A DNA stretch of 58,683 nt. Origin: Gammaproteobacteria bacterium. GTDB taxonomy: Bacteria > Pseudomonadota > Gammaproteobacteria > Steroidobacterales > PWYM01. Positions within the stretch are counted from its first letter, which is position 1. Each line of letters opens with the position of its first letter. The DNA lies in assembly GCA_007127715.1 (NCBI GenBank), contig SKYU01000015.1:1-58683 (forward strand), written 5' to 3'. Made by a program: the position numbers and the translations under genes. The notes beneath the pieces are model-generated. The model saw nothing but the letters and a program-made list of their open reading frames with translations, had not been told where the DNA came from and made no database searches. Positions 1 through 58,683 of the stretch are shown here, piece after piece.

Positions 1-264
1 CAGGTCAAGGAAGTCAAATTCCGCCCGGGTACGGATGAAGGCGACTACCAGGTCAAGCTTAGAAACCTGGTGCGTTTCCTCACCGGCGGAGACAAGGCCA
101 AGGTGACCCTGAGGTTCCGTGGCCGTGAAATGGCCCACCAGGAACTGGGCCTGCAGTTGTTGCAGCGTGTCGAGAAGGATCTCGAGGAGCATGCAACAGT
201 GGAACAGCGACCCCAGCTGGAGGGTCGCCAGATGGTGATGGTGATGGCGCCGAAGAAGCGCTGA
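1..264 (+). CDS. infC: Translation initiation factor IF-3, C-terminal part (5' truncated by window edge)
   Basis: Frame 1 from base 1 reads [23 protein letters not shown]...[13 protein letters not shown]...[13 protein letters not shown], the IF-3 C-domain; directly upstream of rpmI-rplT. Confidence 0.97.
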
Positions 265-368
265 ACCTCCACCGACACGACACAAGTGTCGCGGGCCTGG
301 CACCCGTGACCGCCTGGATCCAGCGCCACATCGGCGTATGGGGCAGGCCAGAAAATGGAGACAGGAAC

Positions 369-566
369 ATGCCCAAGCTGAAAAGCAATCGTGGGGCCGC
401 GAAGCGGTTCCGCCGTACCGGGAAGGGGGGCTTCAAGCGCGCCCAGTCCCATCTCAATCACATCCTGACCAAGAAGTCATCGAAGCGTAAGCGCCAGCTG
501 CGTTCGATGGAGCAGGTGGCGGAAAGCGACGTGAAGTCGATCCGTCGCATGTTGCCCTACAGTTAA
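369..566 (+). CDS. rpmI: 50S ribosomal protein L35
   Basis: [37 protein letters not shown]; ATG at 369 with GGAGACAGGA upstream. Confidence 0.98.
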
Positions 567-581
567 AGGAGGTCAGGAACC

Positions 582-1971
<1,390 letters not shown>

Positions 1972-1982
1972 GGGCTGACATC

Positions 1983-4364
1983 TTGAAGATCTCTCAATCC
2001 TGGCTGGCTGACTGGGTAGCACTGGCACAGAGCGGCGAGGCACTGGCCGAGCAGCTGACCATGGCCGGCCTGGAAGTCGACGCCGTCACGGCGCTGGCAC
2101 CGGAGTTCCGCGGTGTGGTGGTTGCGCGGGTTGCAGAGCTTTCGCCCCATCCGGACGCGGACAAGCTGCGCGTGGCCCAGGTGGATGTTGGTGACGGTGT
2201 GCTCCGCCAGGTCGTCTGCGGCGCACCGAATGCGCGGGCCGGCATGGTTTCGGCCCTTGCGACCGTTGGTGGCGTGCTGCCCGGGGGCATGAAAATCCGC
2301 AAGGCCAAGCTGCGCGGTGTGGTCTCCGAGGGCATGCTGTGTTCAGCGGCCGAGCTGGGTCTGGATGAAGACGCCTCGGGGATTCTCGAGCTGCCCGAGG
2401 ACGCTCCCGTCGGACGGGAGTTCGCCGACTGGCTCGGCCTCGACGATACCGTCATCGATGTCGATCTCACGCCGAACCGGGGCGACTGCTTCAGTGTAAG
2501 AGGGGTGGCACGCGAGCTTGCGGCCCTTAACGACACGCCGTTGACGGGCCCCCAGTGTGCCAGTGTGGCGGCCACACATGAGCAGACGCTGGGTGTCACG
2601 CTCGAAGCGCCAGAAGCCTGTGCACGCTTCGCTGGTCGGGTGATCCGAGGGATCGCCCCCTTCCGACGCTCGCCTACCTGGCTGGCCGAGCGCCTGCGTC
2701 GGGCGGGAATCCGTGCCATCCACCCGGTCGTGGATGTCACCAACTATGTCATGCTGGAACTCGGGCAGCCACTGCATGGCTACGACCTCGCCCGGCTGAC
2801 GGGCGGGATCACCGTGCGCCTCGCCGCTGCCGGAGAGCCGCTGGTGCTGCTCGATGGGCGCGAAGTGACGCTGGCACCGGACATGCTGGTCATTGCCGAT
2901 GACCGCGGCCCCGTCGGACTGGCCGGTATCATGGGCGGGGATTCGACTGCGGTGGGCGAGGCCACCACCGAGGTTTTCCTGGAAGCGGCCTGGTTTTCGC
3001 CGGAGGCCATTGCCGGGCGCGCGCGTCGACTCGGGCTGCACACCGATGCCTCGGTACGCTTCGAGCGGGGCGTCGATTTTGCGCTGCCTGCGCAGGCCAT
3101 CGAGCGGGCGACGGCACTGCTCATGGACATCTGCGGTGGCGAGCCTGGTCCGCTGCAGATTGCCGAGGTGCCGGCCCACCTGCCGAAGCGGCCCGCCGTC
3201 ACGTTGCGGGCGGCCAGGCTTCAGGCCCTGCTGGGCACGGAGATCGAAGCGCAGGTGGTCGAACGGATTTTCGCCCGCCTGGGCCTTGACGCCGTGGCTA
3301 CGCCGGAGGGGTGGTCGGTCACGCCTCCCTCGCAGCGCTACGACCTGCAGATCGAGGTCGATCTGATCGAGGAGGTGGCACGGATCTACGGCTACGATCG
3401 CATCCCCCGTCGCCCCGAGCAGGCAAGTACCGGGATCCGGCCGGCGACGGAATCACGCACCCCTGAGGAACGGGCCAGGCAGCTGCTGGTCGACCGCGGG
3501 TACCAGGAGGCGGTCACCTACAGCTTCATCGACGAAAAGGTTCAGGCGGCGTTTTTCCCGGACGCGGTTCCGATACGCCTGGCCAATCCGATCGCGGCGC
3601 AGATGAACGTCATGCGTCGTTCTCCCTGGCCGGGTCTGGCCGCCGCCGCGCGTGACAACCTCAGTCGTCAGCAGGCGCGCGTGCGGCTGTTCGAGCTCGG
3701 GACGCAGTTCGAACAGGATGCCGAAGGTGGGGTAGAAGAGCGACAGGTGATTGCCGGCCTTGCGCTGGGGCCGGTGTGGCCGCTGCAATGGGATGCCGCC
3801 GGACGGCGGACCGATTTCTACGACGTGAAGGGCGATCTGGAGGCGTTGCTGACGCTGGGTAACGGGGCCGAACGGTGGTCCTTCGAGCCGGGCGAGCAGA
3901 CGGCGCTGCATCCGGGCCAGTCGGCGGTGATTCTTCGCGATGGCGCTGCCGTCGGACATATCGGTGCGTTGCACCCCCGCCTCGCCGCCGAGCTCGAACT
4001 GCCCGTCGACACTTTCGTGTTCGTGGTCGAGGTGGCGGCGGCGCTGGGCGCGAGGGTGCCGGCTTACCACGGCGTATCGAGGTATCCTGCGGTACACCGG
4101 GATCTCGCCGTGGTCGTCGACGAGGCGCTGCCGGCTGAACGTCTCCTGGCTGTGGTCCGGGCCTCGGCAGGCCCCTGGCTGCAAAGTGTCGAAATCTTTG
4201 ACATCTATCGCGGCGACAGGATCCAGACAGGATGTAAAAGCATGGCTTTGAGCTTGATTTTGCAGGCACCATCGCGCACCCTAACTGACACTGACGTGGA
4301 GGGCGTCGTGGGGTCGGTCATCGACCGCCTCGGGTCCGAGCTGGGCGCCAGAATAAGAGACTAG
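1983..4364 (+). CDS. pheT: Phenylalanine--tRNA ligase beta subunit
   Basis: [44 protein letters not shown] motifs and C-terminal FDX-ACB domain; TTG start. Confidence 0.98.
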
Positions 4365-4366
4365 AC

Positions 4367-4666
4367 ATGGCACTCACCAAGGCCGAAATGGCGGAATCAC
4401 TGTTCAACGAGCTCGGGCTGAACAAGCGAGAGGCGCGTGAACTGGTAGACGCCTTCTTCGAAGACATGCGCAACGCGCTGGCCAATGGCGAGCAGATCAA
4501 GCTGTCGGGTTTCGGCAACTTCGACCTGCGCGACAAGAATCAGCGCCCGGGCCGCAATCCCAAGACCGGTGAGGAAATCCCGATCACGGCGCGTCGCGTC
4601 GTGACTTTTCGACCGGGTCAGAAGCTCAAGGCCAGGGTAGAGGCGTATGCTGGAACCCGGGAATAA
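4367..4666 (+). CDS. ihfA: Integration host factor subunit alpha
   Basis: [10 protein letters not shown]...[45 protein letters not shown]. Confidence 0.98.
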
Positions 4667-5003
4667 TTCCGATCTCCCGCCGATTCCGGGCAAGCGGTAT
4701 TTCACGATTGGTGAAGTCAGCGAGCTGTGCGGCGTGAAACCGCATGTGCTTCGGTATTGGGAGCAGGAATTTCCGCAGCTCAAGCCCGTCAAGCGACGTG
4801 GCAACCGGCGGTACTACCAGCGCCAGGACGTGATGGTCATCCGCCAGATCCGCAGCCTCCTGTACGAGGAGGGCTTTACCATCGGCGGCGCGCGGCAGCG
4901 CTTGCAGGGCGAGGAGGCGCGCAGCGACGTCAGCCAGAGCCAGCAGATCGTCCGCCAGTTGCGTACCGAGCTCGAAGAGATCGCGAGGCTGCTGCGCCGG
5001 TAG
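4647..5003 (+). CDS. MerR-family HTH transcriptional regulator of the conserved ihfA-merR-tRNA-Pro block
   Basis: [27 protein letters not shown]...RRYYQRQDV...[10 protein letters not shown]; overlaps ihfA by 20 nt. Confidence 0.93.
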
Positions 5004-5062
5004 GCGGTTTCGCACGTACGACGCATCAAGTATCATCTGTCGCCGGTGGTGCAACGCCACCG

Positions 5063-5088
5063 CGCGAGATCATCATCTCGCGGTTTTT
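5063..5088 (+). terminator. Hairpin plus T-tract just upstream of the tRNA (possible terminator or processing hairpin)
   Basis: CGCGAGAT-CATC-ATCTCGCG followed by GTTTTT. Confidence 0.45.
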
Positions 5089-5094
5089 CCCGGT

Positions 5095-5171
5095 CGGAGC
5101 GTGGCGCAGTCTGGTAGCGCACTTGCATGGGGTGCAAGGGGTCGTGGGTTCGAATCCCGCCGCTCCGACCA
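5095..5171 (+). tRNA. tRNA-Pro(GGG)
   Basis: Acceptor stem CGGAGCG/CGCTCCG, anticodon arm CTTGC-ATGGGGT-GCAAG, T-loop GGTTCGAATCC, encoded CCA end; 77 nt. Confidence 0.97.
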
Positions 5172-5299
5172 ATCACCGAGGGTCGTCTGTACGGTTCGCA
5201 AGGCATGCGTCATGTCGCCATGCCTGCGGTTGCGTTGGACAAAGCGCGAAGGCGCTTGCGTGCCCAGGCCTGCATGGCAGTCGCATGTGTCTCACCTCA

Positions 5300-5319
5300 A
5301 TGTAGACAATTGTTTACAT
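5300..5319. promoter_or_regulatory. Near-perfect 20-bp palindrome in an AT-rich patch; candidate operator
   Basis: ATGTAGACAATTGTTTACAT, one mismatched pair, about 160 bp upstream of the ORF at 5481. Confidence 0.5.
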
Positions 5320-5480
5320 CACTTTTCACATAATTTACCTTACACCTCGTTGCGGCCGTCTCAGGCTCGCAGCGTGACTCAGCGCACGGCGCGCCGGCCT
5401 GTTTGGCGGTGAGATAAGCGGCGCGCACCCCGGCCGCGACGGCCGGTCAGGGCGTATGTTCACAGGATTGCCGAGGGAGT

Positions 5481-6698
5481 ATGGACAGCAGGATGCCGTT
5501 TCGCTGGATGGCCGTGGCGCTGGTACTGGTACTGTGGGGCTGCGCGGGCCCGCAGCCACGGGAAGCCGGCAACTCGGGCCCGCATGCACACGGCTTCATG
5601 AGTCTGCAGGCTCAGGCCCCTGCGCCGGTACTCGGTGGCCTCGACCTCAAGCTCGACGGGACGGCGCCGCGCCCCGGGTCGACCGACCCGCTGCTGCGCG
5701 GCAACGTGAACCTCGGTGACCAGGCGCAGCCTCTGCGCTACGAGGCCAATTTCCACCTCGCTCCAGGCGATGTGCTCTCCAAGATCGGCGCCGATATCAC
5801 CGAAGCGCCCAAGGGGCTGGGTCAGCAGCGCATCGACCAGCGGATGACCCTGCGCTCGCCGCCGCTGGCCGGTGCGCCGGTGGCCATCGGGCTGTCCACT
5901 GCGATCGAGAGGCGCTGGACCACGACCGGCTATGCCCACACGCAGCGCGAGCGGGCCGAGTTGCGCTGGTCATCGTCGCGCATGCAAGTGGATCTCCACT
6001 GGTCCGATACGGCGACCGCGCTCGGAGGGGCGACCGCGCTGGACTGCAATGTGCGGGGCACGCTGCGCGTACCCGTGGCCGTCAGCGAGCGTGCCGGTCG
6101 CCAGTCGTTGAGCTTGAGCGGCAATGACTGTGCAGTGCGCGCGGCGAACAGTCGTTACGGCAGCCTGGCCGCCCAGAACTGGGCAGTGGGCTATGCGTGG
6201 GAGCGGGCATCCCAGGCCACTCGCGTCCAGGTGTCGCGCATCACGCCCCACTGGGGGGAGGCTCTGGCCAGCAACGCCGGGGACTCGAGTTACGAATTCG
6301 GTCTCAGCCACGGCATCGATCATGGTGACTGGAAAGCCGAGGCGCGGGTGGCGCTGCGCCAGACACCAGGGTGGCAGCATGCCGAGTCCGGCGCCCTGTC
6401 CGCGACGGCGCGCGATTCGTTCTGGACCACGGACACGATGCTGACCCGAAAGCTCCAGCAGGTCGCCGTCTCTGCCCTCTGGGTGAGTGGCGCCGATCCT
6501 CTGTGGTTTACGCCGGAAGGCGGCCAGCGTCGCGAGCGCTTCGGCCTCGAGCTCGACTTCTCGAATTGGGCGAGGGGGTGGTTGCCCGATCTCACGCCCA
6601 GCATGGCCATGCGCTGGGACTGGTCCCAGGCACACACGCGCGAGGAACTCCGCCAACGCGACAACCGGCTTGCGGTGAACATGGCGGTACACTGGTAG
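5481..6698 (+). CDS. Hypothetical exported protein; putative lipoprotein / outer-membrane beta-barrel
   Basis: 405 aa; hydrophobic N-region ending LWG-C (lipobox-like); many alternating amphipathic segments; C-terminal LAVNMAVHW ending in an aromatic; SD GAGGGAG. Confidence 0.55.
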   Translation: MDSRMPFRWMAVALVLVLWGCAGPQPREAGNSGPHAHGFMSLQAQAPAPVLGGLDLKLDGTAPRPGSTDPLLRGNVNLGDQAQPLRYEANFHLAPGDVLSKIGADITEAPKGLGQQRIDQRMTLRSPPLAGAPVAIGLSTAIERRWTTTGYAHTQRERAELRWSSSRMQVDLHWSDTATALGGATALDCNVRGTLRVPVAVSERAGRQSLSLSGNDCAVRAANSRYGSLAAQNWAVGYAWERASQATRVQVSRITPHWGEALASNAGDSSYEFGLSHGIDHGDWKAEARVALRQTPGWQHAESGALSATARDSFWTTDTMLTRKLQQVAVSALWVSGADPLWFTPEGGQRRERFGLELDFSNWARGWLPDLTPSMAMRWDWSQAHTREELRQRDNRLAVNMAVHW

Positions 6699-6760
6699 CC
6701 GGTTCAGTCACGTCGCCTTCCGCCCGTTCGGTACAGGCGGCACGGTAGACAGGTCCCCCC

Positions 6761-7915
6761 ATGAAAATACGCGTTCTGTGGATCCTGGCACTGCTGCTTG
6801 CGGTGCCCGTATTTGCCAACCCGAGCTACACTCCCCCGCGCGGTGAGTGGGCGCAACAACCGCCGGAGCATCTCGGTTTCGACCCGGAGGCTTTGGCCGC
6901 CGCGGTCGACTGGGCACGCGAGCAGGCGGTCACCGAGCCCGCTGATCTCTACCAGGTGATCTACAACCACTTCGCCCCGCGCGAGCCCGACTTCCGTATT
7001 CTCGGGCCCACCCGGCCGCGGGCCGGGGACAGCGGCATGATCATTCGCCGCGGGTACGTGGTCGCCAGCTGGGGCGATACCGACCGGGCCGACATGGTAT
7101 TCAGCGTTGCCAAGAGTTTTCTGAGCACGGTGGCCGCATTGGCCCTGGAGGACGGCATCATCGCCGATGTGCATCACCCGGTGGGCGCGCTGGTCCAGAC
7201 GCCGCATTTTGCCGGGCGGCACAACAGCCAGGTCACGTGGCATCACCTGCTGCAACACACCTCCGAGTGGGAGGGCACGCTTTGGGAGATTCCGGACTGG
7301 GCCGACCGGCCCGAGGGCGACGATCCCGAGGCCTGGCCCCTCCGGGCGCTCCAGCGTCCCGGCACGCGCTTCAAGTACAACGACGTGCGTATCAACCTGC
7401 TGGCCTACAGCCTGCTGGAAGTGCTGCGCGAGCCGCTGCCGGTCGTGCTGCGCGAGCGGATCATGGACCCGATCGGCGCATCACGCAGCTGGCGCTGGCG
7501 CGGTTACCGGAATTCGTGGGTGGAGGTTGACGGACGACAGGTGCAGTCGGTGTCCGGCGGGGGGCACTTCGGTGGCGGGATGTTCATCAGCACTGCCGAC
7601 CTGGCGCGTTTCGGCCTGCTGTTCCAGCGGCGGGGCGCATGGGGTGGGCAGCAGCTGTTCGACGAGGCGTGGATCGATGCATTGCGCGAGCCGACCGAGG
7701 TCATGCCGGGCCACGGCTACCTCTGGTGGCTCAACACCGATCGCGAGCGCATTCCCAGTGCCCCCGAAACGGCCTATTGGGCCGCGGGTTTCGGCGGCAA
7801 CTTCATCTATGTGGATGACGTGAACGAGCTGGTCATCGTGCTACGGTGGATTCCCGATCTGGAAGGCGTGGTGACGCGGGTGCTCGCGGCCTTGCAGCAA
7901 GACCGGCCACGCTGA
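6761..7915 (+). CDS. Secreted serine hydrolase, beta-lactamase class C / PBP-like family
   Basis: Signal peptide MKIRVLWILALLLAVPVFA; SxxK (FSVAKS), PGTRFKYND, GGGHFGGG, YWAAGFGGN motifs. Confidence 0.88.
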   Translation: MKIRVLWILALLLAVPVFANPSYTPPRGEWAQQPPEHLGFDPEALAAAVDWAREQAVTEPADLYQVIYNHFAPREPDFRILGPTRPRAGDSGMIIRRGYVVASWGDTDRADMVFSVAKSFLSTVAALALEDGIIADVHHPVGALVQTPHFAGRHNSQVTWHHLLQHTSEWEGTLWEIPDWADRPEGDDPEAWPLRALQRPGTRFKYNDVRINLLAYSLLEVLREPLPVVLRERIMDPIGASRSWRWRGYRNSWVEVDGRQVQSVSGGGHFGGGMFISTADLARFGLLFQRRGAWGGQQLFDEAWIDALREPTEVMPGHGYLWWLNTDRERIPSAPETAYWAAGFGGNFIYVDDVNELVIVLRWIPDLEGVVTRVLAALQQDRPR

Positions 7916-8054
7916 CCACTCCGGAGTGCGGCTCCGACCATCGAGCAACACGTGTGTTGGGCTGCCCGCCAGAGCATCGCTCCGCCCATGATCCACTGCC
8001 TTCGATCGACTGACATGCGTGCTAGCATCCGCCGAGCGATCGCATGAGGAATCC

Positions 8055-9266
8055 ATGATGTTCGAGTTTTCCGCCCGCAGCCTGGAGTTCCAGGCTCGCG
8101 TTCAGGCCTTCATGGAGGCCCACATCTATCCGAACGAGCAGCGCCATTTCGAAGAGGCCGAACGGCTCGGTCCCTGGGAGGTGCTGCCGGTGGTAGAGGA
8201 GCTGAAACCGCTGGCGCGCGAGGCCGGGCTATGGAACCTGTTCCTGCCCGACCCGTCACTGGGCGCCGGGCTTGGCAATCTCGAATACGCGCCGGTCTGC
8301 GAGCTGATGGGTCGCTCGCCGCTGGCGCCTGAGGTGTTCAACTGCTCGGCACCGGATACCGGCAACATGGAGGTCCTCTGGCGCTACGGCACGCCCGAAC
8401 AGCAGACCCGGTGGCTGACCCCTCTGCTTGCTGGCGAGATCCGTTCCTGCTTTGCCATGACGGAGCCGGGCGTGGCCTCGAGCGATGCCACCAATATCGA
8501 GAGCTCCATCGTTCGGGATGGGGATGACTACCTGATCAATGGTCACAAGTGGTATACCACCGGTGCGACCGATCCCCGCTGTCGAGTGGCGATCTTCATG
8601 GGCAAGACCGCACCTGACGACCCCGATCGTCACCGCCAGCAGTCGATGATTCTGGTGCCCTTGGATGCGCCCGGTGTCCGCGTGGTGCGCCCTTTGCCGG
8701 TGTTCGGCTATTACGGGGTGCCCGATCGTGCCTCGGAGGTCATCTTCGAGAATGTGCGGGTTCCTGCGGAGAACATGCTGCTTGGCGAGGGCCGGGGTTT
8801 CGAGATCGCCCAGGGTCGGCTCGGTCCGGGCCGGATGCACCACTGCATGCGACTGATCGGTCTCGCCGAGCGCTGCCTGGAGAAAATGTGCCGCAGAAGC
8901 CTCTCCAGGGTGGCATTCGGCAAGCGGATCTCGGAGCAGGGCGTGACCATGGAACGGATCGCCGAGGCGCGCATCCTGATCGAACAGGCCCGCCTGCTGA
9001 CGCTCAAGGCGGCCTGGATGATGGATACGGTCGGCAACAAGGCTGCCCGGGCGGAAATTGCCATGATCAAGGTGGCCGCACCGAACATGGCGCAGCAGGT
9101 GATCGACTGGGCAATCCAGGCCCACGGGGGCGGAGGCACCAGCAACGATTTCGGACTTGCGAGCGCCTTTGCGACCGCCAGGCTGCTGCGCCTGGCCGAT
9201 GGCCCTGACGAGGTGCATCGCAACCAGATCGCGCGTCTGGAGCTTCGTCGCTACGAGCAGCGCTGA
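8055..9266 (+). CDS. Acyl-CoA dehydrogenase (ACAD10/11, LvaC-like subfamily)
   Basis: [65 protein letters not shown]; SD GAGGA before ATG 8055. Confidence 0.93.
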
Positions 9267-9308
9267 GCCGTCTCGGTTTTCCACGGCGTCCGGCCGGCGT
9301 GATCCTTC

Positions 9309-9323
9309 GTAACATCCCCGTAA
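9309..9323 (-). promoter_or_regulatory. Candidate PhoB/OmpR-type direct-repeat box upstream of ppk2 (reverse orientation)
   Basis: Minus strand TTACGGGGATGTTAC, 14/15 identical to the motif upstream of pit (11527-11541). Confidence 0.5.
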
Positions 9324-9345
9324 TGATCACCAGTCAGGGGATGGA

Positions 9346-10545
9346 ATGGGCAACGGAAAATCCGCCGGCAAGAAGCGCCGTAGCAAGTCCCGAGACGCGG
9401 GCGACGGTGCCCGGGAAGGTGCCGGGAGGCTGGACCTGCGACAGGGCGATACCGCCCCCGAATTGACCGAGGCGTTCATCCGCGAATATGTCAGTCGCGG
9501 CAGCAGCGAGGGCGCCCGGACGCGACTGGAGTGCACGCTGCACGACATCTCGCTGCGCGCACTGGAGAGCCTGGACGAGGCTCCGAGTCAGGCCGAGGTG
9601 GCCCGGATGGCCACGGGGCTGGCCGCGATTCTCGAGGGTGCCTCGCCAGACGACCTGGCACAGCTGCGCCACGCCCTGTTCCGCGAGGAGCAGGCCGCGG
9701 TGTCGACCCGCGTGGACGGCGTGCTGGCGGCGAACTGGCGGGAGGGAGAATATCCGTACAGGGATCGGCTGCGGCGCAAGGTCTATGAACGGCGCAAGTA
9801 TGACCTGCAGGTTGAACTGCTTAAGTTCCAGCACTGGGTCAAGGACACCGGCTCGCGCGTGGTGATCCTGTTCGAGGGGCGGGACGCGGCGGGCAAGGGC
9901 GGCACGATCAAGCGGTTCATGGAACATCTCAATCCGCGAGGCGCCCGCGTGGTGGCCCTCGAGAAGCCCACCGATATCGAGCGCGGCCAGTGGTATTTCC
10001 AGCGCTACATCCAGCACCTGCCCACCGCGGGCGAGATCGTGCTGTTCGACAGGTCCTGGTACAACCGCGCGGGTGTGGAGCGCGTGATGGGGTTCTGCAG
10101 CGACGAGGAATACCGCGACTTCATCGAGCAGGCGCCGGCGTTCGAGCAGAACCTGGTGCGTTCAGGGATCAGACTGTTCAAATTCTGGTTCTCGGTCAGC
10201 CAGGAAGAGCAGCGTCGGCGATTCCGCGAGCGGGAGGTGCATCCCCTTAAGCAGTGGAAGCTCAGCCCGATAGACCGCGCCTCCCTGGACAAATGGGAGG
10301 CCTATACCGAGGCGAAAGAGGCCATGTTTGCCCACACCGACACGGCGCATGCGCCGTGGGTGGTCGTGAAGTCCGACTGCAAGAAACGCGCCCGGCTGAA
10401 CGCGCTGCGCTATGTGCTGCGCTCGCTGTCCTACGCCAGCCGCGATCTGAAGCGGGTCGGCGAGGTGGATCCGCTGATCGTCGGCAGTGCCGCCGCCTCC
10501 ATCCGTCGCGAGGCCGGGGACGGCCGCGCGACCGGGCAGGGCTGA
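9346..10545 (+). CDS. ppk2: Polyphosphate kinase 2 with N-terminal extension
   Basis: LQVELLKFQ, Walker A FEGRDAAGKGG, QWYFQRY, Walker B FDRSWYNRAGVERVMGF, KFWFSVS, WKLSPID. Confidence 0.95.
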   Translation: MGNGKSAGKKRRSKSRDAGDGAREGAGRLDLRQGDTAPELTEAFIREYVSRGSSEGARTRLECTLHDISLRALESLDEAPSQAEVARMATGLAAILEGASPDDLAQLRHALFREEQAAVSTRVDGVLAANWREGEYPYRDRLRRKVYERRKYDLQVELLKFQHWVKDTGSRVVILFEGRDAAGKGGTIKRFMEHLNPRGARVVALEKPTDIERGQWYFQRYIQHLPTAGEIVLFDRSWYNRAGVERVMGFCSDEEYRDFIEQAPAFEQNLVRSGIRLFKFWFSVSQEEQRRRFREREVHPLKQWKLSPIDRASLDKWEAYTEAKEAMFAHTDTAHAPWVVVKSDCKKRARLNALRYVLRSLSYASRDLKRVGEVDPLIVGSAAASIRREAGDGRATGQG

Positions 10546-10552
10546 GGCGAGA

Positions 10553-11380
10553 TCAGTCGGCGTCCGCCGCCGCGGTGGGAGATGCCGGGACTGCCGGTAC
10601 GAGGTCTCGGTAGGCGTGCCAGCTGGCATGCCCCAGCAACGGCAGCACCAGTACCAGTCCGATGTAGAACGTGAACATGCCGACCAGGATGAAGGTGGTC
10701 AGGATGACCGCCCAGAGCACCATCGGTCGGAAATTGAGCGCGACGCAGCGCACACTCGCCTCGATGGCTTCCAGCACGCTGACCTCCCGGTCAAGCAGCA
10801 GCGGGATCGACACCACCGAGATGGCGAAGGCCCCGAAGGCCAGCACCGCGCCGATGGCTGTGCCGACGGCAATCATGCCGAGCCCGTTGGGTGTCATCAG
10901 CATCGAGGTGTACAGGTCTTGCGGGTTGGGCGTATCCATACCGAAGAACAGCGCGAAGAGGATCGTCGCGATGCGCAGCCAGGCGATCATGAAGATCATC
11001 AGCGCGACACCCATCAGGGCGATCTGCATGGTGTTGACGCGCCATGAGGCGAAAGCCCGCGCCAGAGTCGGCGGTTCGCCATCGGCAAGGTCCCTGCTGA
11101 TGGCATAGATGCCGACCGCGACCAGAGGCCCCAGGAACATGAATCCGGCGGCCATGGGCAGCAGCCAGTAGAACAACCCGGCCGAATACAGCCCGGCCGA
11201 CAGCACAAAGCTCAGGATTACCCAGATCGCGCCGTAGGTGAGACTGACCCCGGCCGCGCGTCTGAGGTCGGCCACCCCGGCAGCAATCCAGCGCCAGGGC
11301 CGCTCTGCGCCCACCTGGCTGACGGGAATGGGTGCAATGGCGACCCGGTCGTCCGGGTGTGGCGTATCGGCGCTGGCCAT
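10553..11380 (-). CDS. DUF2189-family integral membrane protein
   Basis: PWRWIAAGVADL, GFMFLGPLVAVGIYAISR, C-terminal PLLGHASWHAYRDLV; multiple TM segments; ATG chosen at 11380. Confidence 0.8.
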   Translation of the reverse strand: MASADTPHPDDRVAIAPIPVSQVGAERPWRWIAAGVADLRRAAGVSLTYGAIWVILSFVLSAGLYSAGLFYWLLPMAAGFMFLGPLVAVGIYAISRDLADGEPPTLARAFASWRVNTMQIALMGVALMIFMIAWLRIATILFALFFGMDTPNPQDLYTSMLMTPNGLGMIAVGTAIGAVLAFGAFAISVVSIPLLLDREVSVLEAIEASVRCVALNFRPMVLWAVILTTFILVGMFTFYIGLVLVLPLLGHASWHAYRDLVPAVPASPTAAADAD

Positions 11381-11523
11381 GATTCGGTTTCTCCCCAGAG
11401 TGGTCCGCAGCAGGGTACGCCACGCGCGAGCGTACGCAAGTCGCGATTTACCCGTATACCGTTCGACCCCGGGGTGCTGACAGACGGTCTTGCCACCACT
11501 CCCGAATCCGGTACCATCGCGCG

Positions 11524-11541
11524 CTGTTACGGGAATGTTAC
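11524..11541 (+). promoter_or_regulatory. Candidate Pho box upstream of pit
   Basis: CTGTTAC-GGGA-ATGTTAC: 7-4-7 direct repeat with 11-bp period resembling CTGTCAT-N4-CTGTCAC; 38 bp before the pit ATG. Confidence 0.55.
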
Positions 11542-11579
11542 ATGTGTTCCGGGGCGCTGGTGCCGCGGGGGCGGTATTG

Positions 11580-13085
11580 ATGGCCAAGCCGGCGCTCGAC
11601 AAGGACCTCAAGAAACTCGTCAAGCTGGAACAGGTGACGCGCGACACCGGTCGTGGACTGGTGCCGCTCAGCCTGGCGGTGGTTTTTCTCGCGCTGGTGG
11701 CCGTGGCCTCGCTCTCGGTGGTCGGCTTCGGTGGGGGCTGGGCGCTGATCATGACGGCCAGTGTGGTCGGTGCCTACATGGCGCTGAACATCGGTGCCAA
11801 CGACGTCGCTAACAACATGTCTCCCGCGGTGGGCAGCCGCGCGCTGAAAATCGGCGTGGCCGTGGCGATCGCCGCGGTCTGCGAGGCAGCTGGTGCACTG
11901 ATCGCTGGCGGGGACGTCGTCGCGACGGTGTCCTCAGGCATCATCAACCCCGAACTCATGCCGAGTCCGGCAGCCTTCACCACCGCGATGCTCGCCGCGC
12001 TTTTTGCCGCTGCGTTGTGGATCAACCTTGCCACCTGGATCGGAGCACCGGTGTCCACCACCCATTCAGTGGTCGGTGGGGTGCTGGGCGGCGGGATTGC
12101 TGTCGCCGGGGTCGGGGTAGCCGACTGGAGCGTGGTGGGCCGGATCGTGGCGAGTTGGGTCGTCTCCCCTGTGCTCGGCGGGACGATCGCCGCAGGCTTT
12201 CTTGCCTATATCAAGTTCACGATCACGGATGTGCCCGATCGGCTGGAGCAGGCACGGCGGCGCGTGCCGCTGCTGGTCGCCGTCATGGCGGGGGCATTCT
12301 CCACCTACCTGCTGATGAAGGGGCTGTCACGCGTCGTGAGCATTGCGCCCGTGACTGCCGTGATGCTCGGTGGCGTGGCGCTGCTGATCACCTGGTGGCT
12401 GGTCCGGCCTGCCGTCGATCGGCGCGTCGCCGACATGCAGACCCGCCGCCACTCGGTCGGCGAGCTGTTCACGATTCCGGTGATCTGCGGTGCAGCGCTG
12501 CTGTCTTTTGCCCACGGTGCCAACGACGTGGCCAACGCCATCGGCCCCCTGGCAGCGATCTACACCACGGTCAGCCAGGGCGAGCTGGTCGCCCAGGCCG
12601 AGATTCCGTTCTGGATCCTGCTGATCGGGGGCTTCGGAATCGTCGCTGGTCTGGCCCTGTTCGGGCCCAAGCTGATACGCACGGTGGGCTCGAAAATCAC
12701 CAAGCTGAACCGTGTCCGCGCCTTCTGCGTCACCTTGTCGGCGGCCATCACGGTCATCTTCGCCTCGGCTCTGGGGCTGCCGGTGAGCTCGACCCATATC
12801 GCCATCGGGGCCCTGTTCGGTGTAGGGTTTCTGCGGGAGTTCCTGGCCAACCGGGGCAATTCGCTGTTGGCCACCCCCGAGGCGATGCCGGCCGGCTCAT
12901 CGCCTCTGGCAGCGTCCGCCGAGGCCGCAGTGCCGGTGGAGAAGCAGCGCAGGCGTTATCTGGTTCGCCGCTCCCACCTCGTCACCATCATCTCGGCATG
13001 GCTGATCACCGTGCCGGCGAGCGCCCTGCTGGCGGGGTTGCTTGCCACCGTACTGACCCGCCTGTCGCTGCCGATGCTCGGTTGA
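11580..13085 (+). CDS. pit: Inorganic phosphate transporter, PiT/PHO4 family
   Basis: Duplicated signature NIGANDVAN / FAHGANDVANAIGP, PVSTTHS, PVSSTHIAIG; many TM helices. Confidence 0.93.
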   Translation: MAKPALDKDLKKLVKLEQVTRDTGRGLVPLSLAVVFLALVAVASLSVVGFGGGWALIMTASVVGAYMALNIGANDVANNMSPAVGSRALKIGVAVAIAAVCEAAGALIAGGDVVATVSSGIINPELMPSPAAFTTAMLAALFAAALWINLATWIGAPVSTTHSVVGGVLGGGIAVAGVGVADWSVVGRIVASWVVSPVLGGTIAAGFLAYIKFTITDVPDRLEQARRRVPLLVAVMAGAFSTYLLMKGLSRVVSIAPVTAVMLGGVALLITWWLVRPAVDRRVADMQTRRHSVGELFTIPVICGAALLSFAHGANDVANAIGPLAAIYTTVSQGELVAQAEIPFWILLIGGFGIVAGLALFGPKLIRTVGSKITKLNRVRAFCVTLSAAITVIFASALGLPVSSTHIAIGALFGVGFLREFLANRGNSLLATPEAMPAGSSPLAASAEAAVPVEKQRRRYLVRRSHLVTIISAWLITVPASALLAGLLATVLTRLSLPMLG

Positions 13086-13134
13086 GGCGGCCGCACGAGC
13101 TGTCCGGACCGATGCTACACTTGCCTGCATCAGG

Positions 13135-14508
13135 GTGGATTTGGCTTCGGATGATGCGGATGAAACGTGTGCACAGCACCGGCGGGCGGCCGTGAGCCTG
13201 GCCGACGTCCTGGCGCGTCTTGGGCTCACCCGGCTGCCTTTTGGCGGTCCGCCGCCGCCGGCGGCCCTGACCGGTGGCTATGCCACCCGGGTCTCGGAGT
13301 GCCTGCGCGAGCTCAAGGCCGGCCAGGTCAGTACCGTGCTGATCAGCGGTGGGCGCGATGCCGGGCATCTCCGGATTCTCGCGGTCCTGCTGGAGCGCTT
13401 CGGGCGTGACGGTGACATGGCGGCCTGGTTCGACGAGTACCCGTCGGACGGGCCGGCATTTCTCCAGGCGTTGCTGGCGGGCTGGGGCCTCGAGATCGAG
13501 GAGGGTATGCGTGATGACCTCAAGGCCCTGCTCGAGCTGTTCATCGGGCACCAGTCGGCGAAGGGTCACGTGGCGTACGTGGCGCTGCCGGCCGATCAGC
13601 GTCCCCCCGAGGACATCGCCGAATTGATCGAGTGGCTGGCCGGGCTACGGTTCGAAGGGCGGTATACGGTGCGGTTTGTGCTTTTTGGGGAGCCGGCCAG
13701 TCCGCTGCCCGATTGCCTCAAGGGCGCCACGCCGGAGGTGGCTACGGGGCGCGGGCTGCTGCACCATCGCGTGCCCGGGCTGCTGCCCTCGGAGAGCGAG
13801 CACTATGTGCATACCCGGCTGAAAATGGCCGGTGCCCGACATCCGGGCGAGCTGATCGGAATGGAACTGTGTCGCCTGGTGGGTGCCTACGCCGATGGCG
13901 AAGTGGCGGTCATCGATCGACTGATGCTCGGTGCGCTGGACATGGCCGCGGCCGACGACCAGACGGGCAGCCTCGTGGTGCGGCAGCGCCATGTGGAGGC
14001 TGCGGCAGAGCGGTTGGGGCTGGAGCTTCGCTCCGAGACGGTCACTGCCGAAGCAACAGCGACGGAGTCGGCGGCCGAGCCTGAGCAGGCGAGGCTGGTG
14101 TTCTCGGCCGGTGCGGAGGTGACCCACCAGGTGGAGCTGCTGCAGCCGCGCATGGTGATGGGCCGGGATGGCGACTGCGACATCCCGCTCGACAGCCGCT
14201 TCATCAGCCGATTTCAGTGTCTGTTCATGCAGACCCGGCGCGGTTGGTACGTCCTCGACCTCGGAAGTACCAACGGCACGTTCGTCAATGCCAGGCGAAT
14301 CCGCGAGCACCTGCTGCGCCACGGTGACGTCATCTCCATCGGGCGGCATCGGATCCGGTTCGTGGCAGATGATGGCGAAGACGTGCAGGCGGGCGAGGGT
14401 GATGGCGCGCCGGGTGACTATCTCAGCACCGAACTGCTGGTTGCTCGGGGAGGACGGACGGATCCCGGCGAGGAGTCGACCGTCATTCGGCAGCGGTCTG
14501 AGCGCTGA
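13135..14508 (+). CDS. FHA-domain protein with an N-terminal degenerate ExeA/GspA-like AAA region (start may be GTG 13192)
   Basis: C-terminal FHA: VMGRDGDCDI..SRFISRFQ..LDLGSTNGTFVN..LRHGDVISIG; ExeA-like lid SESEHYVHTRLKMAGA; no GxxGxGKT or hhhhDE visible. Confidence 0.75.
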   Translation: MDLASDDADETCAQHRRAAVSLADVLARLGLTRLPFGGPPPPAALTGGYATRVSECLRELKAGQVSTVLISGGRDAGHLRILAVLLERFGRDGDMAAWFDEYPSDGPAFLQALLAGWGLEIEEGMRDDLKALLELFIGHQSAKGHVAYVALPADQRPPEDIAELIEWLAGLRFEGRYTVRFVLFGEPASPLPDCLKGATPEVATGRGLLHHRVPGLLPSESEHYVHTRLKMAGARHPGELIGMELCRLVGAYADGEVAVIDRLMLGALDMAAADDQTGSLVVRQRHVEAAAERLGLELRSETVTAEATATESAAEPEQARLVFSAGAEVTHQVELLQPRMVMGRDGDCDIPLDSRFISRFQCLFMQTRRGWYVLDLGSTNGTFVNARRIREHLLRHGDVISIGRHRIRFVADDGEDVQAGEGDGAPGDYLSTELLVARGGRTDPGEESTVIRQRSER

Positions 14509-15793
14509 GGCTGCTCCGGTCGCTCAGATCTCCCGGCGCGTGGGTGCGCAGATGAGCAGACTGGCCGGCCAGTGCGCTGGAAGCCAGTATCCGGTCCTCC
14601 AGACCCAGCAGAATCGGCGCCGCGCGGCGGCGATAAATGTTCACCTTGGCATTGAAGACGTTGCGCGAGAGCCCGTGTTTGTCCGCGATGGTGATCCGGC
14701 GGATATCGTATTCGCCATCGGCGGTGGGCTCGCCGGTCAGGTAACACTTGATGGCCTCGATGCGCTCGCCGGCGAGCTCCAGCCCGTTAAGCCGTGCCAG
14801 GTTCTGTTGTGCCAGACGCATGAACCGCACGGCGTCAAGGGTTTCCGGGCGCCCCTCTACACTCTCGCTGGCCGGCAGACGGGCATGAAACTCTCCGACC
14901 ATGATCTGGCCCGGCAGCGCCCGGTCGATCATGCGGGCCAGTTCGATGGTGACATCGCCCACGATGTAGTTGTAGAGACTTGGGTTCAGCCCTTCGGCCT
15001 GGTGGAATTCGTAGCAGTCGCCGATATGAAAGCCGGCACGAAGCAGCGGGACGGCATTGGAGCGCGCCTTGCCACGGGCAATGGCGTTGTCGGCCAGCAC
15101 CAGGTGCATGAAGTGATAGAGATTGGTGTTGGCCTCGAGCCCTTCCTCGCGGTTCCAGATGTAGAAGCCGTCACCGGTGCAGGATCGCGCGAAATCGATG
15201 CCGATCTGCCGGTCGAGCATTCGGCTGTGTGCCGCATTGATCGAATACGAGAGGCTGTTCAGCTGCGTCATCTGCTCGAAGGGCGAGAGCAGGCTGAACC
15301 CCACGATATCGAACAGGGCCACGGCGCGGGTTGCGACATAGCTGATGCTGTAGCGCTTGACCAGGCGCTCGATCAGATCGCGCTCACGGGTCGTGCCCGC
15401 AAGGCGGCGGTTCAGCGACAGTCGGCGCGGCTCCAGTGACAGCAACCGGGCCACCTTGGTGAGCTGCGCGGGCGAAAGCTCCCGGCGACCGCTGATCAGC
15501 GTCCTCAGGAAGCTGGTCGATACCCGTCCTTGCCCTTCACCGGCGCCGGCGGCGAACTCGGCGACGGCGTAATGCGGCACGATGAGGATGTCGATGCCGT
15601 CGTCGACGGGCGTCCAGGACAGCACGACGTTTGCGCCCAGCCCCCACGCGGCATGCAGCTGCCGGTCCAGCAGCAGCAGATTGCTCCGCTCGGCGAGGGG
15701 CATGTCGTCGCTCAGCAGCGAGAACAGCTCTCCGGCGATGCCCTGCCAGGGCTGAGCCGGGGCGCGGAGATCGTGTCCGTCATGGACGTTCAT
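14483..15793 (-). CDS. Divergent class III nucleotidyl cyclase-like protein with uncharacterised N-terminal region
   Basis: AVALFDIVGFS, CTGDGF, LRAGFHIG, YIVGDVTIELARM, ALPGQIMV, DKHG appear in class III cyclase order. Confidence 0.7.
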   Translation of the reverse strand: MNVHDGHDLRAPAQPWQGIAGELFSLLSDDMPLAERSNLLLLDRQLHAAWGLGANVVLSWTPVDDGIDILIVPHYAVAEFAAGAGEGQGRVSTSFLRTLISGRRELSPAQLTKVARLLSLEPRRLSLNRRLAGTTRERDLIERLVKRYSISYVATRAVALFDIVGFSLLSPFEQMTQLNSLSYSINAAHSRMLDRQIGIDFARSCTGDGFYIWNREEGLEANTNLYHFMHLVLADNAIARGKARSNAVPLLRAGFHIGDCYEFHQAEGLNPSLYNYIVGDVTIELARMIDRALPGQIMVGEFHARLPASESVEGRPETLDAVRFMRLAQQNLARLNGLELAGERIEAIKCYLTGEPTADGEYDIRRITIADKHGLSRNVFNAKVNIYRRRAAPILLGLEDRILASSALAGQSAHLRTHAPGDLSDRSSLSAQTAAE

Positions 15794-15930
15794 TCGAGGG
15801 TCGATACTCCCAGGCCAGCGGCGGACCGCATTGCCAATCAGGCATCTGCCGTGCCCGAGCGTGCCATACTATCACGGTGGTTGCGCGAGTCCGCCGGCCC
15901 TCACGGCCCGTATCTGCAGGACCTTCCCGG

Positions 15931-16908
15931 ATGGCCCGACTGACCCAGGCGATGATCGACGAGGCGCGTGAGCGCATCGCGCCGCATGTGCTCGAGACCC
16001 CGGTGTGGCACTGGCGGAACCCCGGGAGCGCTGGCTGGCCGCCCGGCGGGTCGGTCTGGGTCAAGCTCGAGCTGTGGCAGCGTACCGGGACGTTCAAGGC
16101 GCGCGGTGCACTGAACAACGTCCTTTCCCTGGCGCCGGAGCGCCGCGAGGCCGGCGTGGTTGCGGTCAGCGCAGGCAACCACGCCATCGCCACGGCCTAT
16201 GCCGCGCGGGTGGCCGGCTGCGATGCCCATGTCGTCATGCTGCAGCATTCCAGCCCGGCGCGTATCGAGGCCTGCCGTGCACTGGGCGCCAAGGTGGAAC
16301 TCGCCGCGGACGTGCACGCCGCCTTCGCCCGGGTGGCCGAGATCGAGCGCGCCGAGGGACGCGTGCTGATCCATCCGTTCGAGGGGCTCGAGGTTGCGGC
16401 GGGTACGGCAACGCTGGGCGAGGAATTCCTGGCGCAGGTGCCGGGTCTCGATGCCGTCATCGTGCCTATTGGTGGTGGCGGGCTGTGCGCCGGGGTTGCC
16501 TCGGCGGTCAAGCTCAAATCCCCGGGGTGCCGCGTCATTGGCGTGGAACCCGAGGGCGCAGACACCATGCACCGGAGTTTCGCGGCTGGAACGGTGCAGG
16601 CGATCGAACGTGTCGAGACCATTGCCGACAGCCTTGGCGCGCCGTTTGCCCTGCCGGTGTCGTTCGAACTGTGCCGGGCCCACGTCGACGAGCTGGTGCG
16701 GGTTGACGACGAGGGTCTGCGCGAGGCCATGCGGCTGATGTTCCGGTCGCTGTCGCTGGCGGTGGAACCAGCCTGCGCCGCGACCACGGCGGCCCTGCTG
16801 GGCCCGCTGGCGGGTCGTCTGGAGGGCATGCACGTCGGTCTCATCTTCTGTGGGAGCAATATCGATCTCGAGGGCTACCACGCGCTGCTTGCCGGGCATG
16901 CCGGATGA
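15931..16908 (+). CDS. PLP-dependent threonine/serine dehydratase or racemase family enzyme (no ACT domain)
   Basis: VKLELWQRTGTFKARGA (PLP Lys), SAGNHA, PIGGGGL, VEPACAA, CGSN. Confidence 0.88.
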   Translation: MARLTQAMIDEARERIAPHVLETPVWHWRNPGSAGWPPGGSVWVKLELWQRTGTFKARGALNNVLSLAPERREAGVVAVSAGNHAIATAYAARVAGCDAHVVMLQHSSPARIEACRALGAKVELAADVHAAFARVAEIERAEGRVLIHPFEGLEVAAGTATLGEEFLAQVPGLDAVIVPIGGGGLCAGVASAVKLKSPGCRVIGVEPEGADTMHRSFAAGTVQAIERVETIADSLGAPFALPVSFELCRAHVDELVRVDDEGLREAMRLMFRSLSLAVEPACAATTAALLGPLAGRLEGMHVGLIFCGSNIDLEGYHALLAGHAG

Positions 16909-18323
16909 GTAATCTCGATCGGGTTCTGGCAACCCTCCGGCAGCGGCTGGGGCCTGGCGGTGTGACCGAAGATCCTGCGATCATCGCCCCGCGCCTGCGC
17001 GAGTGGCGCGACCGCTTCCATGGACGCGCCCCGGCCTGGATCCGGCCTGCCTCGACGGACGAGCTCGCAGAGGTGCTGGGAATCTGCCACGAGGCGCAGG
17101 TGCCGGTCGTGCCCCAGGGCGGAAACACCGGCCTGTGCGGCGGGGCGATCCCGGACGACAGTGGCAGGCAGCTCCTGCTTGGCCTGGACCGGATGAACCG
17201 CGTTCTCGAGGTGGATGCCGACGGGGGCAGTCTCACCGTGGAGGCTGGCTGCGTTCTGGCCCGGGTCCAGGCGGCGGCCCGCGAGGCCGGGCGGCTGTTT
17301 GCGCTGAGCCTTGCTTCCGAGGGCAGCGCGCAGATCGGCGGCTGTGTGTCGACGAACGCGGGCGGCACCAATGTGCTGCGCTACGGCACGGCCCGCGAGC
17401 AGGTGTTGGGCCTCGAGGTCGTGCTCGCCGACGGGCGTGTGCTCGACCTGTTGCGGAGCCTGCGCAAGGATACGGCGGGCTACGATCTGAAGCAGTGGTT
17501 CATCGGTGCCGAAGGAACGCTGGGCGTGATCAGCAAGGTCTGCGCGCGGCTCCATCCGTTGCCGGGTCCGCTGGAGACGGCCGTGGTGGGGCTGCGCGAC
17601 CCCGCCACCGCGCTGGCGCTGCTCGGTGTGCTGCGCGACGCGCTCGGCAATGCGCTCTCGGCGTTCGAACTGTTCCCCCGGCAGGGCCTCGAGCTGGTGC
17701 TGGACTACCGTCCGGCCGCGCGCGATCCTCTTGGTCGGCCGCAACCCTGGTATGTGCTGCTGGAAGCCGAATCTCCGCGTGTGCATGCAGAGGACGGCGT
17801 GTTGTCCGGTGTGCTCGCGGCGGCCATGGAGCGCGGGCTGGTGGCCGATGCCGCGCTCGCCCGCTCCCTGGGCGAGGCGCGCGGGTTCTGGGCCCTGCGC
17901 GACGAGCTTTCGGCGGCGCAGAAACACGCCGGTCCAAGCATCAAGCACGATATCGCGGTCCCGCTTTCGGCGATGGGACAGTTTATCGAGGAGGCCACCG
18001 CGCTGGCGGGCCGGCTGATACCAGGGTGCCGCGTGCTGGCCTTCGGTCATGTCGGTGATGGCAACGTCCATTTCAACGTGGGCTGTCCGCCCGGGCTGTC
18101 GCCCCCGGTGTTTCTCGCGCGGTGGGATGAGGTGGCCGAGGCCGTGCACGACCTGGCCATCGCGCACGGCGGTACTCCCAGTGCGGAGCACGGGATCGGC
18201 CAGCTCAAGGTCGGCGAGCTGGCCCGATTGCGCGGCGGGACTGAACTGGAACTGATGCGCGGGCTCAAGCGCATGCTCGACCCCCGCGGCATTCTCAATC
18301 CCGGCAAGCTGTTCGGTGCCTGA
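16905..18323 (+). CDS. FAD-linked oxidoreductase, D-2-hydroxyglutarate dehydrogenase / GlcD-like
   Basis: VVPQGGNTGLCGG, SEGSAQIGG, TNAGG, RKDTAGYDLKQWFIGAEGTLG, HVGDGNVH, SAEHGIG; ATGA overlap with the upstream gene. Confidence 0.88.
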   Translation: MSNLDRVLATLRQRLGPGGVTEDPAIIAPRLREWRDRFHGRAPAWIRPASTDELAEVLGICHEAQVPVVPQGGNTGLCGGAIPDDSGRQLLLGLDRMNRVLEVDADGGSLTVEAGCVLARVQAAAREAGRLFALSLASEGSAQIGGCVSTNAGGTNVLRYGTAREQVLGLEVVLADGRVLDLLRSLRKDTAGYDLKQWFIGAEGTLGVISKVCARLHPLPGPLETAVVGLRDPATALALLGVLRDALGNALSAFELFPRQGLELVLDYRPAARDPLGRPQPWYVLLEAESPRVHAEDGVLSGVLAAAMERGLVADAALARSLGEARGFWALRDELSAAQKHAGPSIKHDIAVPLSAMGQFIEEATALAGRLIPGCRVLAFGHVGDGNVHFNVGCPPGLSPPVFLARWDEVAEAVHDLAIAHGGTPSAEHGIGQLKVGELARLRGGTELELMRGLKRMLDPRGILNPGKLFGA

Positions 18324-18376
18324 TCGCACGGGCCGGGTGTCCCGGACCGCCCCGCTGCGGCGCTTCCAATCGCGCA

Positions 18377-18405
18377 TTGGTGCACCGCGGCGAATGGGCT
18401 AGAAT
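18377..18405 (+). promoter_or_regulatory. Putative sigma70 promoter of the desaturase gene
   Basis: TTGGTG-17bp-TAGAAT; a CCAAT-N5-ATTGG inverted repeat (18366-18380) overlaps the -35. Confidence 0.45.
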
Positions 18406-18451
18406 GCCCGGCGGCCGCGCGTCCGCGCGCTATCGAGGATCTGCATCACCC

Positions 18452-19303
18452 ATGACCCGTTCGCAGAAACAGGCCGCCTCTGTCGCGGCGGGATTCATCG
18501 TGTTCCATGCAGCGGCACTCCTGGTGTTCCATACCGGTGCCAGCGCGGTTGCGGTCGCCGTGGCGGTGGTCATGTACCTGATCCGAGGGCTCGGCGTGAC
18601 GGCCGGGTTCCACCGGTATTTCGCGCACAAGTCGTTCCGCACGGGCCGGGTGATGCAGTTTCTGCTGGGGTTCGCCGGCAGCCTGGCGACGCAGGGGGGC
18701 GTATTGTGGTGGGTGTCGCATCACCGCGATCACCATCGCTATACCGAGAGCGATCGGGACATGCACTCTCCCCGGATCTTCGGACTCTGGCACGCCCACA
18801 TGGGCTGGATGATGAGTCCGAAGTGCTTCCAGACCACCGGCGCCAACGTGAAGGACCTGCACCGTTATCCCGAAATCAAGGCCCTGCAGCGCCACTACGT
18901 CTGGATCGTGCTGGGACAGATCGTATTCTTCTACGCGTTGGGCAGCGTGCTGGCTGCGGTCTGGCCGGCGCTGGGCACCAGCGGCCTGCAGATGCTTGTC
19001 TGGGGCTACTTCCTCAGTACCGTGCTGCTCTGGCACTCGACCTTCATGGTCAATTCCGTCTGTCACCGCTGGGGCCGCGCGCCGTATGATGCCGGTGATG
19101 ACAGCACCAACAACTGGCTTGTCGCGATCCTGGCGCTGGGCGAGGGGTGGCACAACAACCATCATCGCTTCGCCGGTTCGGCCCGCCACGGCCTTCACTG
19201 GTGGCAGTTCGATCTGACCTGGATCGTACTGCGCATCCTGGAGAAACTTGGCCTGGTGTCGGACCTGAAGGTTCCGCGTCCGGCCCAGATCGCATCCGCC
19301 TGA
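18452..19303 (+). CDS. Acyl-CoA (delta-9-type) fatty acid desaturase
   Basis: Three His boxes HRYFAH, HHRDHH, HNNHH; GEGWHNNHH; W(Q)FDLTW. Confidence 0.92.
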   Translation: MTRSQKQAASVAAGFIVFHAAALLVFHTGASAVAVAVAVVMYLIRGLGVTAGFHRYFAHKSFRTGRVMQFLLGFAGSLATQGGVLWWVSHHRDHHRYTESDRDMHSPRIFGLWHAHMGWMMSPKCFQTTGANVKDLHRYPEIKALQRHYVWIVLGQIVFFYALGSVLAAVWPALGTSGLQMLVWGYFLSTVLLWHSTFMVNSVCHRWGRAPYDAGDDSTNNWLVAILALGEGWHNNHHRFAGSARHGLHWWQFDLTWIVLRILEKLGLVSDLKVPRPAQIASA

Positions 19304-19367
19304 CCACCCTGCCGGCATCGCTGCCGGCGCGTGATGCGGCGGCCCGCCACCGACAGGGGAATCACCC

Positions 19368-21074
19368 ATGAGCAACGACTCCGACAGCAAGAGCGATATG
19401 CGTCGCCATTCCCGCGTAGTGGTCGACGGTGTCGAGCACGCCCCAAGCCGCGCCATGCTCCGCGCGGTCGGGTTCCGTGACGAGGATTTCCGCAAGCCGC
19501 AGGTGGGTATCGCCTCGACCTGGAGCATGGTCACCCCCTGCAACATGCATATCAATACGCTCGCGGAGGAAGCCGGACGCGGTGCGGACGAGGCGGGTGG
19601 CAAGAGCATCATCTTCAATACCATCACCATTTCGGATGGGATCTCAATGGGAACGCCCGGGATGCGCTACTCCCTGGTGTCCCGCGAGGTGATCGCCGAT
19701 TCCATCGAGACCGTGGTTGCAGGGCAGGGATTCGACGGGTTCGTCGCCATCGGCGGCTGTGACAAGAACATGCCGGGCTGCGTGATGGCCATGGCCCGAC
19801 TCGATCGCCCCTCGGTATTCGTCTACGGCGGCACCATTCAGCCAGGCCCCAAGCATCGGGATATCGTGGCGGTGTTCGAAGCCGTGGGTGGGCGCGCGGC
19901 AGGGACGGTCAGCGATGCCGAGCTGCTGGAGGTCGAGCGGACGGCCATTCCCGGCCCCGGCTCCTGTGCCGGCATGTATACCGCCAACACCATGGCCTCG
20001 GCCATCGAGGCGCTGGGCTTGAGCCTGGCCAACAGTTCCGCCCAGGAGGCCGTCTCCCGCAGCAAGGTCGAGGACTGCCGTCGCGCCGGGCGCCAGGTGG
20101 TGGAGCTGCTGCGCCGGGGTATCCGGCCCTCCGATATCCTCTGCCGCGAGGCCTTCGAAAACGCGATCACCGTGGTCATCGCCCTGGGCGGTTCGACCAA
20201 TGCGGTCCTCCACCTGCTGGCGATGGCGCACGAGGCGGGTGTCGAGCTTTCGCTGGATGACTTCACGCGTATCGGTCAGCGTGTTCCGGTGCTCGCCGAC
20301 CTCCGGCCGAGCGGCCGCTACATGATGTCCGAGCTGATCCACATCGGTGGGATTCAGCCGCTGATGAAGACCCTGCTCGATGCGCGGCTGCTGCATGGCG
20401 ACCTGCTGACCGTCACCGGGCGCACGCTCGCCGAGAATCTCGCCGATGTCGCGCCCTATCCCGACGGTCAGGACATCGTGCGATCGCTGGAGCGGCCCAT
20501 CAAGAAAGACAGCCATCTCGCCATCCTGTACGGCAACCTCGCGCCGGAGGGAGCAGTGGCGAAAATCTCCGGCAAGGAAGGCCTGTCGTTCACCGGTACC
20601 GCCCGCGTGTTCGGTTCCGAGGAACAGGCGCTGCGTGGCATCCTCGATGACGAGGTCCAGCCTGGCGACGTGGTGGTGATCCGCTATGAAGGTCCGCGGG
20701 GAGGCCCCGGGATGCGCGAGATGCTGAGCCCGACGGGTGCCATCGTGGGCAAGGGCCTCGGCGACAAGGTGGCTCTGCTTACTGATGGACGGTTCTCCGG
20801 AGGCAGTCACGGGTTCGTGGTCGGGCACGTCACGCCGGAAGCGGCAGTCGGCGGCCCCATCGCTCTGCTGGAGAACGGCGACCGCATCACCATCGATGCC
20901 GAGGCCATGACCATCGATGTTGCGCTCGACGAGGGGGAACTTGCCCGTCGACGTGAGGCCTGGCAGCCGCCGACGCCGCCCGCCACGCGTGGTGTCCTGG
21001 CCAAGTATGCAAAGCTGGTCAGCTCGGCTTCGACAGGCGCCGTGACCGATCTGAACCTGCACGACGGGGATTGA
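19368..21074 (+). CDS. ilvD: Dihydroxy-acid dehydratase
   Basis: [73 protein letters not shown]. Confidence 0.96.
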
Positions 21075-21082
21075 ACTCAGCC

Positions 21083-23722
21083 ATGAACGCCGCCGACGCC
21101 GAGATCTTCGATCCGCGCCTGTGCGCTTTCCCGGACTCTCCGTGGGTGGTGCTCAAGTTCGGCGGGACCAGTGTATCGACAGCTGCAAACTGGCAGCGGA
21201 TTGCCGCACTGCTGCACGCACGGTTGGCCGAGGGCCGCCGCGTACTGGTGGTGCATTCCGCGCTCTCCGGGATCTCCAACCGGCTGGAAGACCTGCTGAC
21301 GGCAGCGGTCCGCGGAGCGCAGGCGGCGGTCATCGACGAGATCGTCGCGCGTCATCGGGCCCTCGCCAGCGCTCTGGAAGTCGAGGTCGAGCCGCGCCTC
21401 GAGGCCTATTTCGCCGAGCTCCGTCAGCTGGCTGCGGGCATCGAACTGGTGGGCGAGGTCAGTCCCCGGGTGCACGCGCGGGTGATGGCGACGGGCGAGC
21501 TGCTGGCCACCACGCTGGGTGCGGCGTTCCTCGAGTCACGCGGACTGACAGTCAGCTGGGCGGATGCGCGGGGGCTGTTGCTGGCGCGCGATGAGCCAGC
21601 CAACCACGAGCGGGCCCGGTTCCTGTCGGCGAGTTGCGAGTTTGCCCCGGAGCCCGAGTTGGTCGCGCGGCTGTCGGAGCTGCCCGGTATCGTCCTGACC
21701 CAGGGGTTCATCGCGCGTAACCGGGACGGCGACACCGTGCTGCTGGGCCGTGGTGGTTCGGACACCTCGGCCGCCTATCTCGCGGCACGGTTGTCGGCGC
21801 GTCGCCTTGAGATCTGGACCGACGTACCCGGGATGTTTTCGGCCAATCCGCGTGCCGTGCCTTCGGCCCGGCTGCTGCGCAGCCTGCATTACTTCGAAGC
21901 CCAGGAAATCTCCTCCATGGGCAGCAAGGTGCTGCATCCCCGCTGCATCCCGCCCGTGCGCCGCAGTGGCATTCCCCTGTATGTGTTCAGCACCGAGCAT
22001 CCGGAGTGGGGCGGGACGGTCATCTCCGGTGACCATGGCGAGGACAGTGCGCAGCTCAAGGCAATTTCTTCGCGCGCTGGAATAACGCTGATCTCCATGG
22101 AAACCCAGAGCATGTGGCAGGAGGTCGGCTTCCTGGCCCGCGCGTTCGAACAGATCGCGGCAGCGGGCCTCTCGGTCGACCTGGTATCGACCTCGGAGGC
22201 GAACGTCACCGTTTCGATCGACCACCAGGCCAATGTGCTCGATCCAGCGGTGATGCAGGCTCTGGTCACGGAACTCGAGCAGATCTGTCGGGTGAGGATC
22301 ATCAGTGACTGCGCTGCCGTCAGTCTGGTCGGGCGCGGCATCCGCGGCATCCTGCATCAACTCGGTCCGGCACTCGGCGTGTTCGAGGAGCACCGCATCC
22401 ACATGCTGACCCAGGCAGCCAACGATCTGAACCTGACGGTGGTCGTGGATGAGGACCAGGCCCATCGTCTGGTCCAGCAGCTCCACCACCTGCTCATGCG
22501 CAGGGTGGGGGAAAGCCCCGTATTCGGACCGACCTGGGAGCAGCTGCAGGGTATCCGGCACGCACCGGTGGTCGGCGGCGCATCGCCGTGGTGGGAGCGC
22601 CGGCGCGACGCGCTGGTCAACATCGCCCGTGACGCCTCTTCGGCCTATGTCTACGACCTTGGGGTGATCGCCGAGGCGGCCCGCGGCTTGCGCGGCCTGC
22701 GGCACCTCGATGCGGTGTTTTTCGCAATGAAGGCGAACTCGAACCCGGACGTGCTGCGCTGTCTGCATGCCGAGGGGCTGAACTTCGAATGCGTGTCGCC
22801 GGGCGAGATCGCTCGGGTGCTGGAACTCTTCCCGGACCTCGACCGCCAGCGGATCCTGTTCACGCCGAATTTCGCGCCGCGCGCCGAATACGCCGATGCC
22901 CTCGAGAAGGGCGTCTGGGTCACCCTGGACAATCTGCACCCCCTGCGTGCCTGGCCCGAGCTGTTTGTGGGGCGCGAGGTCTTCGTGCGGATCGACCCCG
23001 GGCAGGGGCGCGGACACCATGAACACGTGCGCACGGCCGGTGCGCATTCGAAGTTCGGTGTCCCGCTGTTCGAACTGGCTGAACTGGAGTCGCTGGCTGC
23101 GGCGGCGGAGTGCCGTATCGTCGGCCTGCATGCCCATACCGGCAGTGGCATCCTGAGCCCTGAAAACTGGCAACAGACCGGCGCGCTGCTGAGCGAACTG
23201 GCCGGTCGGTTTCCCGATATGCGGACCCTGGATCTCGGTGGCGGTCTCGGCATCCCCGAGCGTCCGGGTGAACGGCCGCTCGACCTTGCCGCACTCGACG
23301 AGTCGCTGGCCGCGATCCGCGAGGCTCATCCCGACTACGCCCTGTGGCTTGAACCGGGGCGTTACCTGGTCGCGGCCGGCGGGGTGCTGGTCAGCGAAGT
23401 GACCCAGGTCAAGGGCAAGGGTGATGTGCAGTATGTGGGGATCGCCACCGGAATGAACTCCCTGATCCGCCCGGCCCTCTACGGTGCGTTCCACGAGATC
23501 GTCAACCTGAGCCGTCTCGGTGAGGCCGCCACGGAGATCGTGAGCGTCGTGGGCCCGAACTGCGAGAGCGGTGACAAGCTGGGCACCGACCGGCTGATGC
23601 CGCCCTGCCATGAGGGCGACATCATCCTGATTGCCAATACCGGTGCCTATGGCTACGTGATGAGTTCGCACTACAACCTGCGCCCACCGGCGCGCGAGTT
23701 CACGCTGCCGCCCGAGTCATGA
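21083..23722 (+). CDS. lysAC: Bifunctional aspartate kinase / diaminopimelate decarboxylase (LysC-LysA fusion; alternative TTG start 21071)
   Basis: N-terminal VVLKFGGTS, LGRGGSDTSA, ACT repeats; C-terminal FAMKAN, HAHTGSG, LDLGGG, EPGRYLV, GPNCESGD, GAYG. Confidence 0.95.
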   Translation: MNAADAEIFDPRLCAFPDSPWVVLKFGGTSVSTAANWQRIAALLHARLAEGRRVLVVHSALSGISNRLEDLLTAAVRGAQAAVIDEIVARHRALASALEVEVEPRLEAYFAELRQLAAGIELVGEVSPRVHARVMATGELLATTLGAAFLESRGLTVSWADARGLLLARDEPANHERARFLSASCEFAPEPELVARLSELPGIVLTQGFIARNRDGDTVLLGRGGSDTSAAYLAARLSARRLEIWTDVPGMFSANPRAVPSARLLRSLHYFEAQEISSMGSKVLHPRCIPPVRRSGIPLYVFSTEHPEWGGTVISGDHGEDSAQLKAISSRAGITLISMETQSMWQEVGFLARAFEQIAAAGLSVDLVSTSEANVTVSIDHQANVLDPAVMQALVTELEQICRVRIISDCAAVSLVGRGIRGILHQLGPALGVFEEHRIHMLTQAANDLNLTVVVDEDQAHRLVQQLHHLLMRRVGESPVFGPTWEQLQGIRHAPVVGGASPWWERRRDALVNIARDASSAYVYDLGVIAEAARGLRGLRHLDAVFFAMKANSNPDVLRCLHAEGLNFECVSPGEIARVLELFPDLDRQRILFTPNFAPRAEYADALEKGVWVTLDNLHPLRAWPELFVGREVFVRIDPGQGRGHHEHVRTAGAHSKFGVPLFELAELESLAAAAECRIVGLHAHTGSGILSPENWQQTGALLSELAGRFPDMRTLDLGGGLGIPERPGERPLDLAALDESLAAIREAHPDYALWLEPGRYLVAAGGVLVSEVTQVKGKGDVQYVGIATGMNSLIRPALYGAFHEIVNLSRLGEAATEIVSVVGPNCESGDKLGTDRLMPPCHEGDIILIANTGAYGYVMSSHYNLRPPAREFTLPPES

Positions 23723-24324
23723 GCCCGGATACGCAGGCCGGCGGTTTTGCCAACCGGGCGGTCGCCGCCCAGGCGCTGCCCGACTTCCGGTCCGTGCCAT
23801 TGGAGCCGGTCGCGCCCGCCTACCGGCCGTACGCCGTGATCGCCGCGGGGCTGGGTTGGCTGGCGCCGGCGGGGGCCGGCCTGGTTGCGTGGTTCGGCGC
23901 ACGCGCGGGGCTGCTGCCTGGCACAGTCGCCGTCGTGGCACTGGGTGCGCTGGTGCTGATGACCGCGCTTGCGCTGCTCGGTATGGTGTTTGCCGCACTC
24001 GATGCGTCGCGGCGGAGATGGGCGCTGCGTGAGCATGACCTGATCTACCGATCGGGCGTGCTCTGGCACCGCAGCGTGATCGTGCCGTTCGCGCGCATCC
24101 AGCACGTCGAGACGGTCTCGGGCCCGCTTGAGCGCCGCTTCGGACTGACCCGCCTCAAGTGCTACACCGCCGGCGGGGCAGGGGGCGATCTCACCGTGGC
24201 GGGCCTGCACGGAGAGACCGCGGGACGCCTCAGGCAGTACCTGCTGGAGCGCATCCGCGACGGGGAGGATGAGGCCCCGGAGGTCGAAGGTCCGCGCCTG
24301 GCGTCGCCCGGCGATGACGACTGA
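23719..24324 (+). CDS. YdbS-like membrane protein with bacterial PH (bPH_2) domain
   Basis: Two TM helices then RSGVLWHRSVIVPFARIQHVETVSGPLERRFGL..YTAGG; ATGA overlap with lysAC. Confidence 0.82.
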   Translation: MSPDTQAGGFANRAVAAQALPDFRSVPLEPVAPAYRPYAVIAAGLGWLAPAGAGLVAWFGARAGLLPGTVAVVALGALVLMTALALLGMVFAALDASRRRWALREHDLIYRSGVLWHRSVIVPFARIQHVETVSGPLERRFGLTRLKCYTAGGAGGDLTVAGLHGETAGRLRQYLLERIRDGEDEAPEVEGPRLASPGDDD

Positions 24325-25858
24325 GTCCCCGGATCCCTGGCAGCGCCTGGCACCCATGGCGCTGGTGTTCCTGATCGCCAGGGCCGTGCAGCGGTTCGTG
24401 CGCGAAAACCTCTTCCTGTTCGTCGGTGCCGGCGCCGGCGTGGCGTTCGTGGAGCGTCTGGGGATCCGCGAACTGCTGCTGTTCGCGGCGGTGGTGTTGG
24501 CCGCGGTCGTGGTTGGTGCGGTGATTCATCACCGGCGATTCCGTTTCCGGGTCGAGGACGATGCCGTGCGGGTACGGCGCGGCGTGTTCGAGCACAAGGA
24601 GCTGCGCGTACGCTTCAGCCGGGTACAGAACGTGCAGTTGGGTCAGCCGGTGTATTTCCGGCCCTTCGATCTGGTGCAGTTCAGCCTCGAGACGCCAGGC
24701 GCTGCCGAGCGCGAAGTCGAGCTGCCAGGGATTCCGCGTCGCCTGGCCGAGGAGATGCGCGATCGGATCCTGGGCGCACGCCGCGAGGCCGTGGGGGAGG
24801 CCGGTGCCGAGGGTCCGGCCGACCCGGCGGTACCTCCGGGTTTCCCTGGCCCAGTCGTCCCGGGCGGCGAGACCGCTGCCGCGTCGTTGCTGCATGCACC
24901 CGGGATCGCCCGGGTGTTCCTGCACGGTCTGAGCAGCAACCAGGTGTGGTTGATCGCGGGTGTGCTGGTATACGTCCTGGACCTTGGCGTCCGCCAGGGC
25001 GCCGATTCCACGGTGGTGGAGCAGCTGCTGGGCTGGCTCGAGCGCCAGGCCACGGCGGGCTGGTCGGTGCTGCTGCTCTTGGCCGTCGGAGTGTTTTCGG
25101 TGCTGCTGGTGGCTGCAGGTCTGGCCGCGCTGCTGCGCTATCACCCGTACCGGCTGCAGGATCATGGCAGCCGGCTGGTCGGCAGCGGCGGGGTACTCGA
25201 GCGCCGCGAACAGACACTGCGACGTGACAAGCTGACGGGGGCGGTACTGAAGCAGTCGCCGGTCGGGCGGGTGCTGGGCTGCTGGACGCTGGCTGGCCTG
25301 CAGACCCGTAGTGACGGCCGCGGTGACGAGGTCGGTCAGCGCAGCTTTCTGGTGCCTGGACTGGGCGCCGGCGACCTCGACCTGGTCGGGAAACTCTACC
25401 CGGGCGCGAGGATGCCGGAAGGCTTCGAGCCCATCCACCGTCGGTATCGGGTCTGGCTGTTGAGCCGGGGATTCGCGCTCGCGCTCGCGATCCTCGCCCT
25501 GCTGGCATCCAGTCTAGGCCGCGGTCATGGTGCGGTGTTGCTGATGACGTTGAGCCTGGTCGTCCTGCCGCCGCTGGTCTGGCTGCGCTGGCGACAGTGG
25601 GGCTGGTCGATCGACGGTCCGATGTTCTGGCTGAGAAGGGGGCTTCTGGGGCAGCGTCTGGAAGCGTTCGAGCTCGCGCGGGTGCAGCAGGTGCAGGTCC
25701 GCAGTAGTCCCTATCAGCGCCGACACGGGCTGGTGACGCTGGTGCTGGTGCTACCCCAGGGGTTGGTGCAGGTGCCGTTCCTGCCAGAGGCGTTGGCCGC
25801 ACAGCTGGCCAACCGCGCCCTGTTCGCCGCGGAGACCGCCAGGCAACACCGCCTCTAG
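24314..25858 (+). CDS. YdbT-like membrane protein with repeated bPH_2 domains
   Basis: RRGVFEHKELRVRFSRVQNV, FDLVQFSLETPG, ARVQQVQVRSSPYQRRHGL; overlaps the YdbS-like gene. Confidence 0.8.
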   Translation: MTTESPDPWQRLAPMALVFLIARAVQRFVRENLFLFVGAGAGVAFVERLGIRELLLFAAVVLAAVVVGAVIHHRRFRFRVEDDAVRVRRGVFEHKELRVRFSRVQNVQLGQPVYFRPFDLVQFSLETPGAAEREVELPGIPRRLAEEMRDRILGARREAVGEAGAEGPADPAVPPGFPGPVVPGGETAAASLLHAPGIARVFLHGLSSNQVWLIAGVLVYVLDLGVRQGADSTVVEQLLGWLERQATAGWSVLLLLAVGVFSVLLVAAGLAALLRYHPYRLQDHGSRLVGSGGVLERREQTLRRDKLTGAVLKQSPVGRVLGCWTLAGLQTRSDGRGDEVGQRSFLVPGLGAGDLDLVGKLYPGARMPEGFEPIHRRYRVWLLSRGFALALAILALLASSLGRGHGAVLLMTLSLVVLPPLVWLRWRQWGWSIDGPMFWLRRGLLGQRLEAFELARVQQVQVRSSPYQRRHGLVTLVLVLPQGLVQVPFLPEALAAQLANRALFAAETARQHRL

Positions 25859-26685
25859 GAGGTCTGGCCGCCTCGAGTCGGGTCGATAGCGCGTGTATCG
25901 GTCGATTCGAAAATACGGTCGGCGCTGGCGGCGACGAAGCCCTCATAGAGCTCGCCATCGGGTCGAGGATAGCGCCGGGCAAACTCGTAATAGCAGGTCG
26001 GGATGTCATGCACCTCACCCCCTGCAAACGCCACCGGAACGCGGTCGGCGAGAGTTGCAGCCTGCTCGAGCAGCACCTCTGGCGAGCCCTTGATTCGGCC
26101 CCCTGCAGTGTTCAGGACAAAGCCCTCGGCCTCGACGAAGTCCAGCAAGGCTGGCAGGTCGGCGAAGGTGGTGAGCGCGTTGACGCTGATCGTGAAATGG
26201 TTTGCCCGCAGGCCGAGTGCGGCCACCCATGCGGCGTATTCGCTTTCGTCACGCAGTGCCTGCCAGGTGGCATGGCTCACCGGCGCCCAGGGCCTGCCGG
26301 CCCAGAAGATGGAGGGGTCGGCGACGGCCGCTGCCGGAACCTGCCGGCACAGCCCCGCTACGAGGTTCTGGAGGTCGCGGCTGAAACGCCGGGTCTCGAG
26401 CTCGCTCAGGAAGATGCGTGGATGACCGCCCGGATGCACGTAACCCCAGGCGCGCAGGCCTTTGTCCTCGAAGACGTAGGGCTCGAAGCGGCGATAGCCG
26501 AGCGCGAGGAGATGGGGCTCGAGCTGCGCCAGCCCGATCGGGTCGAGATCGAAGCTGCGGAAGGCGACATGATCGTTGACGATCCGTTCGCCACGTGCCG
26601 CGACCCTCGCGTGCAGCCGCGCGGCGGCAGGCGCGATAGCGATGTAGTCCTGCCACAGATGTGTGAAGAACTGCTCAGGCGTCAT
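25855..26685 (-). CDS. DUF1338 family protein (2-oxoadipate dioxygenase/decarboxylase HglS-like)
   Basis: NDHVAFRSF, IFLSEL, ESEYAAW, ANHFT, IKGSPEVLLEQ, CYYEFARRY, YEGFVAASADRIFEST. Confidence 0.85.
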   Translation of the reverse strand: MTPEQFFTHLWQDYIAIAPAAARLHARVAARGERIVNDHVAFRSFDLDPIGLAQLEPHLLALGYRRFEPYVFEDKGLRAWGYVHPGGHPRIFLSELETRRFSRDLQNLVAGLCRQVPAAAVADPSIFWAGRPWAPVSHATWQALRDESEYAAWVAALGLRANHFTISVNALTTFADLPALLDFVEAEGFVLNTAGGRIKGSPEVLLEQAATLADRVPVAFAGGEVHDIPTCYYEFARRYPRPDGELYEGFVAASADRIFESTDTRAIDPTRGGQTS

Positions 26686-26733
26686 GTCGCCGTATTCCTC
26701 GCCGTTATCCTGACCGGCCGGCGAGCCGGGCCC

Positions 26734-27060
26734 TCAGCGCGCCTCGTGCCGTCGTGCCAGCAGGGCCACGACGTCGGCCAGCCGGAGATCGACCGCCCGC
26801 AGTGCCAGCATCAGGTGGAACAGCAAGTCGGCCGCCTCGTCCAGAGCCTCGTCACGATCGCCCGCGGCGATCGCCAGGGCCGTCTCCAGCCCTTCCTCAC
26901 CGACTTTCTGCGCCACCCGGCGAGGTCCGCGAGCGGTCAGCCGACTCACGTAGCTGCCTTCCGGACGCTCGCGTAGCCGCTGGTCGAGGATGGCCTCGAG
27001 GTCGGCCAGGAATGCGTGCGCGTCGGCTCCCGATTGATCGCCCATCGGTCTGTCAGACAT
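26734..27060 (-). CDS. hisE: Phosphoribosyl-ATP pyrophosphohydrolase (stand-alone HisE, no HisI domain)
   Basis: [30 protein letters not shown]; 108 aa; start overlaps the hisF stop. Confidence 0.92.
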
Positions 27061-27841
27061 GCGCCGGCGCCTCCAGCAGACGGATCGCCACGCCGCGCTC
27101 GGCCAGCCAGCGTTTGAGCTCGATGATGTCGATCAGCCCCTTGTGGAACACGCTGGCGGCGAGTGCGCCGTCGACATCGGCCTGCTCGAAGACATCCAGG
27201 AAATGCTGCTCCGCGCCAGCACCACCCGAGGCGATCAACGGTACCTCGCAGTGCTCGCGGACACGGGCCAGCTGCTCGATGTCGTAGCCCTGGCGCACGC
27301 CATCGGAGTTCATGCAGTTCAGGACGATCTCCCCGGCGCCGCGCGCCTGCACCTCGTCCACCCAGTCGAGCGTGCGCCGGCGCGCCGCCTGGGTCCGGTT
27401 CGGGTCGCCGGTGTACTGGTAGACCTGCCAGTCGCCGTCGGCGGACAGGCTGTCGATGCCGACGACCACGCACTGCGCTCCGAAGCGCCGCGACAGGCGG
27501 TCGATCAGATCGGGATCGGCCAGGGCGGGGGAGTTGATGGAGATCTTGTCGGCGCCAAGGTTCAGCACCTCCTCTGCGTCGGCCACCGAGCGGATACCGC
27601 CGGCCACGCAGAAAGGGATGTCCAGTACTTCGGCGACGCGGTTTACCCAGCTGCGGTCGACCTGGCGGTCCTCCGGGCTGGCCGTGATGTCGTAGAACAC
27701 CAGTTCATCGGCGCCGCGCTCGCGGTAGCGCCGGGCCAGTTCCAGAATGCCACCGACGTCCTCGTGGTTGCGAAACTGCACGCCCTTGACCACGCGTCCG
27801 TCGCGCACGTCGAGACAGGGGATGATGCGCCGGGTCAGCAT
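27053..27841 (-). CDS. hisF: Imidazole glycerol phosphate synthase cyclase subunit
   Basis: [54 protein letters not shown]. Confidence 0.97.
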
Positions 27842-28611
27842 GCGTGTGCGCCCGGCGAGGTGCTGGGTGCGGCTGTGTGGTCCGGGAGGTAGGCCTCGAG
27901 CCCCTCGAGCGCCAGCGCACCCTCCAGCAGGGCACGACCCGAAATGGCGCCGGTCGCGCCTGTCGAAGCCAGGGCCGCCAGGTCCTCGGCGTGGCGGACG
28001 CCCCCGGAAGCCTGCACGGCCAGGCTCGGGTAGCGTTGGCAGCATTCCCGGTAGAGTCCGAGGTTCGGGCCCTGCATCGCACCGTCGAGCTCGACGTCGG
28101 TACACAGCACATGCTGAAGCCCGTCCGGCATGAAGCCGTCGATCACTTCCCAGAGACTGGCGGACGAGGCTTCGGTCCAGCCATGGGTCAGCGTCATGGG
28201 CACCGCGTCGACCTGCCGTACGTCCAGTGCGAGGACGATGCGTTCGGGGCCGAAGCGAGCCAGCCAGTCCTTGACGATGGCCGGGTCGCGAACGGCCAGG
28301 CTGCCCACGACAATCCGCGCGGCGCCCGCGGCGAGCTGCGCTTCCACCGCCTCGAGACTGCGTAGCCCACCCCCGACCTGGACCTGAATGTCGCTGGCCT
28401 GCAGGATCGCGGCGATGGTGTCGGTGTTGGCGGGGCGGCCATGGCGGGCGCCGTCGAGATCGACCACGTGGAGCCAGCGTGCCCCGGCTTCGCGGTAGCG
28501 CTTTGCGAGGGCCGCGGGGCTTACCGGGTAATGGGTGACCTCGTCGAAGCGCCCCTGGTAGAGACGTACGACGCGGCCGTCGTTCAGGTCGATTGCAGGA
28601 ATCAGTTCCAT
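27835..28611 (-). CDS. hisA: ProFAR isomerase
   Basis: [50 protein letters not shown]. Confidence 0.96.
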
Positions 28612-28615
28612 AGGG

Positions 28616-29215
28616 CTATAAATCCAGGAAATTTTTCAGGATCTGCTCGCCCACGGGGCCCGAGCGCTCCGGGTGGAACTGGGCACCGTGGAAATTCCCG
28701 TCGGCCACGAGCGCGGCGAATTCGCCCCCGTAATCGGCACAGGCCAGCGTGTGGTCGGTGACAGGGAGGGCGTAGCTGTGCACGAAGTAGACGTAGTCCC
28801 CGTCGTGGATACCGTCGAGCAGCGGATGGTCGCGGTGCCGGCGCAGCGCATTCCAGCCCATCTGCGGGACAGGCCGTCCTGGTGCCGGTGTGAATCGTCG
28901 CGCCTGGCCGGGCAGAATCCCCAGGCAGCGGGCGGCGTCCTCGTCGGAGCCCTGGAAAAGCAGCTGCATACCCAGGCAGATCCCGAGCACGGGTTGGGTC
29001 AGCGTCGGGATGAGTTGATCGAGCCCGGCCGCGGCCAGTCGTGCCATGGCATCGGCAGCGGCGCCGACACCCGGGAGAATGACGTGGGAGGCATTGCGGA
29101 TGGCGGTCTCGTCGCGTGTGAACAGGCTTTCCCGGCCCAGTCGGGCCAGCGCGAACTTCAGCGAGGCGATGTTGGCACCGCCGGAATCGATGAGCACCAC
29201 GGGGCCGGCGGCCAT
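28616..29215 (-). CDS. hisH: Imidazole glycerol phosphate synthase glutaminase subunit
   Basis: LPGVG, LGICLGMQ, VPQMGWN, YFVHSY, QFHPERS. Confidence 0.96.
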   Translation of the reverse strand: MAAGPVVLIDSGGANIASLKFALARLGRESLFTRDETAIRNASHVILPGVGAAADAMARLAAAGLDQLIPTLTQPVLGICLGMQLLFQGSDEDAARCLGILPGQARRFTPAPGRPVPQMGWNALRRHRDHPLLDGIHDGDYVYFVHSYALPVTDHTLACADYGGEFAALVADGNFHGAQFHPERSGPVGEQILKNFLDL

Positions 29216-30213
29216 CACAGGACACCCTTGGTGCTGGGCAGCTCGTTGCCCGCCCGGGCGAAGGCCTGTCGCAGCGCCCGCCCCACCCCCTTGAAGGAGG
29301 CCTCGACCATGTGGTGGGTGTTCTCGCCCCACACGCGGACGTGAATGGCGGCGCGCAGGGTTTCGGCCAGCGACCGGAAGAAATGCGGCACCATCTCGGT
29401 GGACAGCCCGCCCACCTCGCTGCGGGGGAACGTCGCCTCGAACACGGCGTACGGGCGCCCCCCCAGGTCGATCGCGACCTCGGCGCGGGTTTCGTCCATC
29501 GGCAGCAGGAACCCGTAGCGACCGATGCCCCGGCGCTCGCCCAGAGCACGGTCCAGGGCACTGCCCAGCGCCAGCGCGCAGTCTTCCACCGTGTGGTGCT
29601 CGTCGATATGCAGGTCACCCTCGCAATTCAGGCTGAGCGCGAAGCCTCCGTGCTTTGCAATCTGCTCGAGCATGTGGTCATAAAACCCCACTCCTGTTGA
29701 TATTTCTTGTGGGCCTTCGGCGTCGAGATCAACATGCACCTCGATAGCGGTCTCGCGGGTCCGCCGGGTCACCGACGCCCGGCGTGCGCGTCCGGTGAGC
29801 TCGCGGGCGGCCAGCGGCCAGGGGCGTGCATCATCGATACCCAGCCGCGGCAGGTCGAGTGTCCGCGCGATGTCGTCCAGTCGGTCGTCAGCCAGCAGTA
29901 CGGAATGCACCCGGTCGAATCCCTGGCGTGCGACCGACCCGGTCAGCAGTGTCGCGGCCGGCTCGGCACCGTCGAGTATCGGGACCTCGGCCAACTCATG
30001 GGCCGCCAGCCAGGCCGCGAACCATTCGGCCACCTCCGGTGCCAGCGGGCCGCCCCCGCCGAGGATGACCGGGCGATAGCCGGCGTCGCGCAGCGCGAGC
30101 AGCGCGGGCAGGGCCCCGGGCCGCGGCAGCAGGTCTGCGACCGCCGATGGCGGCTCGGCAGTGTGCAGCAGGGTGCCATCGCGCTGCACCCAGAGATGGC
30201 GGGGCTCAGCCAT
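29215..30213 (-). CDS. hisB: HisB: intact C-terminal imidazoleglycerol-phosphate dehydratase with degenerate N-terminal HAD phosphatase domain
   Basis: C-domain RRTRET, GVGFYDHML, DLHIDEHHTVED, PMDE, NTHHMVEASFK, STKG; N-domain WVQRDGTL in place of FIDRDGTL. Confidence 0.92.
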   Translation of the reverse strand: MAEPRHLWVQRDGTLLHTAEPPSAVADLLPRPGALPALLALRDAGYRPVILGGGGPLAPEVAEWFAAWLAAHELAEVPILDGAEPAATLLTGSVARQGFDRVHSVLLADDRLDDIARTLDLPRLGIDDARPWPLAARELTGRARRASVTRRTRETAIEVHVDLDAEGPQEISTGVGFYDHMLEQIAKHGGFALSLNCEGDLHIDEHHTVEDCALALGSALDRALGERRGIGRYGFLLPMDETRAEVAIDLGGRPYAVFEATFPRSEVGGLSTEMVPHFFRSLAETLRAAIHVRVWGENTHHMVEASFKGVGRALRQAFARAGNELPSTKGVL

Positions 30214-31291
30214 GGCCGCGACGCTCCGGGGTCAGCGCCCCAAGCAGCCGGTCGTTCTGCTCCGGCGTGCCGATACTGATCCGCAGACAGCCGGGTGGCA
30301 GGTCCGGATCGGCCGAGAAGTCACGAATCAGGATGCCGCGGGCGCGGGCGGCGGCGACCAGCTGCCCTGGCGCATCGGTCTCGATCAGCAGGAAATTGGC
30401 CTCCGACGGATGGACCCGCCGGATCTGCGGCATGCCCTCCAGGGCCTCGGCCACGCGTGCACGCTCCCGGCGCAGGCCCTCGATACGTTCGCGCATCAAG
30501 GCGACGGTATCGCCCTCCAGGCTCGCCAGCGCGGCCTCCAGGGACGGGGTCGGCAGGCCATAGGGGGGAAGCATACGGGTCAGCAGTTCGACCACGGCCG
30601 GGGCTGCCAGCAGGCTGCCGCAGCGGGCACCTGCCAGGCCGTGGGCCTTGCTCAGCGTCCGGAGCACCACCAGGTGCGGATGCCGCTCGCGAAGCTCGAG
30701 CAGGCTGCCGCTGGCGACGAAGTCGACGTAGGCCTCGTCCAGCACCACCAGACCGCGCTCCGCCATGGCCACGCAGACCCGCTCGACGGCGTCGCGGTCG
30801 AGGACATTGCCGGTCGGATTGTTGGGCGAGCACAGGAACACGAGTTTCACGGGACCGTTGTTCGCCGCCGCGATCACCCCGGCGTCATCCAGCGCGAAGC
30901 CGTGCTCCCGCTGCAGCGGAACCCGGCGCACTCCGGCACCCTGGATGGCGGCATAGACCTGGTACATGCCGAAGGTCGGCGGGCAGATCAGGATGTCGTC
31001 CTGGCCCGGTACGCAGAATCCGCGTACCAGCAGGTCGATCGCCTCGCTGCTGCCGCGGGTGATCAGCAGGCTGTCGGGGGTCACGCCATAATGACTCGCC
31101 AGGCGTTCGGTCAGCGCCAAGGGACGGGGCGGCGGGTAGATGTTGAGGCCACGCTCGGAATCGTCGTTGGGTGCCCGCCACGGGGCCTCGTTGGCATTGA
31201 GCCGCACACAGTCAGGTTCATAGCCTGCTGGACGATAGGCCTCCAGCCGACGCAGTTCGGGTCGTGCCAGGGCGAGAAAATCGATCGTCAT
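30206..31291 (-). CDS. hisC: Histidinol-phosphate aminotransferase
   Basis: RLNANEAP, RGSSEAID, PPTFGMY, CSPNNPTG, DEAY, LRTLSKAHGLAGARCG. Confidence 0.96.
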   Translation of the reverse strand: MTIDFLALARPELRRLEAYRPAGYEPDCVRLNANEAPWRAPNDDSERGLNIYPPPRPLALTERLASHYGVTPDSLLITRGSSEAIDLLVRGFCVPGQDDILICPPTFGMYQVYAAIQGAGVRRVPLQREHGFALDDAGVIAAANNGPVKLVFLCSPNNPTGNVLDRDAVERVCVAMAERGLVVLDEAYVDFVASGSLLELRERHPHLVVLRTLSKAHGLAGARCGSLLAAPAVVELLTRMLPPYGLPTPSLEAALASLEGDTVALMRERIEGLRRERARVAEALEGMPQIRRVHPSEANFLLIETDAPGQLVAAARARGILIRDFSADPDLPPGCLRISIGTPEQNDRLLGALTPERRGHG

Positions 31292-32601
31292 GCCACGGTC
31301 CGTCGGCGCAGGGCGTCCAGGCGCAGGCTGATGGCCTCACCGTGGGCATCGAGGCCTTCAAGCTCGGCCAGACGACGGCCCACCGGGCCGATGTCCGTCA
31401 GGCCGTCCGGGGTGAGCTCCTGGACCGTCATCTGACGCAGGAACGCCGTCAGCGAGAGTCCGCTGTAGGTTCTCGCGAACCCGTAGGTCGGCAGTACGTG
31501 ATTGGTGCCGCTGCAGTAGTCACCGATCGATTCGGGCGTCCACGGCCCGAGGAACACCGAGCCGGCATGGCTGATCGAATCCAGCCAGCGGCGCGGCTGA
31601 TCGACCTGGACAATGAGGTGCTCGGGGGCATAGCGGTTGCTCACCTCGAGCGCCTCGGCCACCGAGTCGACCACGATCAGTGCACTGTGCTCCAGGGCCT
31701 TGCCGGCGGTGTCGCGCCTGCCCAGTCTCGCGAGCTGTCGTGTCACCTCGGCGGCCACCCGCTCGGCGATGGCGGCGCTCGTGGCCACCAGGATCACCTG
31801 GGAGTCCGGGCCATGTTCGGCCTGCGAGAGCAGATCGGAGGCCACGAAGGCCGGGTCGGCGGTGTGGTCTGCGATGACCAGCACCTCGGAGGGCCCCGCC
31901 GGCATGTCCAGGGCGGCGCCGCGGGGGTCTTCCGCCACCGCTGTCTTGGCTGCGGTCACCCACGCATTTCCTGGGCCGAAGATCTTGTCAACCTTGGGGA
32001 CGGTTTCGGTCCCGAAGGCCATGGCGGCAACCGCCTGTGCGCCGCCGACCTTGAATACCTGCTCCACGCCGCAGCGCCGCGCCACGGCCAGCACCGCCGG
32101 ATCGGCGCGCCCCTCCCGGTCCGGTGGCGTGCAGATGATCCGCACCGGGCAGCCCGCCAGTCCGGCGGGCACAGCCAGCATGATGGCGGTGGAGGGCAGT
32201 GGCGCACTGCCGGCGGGCACGTACAGGCCGACGGCGGCGAGCGGCCGGTTGACGCGCTGGCAGCGCACGCCAGGCGAGGTTTCAAGGTCGATCTCGGCCG
32301 GATGCTGCGCAGCATGGAACTTGCGCACGTTGTCGATCGCGCGGTCGATGGCCGCCAGCGCATCGGCCGGCAGACGCGACTCCGCGGCCGAGAGCTCGGC
32401 ATCCTCAACCCGTAACCCCTGCAGCTCGACCCGGTCGAAACGGGCGGTGAACTCCAGAAGTGCCGCGTCGCCGCGCTCACGCACCTCGGAAATGATCGTA
32501 TCGACCTGCCGGCGCAGTTCGCCGGAGATGCGGTTGGCCGGACGCTCGAGCAGCGCATCGCGCGCCTGCTCGGACAACCGGTTCCAGTGAGTGATCTTCA
32601 T
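31288..32601 (-). CDS. hisD: Histidinol dehydrogenase
   Basis: VGLYVPAG, GGAQAVAAMAFG, IFGPGN, DMPAGPSE, DLLSQAEH, YAPEHL, GDYCSGTNHVLPT. Confidence 0.97.
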   Translation of the reverse strand: MKITHWNRLSEQARDALLERPANRISGELRRQVDTIISEVRERGDAALLEFTARFDRVELQGLRVEDAELSAAESRLPADALAAIDRAIDNVRKFHAAQHPAEIDLETSPGVRCQRVNRPLAAVGLYVPAGSAPLPSTAIMLAVPAGLAGCPVRIICTPPDREGRADPAVLAVARRCGVEQVFKVGGAQAVAAMAFGTETVPKVDKIFGPGNAWVTAAKTAVAEDPRGAALDMPAGPSEVLVIADHTADPAFVASDLLSQAEHGPDSQVILVATSAAIAERVAAEVTRQLARLGRRDTAGKALEHSALIVVDSVAEALEVSNRYAPEHLIVQVDQPRRWLDSISHAGSVFLGPWTPESIGDYCSGTNHVLPTYGFARTYSGLSLTAFLRQMTVQELTPDGLTDIGPVGRRLAELEGLDAHGEAISLRLDALRRRTVA

Positions 32602-32608
32602 GGTGACC

Positions 32609-33514
32609 TCAGTAGAGCATTTTCTCGACCGGCAACACGAGCATGGAGCTGGCGCCGGCCTGCTTGAGCTCCTCCAGTGTTTCCCAGAAGACATTTTCGC
32701 GGCACACGGCATGGATGGCCACCTTGTCCTCGCGTCCCTCAAGTGGCATGACGGTGGGGGCCTCGGAGCCGGGCAGCAGCCGCGTGATCTCGGCGAGCGC
32801 GGCACGCGGTGCATGCAGCATGATGTATTTGCTCTCGCTGACCTGGATGACACCATCGATCCGCTTCTTGAGACGCTCCATCCATTCGGCCTTTCCGGCC
32901 GGGACTGTTTTGGGCGTCTGGATGAGCGATGACACGCTGTCCAGGATGGTGTCCTCCTCGCGCAGGTGGTTGGCCCGGAGCGTCCCGCCCGTCGAGACCA
33001 GGTCGCAGATGACGTCGGCCCGGCCGAGTTTGGGGGCGATTTCCACGGCACCGGAGAATTCCACCACGCTGGCCTCAAGCCCCTGCCGGCGCAGGAACTC
33101 GCCGACGATATGCGGATAGCTGGTGGCGATGCGCCGGCCGGCGAGATCCGCAGGGCCCTGCCAGGGCATGTCCTCGGGCACCGCGAAGGACAGGCGACAG
33201 TGGCCGAAATCGAGTTTGCGCACAATGGTGAAAGGTGCCGTGTCCCCGGCGGCCGCAAAAGCCAGCCGTTTCTCCTCCAGCACGTTGGCACCGACAATGC
33301 CGAGATCGCAGACGTCGTCCCGCACCAGCCCCGGAATATCGTCGTCACGCACCAGCAGGACGTCGATCGGCAGGTTCTCGCCATAGCAGATCAACTGATC
33401 GCGGCCCTTGCTGTACTTCAGACCGCAGCGTGCGAGCAGGTCCAGAGAGTGCTCGGTCAGCCGCCCGGATTTCTGTACGGCGATCTTGATGCGGTCGGGA
33501 TTCTGTGGGCTCAT
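32609..33514 (-). CDS. hisG: ATP phosphoribosyltransferase, long form
   Basis: IAVQKSGRL, VRDDDIP, DLGIVG, RIATSYP, GAVEIAP, DLVSTGGTL, plus C-terminal regulatory domain. Confidence 0.97.
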   Translation of the reverse strand: MSPQNPDRIKIAVQKSGRLTEHSLDLLARCGLKYSKGRDQLICYGENLPIDVLLVRDDDIPGLVRDDVCDLGIVGANVLEEKRLAFAAAGDTAPFTIVRKLDFGHCRLSFAVPEDMPWQGPADLAGRRIATSYPHIVGEFLRRQGLEASVVEFSGAVEIAPKLGRADVICDLVSTGGTLRANHLREEDTILDSVSSLIQTPKTVPAGKAEWMERLKKRIDGVIQVSESKYIMLHAPRAALAEITRLLPGSEAPTVMPLEGREDKVAIHAVCRENVFWETLEELKQAGASSMLVLPVEKMLY

Positions 33515-33840
33515 GAGGCGGCATCTTCCTTGGGGCGTTCTGGCAGGCGGGACAGGGCGAGGGCATAGCCTCCGTTCCCGTCGGCGAGGAAACGGGCGAT
33601 CCGGCCGATGGTGGTGACGCTGACGCCGGTCTCGACACTGATTTTCCGATAGGGCCGGCCTGCGGCCAGCAGTGGCACGACCGACCAGCGGTCGGCCATG
33701 GCCTGGAGTTCGGCCGGAGTCAGCAGATCACGGAAGAAACGTCGGCATTCTCCGGCGTCGCGCAGCTGGAGAATGGCTTCGTAGAGGGCCTGCTCGGCGG
33801 CGGCGTCCTGCGCCGGTGTGGTGGTGCGGCGGTCCTTCAT
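33511..33840 (-). CDS. TrpR-like (YerC/YecD, HisR-type) repressor heading the his operon
   Basis: FFRDLLTPAELQAMADRW..PYRKISVETGVSVTTIGRIARFL..GNGGY; ATGA overlap with hisG. Confidence 0.9.
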   Translation of the reverse strand: MKDRRTTTPAQDAAAEQALYEAILQLRDAGECRRFFRDLLTPAELQAMADRWSVVPLLAAGRPYRKISVETGVSVTTIGRIARFLADGNGGYALALSRLPERPKEDAAS

Positions 33841-33859
33841 CGTTCCGAGGCTGTGTTAA

Positions 33860-33879
33860 TGTATTATCACGTTAATACA
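33860..33879. promoter_or_regulatory. Candidate operator for the TrpR-like repressor
   Basis: TGTATTA-TCACGT-TAATACA, perfect 7-6-7 inverted repeat 19 bp upstream of the repressor ATG, overlapping the predicted -10. Confidence 0.72.
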
Positions 33880-33897
33880 ATTTGCCGCGTTGCACAA
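33869..33897 (-). promoter_or_regulatory. Putative sigma70 promoter of the his operon
   Basis: Minus strand TTGTGC-17bp-TAACGT. Confidence 0.5.
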
Positions 33898-33921
33898 GGG
33901 GGGTGTACCGCGGGTGCGGCC

Positions 33922-33951
33922 TTGACGCTCCGGTCACAGGCACCATAGACT
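33922..33951 (+). promoter_or_regulatory. Putative sigma70 promoter of the SAM riboswitch/met operon
   Basis: TTGACG-18bp-TAGACT; predicted start about 33958, immediately before riboswitch P1. Confidence 0.6.
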
Positions 33952-33959
33952 CGCCGGCG

Positions 33960-34078
33960 CTCATCGAGACCGGCTGAGGGACAGGCCCAGCGACGCCGGG
34001 GCAACCATCGGGCCTCACCAGCCTGACAAGGTGCCAACTCCTGCGCAGGCGGCCACAAGGCCGACGGCGACAGATGAG
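33960..34078 (+). ncRNA. SAM-I (S-box) riboswitch
   Basis: P1 CTCATC/GATGAG; P2 kink-turn CCGGCTGAGGGACAGGCCCAGCGACGCCGG; GGCAACC; AAGGTGCCAACTCC; upstream of met biosynthesis genes. Confidence 0.93.
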
Positions 34079-34218
34079 GGTCGAGCGGCGACCGGCTGAC
34101 GCAGGCCGGGCAGGCGCGTGACATCCTCCCGGCCGACAGTTCCCGCCGGACGCTTCGATGAGCAGGCGCCGCCCCCTGGGGTGCGGACAGACACAGGCTC
34201 GCTGGAGCGTCACAACAC

Positions 34219-37849
<3,631 letters not shown>

Positions 37850-37856
37850 CCGGCGT

Positions 37857-38753
37857 TCAGGCCACGAGGGCGCGATCGCGCCCCTGGGTTTTCGCCAGGT
37901 AGAGGGCGCGGTCCGCGCGGGTCAGCAGCCGTGCGGCATCCACGTCACGCTCATCGGCCGCCGGCCAGGCGGCGATGCCCATGCTGGCGGTGATCGGGAA
38001 GCCGAGCGCGCACTCGGCTTCCCGGCGCAGCGATGCTGCGATCCGTTGTGCCGCCTGCCTCGCGCCCTCCACGTCGGTGTCCGGCAGAACGAGCACGAAT
38101 TCCTCGCCACCGTAGCGGAACGCCAGGTCGGAGCGGCGCAGGCCGCGTCGCAGCACCTCACCGAGCAGCGCGAGCGCCTGGTCTCCAAGGCCGTGACCGT
38201 AGGTGTCGTTGATCGCCTTGAAATGATCGATATCCAGCATCAGGACGGCCAGCGGCGTACCCTCGCGTTCGGCCAGCGCCAGCTCGCGCGGGAGCATTCT
38301 CTCCAGCGCTGCGCGATTGAACAGGCCGGTCAGGGCGTCTTCCTGCGCATGACGTCGCAGCTGCTCGCAACACAACGCGTTGTGAACCGGCTGGGCGAGC
38401 AGGGCGCTTGCCTCGCGTAGCACGGCGAGTTCGCCCGGTGACAGCGGCAGGCAGGTGTGGACCTTGAGCACTGCGACCTCGACGCCGCGGGTGACCAGCG
38501 GCCAGGTACTGACATGCAGGCCACCATCGCCGGTCTGGGCCGTGCCCTCGGCGTGGACCAGGCTCAACCCCTCGAGGGGAAGGTACCGGGCCAGGCAGCG
38601 CGAAAAGATGGACAGCAGTTCACCGGGATCCAGCGACTGCTGCAACGCGCACACCAGCGTGAACGGGTCGAACGGGGCCGCGGGCAGACGGCTCTGCCAG
38701 CCTGGCTGAAGGGGCGCACCTGTGGTGCGGATCAGGACGTCGGCGACGGTCAT
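37857..38753 (-). CDS. Diguanylate cyclase (GGDEF domain)
   Basis: DALTGLFNR, DIDHFKAINDTYGH, RYGGEEF with intact RxxD I-site (RRSD), SMGIA, ADRALYLAK. Confidence 0.93.
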   Translation of the reverse strand: MTVADVLIRTTGAPLQPGWQSRLPAAPFDPFTLVCALQQSLDPGELLSIFSRCLARYLPLEGLSLVHAEGTAQTGDGGLHVSTWPLVTRGVEVAVLKVHTCLPLSPGELAVLREASALLAQPVHNALCCEQLRRHAQEDALTGLFNRAALERMLPRELALAEREGTPLAVLMLDIDHFKAINDTYGHGLGDQALALLGEVLRRGLRRSDLAFRYGGEEFVLVLPDTDVEGARQAAQRIAASLRREAECALGFPITASMGIAAWPAADERDVDAARLLTRADRALYLAKTQGRDRALVA

Positions 38754-38784
38754 ACAGGGGCCTCCGTGAATTCACGGAGTACAA

Positions 38785-38800
38785 AGCAATGTTCATGCCA
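38785..38800 (-). promoter_or_regulatory. sigma54 (-24/-12) promoter of the GGDEF gene
   Basis: Minus strand TGGCATG-AACA-TTGCT versus consensus TGGCACG-N4-TTGCW; correct GG-N10-GC spacing. Confidence 0.72.
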
Positions 38801-38909
38801 ACTTGGCGTCAAGTGGGCGAGTCTGGTTCAACTGACTGTTTTTTTTGGTAAAGTGCAGGCGGGCATTCAGCCCGGGTGCCGATGGTGTCGACATCATGGC
38901 GCTACCGGG

Positions 38910-38945
38910 GCGACGCGGGCGGCAAGCGGATGCCGTCCGCGTCGC
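38910..38945 (-). terminator. Long GC hairpin just downstream of leuB
   Basis: GCGACGCGGGCGGCA-AGCGGA-TGCCGTCCGCGTCGC, 15-bp stem with one imperfect pair; no adjacent U-tract. Confidence 0.45.
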
Positions 38946-38959
38946 CGCTTCGCCGACCG

Positions 38960-40015
38960 TCAAAGCCTGGCGAGCACCGCGTCGCCGAACGCGCGCGTCC
39001 CGACGCTCTCGCCGCCGCGGGCGAGGTCTGCCGTGCGCAGACCGGCATCGAGCACTGCCGAGACAGCCGCCTCGATCTCGCGGGCCGCAGGCTCGCAGTC
39101 CAGTGAATGGCGCATCAGCAGGGCCGCGCTCAGCAGCGTCGCGCAGGGGTTGGCAATGCCCTGGCCGGCGATATCCGGCGCCGATCCGTGAATCGGCTCG
39201 TACAGACCGCGTCCATCCTCGCCAAGCGAGGCCGAGGGCAGCAGCCCCATCGACCCAGCCAGCATGGAGGCCTCGTCGGTGAGGATGTCCCCGAACATGT
39301 TCTCGGTCACGATCACGTCGAAGCTCGCCGGCCGGCTCAGCAGGTGCATGGCCGCAGCATCGACCAGCATATGCTCCAGGGTCAGCTCCGGAAACTCTTC
39401 CGCGACCACGCGCGTGGTCACCTCGCGCCACAGGCGGGAGGTCTCGAGCACATTGGCCTTGTCTACCGAGACGAGCCTGCGCTGGCGCGTCTGTGCGAGC
39501 CGGCCCGCCATCCGGACGATGCGCTCGATTTCCTCGACGGCGTATCGGCATTCGTCGGTGGCTACGGATTCGCTGCGGGTCTTGCGGCCGAAGTAGATTC
39601 CGCCAGTAAGCTCCCTCACCACCATGATGTCCACGTCGGCAAGCAGTTCCGGGCGCAGCGGCGAGGCGGCCAGCAGCGCCGGGTGCGGCCTGACCGGGCG
39701 CAGGTTGGCATACACGCCGAGCGTCGCCCGAAGATCAAGCAGGCCCTGCTCCGGGCGCTGTGCCGCGCCGGGGTCCGACCACTTCGGACCGCCCACCGCG
39801 CCCAGCAGCACGGCCGCCGCCCGAGCGCACAGCTCGGCCGTCTCTGCCGGCAGCGGAGGGTGGCCGGCATCGATCGCGGCGCCGCCGATCAGGGCTTCCT
39901 CGAAGGTGAGCTCGAGCCCGTGGCGTTCGCCCACCACCTCGAGTACGCGTTGTGCCTCGCGGGTGACTTCCGGGCCGATCCCGTCACCGGGCAGGACGGC
40001 AATCAGGGCTGCCAT
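38960..40015 (-). CDS. leuB: 3-isopropylmalate dehydrogenase
   Basis: [65 protein letters not shown]. Confidence 0.97.
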
Positions 40016-40587
40016 GGACGATTCCGTTCGAAGTTGCGAATCTGCTCTTCCTGCTGCAGCAGGAACCCAAGCTGGTCGATGCCATTCATCAGGCAGTAGC
40101 GGGAGAAGCCGTCGATCGCGAACTCGACCTCATGGCCGTTCGGCAGACCGACGCGGCATTCACCGAGATCGATCGAGACTTCCGCCCCGGGGTTCGCCAG
40201 CAGCCAGGCGTGGGTGTCGCGGTCCACCACCACCGGCAGCAGCCCGTTTTTCAGAGAATTGCTGCGGAAGATATCGGCGATTTCGGTGCTGATCACCGCG
40301 CGGATGCCGTAATCGTAGAGCGCCCATGGCGCGTGTTCACGCGAGGAGCCGCAGCCGAAGTTGTTGCCGGCCACCAGTACGGCGCAGCCCTGTGCTTCGG
40401 GTTGGTTGAGTTCGAAGTCAGGGCGCGGCTGGCCTTTTTCGTCGTAGCGCCAGTCGGCGAACGCCGCGTCGCCCAGGCCTTCTCGGGTGGTGGTGGTCAG
40501 GTAACGCGCAGGAATGATCTGGTCGGTGTCGATATCGTCGTACGGCAGAACGACCGTGCGCGAGCGGATGACGCTGATGGGTTCCAT
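40003..40587 (-). CDS. leuD: 3-isopropylmalate dehydratase small subunit
   Basis: [32 protein letters not shown]; ATG at 40587. Confidence 0.96.
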
Positions 40588-40598
40588 GGCAGGCTCCG

Positions 40599-42005
40599 TC
40601 AGTTCGCGAGATAGGGGCGGGGATCGGCGACGCTGCCGGCAATCGCGCTGGCGGCGGCGGTGACCGGGCTGGCCAGCACCGTTCGGGCACCCTGGCCCTG
40701 ACGTCCCTCGAAGTTGCGGTTGCTGGTGCTGACGGCCAACTGCCCTGAGGGCACCGTGTCGCCGTTCATGCCGAGGCACATCGAGCAGCCGGACTCCCGC
40801 CACTCGGCACCCGCTTCTGTGAACACCCTGTCCAGTCCCCGGGCTTCCGCCGCTTTCTTGACCTGTTGCGAGCCCGGCACCACCAGCATGCGTACCCCCT
40901 CTGCCACCCGTCGGCCACGCAGCACCGAAGCCGCCTGCTCGAGGTCCGACAGCCGGGAATTCGTGCAGCTGCCGATGAACACGACATCCACCGGATGTCC
41001 GGCGAGCGGTCGCCCGGCGGTCACGCCCATGTAGTCGAGCGCCTTGCGGAAATTCGGATCGCTGCGCTCGGGGACGGCCTCGTCGATGGCGACCACCATG
41101 CCCGGGTTGGTGCCGAAGGTGACCATGGGGCGCAGGGCCGAGACGTCAACGGTCACCTCACGATCGAAGCGGGCACCCGGGTCGGAAGGCAGGGCGCGCC
41201 AGCGCGCGACGGCCTCGTCCCAGGCGGCCCCCTGCGGGACCATGGGTCGGCCGGCGAGATACTCGATCGTGGTGTCGTCGGGGGCGATCATGCCGGCACG
41301 CGCCCCGGCCTCGATCGACATGTTGCAGATGGTCATCCGCTGCTCCATGTCCAGGCCGGCGATGGCGCTGCCGCGATACTCGAGCACGTGGCCGACGCCG
41401 CCACCCACCCCGATCTGACCGATCAGCGCGAGGATCATGTCCTTGGCGGTGACCCCATCGCCGAGTTGACCCTCGAAATTGACCGCAAATGTCTTCGGTC
41501 GGCGCTGCAGCAGGCACTGGGTGGCCATGACGTGACCGACCTCGGTCGTGCCGATCCCGAACGCCAGTGCGCCGAACGCGCCGTGCGTCGAGGTATGGCT
41601 GTCTCCGCAGACAATGGTCTTGCCTGGCTGGGTGGCTCCGAGTTCCGGCCCGATGACGTGTACGATGCCGCGATGCTCGCTGTCGAAACCGTGCAGGGTC
41701 ACGTTGAACTCTGCGCAGTTCTTCTCGAACTGCACGATCTGGCTCGCGGCCTTGGGTTCGGCGACGACCTGGAGATCGCGAAAGCTTCGCACCGGCAGGG
41801 TGGGCGTGGAGTGGTCCATCGTCGCCAGCGTGAGGTCGGTACGTCGCAGCGGCAGGCCGCGCTCGCGCAGCACGGAAAACGCCTGTGGGCTGGTGACCTC
41901 GTGGGTGAGGTGCAGGTCGATGTACAGCACCGCCGGGTGATCGGCGGACTCCGGCACGACCACATGATCGTCCCACACTTTCTCGAACAGCGATTTGGCG
42001 CTCAT
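40599..42005 (-). CDS. leuC: 3-isopropylmalate dehydratase large subunit
   Basis: [61 protein letters not shown]. Confidence 0.97.
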
Positions 42006-42056
42006 GGCACTCCCGTCTTGTATGTCATCCGGACCGGGCGCTGACCCGGTCATGTG

Positions 42057-43001
42057 TCAGGCTGTCGTGGTGTCGTCGACCGGTTCGAGCCAGCCCCAGC
42101 GGTCGGGGGTCGAGCCGTCGAACAGCCCGAAGAACCGTGACTGCAGCATCTCGGTGATGGGTCCCCGGCGACCGGGGCCCACCTCCAGGCGATCGACCGA
42201 GCGCACGGGCGTGATCTCAGCCGCCGTGCCGGTCAGGAATATTTCGTCGGCGAGATAGAGCATCTCGCGGGGGATTTCCTTCTCCATGACCTCGAGTCCC
42301 GCTTCGCGCGCCAGCGTGATGATGGTGTCCCGGGTGATCCCCGTGAGGATGGAGTCGGTCGCCGTGGGGGTGTAGATGCGACCGTTCTTGACGACGAACA
42401 CGTTTTCACCGGCCCCCTCGCTGACCGTGCCACGCGTGGTCAGCGCGATGCCCTCGGCGAAGCCCAGCCGCCTCGCTTCCATGCTGATGAGTTGGCTGGA
42501 CAGGTAATTGCCTCCGGCCTTGGCCAGCGCCGGCACGGTGTTGGGGGCCACCCGCTGCCAGGAGGAAATGCAAACGTCCACGCCGTTCTCCATCCCCTCG
42601 GCTCCGAGGTAGGCGCCCCATTCCCATGCCGCGATCGCCGTGTCGACACGGTGGTCGGCCTTGGCCGCCAGACCGATCTCCCCGTAGCCCCGGAACGCGA
42701 TCGGGCGGATGTAGGCCCCGTTGTCGAGTGCGTTGTCGCGGATCACCTGCTTGCAGGCGGCGGCCAGCGTGGCGACATCGTAGGGAATGGCGAAACGGTA
42801 GATCCTGGCCGAATCGTGCAGGCGCTCGAGGTGCTCGGTCAGGCGGAAAATGCGGCTGCCCTGAGGGCTGCGATAGACCCGGATCCCCTCGAACACCGAA
42901 GAGCCGTAGTGCAGGGCGTGCGAGAGAACGTGGACATTGGCCTCCTCCCATGGGACGAGTTTGCCGTTGAACCAGATAAAGCGACTCGCTTGAATGGGCA
43001 T
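42057..43001 (-). CDS. ilvE: Branched-chain amino acid aminotransferase
   Basis: HALHYGSSVFEGIR, YIRP, AKAGGNY, EGAGEN, ILTGITR, LTGTAAEITP. Confidence 0.95.
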   Translation of the reverse strand: MPIQASRFIWFNGKLVPWEEANVHVLSHALHYGSSVFEGIRVYRSPQGSRIFRLTEHLERLHDSARIYRFAIPYDVATLAAACKQVIRDNALDNGAYIRPIAFRGYGEIGLAAKADHRVDTAIAAWEWGAYLGAEGMENGVDVCISSWQRVAPNTVPALAKAGGNYLSSQLISMEARRLGFAEGIALTTRGTVSEGAGENVFVVKNGRIYTPTATDSILTGITRDTIITLAREAGLEVMEKEIPREMLYLADEIFLTGTAAEITPVRSVDRLEVGPGRRGPITEMLQSRFFGLFDGSTPDRWGWLEPVDDTTTA

Positions 43002-43027
43002 GAGGCGTCCCTTGTCATCGTTGGTAT

Positions 43028-44593
43028 TCAGGCACTCGCGGCCGCGGCGGGTGCAGCCGAGGGGCTGGTCAGTCGCCGCTGGATGCGGTTGATGACCTCC
43101 AGATAGGCGCGGGCGCCGGCCTCGACGATGTCCGTGGACAGGCCCTGCCCCCTGAAGGACTGGCCATTATATTCCACCGTCACGGTGACCTCACCCTGCG
43201 CGTCATTGCCCAGGGTCACGCTACGCAGTTCGAAGTTCTTCAGCACGAGCTCGATGCCGGTGGCGCGTTCCAGCGCGCGGAAAGCCGCCGCGACCGGTCC
43301 GTCCCCGACGGCTGCTTCCTGGACCTCCTCGCCCGTTTCGGCAACCATCCGGACGGCCGCCGCGGCGATCGTGCCGGTGCCTGCGGTGATATGCAGTTCC
43401 TCCATCCGCCAGTGCCCGGCCTGACCGGTTCCGGCATTCATGATGATGGCCTCGATGTCGGCATCGAACATCTCTTTCTTGCGATCGGCGAGCTTCTTGA
43501 ACTCGTCGAAACAGCGCTTGAGTTCGACATCGTCCAGCCGGAAGCCGAGCTGTTCCACGCGCTCGCGGAAGGCATGGCGCCCGCTGTGCTTGCCCAGCAC
43601 CAGGTTGGATCGGCTGATGCCCACGTCCTCGGGACGCATGATCTCGTAGGTGGCGTGGTGGCGGAGCATGCCGTGCTGGTGGATGCCGGCTTCATGGGCA
43701 AAGGCGTTCTCCCCGACGACCGCCTTGTTACGCGGGACATGCATGCCGGTGATCGACGAGACCAGGCGGCTGGTGGGGTAGAGGCGTCGTGAATCGATCC
43801 CGGTATGCAGGCCGAAATAGGCCTCCCGGGTCTTCAGTGCCATGACGATTTCCTCGAGAGAGCAGTTGCCGGCCCGCTCGCCGATACCGTTGATCGTGCA
43901 CTCCACCTGGCGCGCGCCGGCCTGTACCGCGGCGAGGCTGTTGGCGACCGCCATGCCGAGATCGTCGTGGCAGTGGACGGACAGCGTGACCTGGTCGATG
44001 CCGGGGACATGGGTCTTGAGATAGCGGAAGACCTCGTGGAATTCTCCAGGCACGGTGTAGCCCACCGTGTCCGGAATGTTGATCGTGCGGGCGCCGGCCT
44101 CGATGACCGCGGCCACGACCTCTGCCAGGTACTCCAGCTCCGTGCGCGAGGCGTCCTCGGGGGAGAATTCCACGTCCTCGCAGAAACTGCGCGCAAGCTT
44201 GACGCCCTCGACCGCACTTCTGAGGATTTCGTCCTTGGCCATCTGCAGTTTGTGCTCGCGGTGGATGGCGCTGGTGGCGACGAACACGTGGATGCGCTTG
44301 TGCTCGGCCTCGCGCAGCGCATTCCATGCGCGCTCTATGTCGGCCGGATTGCAGCGTGCCAGGCCCGCAATCACCGGGCCGCGGATGCTGCCGGCAATGG
44401 CCTGTACGGCTTCGAAGTCGCCGGGCGAGGCGGCCGGGAAGCCCGCCTCGATGATGTCCACACGCAGATCCGCCAGTGCCTGTGCGACGCGCAGTTTCTC
44501 GCGCAGCGTCATGCTGCAGCCCGGCGCCTGCTCGCCGTCTCGCAGGGTGGTGTCGAAGATCTTGACGCGGGTGTCATCTGCCGGTGTGGTCAT
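43028..44593 (-). CDS. leuA: 2-isopropylmalate synthase
   Basis: [55 protein letters not shown]-terminal regulatory domain (GDGPV, DIVEA). Confidence 0.96.
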
Positions 44594-44671
44594 GGTTCAG
44601 GCTCCTGTCAGGCCGGTGGTGTCGGCCGGGTCGCTTCATGGCTTGGGTTCGGTTGCGTCGAGGGCCGGTCG

Positions 44672-45769
44672 TCAGCGGCTGCCGTAGTCGAGTGAGGGCA
44701 TCGGGTAGATGCCCATGGCGCGCGGGTGATGCTGCGGTGGCACCTCATCGAGTACGCCTCGCAGGGTGTCGATATCGATGTTGCCGCCGCTGAGCACGAC
44801 GCCGACGCGCTTGCCCGAGAGTCGGTCCGCCAGCTTGCAGGCCGCGGCGAGCGGGGCGGCGCCGCCGCCCTCGGCAAGCTGGTGCACCGATTCCAGATAC
44901 AGGCGGATGGCCGCGGCGATCTCGGTCTCGCTGACCGTGACGAACTCGTCGATGTGCTCGCGCAGCACGGACATCGTGTAGCCCACGGGAACACGGCTGG
45001 CGAGACCGTCGGCGATGGTCGGCGCCGCGGCGAATGCGCGGTCTTCGCCCGTGTGCCAGGCGTGATGGAAGGCCGGCGCGTTCTCGGCCTGAACGGCGAT
45101 GATCCGGGTGCCCGGGCTGAGGCGCCTGGCTGCAAGCGCCGTGCCGGCGGCGAGGCTGCCCCCGCCGACAGGGACGATGATGACATCGAAGGGCTGGGAG
45201 ACCTGTCGCAGCATCTCCAGGGCCACCGTGCCCTGGCCCGCGACCAGAGTCCGGTGGCGCGCCGGGTGAATGCAGGGCTGGCCGGTGCGCCTGGCGTGCC
45301 GAACCGCTGCGTCCCAGGCCGCATCGAAATCATGCCCCCGCTCGATCACCTCGGCACCCGTGGCGCGCATCGCCGCGTTCTTGCCCGGCGCGTTGCCGAC
45401 GGGCACGAAGATGGTGCAGCGGCTGGCGTACAGGGCGGCGGCCCGGGCCAGCGCCTGGCCGAAGTTGCCCCGGGTAGCCGTAACCAGACCGGTGGCGCGT
45501 TCCTCCGGGCGCAGTGAGGCGAGCAGGTTGAGCGTTCCCCGGATCTTGAAAGAGCCCACTGGCTGGGCGTTTTCCAGCTTGACCCAGAGGTCGCAGCCGG
45601 CCCGCTGGTTGAGCAGGGGATGACGGATGAGTGGCGTTGGCTGCAGCCACGCTGCAATCACTTCGGCAGCGGCTTCGATGTCGGCAAAGGATGCGGGGGG
45701 CTCCTGTCGGTCAGGCTCGGCACCCCAGTCTGTCGCGGCCAGCTCGGCCGGCAGGCGTTGATCGATCAT
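44672..45769 (-). CDS. Threonine dehydratase-like PLP enzyme without ACT domain; first gene of the leu operon
   Basis: VKLENAQPVGSFKIRG, atypical ATRGNFGQ, PVGGGSL, AEGGGAAP, SGGNID. Confidence 0.82.
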   Translation of the reverse strand: MIDQRLPAELAATDWGAEPDRQEPPASFADIEAAAEVIAAWLQPTPLIRHPLLNQRAGCDLWVKLENAQPVGSFKIRGTLNLLASLRPEERATGLVTATRGNFGQALARAAALYASRCTIFVPVGNAPGKNAAMRATGAEVIERGHDFDAAWDAAVRHARRTGQPCIHPARHRTLVAGQGTVALEMLRQVSQPFDVIIVPVGGGSLAAGTALAARRLSPGTRIIAVQAENAPAFHHAWHTGEDRAFAAAPTIADGLASRVPVGYTMSVLREHIDEFVTVSETEIAAAIRLYLESVHQLAEGGGAAPLAAACKLADRLSGKRVGVVLSGGNIDIDTLRGVLDEVPPQHHPRAMGIYPMPSLDYGSR

Positions 45770-45812
45770 GGTGGCCAGTCACTCCCTGCGATCGCCGCCA
45801 GGCGGCGGCCCC

Positions 45813-45848
45813 AAAAAAAAACCCCGCATCGTCTGCCGGTGCGGGGTT
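45813..45848 (-). terminator. Attenuator intrinsic terminator
   Basis: Minus strand AACCCCGCACC-GGCAGAC-GATGCGGGG followed by 9 T. Confidence 0.85.
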
Positions 45849-45870
45849 GGTGTTCAGCGAAACGTGGCGT

Positions 45871-45984
45871 TCAGCCGGACAGCCCGCACCTCCAGCGTCC
45901 AAGAAGGAGAAGGCTGGCAAGCACGCCCGGCCCGGACAGCGACACTGTCGGGCGGCGAAACAGCTGGCGTGCGGCAACGTTCAT
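45871..45984 (-). CDS. leuL: Leucine attenuator leader peptide, 37 aa: MNVAARQLFRRPTVSLSGPGVLASLLLLGRWRCGLSG
   Basis: Four consecutive Leu codons CTT CTC CTT CTT; followed by antiterminator and terminator segments and the leu operon; below the size cut-off of the ORF track. Confidence 0.85.
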   Translation of the reverse strand: MNVAARQLFRRPTVSLSGPGVLASLLLLGRWRCGLSG

Positions 45985-45990
45985 GGCCTG

Positions 45991-46019
45991 ATCATCTTGT
46001 ATACAACGGGCGCTGTCAA
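45991..46019 (-). promoter_or_regulatory. sigma70 promoter of the leu leader
   Basis: Minus strand TTGACA-17bp-GATGAT; predicted +1 falls on the leader ATG. Confidence 0.68.
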
Positions 46020-46054
46020 CTCCTGCGCATCGGCCCGCGCATTGACAGGTGCGA

Positions 46055-46771
46055 TCACACCATGGTGGCCAGACCGTCTTCGCCCAGATGAGGGGTCAGG
46101 TTGAAGCCTGCCAGCGTCCTGCGGCGGCCGGAGAACCGGATCTCGACCATCGCGCAATTGCCGAACACCAGGCTCAGGTCGAAGATGCGCTGGTCATCCA
46201 GGCCAAGCAGTTCACCGACGATCATGCAGATCAGCCCTCCCGAGGAGAAGGCGATGCGCGTGTCGCCACTGCGCCCGGGCGCGGTCATCAGCGCCAGGGC
46301 ATCGGCGGCCCGCCGGCGCGCCGCCGGCCAGGGCTCGTGGGGCAGGTCGGGGAACTCTCCGCCGATCCACCGGCGCGAGACCTGTTCCCAGCGCCGGAAA
46401 TAGTCGCGGATCAGCTGCCGGCGTTCCGCCGGATCGTCCGACGGCGTCAGCGTCAGCCCGCCGTTACCGGACGCCTCGGCCAGGCCCAGTACGGTCTTCA
46501 TCACGGCAGCAGCCTCGTGCTCGGCCAGCGCGTCGACGGGATGGCTGGACGGCCAGGCATCGCGCAGGTGTCGATAGGCGCTGGCCACGGCGTCTGCGGT
46601 TTCCCGATGGCGTCGAAGCGGGCCTACATAGCTTGTATCGATCTGCACGCCCGTGCGGGCAAGATGCTCACCGAGCCGGCGCGCCTGGACGACACCCTGG
46701 GCCGACAGCCGGTCATAGTCCTGCCCGAAAAAGGACGCCTGCCCGTGCCTGACCAGCAGCAGCCGGCTCAC
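46055..46771 (-). CDS. Histidine phosphatase (phosphoglycerate mutase-like) family protein
   Basis: LVRHGQAS, LSAQGVVQA, GPLRRHRETA; FSSGG in place of the usual SHGG. Confidence 0.85.
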   Translation of the reverse strand: MSRLLLVRHGQASFFGQDYDRLSAQGVVQARRLGEHLARTGVQIDTSYVGPLRRHRETADAVASAYRHLRDAWPSSHPVDALAEHEAAAVMKTVLGLAEASGNGGLTLTPSDDPAERRQLIRDYFRRWEQVSRRWIGGEFPDLPHEPWPAARRRAADALALMTAPGRSGDTRIAFSSGGLICMIVGELLGLDDQRIFDLSLVFGNCAMVEIRFSGRRRTLAGFNLTPHLGEDGLATMV

Positions 46772-47736
46772 AGGGTGATCACCACCTTGCCCATGGCGCC
46801 ACGTCCCGACAGCAGGGCCAGGCCTTCGGCCGCCTGGGCCAGAGGGTAGCTGGCACCGACGTGAACCTGCAGTCTGCCCGCGGCGTAGTGCTCGAGCAGT
46901 TCACGATGGTTCTCGTCCGCCGCGCCCGGTTCGCGGCCCACGAAACTGCCCCAGAACACGCCCACGATACTCGCGCCCTTGAGCAGCGGGAGGTTCATCG
47001 GGATCTTCGGGATCTCACCCGAGGCGAAGCCGATGACCAGGGCGCGCCCGTTCCAGGCGCAGGAACGCAGGGCCTGTTCGAACAGGGGGCCGCCGACCGG
47101 ATCGAACACCACGTCGATGCCTTTACCCCCGGTAAACTCGGCAATGCTGCCGCGCAGGTCGTCGTAATCCCGCACCTCGTGGGCGCCATGTGCGCTTACC
47201 AGCGCGCGTTTCTCCGCGCTGCTGGCCACGGCGAGTACCCGCGCCCCGACCAGCCGGCCGAGGGCAACCGCGGCCAGTCCGACGCCGCCTGCCGCACCCA
47301 GTACCAGCAGCGTCTCGCCGGGCTGAAGCGCAGCGCGCTGTTTCAGGGCATGCCACGAAGTGCCGAAGGTGAGCAGAAAGGCCGCAGCCTCCTCGAAGGG
47401 CATGGTGTCCGGAATCGCCAGCACCTGCGCGGCAGGCACGCGCACCTTTTCCGCCAGCCCCCCGTGACCGCAGTAGGCCAGCACGCGCTGGCCGGGCGAT
47501 AACGCCGTCACTGCGCTCCCGCAGCTGGTGATCACGCCTGCCACCTCGGCGCCAGGCGCGAAGGGCAGCGGTGGCTGGACCTGGTATTTGCCGGCGATCA
47601 TCAGCACGTCGGGGAAGTTGAGGCCGCAGGCCCGAACGTCGATGACGACCTCGTCGGCGGCGGGCACCGGGTCGGGCAGCTGGCCTGGTTCCAGCACCTC
47701 GACACCCCCGTGTCGGTGACAGAGCATGGCGCGCAT
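46768..47736 (-). CDS. NADPH:quinone oxidoreductase (zeta-crystallin / MDR family)
   Basis: GLNFPD, PGAEVAG, GAAGGVG, DPVGG, IGFASG, LLKGASIVGVFWG. Confidence 0.9.
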   Translation of the reverse strand: MRAMLCHRHGGVEVLEPGQLPDPVPAADEVVIDVRACGLNFPDVLMIAGKYQVQPPLPFAPGAEVAGVITSCGSAVTALSPGQRVLAYCGHGGLAEKVRVPAAQVLAIPDTMPFEEAAAFLLTFGTSWHALKQRAALQPGETLLVLGAAGGVGLAAVALGRLVGARVLAVASSAEKRALVSAHGAHEVRDYDDLRGSIAEFTGGKGIDVVFDPVGGPLFEQALRSCAWNGRALVIGFASGEIPKIPMNLPLLKGASIVGVFWGSFVGREPGAADENHRELLEHYAAGRLQVHVGASYPLAQAAEGLALLSGRGAMGKVVITL

Positions 47737-47738
47737 GA

Positions 47739-48509
47739 TCAGAGACTCTCGCGGATCAGCAGGCCGCCGTCGGCGACGACAGCCTGACCGGTGATGAATT
47801 TCGAGGCGTCGGATGCCAGAAAGACCGCGACCCCGGCGATGTCGTCCGGTTCGCCGATCCTGCCCAGGGGCGTGACCCGCTCGACATGGCGGCGCTGGCG
47901 TTCATCCTCCCACAGGGCCCTTGCGAAGTCCGTGCGCACCAGGCCGGGCGCGATGCAGTTGGCCCGGATGCCGCGGTCGCCCCACTCGACGGCGAGGTTG
48001 CGGGCAAGCTGGAAGTCGGCCGCCTTGGACATGGCATAGGTGCCGATCAGTCGGGTGCCGGTGAGCCCGACCACGCTGGAGACGATGATGATGCTGCCAT
48101 TGCCACGTTCGGCCATCTGCGGCAGGACCGCGTGCGCAAGCTTCATGTTGGCGCGGACGTTGACCCGCATGATCTTGTCGAATGCCGCGTCGTCCACTGT
48201 CTGCATCGAGCCATACACCGGATTGGCTGCAGCATTGCAGACCAGCGTATCGACGCGACCCCAGCTGGACAGTGTGCGCGCGACCAGTTCGTCGAGTGCG
48301 GCATCATCGCCAACGTTGCAGGGCACCACGAGCGCCTCGCCGCCGCGTTGCCGGATGCCTTCGGCGACCGGCTCACAGCTCTCCGCGCTGCGGCTGGAAA
48401 CCACGACCCGGGCGCCATGCGCAGCCAACTGCTCGGCGATGGCGCGACCGATGCCACGGCTCGAGCCGGTGACGATCGCGACCCTTCCGCTGAGGTCGAA
48501 AAGACTCAT
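47739..48509 (-). CDS. Short-chain dehydrogenase/reductase
   Basis: TGSSRGIG, NAAANP, VSS, YAMSK (YxxxK), ANCIAPG. Confidence 0.92.
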   Translation of the reverse strand: MSLFDLSGRVAIVTGSSRGIGRAIAEQLAAHGARVVVSSRSAESCEPVAEGIRQRGGEALVVPCNVGDDAALDELVARTLSSWGRVDTLVCNAAANPVYGSMQTVDDAAFDKIMRVNVRANMKLAHAVLPQMAERGNGSIIIVSSVVGLTGTRLIGTYAMSKAADFQLARNLAVEWGDRGIRANCIAPGLVRTDFARALWEDERQRRHVERVTPLGRIGEPDDIAGVAVFLASDASKFITGQAVVADGGLLIRESL

Positions 48510-48686
48510 GCGCACTCCTCTCCAGGCCGCCCTGACAGGGCGCCAGTCTAGCGCCTCGTGCTGGCGACGGCGATCCCGAGGTGGCAGCGCAGTCCCGTCA
48601 TGGCGACGGACTGGGCGGACCGGACGGCGCGACGCGGGCGGCATGCTATAGTCGCGCCCGTCGCACGCCAGGGCCGACACAACGGC

Positions 48687-49916
48687 ATGGATTTCGAACA
48701 CAGTTCAAAGGTGAGCCGCCTGCTGACCCGGCTCGAAGCGTTCATGGCCGAGGAGGTGTATCCCGCCGAGGCCACCTACGCCGCCGAGCAGGCCGCGGCA
48801 AGCGACCGATGGGCCGTGCCTCCGGTGATGGAGGCCCTGAAGGCCCGCGCAAGGGCCGCAGGACTCTGGAACCTTTTCCTGCCGGACAGCGAATACGGTG
48901 CCGGGCTGAGCAATCTCGAATACGCGCCGCTGTGCGAGGTTATGGGGCGCTCGCCGATCGCCCCGGAGGTCTTCAACTGCAGTGCGCCGGATACCGGCAA
49001 CATGGAAGTGCTGGTGCGCTACGGCACCGAGGCGCAGAAGCGTGACTGGCTCGTACCGCTGCTGGAAGGGCGGATCCGCTCGGCCTTTGCGATGACCGAA
49101 CCTGCCGTGGCCTCCTCGGACGCCACCAACATCTGCGCCTCCATCCGACGCGATGGCGACGAATATGTCCTGGACGGACGCAAATGGTGGACCTCCGGGG
49201 CGATGGATCCACGCTGCGAGATCATGATTTTCATGGGCCGCAGCAACCCCGAGGCCGAGCGTCACCGGCAGCAGTCCATGATTCTCGTGCCGCGCGCCAC
49301 CCCTGGTGTCCGGGTCGAGCGGCCCTTGACGGTGTTCGGTTATGACGACGCACCCCACGGCCATGCCGAGGTCAGATTCGAGCAGGTGCGCGTGCCGGCC
49401 GGCAACATGCTGCTGGGTGAGGGTCGGGGGTTCGAGATCGCCCAGGGGCGCCTCGGGCCCGGACGGATCCATCACTGCATGCGCCTGATAGGCCTGGCGG
49501 AACGCGCGCTGGAGATGTCCATCGGCCGCGCGGCCGGGCGCGTGGCCTTCGGCAAGGCGCTGGCGGGTCATGGCGTAACGATCGAGAAGATTGCCGAGTG
49601 CCGGCTGGAGATCGAGCAGGCACGCCTGCTGACCCTCAAGGCCGCTGACATGATGGACCGTTACGGCAATCGCCGCGCGCGCAGCGAAATCGCGATGATC
49701 AAGGTGGTGGCACCGCGGATGGCGCTTGCGGTCATCGATCGGGCCATTCAGGTGCACGGCGGCGCCGGCGTGAGCCAGGATTTTCCTCTGGCCTGGTTCT
49801 GGGCGCAGGCGCGAACACTGCGCATTGCCGACGGCCCGGATGAGGTGCATCTGCGCACTGTCGGCCGCGCGGAAATCGCCCGGCGCGGGCCTGGTCGGGC
49901 CACTCGGGACTTGTGA
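48687..49916 (+). CDS. Acyl-CoA dehydrogenase (ACAD10/11, LvaC-like); paralog of 8055-9266
   Basis: [65 protein letters not shown]; extended -10-like TGCTATAGT at 48644-48652. Confidence 0.93.
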
Positions 49917-50228
49917 TCGCGTGGCTGAACTTGTATACAGACGTCAGGCTGTGCAGGTACGTGTTTATACACTTGCAATGACGCAGTTCAGGCAGGAGGG
50001 CGGTCCGGCTCGGGAGGTGGGACACGACCTTCGGGATCGGCCGGCGGGATTGACTTGGTGCCGCTGAGCCGTTGTAGTAGGGGGATGCTGACCGGACAAT
50101 GTCGTCAGCACAGGCGAGGGGCAGGGAAGCCGGGATCGTCCGGAATGGGGTTCCCCATATCCTCGATTTTTCGTTTTACAGCCATCCATTCCAGAATCCG
50201 ACATCAATGACCGGACCGAGGAGAGTCA

Positions 50229-51005
50229 ATGAAACCCAAGCGTAGGAGCGTGCTCGCCGCCGTCTGCGCTGGCGCGGCGGGAAGCTTGCTGGCCACCGCC
50301 GTGTCCGCGCAGAACCTGGACCAGGTGCTCACCCAGGGGGAGCGTCGCATCACGATCGCCCAGGAGTCGCAGCAACGGGTCGACGACATCGTCAACCAGA
50401 CCCGCAGTCTCACCGACCAGTTCCGTCAGGTCTCACGGGAGATCGAGGGGCTTGAGGTGTACAACGCACTGCTGGAGCGCCAGGTCGAGCGTCAGGAGTC
50501 CCAGAAGGTGGACATCCGCAACTCGATCGACCAGGTCACGGTCATCCAGCGACAGATCGTGCCTCTGATGGACCGGATGATCGAAGGTCTCGATCAGTTC
50601 GTCGCGCTGGACGTCCCGTTCCTCGCCGAGGAACGGCGCAATCGTGTCGAGGAGCTGCGCAACATCCTCGAGCGTCAGGACGTGTCGGTGGCGGAGAAGT
50701 TCCGCCGCGTGATGGAGGCCTACCAGATCGAGAACGAGTACGGCCGCACCATCGAGTACTACAAGGGCATGCTCGAGGTCGGCGGGGTCGAGCGGGAAGT
50801 CGACTTCCTGCGTGTCGGGCGCGTCGCGCTGGTCTATCAGACCGCGGACGGTCAGCGCCAGGGTGTCTGGGACCAGCGTGCCGGTCAGTGGGTCGAGCTC
50901 GGCAGTGACTACCGCAACCGCATCCGCCAGGGTCTGCGGGTCGCGCGCCGCCAGATCGCGCCTGAGTTGCTGATGATGCCGATCGCCGCTCCGGAGGACA
51001 TCTGA
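50229..51005 (+). CDS. DUF3450 family periplasmic protein (TtpB-like)
   Basis: Signal peptide, coiled coil, DVPFLAEERRNR, AEKFRRVMEAYQIENEYGRTI, FLRVGRVAL, LLMMP; SD GAGGAG. Confidence 0.85.
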   Translation: MKPKRRSVLAAVCAGAAGSLLATAVSAQNLDQVLTQGERRITIAQESQQRVDDIVNQTRSLTDQFRQVSREIEGLEVYNALLERQVERQESQKVDIRNSIDQVTVIQRQIVPLMDRMIEGLDQFVALDVPFLAEERRNRVEELRNILERQDVSVAEKFRRVMEAYQIENEYGRTIEYYKGMLEVGGVEREVDFLRVGRVALVYQTADGQRQGVWDQRAGQWVELGSDYRNRIRQGLRVARRQIAPELLMMPIAAPEDI

Positions 51006-51007
51006 CA

Positions 51008-52396
51008 ATGAGAGTCAAATTTGCACTGGCGGCGGTTGTCGCCGTCGTTTTCGGTCTGGGCGCTCTGGCGCCGGCCGATGCCAACGCCCAGGCGCGCAGC
51101 CTGGAAGAGCTTCTCCGGCTGGTGGAGCAGGGTCGCGCGCGGGATTCCGAAGAAGCCCGCCAGCGTGAGCAGGAGTTCGCAGCCCAGCGCGGCGAGCAGG
51201 AGCGTCTGCTGCGCGAGGCGCGCCAGCGCCAGCAGCGCGAGGAGCGCCGCAGCGAAACGCTGGAGAACACCTTCGCTGAAAACGAGCGCGAAATCTCCCA
51301 GCTGAACGCCGAGCTCAATGAAAGCCTTGGCGAGCTGCGCGAACTCTTCGGTGTCGTCCAGCTGGTCGCTGGCGATGCCGCAGGTCAGTTCGACAACTCG
51401 CTCACCGCCATCCAGTACCCGGAGCGTCGTGAGTTCCTGCTGCGCCTGGCGGAGCGTATGGGCCAGACCGCACGTATCGCCTCGGTCGATGAGATCGAGC
51501 GCCTGTGGTTTGAGCTGCAGCGCGAGGCGACCGAGCTCGGGCGCGTTGCACGCATGCCGATGGAGGTCGTTTCCGCGAGCGGTGATCGGGAAACCCGCAA
51601 CGTGGTCCGGGTGGGCGCGTTCAACCTGGTGGCCGATGGTGCCTATCTGACGTATGAGCCGGCGACCCGCAGCATCAGCGAGCTTGCCCGTCAGCCCGAT
51701 CAGCGTCGTTTCATCACCAGCACCTCGCGGCTGGTCAACGCGACCGATGGGTTCACGGCTTTCGCGCTGGACCCGACGCGCGGCCAGTTGCTGGCGCTGC
51801 TGATCGAGTATCCGTCAATTGTCGAGCGCATCCAGCAGGGTGCCGAGGTCGGTTACGTGATCATCGCACTGGGTCTGCTGGGCCTGCTGCTCGCGGCTGA
51901 GCGGCTCGTGACCCTCGGCCTGATCAGCGGCAAGGTGACACGCCAGCTGAAGAGCTCGGAGCCGAGTGAAGACAACCCGCTGGGCCGTGTGCTCAAGGTC
52001 TATCATGCCAACAAGGGTGTCGATACCGAGACTCTCGAGTTGAAGCTGGGCGAGGCGATCATCAAGGAGACACCGCGTCTGCAGCGCTTCCTGCTGTTCC
52101 TGAAGATCATTGCCGTGGTCGCGCCGCTGATGGGTCTGCTCGGTACCGTCACCGGTATGATCCAGACCTTCCAGGCCATCACGCTGTTTGGCACCGGTGA
52201 TCCGACGCTCATGGCGGGCGGTATCTCGCAGGCGCTGGTGACTACGGTGCTCGGCCTGGTCGTGGCCATCCCGATCGTGCTGCTGCACACCGTTGTGAGC
52301 GGCCGCAGCAAGCGCATCCTGCACATTCTCAATGAGCAGAGCGCGGGCATCGTGGCGCAGCACTCGGAAGCCGAGAAGAAGGGGGCGGCGGCCTGA
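51008..52396 (+). CDS. Long MotA/TolQ/ExbB family protein (TtpC-like)
   Basis: Signal peptide and large periplasmic region (VRVGAFNL, DPTRG), then APLMGLLGTVTGMI..GGISQALVTTVLGL. Confidence 0.88.
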   Translation: MRVKFALAAVVAVVFGLGALAPADANAQARSLEELLRLVEQGRARDSEEARQREQEFAAQRGEQERLLREARQRQQREERRSETLENTFAENEREISQLNAELNESLGELRELFGVVQLVAGDAAGQFDNSLTAIQYPERREFLLRLAERMGQTARIASVDEIERLWFELQREATELGRVARMPMEVVSASGDRETRNVVRVGAFNLVADGAYLTYEPATRSISELARQPDQRRFITSTSRLVNATDGFTAFALDPTRGQLLALLIEYPSIVERIQQGAEVGYVIIALGLLGLLLAAERLVTLGLISGKVTRQLKSSEPSEDNPLGRVLKVYHANKGVDTETLELKLGEAIIKETPRLQRFLLFLKIIAVVAPLMGLLGTVTGMIQTFQAITLFGTGDPTLMAGGISQALVTTVLGLVVAIPIVLLHTVVSGRSKRILHILNEQSAGIVAQHSEAEKKGAAA

Positions 52397-52438
52397 GGCC
52401 GCCGTCACCTCCTGTCGACGCCACGCGAGAGGTAGTCC

Positions 52439-52966
52439 ATGCAACTGCTGATTGACATGTGGGAACCGATACGTGACTTCCTTGAACTCGGGGGAGACGT
52501 ACTGGTCATAATCGGGTGGACGATCTTCTTCATGTGGGTTCTGATCCTCGAGCGCTTCATCTTCTTCAGCACTGGGCTGAAGCAGCAGAGCCGCGAGGTC
52601 TTCCGCAAGTGGGAGGCGCGCCCGGAACGTCGGTCCTGGGAGGCGGCAAACATCCGCCAGGCGCTGGTTTCGGAGGTCCGGCTTTCTGCGAATGCCGGAC
52701 TACCGATGATCAAGACGCTGGTGGCCCTGTGTCCGCTGCTCGGCCTGCTGGGTACCGTGACCGGGATGGTCGAGGTCTTCGATGTGATGGCAGTCACCGG
52801 CACGGGCAACGCCCGGGCGATGGCTGCCGGCGTATCGAAGGCCACCATCCCCACGATGGCCGGCATGGTCGGGGCGCTGTCCGGCGTGCTGTTCGCCACC
52901 ATCTTGACCAACCGTGCCAACCGTGAAGTTGAACTGCTCGAAGACGAGCTCACGATGGATCACTGA
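52439..52966 (+). CDS. exbB: MotA/TolQ/ExbB proton channel protein
   Basis: CPLLGLLGTVTGM, GVSKATIPTMAGM. Confidence 0.88.
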   Translation: MQLLIDMWEPIRDFLELGGDVLVIIGWTIFFMWVLILERFIFFSTGLKQQSREVFRKWEARPERRSWEAANIRQALVSEVRLSANAGLPMIKTLVALCPLLGLLGTVTGMVEVFDVMAVTGTGNARAMAAGVSKATIPTMAGMVGALSGVLFATILTNRANREVELLEDELTMDH

Positions 52967-52977
52967 GGAACCAAGCC

Positions 52978-53388
52978 ATGCGCAGGAATTTCGCTGGGGC
53001 CGCGACCGAAGAGGAAGAGAATGAAATCAACATCACGCCGATGCTTGACGTGGTGTTCATCATGCTCATCTTTTTCATCGTCACGGCATCGTTCGTCAAG
53101 GAGGCGGGTATTGATGTCAACCGTCCGGATGCACAGACCGCTGTGCGTCAGGAGCGGGCCAACATCCTGATCGCGATCTCCGAGAACAACGAGATCTGGA
53201 TCGACCGTCGCCAGGTGGATCCGCGCGCTCTGCGCGCGAACATCGAGCGGCTGCATGCCGAAAATCCCGAAGGGTCCGTGGTGATCCAGGCGGACAAGAA
53301 GGCGGTGACCGAGACCCTGATCCAGGTCATGGACGCCGCTCGGCAGGCGGGCGTGTTCAACGTCTCGATCGCGGCTCAGGAGACCTGA
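52978..53388 (+). CDS. exbD: Biopolymer transport protein ExbD
   Basis: INITPMLDVVFIMLIFFIVT, VVIQADK, VMDAARQAG. Confidence 0.92.
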   Translation: MRRNFAGAATEEEENEINITPMLDVVFIMLIFFIVTASFVKEAGIDVNRPDAQTAVRQERANILIAISENNEIWIDRRQVDPRALRANIERLHAENPEGSVVIQADKKAVTETLIQVMDAARQAGVFNVSIAAQET

Positions 53389-53477
53389 GCCCGGGAGCGC
53401 GCGGACCGGGTACGTGTGGTGCGTATCCGGCCCCTGGTGCCCGTCACTTAACGGGTATCGAGCAGGAGGACTGAAAC

Positions 53478-54074
53478 ATGGTGAGAATCCTGATCTCCGT
53501 GGTAGTCGGCACCTTCGTCACCTTCACGCTGCTGTGGGTCATGCAGTACCTGATCGTGATGGGCGTCCCGGCATTGACTGACGACCGTACGTTCCGGTTT
53601 GTGGATTTCGTCCGTGTGCAGCGCGAGGAGCGCACGGAAACCCGCGAGGACCGCCCCGAGCGGCCGCCGGAGCCGGATGCCCCACCGCCTGACCAGCCGG
53701 ATCGGCAGATGGATGACATGGACATGGCAGCAGCTGCAGTCGGCGTCAGCGCGCCGACGGTGTCCCATGACATGGACATCGGCCGCGATGGCTTCTTCAG
53801 TGACGGCGAATACATGCCGATCGTGCAGGTGGCCCCCAACTACCCGCGTCGCGCTCAGATGCGAGGCCTCGAAGGCTGGGTGACCCTGGAGTTCGTGGTG
53901 ACTCGGCAGGGTACGGTGCGCGATCCCTTCGTGGTCGAGTCGTCGAACTCGATTTTCGAAAGCGCCGCGATCGATGCGGTCATGCGTTTCCGCTACCGGC
54001 CCAGGGTGATCGACGGTGAACCCGTGGATGTCCCGGGGGTCAGATTCCGTATTACCTTCCGTCTGGAAGACTGA
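53478..54074 (+). CDS. tonB: Energy transducer TonB
   Basis: N-terminal TM helix, Pro-rich linker, YPRRAQMRGLEGWV..EFVV..RFRYRPR C-domain; SD AGGAGG. Confidence 0.9.
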   Translation: MVRILISVVVGTFVTFTLLWVMQYLIVMGVPALTDDRTFRFVDFVRVQREERTETREDRPERPPEPDAPPPDQPDRQMDDMDMAAAAVGVSAPTVSHDMDIGRDGFFSDGEYMPIVQVAPNYPRRAQMRGLEGWVTLEFVVTRQGTVRDPFVVESSNSIFESAAIDAVMRFRYRPRVIDGEPVDVPGVRFRITFRLED

Positions 54075-54117
54075 GGCAGTACAGGTGCGACGAACGATTC
54101 GCGAGGAGGCGGCAGAA

Positions 54118-55443
54118 ATGGACACTTCAGCAACCCCCCGGAGCCGGACGCGGCCCATCGCTGCTGCGGTGGCCACGGCGTTCGTGCTGGCACTGGGCGT
54201 TGGCACGGGCAGTCTTGTGCCGGCGGGCAGTGCGATAGCGCAGGAAGAAGAGGAAACCCGTCAGGTTCAGGCCCTGCGTGAGCGGGTCTTCCAGGGCCTA
54301 TCGGCCGCGCAGGAGCGTCTGGAAGAAGAGGATTATGCCGGCGCGCGGCGCGAACTCGACCGCATCCGCACGATCGCAGATCTCAACAGCTACGAGCGTG
54401 GCCAGATCCTGTACTTCACCGGTCTGGTCGATTACCAGCAGGAAAACCTGCTCGCTGCGGTCAGCGCATTCGAGCAGGTCGTGGCTCTCCCGGATCTGCC
54501 GCAGGGCTTCCTGAACGACACACTCTGGACGCTGGTACAGCTGGCGATGGCCACGGAGCAGTACCAGAAGGCGCTGGAGTACGGTAACCGGTGGCTGGAG
54601 ACGGCCACGAACCCCGGCGGTGATCCGTTCTACCTGTTGGCTGTGGCGCATTACCAGCTCGAGCAGTATCGCCAGTCGGTGGACTACCTGAATCGGGCCA
54701 TCGAGATCGCCGAGCGCGATCGCGATGGGGGCGCACGTGAGGAATGGTTCGGTCTGCTGCGGGCCGGTTACTTCCAGCTCGAAGACACGGCGCGGCTGCG
54801 CGAGGTGCTTGAGCTGATGGTGACGCGCTGGCCGAAGAAAGAGTACTGGACGCATCTCTCGGCGGTGTATGGCGAGCTCGGGCTGCAGCGCCGGCAGGTG
54901 GCGGTGCTGGAGGCGATCTACGAGGACGGTCTCATGGACCGTGAAAACGAGATCGTGCAGTTGGCGCAGCTCTATATGCAGTCCGGAGGGCCTTACAAGG
55001 GGGCGAGAATCCTCGAGCGGGGCATGAACGACGGCATCGTCGAGGGTAACGAGCGTAACTATCGTCTGCTATCCCAGGCGTGGATGATGGCGCAGGACGA
55101 CCGTCGGGCCATCCCGCCGCTGCGGGAAGCGGCGCGACGCTCAGGCGACGGACAGCTTTACCTGCAGCTGGCACAGTCTCACCTGAATCTCGACCAGCAT
55201 CAGGAGTGCGTGGAGGCCGCCAGGGCCGGCTTGAATCGCGGCGGGTTGCGGCGCCCCGATACGGCAAATGTCGTACTGGGAATGTGCCTGTACGAGATGC
55301 AGCAGTACGAGCCCGCGAAGGCGGCGTTCCGTGCGGCCAGGACCGACGATCGCAGCCGGCGGACCGCGAACCAGTGGATCGAGTTCATCGATCGCGAAGT
55401 CGCGCGTCGGGAGGATCTGCGGCGCCAGATGGCGCGCAGTTGA
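54118..55443 (+). CDS. Exported tetratricopeptide-repeat protein (TtpD-like)
   Basis: Signal-like N-terminus, repeated helical TPR-like units; SD GAGGAGG; last gene of the TonB cluster. Confidence 0.78.
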   Translation: MDTSATPRSRTRPIAAAVATAFVLALGVGTGSLVPAGSAIAQEEEETRQVQALRERVFQGLSAAQERLEEEDYAGARRELDRIRTIADLNSYERGQILYFTGLVDYQQENLLAAVSAFEQVVALPDLPQGFLNDTLWTLVQLAMATEQYQKALEYGNRWLETATNPGGDPFYLLAVAHYQLEQYRQSVDYLNRAIEIAERDRDGGAREEWFGLLRAGYFQLEDTARLREVLELMVTRWPKKEYWTHLSAVYGELGLQRRQVAVLEAIYEDGLMDRENEIVQLAQLYMQSGGPYKGARILERGMNDGIVEGNERNYRLLSQAWMMAQDDRRAIPPLREAARRSGDGQLYLQLAQSHLNLDQHQECVEAARAGLNRGGLRRPDTANVVLGMCLYEMQQYEPAKAAFRAARTDDRSRRTANQWIEFIDREVARREDLRRQMARS

Positions 55444-55514
55444 AGTACCGCGCCATCGCCTAACCTGTCGCGAGCGGCCGCTGACGTGCCGCAGTGTTGG
55501 GATCCTACGGAATG

Positions 55515-55542
55515 AACGGGCCCGCAGTCGCGGGCCCGTTTT
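55515..55542 (+). terminator. Intrinsic terminator of the TonB cluster
   Basis: AACGGGCCCGC-AGTC-GCGGGCCCGTT followed by TT. Confidence 0.72.
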
Positions 55543-55645
55543 CGTCTGGGCGGCCACCACGGGGTGAACGGCGCGCAGCGGGTTTGCGCGCAGCACCGCC
55601 AGTCCCTAGAATCGCGCGGTTTTTCCACAACTTGAAGTGAGCAGC

Positions 55646-55966
55646 ATGCCCAAGGTCATTTACGTGCAGCCGGACGGCAGCCGGCGCGAGATCGAAGTCG
55701 AGGCCGGTCTGACGGTCATGGAAGGCGCAGTCAACAACGACGTCGACGGCATCGTCGCCGAGTGCGGTGGGGCGTGCGCGTGCGCGACCTGTCACGCCCA
55801 TATCGATGCGGCCTGGCTCGATCGAATGCCTGCTATGGACGATATGGAAGACTGCATGCTGGACGCGGCTTATGAGCGCAACGACGCCAGCCGGCTGACC
55901 TGCCAGATCGAGGTGACGGAGGCGCTGGACGGGCTGGTGGTGCACGTCGCGCAAAACGAGCATTGA
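55646..55966 (+). CDS. [2Fe-2S] ferredoxin, adrenodoxin/putidaredoxin type
   Basis: ECGGACACATCH and RLTCQI cysteine pattern. Confidence 0.92.
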   Translation: MPKVIYVQPDGSRREIEVEAGLTVMEGAVNNDVDGIVAECGGACACATCHAHIDAAWLDRMPAMDDMEDCMLDAAYERNDASRLTCQIEVTEALDGLVVHVAQNEH

Positions 55967-55981
55967 GCCTCACCGGCGGGC

Positions 55982-56809
55982 TCACGCGGAGAGTCCAGCC
56001 CACGCCATGCGCACGCCGGTGATGACCAGGAACAGCGCGAAGGCGTGACGCAGCATTCGCGACGACAGATGGTGTGCCAGGCGGACGCCCAGCGGTACCG
56101 CGAGCAGCATGGTGGGCAGGACGCAGGCGGCCGCCAGCAGGTTGACGTAGCCGAGTGAATACGGCGGCAGACCGGCGGTCTGCCACCCTGCGATGACGAA
56201 GCCTGCGGCGCCGGGCAGGGCGATCATCAGGCCGAGGGCCGAGGAGGTGCCCACGGCGCGCAGCAGAGGGATGCCGTACGCGGTCATCACCGGCACCGAC
56301 AGCGAGCCGCCGCCGATGCCCATGAGCGCCGAGAGGCCACCGATGCCTGCTGGAATGGCGTGACCGGCGGCGCCGGCCGGGAGGCGGTCGCCGAGTCGGA
56401 AGGTTTCCGGTGCCCACGCCAGCCAGGCGGCCATGCTGAGCACGAGGATGGCGAACACCAGCGCCAGGGCATCGCTGGTGAGCGTATGCGCGGCGATCAC
56501 GCCTGCGACGACACCGACCACCAACCCTGTGCTCCAGCGACGCAGAAGCCATCCCTGGACGGCACCGCGGCGATGATGCCCCAGCGCCGAGCGCAGCGAG
56601 GTCGGGATGATCAGCGCGAGCGACGTGCCGACGGAGACCTGCATGAGGTGGGTTTCCGTGGCGCCGGCGATCAGCAGGACCTGGTAGACCACCGGGACGA
56701 TGACCAGTCCGCCTCCCACGCCCAGCAGGCCGGCCAGCAGACCGGCCAGCAGACCGGCGATCACAAGGGCGGTCACCAGCCAGACGAGCTGCTGTGGGTC
56801 GAGAGTCAT
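55982..56809 (-). CDS. TauE/SafE family membrane transporter
   Basis: AGLLGVGGGLVIVP, GTSL, ALMGIGGG, AVGTSS; about 8 TM; start chosen at 56809. Confidence 0.85.
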   Translation of the reverse strand: MTLDPQQLVWLVTALVIAGLLAGLLAGLLGVGGGLVIVPVVYQVLLIAGATETHLMQVSVGTSLALIIPTSLRSALGHHRRGAVQGWLLRRWSTGLVVGVVAGVIAAHTLTSDALALVFAILVLSMAAWLAWAPETFRLGDRLPAGAAGHAIPAGIGGLSALMGIGGGSLSVPVMTAYGIPLLRAVGTSSALGLMIALPGAAGFVIAGWQTAGLPPYSLGYVNLLAAACVLPTMLLAVPLGVRLAHHLSSRMLRHAFALFLVITGVRMAWAGLSA

Positions 56810-56888
56810 GCCGTGCTCCATGCGGTTCGCGGCATTGTACGTGCGTTGCGTAGTAGCATGACGCAGCCCTTGCACCCGGGATGCGACG

Positions 56889-57551
56889 ATGTCGAGAAAG
56901 ACCCTCAATCTCACCCCCGAGTTGTACGACTATCTGCTGGAAGTCTCGCTACGGGAACCAGACCTGCTCCGGCATCTGCGCGAGGAGACTGCGCGGATGC
57001 CGGGTGCGAACATGCAGATCGCCCCGGAGCAGGGCCAGTTCATGCAGATGCTGGTTCGGCTGACGGGCGCGAGGCGCATCATCGAGGTGGGCGTGTACAC
57101 GGGCTACTCGAGTCTCTCCATGGCCCTGGCGATGCCCCCGGACGGCCACCTCCTCGCTTGTGATGTGAACGACGAATGGACCGGCGTTGCCCGCCGCTAC
57201 TGGGCCAAGGCGGGCGTGGCAGGCCGCATCAGCCTGCGTATTGCCCCTGCCGCGGAGACATTGCGCGCGCGCGTGGCTGCCGGTGAGGCCGGGCAGTGGG
57301 ATCTCGCGTTCATCGACGCCGACAAGGAAGGCTACGCGGAGTACTACGAACTGTGCCTGGCGCTGGTGCGCGCTGGCGGCGTGATCCTGTTCGACAACGT
57401 GCTCTGGGCAGGTGCGGTCGCCGATCCGCAGCGTCAGGACGCCGATACCCTGGCGCTGCGAGCCCTGAACCGCCAGCTGCACGCAGACCCGCGTATCGAT
57501 CTCAGCATGGTGCCGGTTGGCGACGGGTTGACCCTGGCGCGCAAGCGCTGA
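56889..57551 (+). CDS. SAM-dependent O-methyltransferase (caffeoyl-CoA OMT-like)
   Basis: MQIAPEQGQF, IEVGVYTGYS, FIDADK, DNVLWAG, GDGLTL. Confidence 0.92.
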   Translation: MSRKTLNLTPELYDYLLEVSLREPDLLRHLREETARMPGANMQIAPEQGQFMQMLVRLTGARRIIEVGVYTGYSSLSMALAMPPDGHLLACDVNDEWTGVARRYWAKAGVAGRISLRIAPAAETLRARVAAGEAGQWDLAFIDADKEGYAEYYELCLALVRAGGVILFDNVLWAGAVADPQRQDADTLALRALNRQLHADPRIDLSMVPVGDGLTLARKR

Positions 57552-57557
57552 ACCCCC

Positions 57558-58487
57558 TCAGCCGCTCCGCTCGATCAGCTCGATCAGCTCACCTGCCGCA
57601 CCGCGCAGAGTCATCGCACGGGCACCGCGGTAGGGAGGCAGCTCACTCGTGTAGATCGGCCCGATCGCGCTCGACAGGTGCGCAGAGAGATCGGGCACCT
57701 CGAAACTGACGATGGCCATGGCCGGTGGCAGGCTGCCCGTCGGGACGGTCCTGGCGACGGTCTGCGCAGGGTACTGATCGGCCTCGATGAAACTCTGGCC
57801 GGCCAGCGGCAGTGCGGAGAGCTCGTGCAGCTGATCGGCAGGCAGTCCGAGTGCCTCGGACAGCACGGTGATCTTGACCGGCATCACCGGGGCTTCCGGC
57901 ACGGCGAACCGCGACTGATAGAACTGTCGCAACGCCGAGAGATCCGGCCCGCCGAGGATGACGATAAAGCACCGGTCCACCGGGCAGAGGGGTTCGGGCG
58001 TATCGAACTCCTCCAGGCGACGCTTGAACTGCGTCAGGTACACGACCTCGCCGGCCGGCCCCTCGATCTGCATCGCACGAATGGCGTCGGTGAACGAGAG
58101 ATCCTCGGGCGGCCCGATGATCCGGAAGGGCGAGTCGGCCAGCCGGGCTGCCAGGTCGTCGACGTCCTGGACGATCAGCTCCGTGGCGTTCCAGCCCCAT
58201 GTCGTCAGGGCCCGGTAGTCGTCGCTGGGACCGGCGACGAAACGGAACCAGTAGCCGCTGTCATGGGCCGGGGTGAGCAGAATCGACCTCGCGCCGGCCT
58301 GCGCGGGTGCTGCCCAGCTTTCGGCCAGCGCCTGGCTGACCGGCCCGTCACTGCCCGGTACGTCGCGGTAGTCCAGCCACTCGCGGTACAGCGCGGCCAG
58401 TGCGTCGGGATCTTCGGCGGTCACGGTCACGCAGCGGATCGGGCCGAGGTCGGGCGTGCTCATGGCGTGCTCTGCAGACGCGCTCAT
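57558..58487 (-). CDS. VOC / glyoxalase-like protein
   Basis: Repeated beta-alpha-beta-beta-beta-like modules (WNATELIVQDVDDL, GPAGEVVYL, GAAGELIELIE); ATGA overlap with the upstream gene. Confidence 0.65.
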   Translation of the reverse strand: MSASAEHAMSTPDLGPIRCVTVTAEDPDALAALYREWLDYRDVPGSDGPVSQALAESWAAPAQAGARSILLTPAHDSGYWFRFVAGPSDDYRALTTWGWNATELIVQDVDDLAARLADSPFRIIGPPEDLSFTDAIRAMQIEGPAGEVVYLTQFKRRLEEFDTPEPLCPVDRCFIVILGGPDLSALRQFYQSRFAVPEAPVMPVKITVLSEALGLPADQLHELSALPLAGQSFIEADQYPAQTVARTVPTGSLPPAMAIVSFEVPDLSAHLSSAIGPIYTSELPPYRGARAMTLRGAAGELIELIERSG

Positions 58488-58683
58488 GCCGACAGGGCTT
58501 CCAGGTAGGCCAGCACCTCGTCGAGCCCCTTGACCTCGGCATACTTCGCCTGCAGGTCGAAGAGATTGGCCTCGTGCGGCCCAGGGTCCCGGTCGCCGAC
58601 GGCCTCGCGTACCACGACCGGGATGAATCCGTGCTGCACGGCATCGACGGTGGAGGCCCGCACGCAGCCTGAGGTCGACAGAC
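58484..58683 (-). CDS. Isochorismatase-family amidohydrolase (N-carbamoylsarcosine/maleamate amidase-like), C-terminal part; 5' truncated by window edge
   Basis: Minus frame reads LSTSGCVRASTVDAVQHGFIPVVVREAVGDRDPGPHEANLFDLQAKYAEV...ALSA* with the catalytic Cys motif; not in the ORF track. Confidence 0.88.
   Translation of the reverse strand, partial: LSTSGCVRASTVDAVQHGFIPVVVREAVGDRDPGPHEANLFDLQAKYAEVKGLDEVLAYLEALSA

What the first reader, a model, noticed from the sequence alone, without database searches (positions are those of the whole stretch)
33959..34218. SAM-I riboswitch with a readable translational switch that uses the 5' strand of P1
Seen: there is no U-tract terminator between the aptamer and metB. 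The 5' P1 strand GCTCATCGAG (33959-33968) can form a 10-bp helix with TTCGATGAGC (34154-34163), competing with P1. GACGCTTC (34149-34156) can form an 8-bp helix with GGAGCGTC (34204-34211), which contains the likely SD. The two alternative helices overlap at 34154-34156. Model (inference): with SAM, P1 forms and the anti-SD covers the SD (OFF); without SAM, the long-range helix frees the SD (ON). Known: most SAM-I platforms switch through the 3' P1 strand and a terminator, and SAM-I is uncommon in gammaproteobacteria apart from Xanthomonas-like cases.
Basis: partly seen in the sequence, partly recalled or inferred. Interest (0 to 1): 0.66.

Follow-up and report, generated by a model that had tools for sequence, protein, structure and literature searches.

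The report
SAM riboswitch that hides metB's ribosome site
This is a genuine SAM-sensing RNA switch in front of a methionine operon that most likely blocks translation by a three-strand swap using the front strand of its closing helix, a design shared by many relatives and apparently by the studied Xanthomonas switch, so it is a clear new example, not a new kind.

Summary
Rfam places a SAM-I aptamer at 33958-34080 (69 bits, cut-off 44.4), directly after a promoter-like site and 138 nt before a metB-metY-metX operon. No terminator lies in between.

The SD-masking helix is longer than stated: 34149-34163 pairs with 34197-34211. The whole strand 34154-63 is therefore shared with the long-range helix to the 5' P1 strand, which also extends by 33970-74 x 34145-49.

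Folding favours the long-range (ON) fold by about 5 kcal/mol over the P1-closed fold, in which the SD is fully paired.

Comparison with relatives supports the model:
- A CGAUGAG-like copy of the 3' P1 strand sits next to or inside the anti-SD in most of 110 related leaders (54 clear cases against about 3 expected).
- The 3' P1 strand has no comparably strong partner.
- One double compensatory change keeps the SD hairpin in sister species.
- Xanthomonas-type leaders changed P1 and the platform motif together.

The published Xanthomonas campestris SAM-I switch, shown experimentally to act on translation, carries the same complementarity.

It is a new member of a known kind, of moderate interest. 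No experiment exists for this RNA.

The parts
33922..33951 (+). Promoter-like site: TTGACG, 18-nt spacer, TAGACT. It would start the transcript at about 33957-33959, at the first bases of P1.
   Evidence: 1 site found against 0.1 expected. The TTGACG and CATA(A/G)ACT blocks are conserved in sister species in the alignment.
33958..34080 (+). SAM-I (S-box) aptamer. P1 is 33960-33965 paired with 34073-34078, plus the closing pair C33958-G34080.
   Evidence: RF00162, 69 bits (gathering score 44.4), full model 1-108. It is the only SAM-I in the genome.
33959..33974 (+). Switching strand A: the 5' strand of P1, J1/2 (GAG) and the first bases of P2. It pairs either with the 3' P1 strand or with platform strand X.
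   Evidence: ON duplex -24.5 kcal/mol, p = 0.006, rank 1 of 112 aptamer windows.
34073..34081 (+). 3' strand of P1 (GAUGAGGG, then U). In the ligand-free fold its GAGGGU pairs with the CCUCC block.
34123..34130 (+). Conserved pyrimidine block AUCCUCCC. It is the predicted decoy for the freed 3' P1 strand. It is not the SD's partner in the platform-only ensemble.
   Evidence: probability 0.73 of pairing with the 3' P1 region in the free ensemble, and 0.00 with the SD in the platform-only ensemble. A similar block is present in most relatives.
34145..34163 (+). Platform strand X (GCCGGACGCUUCGAUGAGC): the anti-SD, which is also a copy of the 3' P1 strand. 34154-63 and 34145-49 pair with strand A (ON). 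34149-63 pairs with the SD arm (OFF).
   Evidence: The motif YCGAUGRG is conserved in relatives.
34197..34211 (+). SD arm GCUCGCUGGAGCGUC, holding the Shine-Dalgarno GGAG (34204-34207). It is paired with X when the aptamer is closed.
   Evidence: The pair A34161-U34199 becomes G-C in two sister species.
34219..35406 (+). metB, cystathionine gamma-synthase, the first gene under control.
   Evidence: TIGR02080, 601.9 bits (cut-off 504.55).
35403..36734 (+). metY-type O-acetylhomoserine sulfhydrylase. Its start overlaps the metB stop.
   Evidence: TIGR01326, 688.8 bits (cut-off 495.1).
36731..37849 (+). metX, homoserine O-acetyltransferase. Its start overlaps the metY stop.
   Evidence: NF001209, 406.5 bits (cut-off 331).

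Best explanation
This is a SAM-I riboswitch that represses translation of the metB-metY-metX operon through a three-strand exchange. Platform strand X (34145-34163) carries the anti-SD and a copy of the 3' P1 strand.

Low SAM (inferred). X pairs with the 5' end of the mRNA: the P1 5' strand, J1/2 and the start of P2 (33959-33974). The freed 3' P1 strand (GAGGGU) pairs with the CCUCC block at 34123-34130. The SD (GGAG, 34204-34207) sits in only a weak local hairpin, and ribosomes can initiate.

High SAM (inferred). SAM locks P1 and J1/2 in the aptamer and X is released. X then forms a 15-position hairpin with 34197-34211 that buries the SD.

X lies 75-85 nt after the aptamer, so P1 can form first during transcription. 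The switch is therefore probably thermodynamic and reversible, with the unpaired J1/2 bases as the likely nucleation point for strand displacement (inferred).

What is shown: the aptamer match, the absence of a terminator, the complementarities, their conservation, and the folding energetics. What is not shown for this RNA: SAM binding, the two folds, and the effect on translation.
For: - The aptamer is a full SAM-I match, with no terminator-like site after it.
- Duplex energies are P1 -13.6, ON -24.5 and OFF -22.8 kcal/mol.
- Constrained MFEs are -125.3 with P1 enforced (this gives the aptamer plus the SD hairpin) and -130.4 with the ON helix enforced. The gap of about 5 kcal/mol is one that ligand binding could plausibly close.
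- In the ensembles, SD unpaired probability is 0.00 for the platform alone and 0.26 for the free full length. The 5' strand pairs with the platform at 0.85.
- Across 45 metB leaders, SD unpaired probability is 0.09 against 0.23 (Wilcoxon p = 2e-8). The 5' strand pairs with the platform at 0.48 and with the 3' P1 strand at 0.07.
- The 5' window is the best or among the three best of about 110 aptamer windows in 24 of 45 leaders, while the 3' P1 window shows no signal.
- Taking one leader per family, Fisher's combined p is 1.2e-4 for the 5' strand and 0.067 for the 3' strand.
- 54 of 110 unique leaders have a CGAUG anchor with at least 6 of 9 paired flanking positions, against about 3 expected.
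- The SD's partner lies within X or 3-8 nt before it in about 35 of 45 leaders.
- Covariation in the OFF helix: A34161-U34199 becomes G-C in two sister species, and the same X base keeps pairing with the invariant U33961.
- Covariation in the ON helix: CAUCAAGA goes with UCUUGAU in L029, and CCAUCG goes with CGAUGG in Xanthomonas-type leaders.
- The X. campestris SAM-I riboswitch, which has CCAUCGAG at its 5' end and CUCGAUGG in its platform, was shown by reporters to act mainly on translation. GUS activity fell by about 98% in the translational fusion and about 24% in the transcriptional fusion (PMC7270179).
- RNA-seq contigs run from the platform into metB: 34069-34334 and 34139-34274.
Against: - There is no experimental evidence for this RNA.
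- Whole-leader folding z-scores are not significant (-0.9 and -0.3).
- The SD hairpin alone is within chance for a 70% G+C leader (p = 0.11).
- The unconstrained MFE depends on the chosen ends. One nearly iso-energetic fold uses a different aptamer segment against the SD arm.
- The 5' strand is almost invariant, so the ON helix shows conservation rather than covariation within the genus.
- Some relatives lack the motif or use a terminator instead (L022, L012).
- In sister species L023 the SD is predicted to pair with an upstream UUUCCUCG strand, not X.
- In Xanthomonas-type leaders ViennaRNA keeps the masking hairpin even in the full-length fold.
- The sequences compared are related to one another, so the pooled p-values overstate independence.
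Confidence: 0.7

Rival explanations
1. The main output is transcriptional. SAM binding leads to Rho-dependent termination or faster mRNA decay in the leader or early metB, and SD masking is secondary or irrelevant.
For: - There is no intrinsic terminator, so Rho is the only transcriptional route left.
- Untranslated leaders are generally exposed to Rho (established knowledge).
- The X. campestris study saw a small (about 24%) SAM effect on a transcriptional fusion and could not exclude Rho (PMC7270179).
Against: - The platform is as rich in G (49) as in C (51) and strongly structured, which is unlike a typical rut site.
- The conserved features are an SD-masking hairpin and its competitor.
- The closest studied relative acts mainly on translation.
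- RNA contigs cross from the leader into metB, although this is also expected of an ON state.
Confidence: 0.12
2. A classical 3'-strand switch. The conserved CCUCC block (34123-34130) is the real anti-SD. Without SAM it is held by the 3' P1 strand (GAGGGU), and with SAM it is released to pair with GGAG.
For: - The CCUCC-type block is conserved about 40-55 nt after the aptamer in most relatives.
- It pairs with the 3' P1 region in the free ensembles: 0.73 in the window, 0.5-0.97 in many others.
- 34118-34134 can form a -16.2 kcal/mol duplex with 34200-34214, including CUCC with GGAG.
- In L023 the SD's predicted partner is such a block.
Against: - In the platform-only ensembles of the window and most relatives this block pairs with the SD at probability 0.00.
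- The SD's partner is X or the strand just before X.
- The X hairpin is more stable (-22.8 kcal/mol).
- The flanking GUGAC/GUCAC pairing is absent in sister species L020 (sequence).
- The 3' P1 window shows no family-wide excess of complementarity.
Confidence: 0.1
3. The complementarity between the 5' strand and X is fortuitous, or X is conserved for another reason, for example as a binding site for a tRNA or protein as proposed for the Xanthomonas platform. The SD hairpin would then be opened by something other than the aptamer's 5' strand.
For: - The X. campestris platform is reported to bind uncharged initiator tRNA at its anti-SD (PMC7270179).
- Single-sequence statistics in a G+C-rich leader are modest.
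- The ON helix shows no double-sided changes within the genus.
Against: - The motif tracks changes in the 5' strand between lineages: CCAUCG with CGAUGG, and CAUCAAGA with UCUUGAU.
- It is about 18-fold enriched over shuffles.
- It lies next to or within the anti-SD in most leaders.
- The helix extends into J1/2 and P2, which a mere copy of the 3' P1 strand would not explain.
Confidence: 0.06

Closest known systems
SAM-I(Xcc), the SAM-I riboswitch of the Xanthomonas campestris met operon (Tang et al. 2020, Nat Commun 11:2794, PMC7270179; Microbiology 2018, PMC6230763)
   Same: - Both have a SAM-I aptamer at the 5' end of a methionine-biosynthesis operon in a G+C-rich gammaproteobacterium, with no intrinsic terminator.
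- In both, the translation-initiation region sits in a platform hairpin. In Xcc regulation was shown to be mainly translational.
- The published primer sequences show the same feature found here. The Xcc platform has CUCGAUGG (its 'anti-AUG' AUGGC is part of it), complementary to the aptamer's 5' CCAUCGAG.
- Xanthomonas-like genomes L193-L195 show the same complementarity.
   Different: - In Xcc the shared strand masks the start codon, and a separate short hairpin masks the SD. That hairpin is reported to bind uncharged initiator tRNA.
- Here the shared strand is itself the anti-SD, and nothing suggests tRNA sensing.
- The first gene is metA/metX in Xcc and metB here.
- The text available to me does not say which strand the Xcc anti-AUG pairs with when SAM is absent (the figure could not be seen). 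Whether the 5'-strand pairing is already published is therefore unresolved.
Classical SAM-I (S-box) riboswitches of Firmicutes (for example B. subtilis yitJ and metI)
   Same: Same aptamer family (RF00162), same ligand logic (SAM stabilises P1 and turns genes off), and the same kind of regulated genes.
   Different: Those switch through the 3' P1 strand, which joins an antiterminator that competes with an intrinsic terminator under kinetic, co-transcriptional control (review PMC5049679). Here there is no terminator. The strand with a strong alternative partner is the 5' strand, and the output is SD masking.
P1-regulated translational riboswitches with an anti-SD and an anti-anti-SD (for example the E. 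coli thiM TPP riboswitch; from my own knowledge, not checked here)
   Same: The logic is the same three-element one: an anti-SD strand is held by part of the aptamer when the ligand is absent, and is released to mask the SD when the ligand closes P1.
   Different: The aptamer class and ligand differ. The aptamer element used here is the extreme 5' end of the mRNA (P1 5' strand, J1/2 and P2), a long-range partner 180-200 nt from X.

Membership tests
SAM-I riboswitch aptamer (Rfam RF00162, S-box) | The covariance model matches over its full length above the curated gathering score, covering the four-way junction P1-P4 and the conserved core nucleotides. | tested here: met
   69 bits against 44.4, model positions 1-108 of 108, E 4.5e-14. 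Clan competition kept SAM-I over SAM-IV and SAM-I/IV.
SAM-I riboswitch aptamer (Rfam RF00162, S-box) | Location in the 5' leader of a methionine or SAM metabolism gene, on the same strand. | tested here: met
   The aptamer lies 138 nt before metB-metY-metX. A promoter-like site lies directly upstream.
SAM-I riboswitch aptamer (Rfam RF00162, S-box) | Specific binding of S-adenosylmethionine. | not testable with these tools
   Needs in-line probing, ITC or equilibrium dialysis.
Translational (SD-sequestering) SAM-I of the Xanthomonas type | No intrinsic terminator between the aptamer and the start codon. | tested here: met
   no + strand terminator-like site. The longest U run is 2.
Translational (SD-sequestering) SAM-I of the Xanthomonas type | The initiation region is paired in a platform hairpin when the aptamer is closed. 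| tested here: met
   SD unpaired probability is 0.00, in the hairpin 34149-63 x 34197-211. One compensatory pair change occurs in sister species.
Translational (SD-sequestering) SAM-I of the Xanthomonas type | A platform strand complementary to the aptamer's 5' P1/J1-2 strand. | tested here: met
   for the window. for Xcc and Xanthomonas-like genomes. for the wider family.
Translational (SD-sequestering) SAM-I of the Xanthomonas type | SAM represses translation much more than transcription. | not testable with these tools
   Needs paired translational and transcriptional reporters. Only weak RNA-contig evidence exists that transcripts run through the leader.
Translational (SD-sequestering) SAM-I of the Xanthomonas type | Binding of uncharged initiator tRNA to the anti-SD (reported for Xcc only). 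| not tested
   There is no sequence signature to test. The Xcc anti-SD hairpin (GAUCC...GGAU) has no counterpart here.
Terminator-type SAM-I (Firmicutes S-box) | An intrinsic terminator, and an antiterminator that uses the 3' P1 strand. | tested here: not met
   There is no terminator. The 3' P1 strand has only a 6-bp partner, which is unrelated to any terminator.

The most novel reading that the evidence does not exclude
A whole gammaproteobacterial order (Woeseiaceae-like and allied families), together with Xanthomonadaceae, shares a SAM-I expression platform that has not been formally described. In it the extreme 5' end of the mRNA (P1 5' strand, J1/2 and P2) acts as the anti-anti-SD, and the initiation region has evolved to mimic that 5' end. 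Each strand of P1 has its own decoy in the platform (CGAUGAG for the 5' strand, CCUCC for the 3' strand). The result is a reversible, thermodynamically poised translational switch, instead of the kinetic 3'-strand switch taken as the rule for SAM-I.
Probability: 0.4. Interest if true: 0.5.

Novelty: new member of a known kind. Interest (0 to 1): 0.38.

Why it matters
Almost everything known about how SAM-I riboswitches switch comes from terminator-type examples in Firmicutes, where the 3' P1 strand is exchanged during transcription. Only one translational SAM-I (Xanthomonas campestris) has been studied.

This locus and about a hundred relatives give a readable, conserved alternative. One platform strand has two partners: the mRNA's 5' end or the ribosome-binding site. 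That provides natural sequence variation for testing how a four-way-junction aptamer can drive a long-range, reversible strand swap.

It also suggests a simpler reading of the Xanthomonas 'anti-AUG' element, and it gives design rules for translational SAM sensors in G+C-rich bacteria. It does not reveal a new class of RNA or a new ligand.

Tried and rejected
- **Whole-leader folding z-scores** were not significant at 70% G+C, so I dropped them as evidence.
- **The first genus alignment** mixed strands, because minus-strand loci are not re-oriented. I redid it.
- **A metagenome scan with MetB** found no relatives closer than 69%, so it added nothing for helices specific to the window.
- **The genus-level covariation count for the ON helix** was uninformative because the 5' strand is invariant. 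It gave 87.6% paired, against 26-58% when the partner was slid, with no double-sided changes.
- **The 3' P1 strand as the switching strand** showed no family-wide excess of complementarity.
- **The CCUCC block as anti-SD** is not supported by the platform-only ensembles.
- **The fold pairing aptamer 33986-97 with the SD arm** is the unconstrained MFE for one choice of ends. I did not adopt it, because z is only -2.4 among 112 windows and there is no conservation.
- **The full X. campestris sequence** could not be rebuilt from the paper's primers, and the figure of the SAM-free fold could not be seen. Xanthomonas-like genomes L193-L195 served instead.
- **An inverted repeat in the trpR-like/metB intergenic region** was not found.
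- **Earlier notes of this scan** held nothing bearing on this locus.

Full report
**What is there**

Rfam's covariance model for the SAM-I (S-box) riboswitch matches window 33958-34080 on the + strand over its whole length. The score is 69 bits against a gathering score of 44.4, E 4.5e-14. It is the only SAM-I in this 2.8-Mb draft genome.

A sigma-70-like site (TTGACG, 18 nt, TAGACT; 33922-33951) ends 6-8 nt before the aptamer. It is conserved in sister species. The 5' strand of P1 is therefore at, or within two bases of, the 5' end of the mRNA.

The first downstream ORF starts at ATG 34219 and is cystathionine gamma-synthase, metB (TIGR02080, 601.9 bits). It is followed by metY-type O-acetylhomoserine sulfhydrylase and by metX homoserine O-acetyltransferase, with overlapping stop and start codons. 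The upstream, divergent gene is a YerC/YecD TrpR-related protein.

The record titles of the nearest MetB loci, and the runs that hold this sequence, point to an uncultured soda-lake gammaproteobacterium. Its order includes Woeseiaceae-like genomes.

**Check of the observation**

No terminator-like site lies on the + strand between the aptamer and metB. The 138-nt platform has 15 U and no U run longer than two.

- The SD-masking helix is not 8 bp. It is a 15-position hairpin, 34149-34163 with 34197-34211, with one A.C mismatch and three G.U pairs, at -22.8 kcal/mol. It is the MFE of the platform alone and of the leader with P1 enforced. The competing helices therefore share all of 34154-34163, not three bases.
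- The long-range helix continues past A33969 with 33970-33974 paired to 34145-34149, giving -24.5 kcal/mol. P1 itself is -13.6 kcal/mol.

Against 1000 dinucleotide shuffles of the platform, the 5'-strand duplex has p = 0.006. The SD-arm duplex has p = 0.11, and the SD is as buried in 4.7% of shuffles. In this 70% G+C leader the long-range helix stands out by itself, while the SD hairpin does not and needs comparative support. Whole-leader z-scores are uninformative.

**Energetics of the two states**

With P1 enforced, the leader folds into the four-way aptamer plus the SD hairpin (-125.3 kcal/mol). With the long-range helix enforced it reaches -130.4 kcal/mol. In that fold the 3' P1 strand (GAGGGU, 34076-81) pairs with AUCCUC (34123-28), and the SD sits in only a 4+3-bp hairpin. 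A gap of about 5 kcal/mol is of the size that ligand binding could close; this is my inference.

In partition-function terms, the SD is unpaired with probability 0.00 when the aptamer is taken out of play and 0.26 in the free full-length RNA. There the 5' P1 strand pairs with the platform at 0.85 and with its P1 partner at 0.00.

One caveat applies. With slightly different ends, a nearly iso-energetic fold pairs aptamer 33986-97 with the SD arm. That pairing has no comparative support.

**Relatives**

SAM-I is present in 33 of 61 genomes sampled from the same order, but in only 8 of 401 sampled across the class. Three of those eight belong to this order and three to one other family with Xanthomonas-like leaders.

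I collected 45 unique leaders that directly precede metB, and 110 unique SAM-I leaders in all. The aptamer's 5' end, CUCAUCGAGACC, is nearly invariant. The platforms are mostly unalignable between families. Even so, most hold a YCGAUGRG motif, which is a copy of the 3' P1 strand, 28-62 nt before the start codon.

Four tests bear on this.
1. **Sliding windows.** I slid 12-nt aptamer windows against each platform. The 5' window is the best of about 110 windows in 13 of 45 leaders and among the top three in 24. Its z is typically -2 to -5, while the 3' P1 window averages about -0.5.
2. **One leader per family.** Fisher's combined p is 1.2e-4 for the 5' strand and 0.067 for the 3' strand.
3. **Anchor and flanks.** I anchored on the five-base complement of CAUCG and scored only the nine flanking positions. 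54 of 110 leaders have a site with at least 6 paired flanks, against about 3 expected from shuffles.
4. **Position of the anti-SD.** In platform-only ensembles, the strand that pairs with the SD overlaps this motif or lies 3-8 nt before it in about 35 of 45 leaders.

Across the 45 leaders the SD is almost always buried when the aptamer is closed (mean unpaired probability 0.09). It opens in the free ensemble (0.23; Wilcoxon p = 2e-8). These sequences are related to one another, so the p-value overstates independence.

**Covariation**

Within the genus the ON helix is conserved but not covarying, because the 5' strand does not vary. 87.6% of cells are paired in a structure-blind MAFFT alignment, against 26-58% when the partner is slid.

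Informative changes do exist.
- In the two closest species, window pair A34161-U34199 of the SD hairpin is G-C. The same X base then makes G.U instead of A-U with the invariant U33961, so both alternative helices survive.
- In three other sister species, X is CCUCGAUG or UCUCGAUG and the SD arm is UAUCGAGG or CAUUGAGG. The ribosome-binding region is a near copy of the aptamer's 5' CAUCGAG, so one strand has two look-alike partners.
- In L029 the J1/2 base is A instead of G (CAUCAAGACCGG), and the platform has CCGGUCUUGAU. This change lies outside P1, so it cannot be explained by X simply copying the 3' P1 strand.
- In Xanthomonas-type leaders P1 reads CCAUCG with GAUGG, and the platform motif reads CUCGAUGG(C). 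Up to 13 of 14 positions pair.

**Variations and exceptions**

- In Woeseiaceae-type leaders the ON helix is GGGUUCCGAUGAG paired with CUCAUCGAGACC (11 bp, with one conserved A.C). The anti-SD just before it is also complementary to the aptamer's J3/4-P4 strand.
- In Steroidobacteraceae-type leaders the helix is bulged.
- L012 carries a clear terminator instead of this platform. L022 has a 63-nt leader without the motif.
- In sister species L023 the SD is predicted to pair with an upstream UUUCCUCG strand, with X inside the loop.
- A pyrimidine block (CCUCC-like; window 34123-34130) is conserved about 40-55 nt after the aptamer. In free ensembles it pairs with the 3' P1 region (0.73 in the window), and it does not pair with the SD (0.00) in the platform-only ensembles of the window and most relatives where it is separate from the anti-SD. 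I read it as a decoy for the freed 3' strand, not as the anti-SD.

**Comparison with what is known**

Reviews describe P1-regulated riboswitches as switching through the 3' P1 strand (PMC5049679). All classical SAM-I examples use a terminator.

The exception is the X. campestris met-operon SAM-I. It lacks a terminator and represses a translational fusion by about 98%, against about 24% for a transcriptional one. Both its SD and its AUG sit in a platform hairpin, and in the SAM-free state the AUG is exposed (PMC7270179).

Its published primers give the 5' end GAGCCUCACCAUCGAGACC and the platform ...GCGAAGCUCGAUGGCCGAUCC...GCCAUG. The 'anti-AUG' AUGGC is thus part of CUCGAUGG, the exact complement of the 5' CCAUCGAG.

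The text available to me does not state the partner of the anti-AUG in the SAM-free fold, and the figure is not held. I therefore cannot tell whether the 5'-strand pairing is already drawn there. ViennaRNA does not predict it for Xanthomonas-like leaders, where the masking hairpin is very strong.

Either way, the window's riboswitch is best filed as a member of this translational, Xanthomonas-type SAM-I group. The difference is that its shared strand is the anti-SD itself, not an anti-AUG. Nothing suggests the tRNA sensing reported for X. campestris.

**RNA evidence**

Public runs hold near-identical DNA from soda-lake and lake-water metagenomes. Two RNA libraries hold contigs that run from the platform into metB: 34069-34334 in X18 and 34139-34274 in a metatranscriptome.

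This shows only that some transcripts pass through the leader. Depth is low, contigs have no direction, and DNA carry-over cannot be excluded. The strain variants seen carry one substitution in the leader (G34118C), which lies outside all the helices discussed.

**Verdict**

The feature is real. It is a lineage-wide design, not a peculiarity of this locus.

It is not a new kind of element. Its value is as a clean natural example, with a large comparative series, of a SAM-I platform that switches through the 5' P1 strand and acts on translation. Rho-dependent termination as the main output, and the CCUCC block as the true anti-SD, remain possible but less likely. Both are testable with the experiments listed under decisive next steps.

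Noticed in passing
window 34123-34130, and the equivalent place in most related leaders (for example L067, L007, L020): A pyrimidine block (AUCCUCCC or CCCUCCC) is conserved about 40-55 nt after the aptamer. In ligand-free ensembles it pairs with the 3' P1 strand (GAGGG), not with the SD. This suggests each P1 strand has its own decoy in the platform.
   Followed up: partly
L067, L064, L099, L070, L007 (Woeseiaceae-type leaders), platform positions about 46-68: The anti-SD (CUUCGC or UCUCCGC) just before the CGAUGAG motif is also complementary to the aptamer's J3/4-P4 5' strand (CUCCUGCG...). One contiguous platform segment could therefore be held by two separate aptamer strands in the ON state.
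   Followed up: partly
L012 (G040), platform about 115-140 nt after the aptamer: In the same order, one metB leader has a clear intrinsic terminator (GACCGGUGAGACGGUC followed by UUUUUUU) instead of the CGAUGAG motif. Transcriptional and translational SAM-I platforms therefore coexist among close families.
   Followed up: no
L035, L036, L039, L040, L042, L071 (Rudaea/Rhodanobacteraceae-type) and L043-L091 (Steroidobacteraceae-type): Here the SAM-I aptamer sits about 1.3 kb before metB, in front of another gene in the Xanthomonas-like operon order. In Rudaea-type leaders the platform is only about 60 nt long, and the SD region ACGAGACCG resembles the aptamer's 5' UCAAGACCG.
   Followed up: partly
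L008, L011 (G014, G033): Two related metB leaders are 366-373 nt long between the aptamer and the start codon. That is far longer than the usual 100-140 nt, and the content of the extra sequence is unexplained.
   Followed up: no
window 33511-33840 (- strand): A YerC/YecD TrpR-related protein gene (TIGR02531) is transcribed divergently from the riboswitch promoter and lies upstream of a histidinol dehydrogenase-containing ORF. Its regulatory role is unknown.
   Followed up: no
window 31288-33384 (- strand): A 698-aa ORF carries the histidinol dehydrogenase domain only at residues 286-689. The roughly 285-residue N-terminal extension may be a mis-called start or a fusion, for example with hisG.
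   Followed up: no

What the first reader, a model, noticed from the sequence alone, without database searches (positions are those of the whole stretch)
45813..46019. Complete leucine attenuator whose leader peptide appears to be translated from a leaderless mRNA
Seen (minus strand): TTGACA-17-GATGAT, then exactly 6 nt (CAGGCC), then ATG, so +1 is predicted on the A of the start codon, with no SD. The 37-aa leader has LLLL encoded CTT CTC CTT CTT, whereas surrounding genes favour CTG. Segment 1 (CAGCCTTCTCC) can pair with segment 2 (GGAGG-TGC-GGGCTG). Segment 2 GGTGCGGG (45883-45890) can pair with terminator arm CCCGCACC (45838-45845). The 3:4 terminator has 9 T, and the stop codon follows segment 2 closely. 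Known: this is the classical leuL logic, but proteobacterial leaders typically have an SD, and leaderless sensing uORFs are better known from Actinobacteria. Inferred: a leaderless attenuator in a proteobacterium.
Basis: partly seen in the sequence, partly recalled or inferred. Interest (0 to 1): 0.64.

Follow-up and report, generated by a model that had tools for sequence, protein, structure and literature searches.

The report
Leucine attenuator with leaderless leader ORF
This is a textbook-style leucine-sensing RNA switch in front of a leucine-synthesis operon. Its sensor mini-gene almost certainly starts at the very first base of the transcript, a layout kept in many related bacteria but already known from a few other groups.

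Summary

**What it is.** The element is a classical ribosome-mediated Leu attenuator. It has a 37-codon leader ORF, rare CUU control codons, 1:2, 2:3 and 3:4 hairpins, and a T9 terminator. It controls a thr-dehydratase-like/leuA/ilvE/leuC/leuD/leuB operon.

**The leaderless reading.** No usable transcript-start data exist. Comparative evidence supports it strongly:
- In 30 of 69 related Leu leaders, from five families of the same gammaproteobacterial order, the leader ATG lies 6-8 nt after the -10 hexamer of a TTGACA-17-NANNAT promoter. The sequence in between has diverged freely.
- The only other attenuator I found in this genome (Trp, WWW) has the same layout.
- So do 22 of 27 trpE-anchored loci across nine families.
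- Genome-wide, only a few percent of genes show this geometry, so it is specific to these leaders.

**Novelty.** The idea is not new for Proteobacteria. Sinorhizobium meliloti trpL starts at its ATG, and leaderless leader peptides are known in Deinococcus, Corynebacterium and Mycobacterium.

**Verdict.** This is a real, unannotated new member of a known kind. The attenuator is near certain. Leaderless initiation is about 70% likely and needs 5' end mapping.

The parts
46014..46019 (-). -35 hexamer TTGACA
   Evidence: Identical in 28 of 30 leaderless-layout relatives.
45996..46007 (-). Near-palindrome GTTGTATACAAG in the promoter spacer, overlapping the first base of the -10. Possible operator.
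   Evidence: Perfect GTTGTATACAAC in the genus relatives L041-L044, L049 and L071. Absent from L045. Function not tested.
45991..45996 (-). -10 hexamer GATGAT (A at position 2, T at position 6)
   Evidence: Relatives have CATGAT, CAGTAT, CACTAT, GAATAT or GAACAT at the same 17-nt spacing.
45985..45990 (-). 6-nt discriminator CAGGCC. Too short to hold a Shine-Dalgarno sequence.
   Evidence: It is 6-8 nt long and free in sequence in 30 relatives.
45871..45984 (-). Leader ORF: 37 codons plus TGA. The A of the ATG (45984) is the predicted transcript start.
   Evidence: - Sequence and translation.
- Reading frame from this ATG kept in all relatives although the N-terminal sequence diverges.
- Not in NCBIfam or the protein collection.
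45930..45953 (-). Hairpin inside the N-terminal half of the leader ORF. Possible RNA polymerase pause hairpin (inferred).
   Evidence: RNAfold. Hairpin potential at the same place in most relatives despite different sequence.
45901..45912 (-). Leu control codons CTT CTC CTT CTT (codons 25-28)
   Evidence: CTT is a rare codon here.
45906..45916 (-). Segment 1 (CAGCCTTCTCC). It pairs with segment 2.
   Evidence: RNAfold of nt 60-111 gives -19.6 kcal/mol.
45880..45893 (-). Segment 2 (GGAGGTGCGGGCTG). Its core GGTGCGGG (45890-45883) encodes the conserved R-C-G of the peptide.
   Evidence: 85% of cells pair in register against 36-55% when the partner is slid.
45851..45881 (-). Middle hairpin spanning the stop codon. 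It is nested inside the 2:3 antiterminator helix.
   Evidence: Some compensatory pairs among six close relatives.
45838..45846 (-). Segment 3, the 5' arm of the terminator (CCCCGCACC). It pairs either with segment 2 or with segment 4.
   Evidence: Its A covaries with both partners.
45813..45828 (-). Segment 4 (TGCGGGG, 45828-45822) and the T9 tract (45821-45813)
   Evidence: 98% of cells paired in 68 relatives, with 7 double changes.
44672..45769 (-). First structural gene: short threonine dehydratase-like PLP enzyme
   Evidence: NF004771, 324.8 bits, above the cut-off of 317.
43028..44593 (-). leuA, 2-isopropylmalate synthase
   Evidence: NF002086, 778.8 bits.
42057..43001 (-). ilvE, branched-chain amino acid transaminase
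   Evidence: NF005146, 436 bits.
40599..42053 (-). leuC
   Evidence: NF004016, 706 bits.
40003..40587 (-). leuD
   Evidence: NF002458, 239 bits. Start read.
38960..40015 (-). leuB
   Evidence: TIGR00169, 472.6 bits.

Best explanation
This is a ribosome-mediated (leader-peptide) transcription attenuator that sets read-through into a thr-dehydratase-like/leuA/ilvE/leuCDB operon according to charged tRNA-Leu.

**Start of the transcript.** RNA polymerase starts at the TTGACA-17-GATGAT promoter. The first transcribed base is, or lies within 1-2 nt of, the A of the leader ATG (45984). The 37-codon leader ORF is therefore translated as a leaderless mRNA, without a Shine-Dalgarno sequence.

**When Leu-tRNA is scarce.** The ribosome stalls on the rare CUU/CUC run and covers segment 1. 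Segment 2 (GGUGCGGG) is then free to pair with segment 3 (CCCGCACC). This 2:3 antiterminator prevents the terminator from forming, and the operon is transcribed.

**When Leu-tRNA is plentiful.** The ribosome reaches the UGA, which lies 9 nt after segment 2, and masks segment 2. Segments 3 and 4 form the terminator, and transcription ends in the T9 tract.

**If the leader is not translated at all.** Pairing 1:2 sequesters segment 2 and termination is the default.

**Shown:** the sequence anatomy, the competing helices, and their conservation and covariation.
**Inferred:** the transcript start, leaderless translation, and the Leu response.
For: **Anatomy.**
- All parts are at the stated coordinates.
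- The antiterminator forms at -26.5 kcal/mol once segment 3 has emerged. The terminator alone is -19. Forced 2:3 gives -29.1 against -32.3 for forced 3:4, so the choice is kinetic.
- The downstream genes are Leu/BCAA enzymes.

**Conservation.**
- Model R1, which covers only the Leu codons to the terminator, matches 236 of 301 genomes of the order.
- A 2:3 duplex is predicted in all 69 relatives examined, with compensatory variants: GGAGCGGG/CCCGCTCC, GGCCGGGG/CCCCGCGCC and GGATGCG/CGCATCC.
- The A of segment 3 covaries with both of its partners.

**Rare control codons.** CTT is 4.8% of Leu codons genome-wide.

**Leaderless layout.**
- This is the only promoter-like site in 700 nt.
- In 30 Leu leaders of families f1, f3, f10, f11 and f15 the ATG lies 6 nt (8 cases), 7 nt (15) or 8 nt (7) after the -10. 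The discriminator and the N-terminal codons are otherwise diverged.
- The base before the ATG is a pyrimidine in 20 of 30.
- Nt 4-15 are 49% GC against 64% further in (p=2e-4), and they are unpaired in MFE folds.
- The start codon is always ATG.
- The same genome's Trp attenuator (contig C154) reads TTGACG-17-AATACT-CCGGCC-ATG.
- In a sample anchored on the trpE protein, independent of any leader similarity, 22 of 27 loci from nine families have the W-rich leader ATG 6-10 nt after TTGAC(G/C)-17/18-NATACT.
- Genome-wide, a -10 at 5-8 nt precedes only about 3.3% of first ATGs, against about 1.7% background. The layout is therefore specific to these leaders.

**Precedents.** Leaderless leader ORFs are documented in S. 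meliloti trpL (PMC7298713, PMC6614838), D. deserti (PMC4007540) and C. glutamicum ilvBNC (PMC11857589).
Against: - There is no direct 5' end evidence. Only thin assembled contigs were available.
- Those contigs include DNA upstream of the predicted +1: X17 at 45829-46066, X26 at 45864-46020 (library type not on record) and X25 at 45985-46137.
- They could reflect read-through from the co-oriented upstream gene, which ends at 46055 with no terminator before the promoter. They could also be DNA carry-over.
- The -10 GATGAT matches the consensus in only 4 of 6 positions.
- In family f8 the homologous Leu leader starts 22-42 nt after an equally good promoter. The leaderless layout is therefore not obligatory for this attenuator family.
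- With 7-10 nt spacings, the real start could lie 1-3 nt upstream of the AUG.
Confidence: 0.7

Rival explanations
1. The attenuator is the same, but the leader ORF is read from a leadered mRNA. Transcription would start further upstream, either at an unrecognised promoter or as read-through from the histidine-phosphatase-family gene. The SD-less internal AUG would be found by an SD-independent route.
For: - RNA-library contigs span the promoter region at about the same depth as the genes.
- The upstream gene is co-oriented, ends 35 nt before the -35, and has no terminator.
- Family f8 relatives do use an SD-less AUG 22-42 nt downstream of the promoter.
Against: - It does not explain why a perfect TTGACA-17-NANNAT sits at a fixed 6-8 nt from the ATG in five families, and at 6-10 nt in Trp leaders of nine families, while the surrounding sequence drifts.
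- The contigs have a depth of only about 4. Their strand is unknown and they may be DNA.
- Read-through transcripts could coexist with a leaderless primary transcript.
Confidence: 0.17
2. The promoter is as predicted, but translation starts at an internal in-frame GTG (codon 14 or 21). The transcript would then have a 39-60 nt untranslated leader.
For: In-frame GTG codons exist at codons 14 and 21.
Against: - No purine-rich SD precedes either GTG.
- These GTGs are not conserved in relatives, whereas the ATG at 6-8 nt is.
- Both lie in or next to a predicted hairpin.
Confidence: 0.05
3. The ORF is not translated. The element would be a constitutive terminator or sRNA, or a protein- or tRNA-controlled terminator, with the Leu codons incidental.
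For: No match to Rfam Leu_leader. The ORF is not called in any public annotation.
Against: - An open frame of 19-49 codons with a Leu (or Leu/Ile/Val) run directly 5' of segment 2 is kept in about 70 loci, although the N-terminal sequences are unrelated.
- The stop codon is always placed just after segment 2.
- The control codons are rare ones.
- The sister element before trpE carries WW or WWW instead.
Confidence: 0.03

Closest known systems
Escherichia coli / Salmonella leu operon attenuator (leuL leader peptide; Rfam Leu_leader RF00512)
   Same: - Short leader ORF with four consecutive, mostly rare Leu codons.
- 1:2, 2:3 and 3:4 alternative hairpins.
- Intrinsic terminator before leuA.
- Stop codon placed so that a terminating ribosome blocks the antiterminator.
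   Different: - No sequence or structure match to RF00512, even at E <= 10.
- Longer peptide (37 aa, against 28 aa from my own knowledge).
- Control codons are CUU/CUC, not CUA.
- No Shine-Dalgarno sequence and apparently no 5' UTR.
- The operon also carries a threonine-dehydratase-like gene and ilvE.
Sinorhizobium meliloti trpL / rnTrpL attenuator of trpE(G)
   Same: - Proteobacterial ribosome-dependent attenuator.
- The transcript's 5' end is the ATG of the leader ORF, that is, a leaderless leader mRNA (PMC7298713, PMC6614838).
- The Trp attenuator of this genome and order has the same predicted layout.
   Different: - Alphaproteobacterium, Trp rather than Leu, 14-aa peptide.
- Its 5' end was mapped experimentally, whereas here it is predicted.
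- Trans-acting sRNA and peptide roles are known there and were not examined here.
Leaderless leader peptides of Deinococcus deserti, Corynebacterium glutamicum (ilvBNC) and mycobacteria
   Same: The transcript start coincides with the AUG of a short amino-acid-rich leader ORF upstream of biosynthesis or tRNA-synthetase genes (PMC4007540, 14 cases; PMC11857589).
   Different: In those organisms leaderless mRNAs are a large share of the transcriptome: 47-60% in D. deserti (PMC4007540). Here the geometry precedes only a few percent of genes, so it is a specific property of the attenuators.

Membership tests
Classical ribosome-mediated (leader-peptide) transcription attenuator | Short ORF with clustered codons for the regulating amino acid | tested here: met
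   37 codons, LLLL at codons 25-28 plus 4 more Leu. Conserved in relatives.
Classical ribosome-mediated (leader-peptide) transcription attenuator | Intrinsic terminator between the leader ORF and the first structural gene | tested here: met
   7-9 bp GC stem plus T9, -19 kcal/mol. 98% of cells paired in 68 relatives.
Classical ribosome-mediated (leader-peptide) transcription attenuator | Antiterminator helix that shares a strand with the terminator | tested here: met
   - GGUGCGGG pairs with CCCGCACC, 8 bp.
- Kept in 69 loci.
- 85% of cells paired in register, against 36-55% when the partner is slid.
- The shared A covaries with both partners.
Classical ribosome-mediated (leader-peptide) transcription attenuator | Control codons lie in a segment (1) that pairs with the 5' strand of the antiterminator (2). 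The stop codon is close enough for a terminating ribosome to mask segment 2. | tested here: met
   The 1:2 fold is -19.6 kcal/mol. The UGA lies 9 nt after GGUGCGGG. Ribosome footprint sizes are from general knowledge.
Classical ribosome-mediated (leader-peptide) transcription attenuator | Read-through responds to charged tRNA-Leu | not testable with these tools
   Needs Term-seq or reporter assays with and without Leu limitation.
Rfam Leu_leader (RF00512) | Covariance-model score at or above the gathering threshold | tested here: not met
   No hit to RF00512 at E <= 10. The only hits were sub-threshold chance matches, for example Trp_leader at 18.6 bits against a threshold of 41.
Leaderless mRNA | Primary 5' end at, or within a few nt of, the start codon | tested here: inconclusive
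   Only thin assembled contigs were available. Some cover DNA upstream of the predicted +1, and their strand and RNA or DNA origin are unknown.
Leaderless mRNA | -10 promoter element about 6-8 nt upstream of the start codon, with no room for an SD | tested here: met
   - Window: 6 nt.
- 30 Leu leaders: 6-8 nt.
- 22 of 27 Trp leaders: 6-10 nt.
Leaderless mRNA | AUG start codon and an unstructured 5' end | tested here: met
   ATG in all 30. Nt 4-15 are AU-enriched (49% against 64% GC, p=2e-4). The first 5-9 nt are unpaired in MFE folds.

The most novel reading that the evidence does not exclude
In this gammaproteobacterial order, starting the transcript on the AUG may be the selected rule for attenuator leader ORFs, even though ordinary genes are overwhelmingly leadered.

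- Trp leaders show the layout in at least nine families and Leu leaders in five.
- A 5'-terminal AUG would tie ribosome loading to transcripts born at the attenuator's own promoter.
- Read-through transcripts from upstream genes would carry an internal, SD-less AUG. They would stay untranslated and be terminated by default.
- The attenuator would then also act as an insulator.
Probability: 0.3. Interest if true: 0.6.

Novelty: new member of a known kind. Interest (0 to 1): 0.42.

Why it matters
- **Annotation.** It adds an unannotated, widely conserved Leu-leader family (236 of 301 genomes of one order) that current RNA and protein family libraries miss. This matters for annotating and engineering branched-chain amino acid pathways.
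- **Textbook picture.** If the transcript start is confirmed, leaderless leader peptides in Proteobacteria are not a rhizobial oddity. They would be the normal design for Trp attenuators, and often for Leu attenuators, in a whole gammaproteobacterial order whose other genes are mostly leadered.
- **A natural comparison.** The leaderless Leu leaders of families f1, f3, f10, f11 and f15 can be set against the leadered ones of family f8. This allows a direct test of what 5'-terminal AUG loading contributes to transcription-translation coupling in attenuation.

Tried and rejected
1. **Direct transcript-start evidence.**
   - Four run searches and four read-laying runs gave only Logan contigs.
   - Those for the window are thin (depth about 4-7) and have no strand.
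   - Those for relatives L107 and L110 have flat, DNA-like depth.
   - No conclusion about the start was possible.
2. **Library matches.** Nothing at or near threshold in Rfam. No NCBIfam hit, and the leader peptides are absent from the protein collection.
3. **Other attenuators in the same genome.** Two scans found only Leu and Trp.
   - A Thr/Ile-rich candidate on C144 is an alternative frame of the 3' end of a porin gene.
   - An FFRFF candidate on C101 is antisense to a small membrane-protein gene.
4. **Is the genome generally leaderless?** No. There is only a small bump of -10 elements at 5-8 nt before first ATGs.
5. **Insulation idea.**
   - Upstream gene orientation in the leaderless-layout loci is mixed or unreadable from the 115-290 nt of upstream sequence available.
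   - Co-oriented read-through is therefore not a general correlate.
6. **Spacer palindrome as a regulon operator.**
   - GTTGTATACAAC with up to 2 mismatches occurs 16 times against about 20 expected.
   - The TGTATACA core occurs 9 times against 5.7 expected.
   - This is too few to call.
7. **Model-based alignment for the 2:3 helix.** It mis-registers segment 2 in divergent rows. I therefore relied on per-sequence duplex prediction in addition.
8. **Taxon names.** The names of the order and its families could not be recovered. Public titles of the nearest relatives say only 'Gammaproteobacteria bacterium' MAGs.

Full report
**Observation**

- **Promoter and start:** TTGACA (46019-46014), a 17-nt spacer, GATGAT (45996-45991), CAGGCC, then ATG at 45984.
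- **Leader ORF:** 37 codons, MNVAARQLFRRPTVSLSGPGVLASLLLLGRWRCGLSG, with stop at 45873-45871.
- **Leu run:** CTT CTC CTT CTT at 45912-45901.
- **Pairing segments:** GGTGCGGG (45890-45883) is the exact complement of CCCGCACC (45845-45838).
- **Terminator:** CCCCGCA/TGCGGGG followed by nine T (45821-45813).

The features are more than chance would give.
- The promoter-like site is the only one in 700 nt, where shuffles give 0.1.
- The codon claim holds. Across 1,863 coding ORFs of the genome, Leu is CTG 63.9%, CTC 27.6% and CTT 4.8%. CTT is 2.3% in the operon genes.

**Context**

The element heads a minus-strand operon:
- a short threonine-dehydratase-like gene (45769-44672)
- leuA (44593-43028)
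- ilvE (43001-42057)
- leuC (42053-40599)
- leuD (40587-40003)
- leuB (40015-38960)

The co-oriented upstream gene belongs to the histidine-phosphatase family. It ends at 46055, only 35 nt before the -35, with no terminator in between.

**Attenuator logic**

Folding gives the following picture.
- Segment 1 holds the Leu codons and pairs with segment 2 at -19.6 kcal/mol.
- If a ribosome holds segment 1, the RNA from nt 91 to segment 3 folds into the 2:3 antiterminator at -26.5 kcal/mol. A hairpin over the stop codon is nested inside that helix.
- If a ribosome sits on the stop codon, only the terminator can form (-19 kcal/mol).
- Forced 2:3 gives -29.1 against -32.3 for forced 3:4. The two are close, so the choice is kinetic, as in classical attenuators.
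- The UGA lies 9 nt after GGUGCGGG. A terminating ribosome would therefore mask segment 2. This last step rests on general knowledge of ribosome footprints.

**Relatives**

- A protein-anchored search with the dehydratase found five loci with a homologous leader.
- I built a covariance model from the Leu codons to the terminator only, deliberately leaving out the promoter and the ATG. It matches 236 of 301 genomes of the same order.
- I examined 69 distinct loci.
- All 69 have a short open frame with a Leu run, or a Leu/Ile/Val run, just 5' of a segment that can pair with the terminator's 5' arm.
- Compensatory variants of that pairing occur: GGAGCGGG/CCCGCTCC, GGCCGGGG/CCCCGCGCC and GGATGCG/CGCATCC.
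- On a model-fitted alignment of 68 sequences:

| Helix | Cells paired | Paired when partner slid | Double changes |
|---|---|---|---|
| Terminator (3:4) | 98.3% | 30-60% | 7 |
| Antiterminator (2:3) | 85.1% | 36-55% | 4 |

- The A of segment 3 covaries with both of its alternative partners. This is the signature of a switch.
- The conserved R-C-G near the peptide's C-terminus is simply the coding image of GGUGCGGG.

**The leaderless question, comparative evidence**

- In 30 of the 69 Leu leaders the first in-frame ATG lies 6 nt (8 cases), 7 nt (15) or 8 nt (7) after the -10 of a TTGAC(A/T)-17/18-NANNAT promoter. They come from families f1 (the window's genus), f3, f10, f11 and f15.
- The -35 is almost invariant, and the -10 always keeps A2 and T6.
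- The 6-8 nt in between, and the first 20 or so codons, differ freely between families. The distance is therefore being conserved, not the sequence.
- The base before the ATG is a pyrimidine in 20 of 30.
- The start codon is always ATG.
- Nt 4-15 are AU-enriched (49% against 64% GC, p=2e-4) and unpaired in predicted folds.
- An in-frame ATG inside CATGAT in some relatives falls out of frame in the window, so it is not the conserved start.

**A second, independent test**

- A genome-wide search for strong promoters with an ATG 5-9 nt downstream turned up the genome's Trp attenuator on contig C154.
- It reads TTGACG-17-AATACT-CCGGCC-ATGATGAAG. The peptide is MMKPSAVDLRRPSARWWWPLPAERVIS. A T9 terminator follows, then trpE with a normal GAGGAG SD, then trpG.
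- I then sampled the order by TrpE protein similarity, which is blind to the leader.
- In 22 of 27 loci with enough flank, from families f1, f8, f10, f11, f13, f15, f16, f18 and f20, a WW/WWW leader ORF starts 6-10 nt after TTGAC(G/C)-17/18-NATACT.
- Two scans found no other attenuator in this 90%-complete genome. Two further candidates proved spurious. So both of the two attenuators have the layout.

**This is not a generally leaderless genome**

- A -10 element at 5-8 nt precedes about 3.3% of first ATGs of coding ORFs. The background is about 1.7%.
- Plausible leaderless genes do exist. Examples are ispH, whose ATG at the leaderless distance gives an N-terminus (MKILLANPRGFCAGVDRAI) that, from my own knowledge of IspH sequences, looks native, a TetR-type regulator, and several toxin-antitoxin genes.

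**Direct evidence**

None was obtainable. The runs holding this organism are served only as assembled contigs.

| Run | Contig on window | Depth |
|---|---|---|
| X17 (RNA) | 45829-46066 and 46041-46314 | about 4 |
| X26 (type unknown) | 45864-46020 | 3.5 |
| X25 (metatranscriptome) | 45985-46137 | 7 |

- Sequence upstream of the predicted +1 therefore occurs in RNA libraries. This could be read-through from the upstream gene or DNA carry-over. It does not exclude a primary start at 45984.
- The X25 contig ends exactly one base before the predicted +1. I cannot explain this.
- Runs found with relatives look like DNA.

**Exceptions**

- In family f8 the homologous Leu leader starts 22-42 nt after an equally good promoter. 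It is always preceded by (C/T)TGACTGAG and has no SD.
- The Trp leaders of f8 nevertheless have the leaderless layout.
- Families f9, f12, f13, f18, f20 and f24 gave no clear promoter call for the Leu leader.

**What is known**

- Classical leu attenuation is textbook.
- Comparative surveys have predicted leader-peptide attenuators in proteobacteria (Vitreschak et al. 2004, cited in PMC1262725). Their taxon coverage is from my own memory.
- Leaderless leader ORFs are documented in three settings.
  - In S. meliloti the 5' end of rnTrpL is the ATG of trpL (PMC7298713, PMC6614838).
  - In D. deserti 14 leader peptides sit on transcripts that begin with AUG (PMC4007540).
  - The C. glutamicum ilvBNC leader is discussed as leaderless (PMC11857589).
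- My searches found no report of a leaderless Leu or Trp leader in Gammaproteobacteria. The library is incomplete, so this is weak evidence.
- The element matches no Rfam family. Its peptide matches no NCBIfam model and is in no public protein set.

**Verdict**

- The attenuator is real and works like leuL, but it is not a member of Rfam Leu_leader.
- The leaderless reading is the best-supported one, at about 0.7, on purely comparative grounds.
- It is a new member of a known kind.
- The broader pattern is the more interesting lead: leaderless Trp and Leu leaders across an order whose other genes are mostly leadered. It is cheap to test by 5' end mapping in any cultured member.

Noticed in passing
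Same genome, contig C154, minus strand, ATG at 3291 (locus L134: 1692-1609, minus strand): An unannotated Trp attenuator. It reads TTGACG-17-AATACT-CCGGCC-ATG, with leader MMKPSAVDLRRPSARWWWPLPAERVIS and a T9 terminator, followed by trpE and trpG. The same leaderless layout occurs in 22 of 27 trpE loci across nine families of the order.
   Followed up: yes
window 45996-46007 (also 49932-49939): The near-palindrome GTTGTATACAA(G/C) fills the 3' half of the promoter spacer in all genus relatives, and GTTGCAAC sits at the same place in some family f3 loci (L095, L103, L106). The TGTATACA core occurs 9 times in the genome against 5.7 expected, always in intergenic-looking DNA. It may be an operator for an unknown regulator, adding promoter-level control.
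   Followed up: partly
L046, L048, L050, L051, L053, L056, L057, L062, L063 (family f8), just 5' of the leader ATG: Homologous Leu leaders with a shorter peptide (about 23 aa) start 22-42 nt after the -10. They are always preceded by (C/T)TGACTGAG and have no Shine-Dalgarno sequence. How this ORF is initiated is unclear. The motif places UGA stops in both other frames just before the AUG.
   Followed up: partly
window 45985-46137: Metatranscriptome run X25 holds a single 153-nt contig (depth 7) that ends exactly one base upstream of the predicted transcript start. It holds nothing of the leader itself. Strand and origin are unknown.
   Followed up: no
window 44672-45769 and 42057-43001: The Leu-attenuated operon begins with a short (365 aa) threonine-dehydratase-like gene and has ilvE between leuA and leuC. 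In more distant relatives (Woeseiaceae-labelled MAGs) the dehydratase instead follows ilvC or ilvN, and the leader upstream carries mixed Leu/Ile/Val runs.
   Followed up: partly
Same genome: C195 minus 8040 (ispH), C62 minus 39138 (TetR-type), C1 plus 853 and 1620, C12 plus 439 and minus 3746 (toxin-antitoxin-like): These genes have an ATG 6-9 nt after a good TTGACx-16/17-TAnnnT promoter, and their N-termini look native. They are likely true leaderless mRNAs in a genome where such genes are a small minority.
   Followed up: partly
30 leaderless-layout Leu leaders, including window 45985-45990: The 6-8 nt discriminators between the -10 and the ATG are mostly GC-rich (CAGGCC, CGGGCGA, GCGCCGC). 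From general knowledge, GC-rich discriminators mark promoters inhibited by ppGpp/DksA, which would be unexpected for an amino-acid biosynthesis operon.
   Followed up: no
Same genome, aragorn output: A 94-nt tRNA-Leu with anticodon AAG was predicted beside the usual GAG, CAG, TAG, TAA and CAA species. It is unusual for bacteria and possibly a false call. It would bear on how the CUU control codons are read.
   Followed up: no
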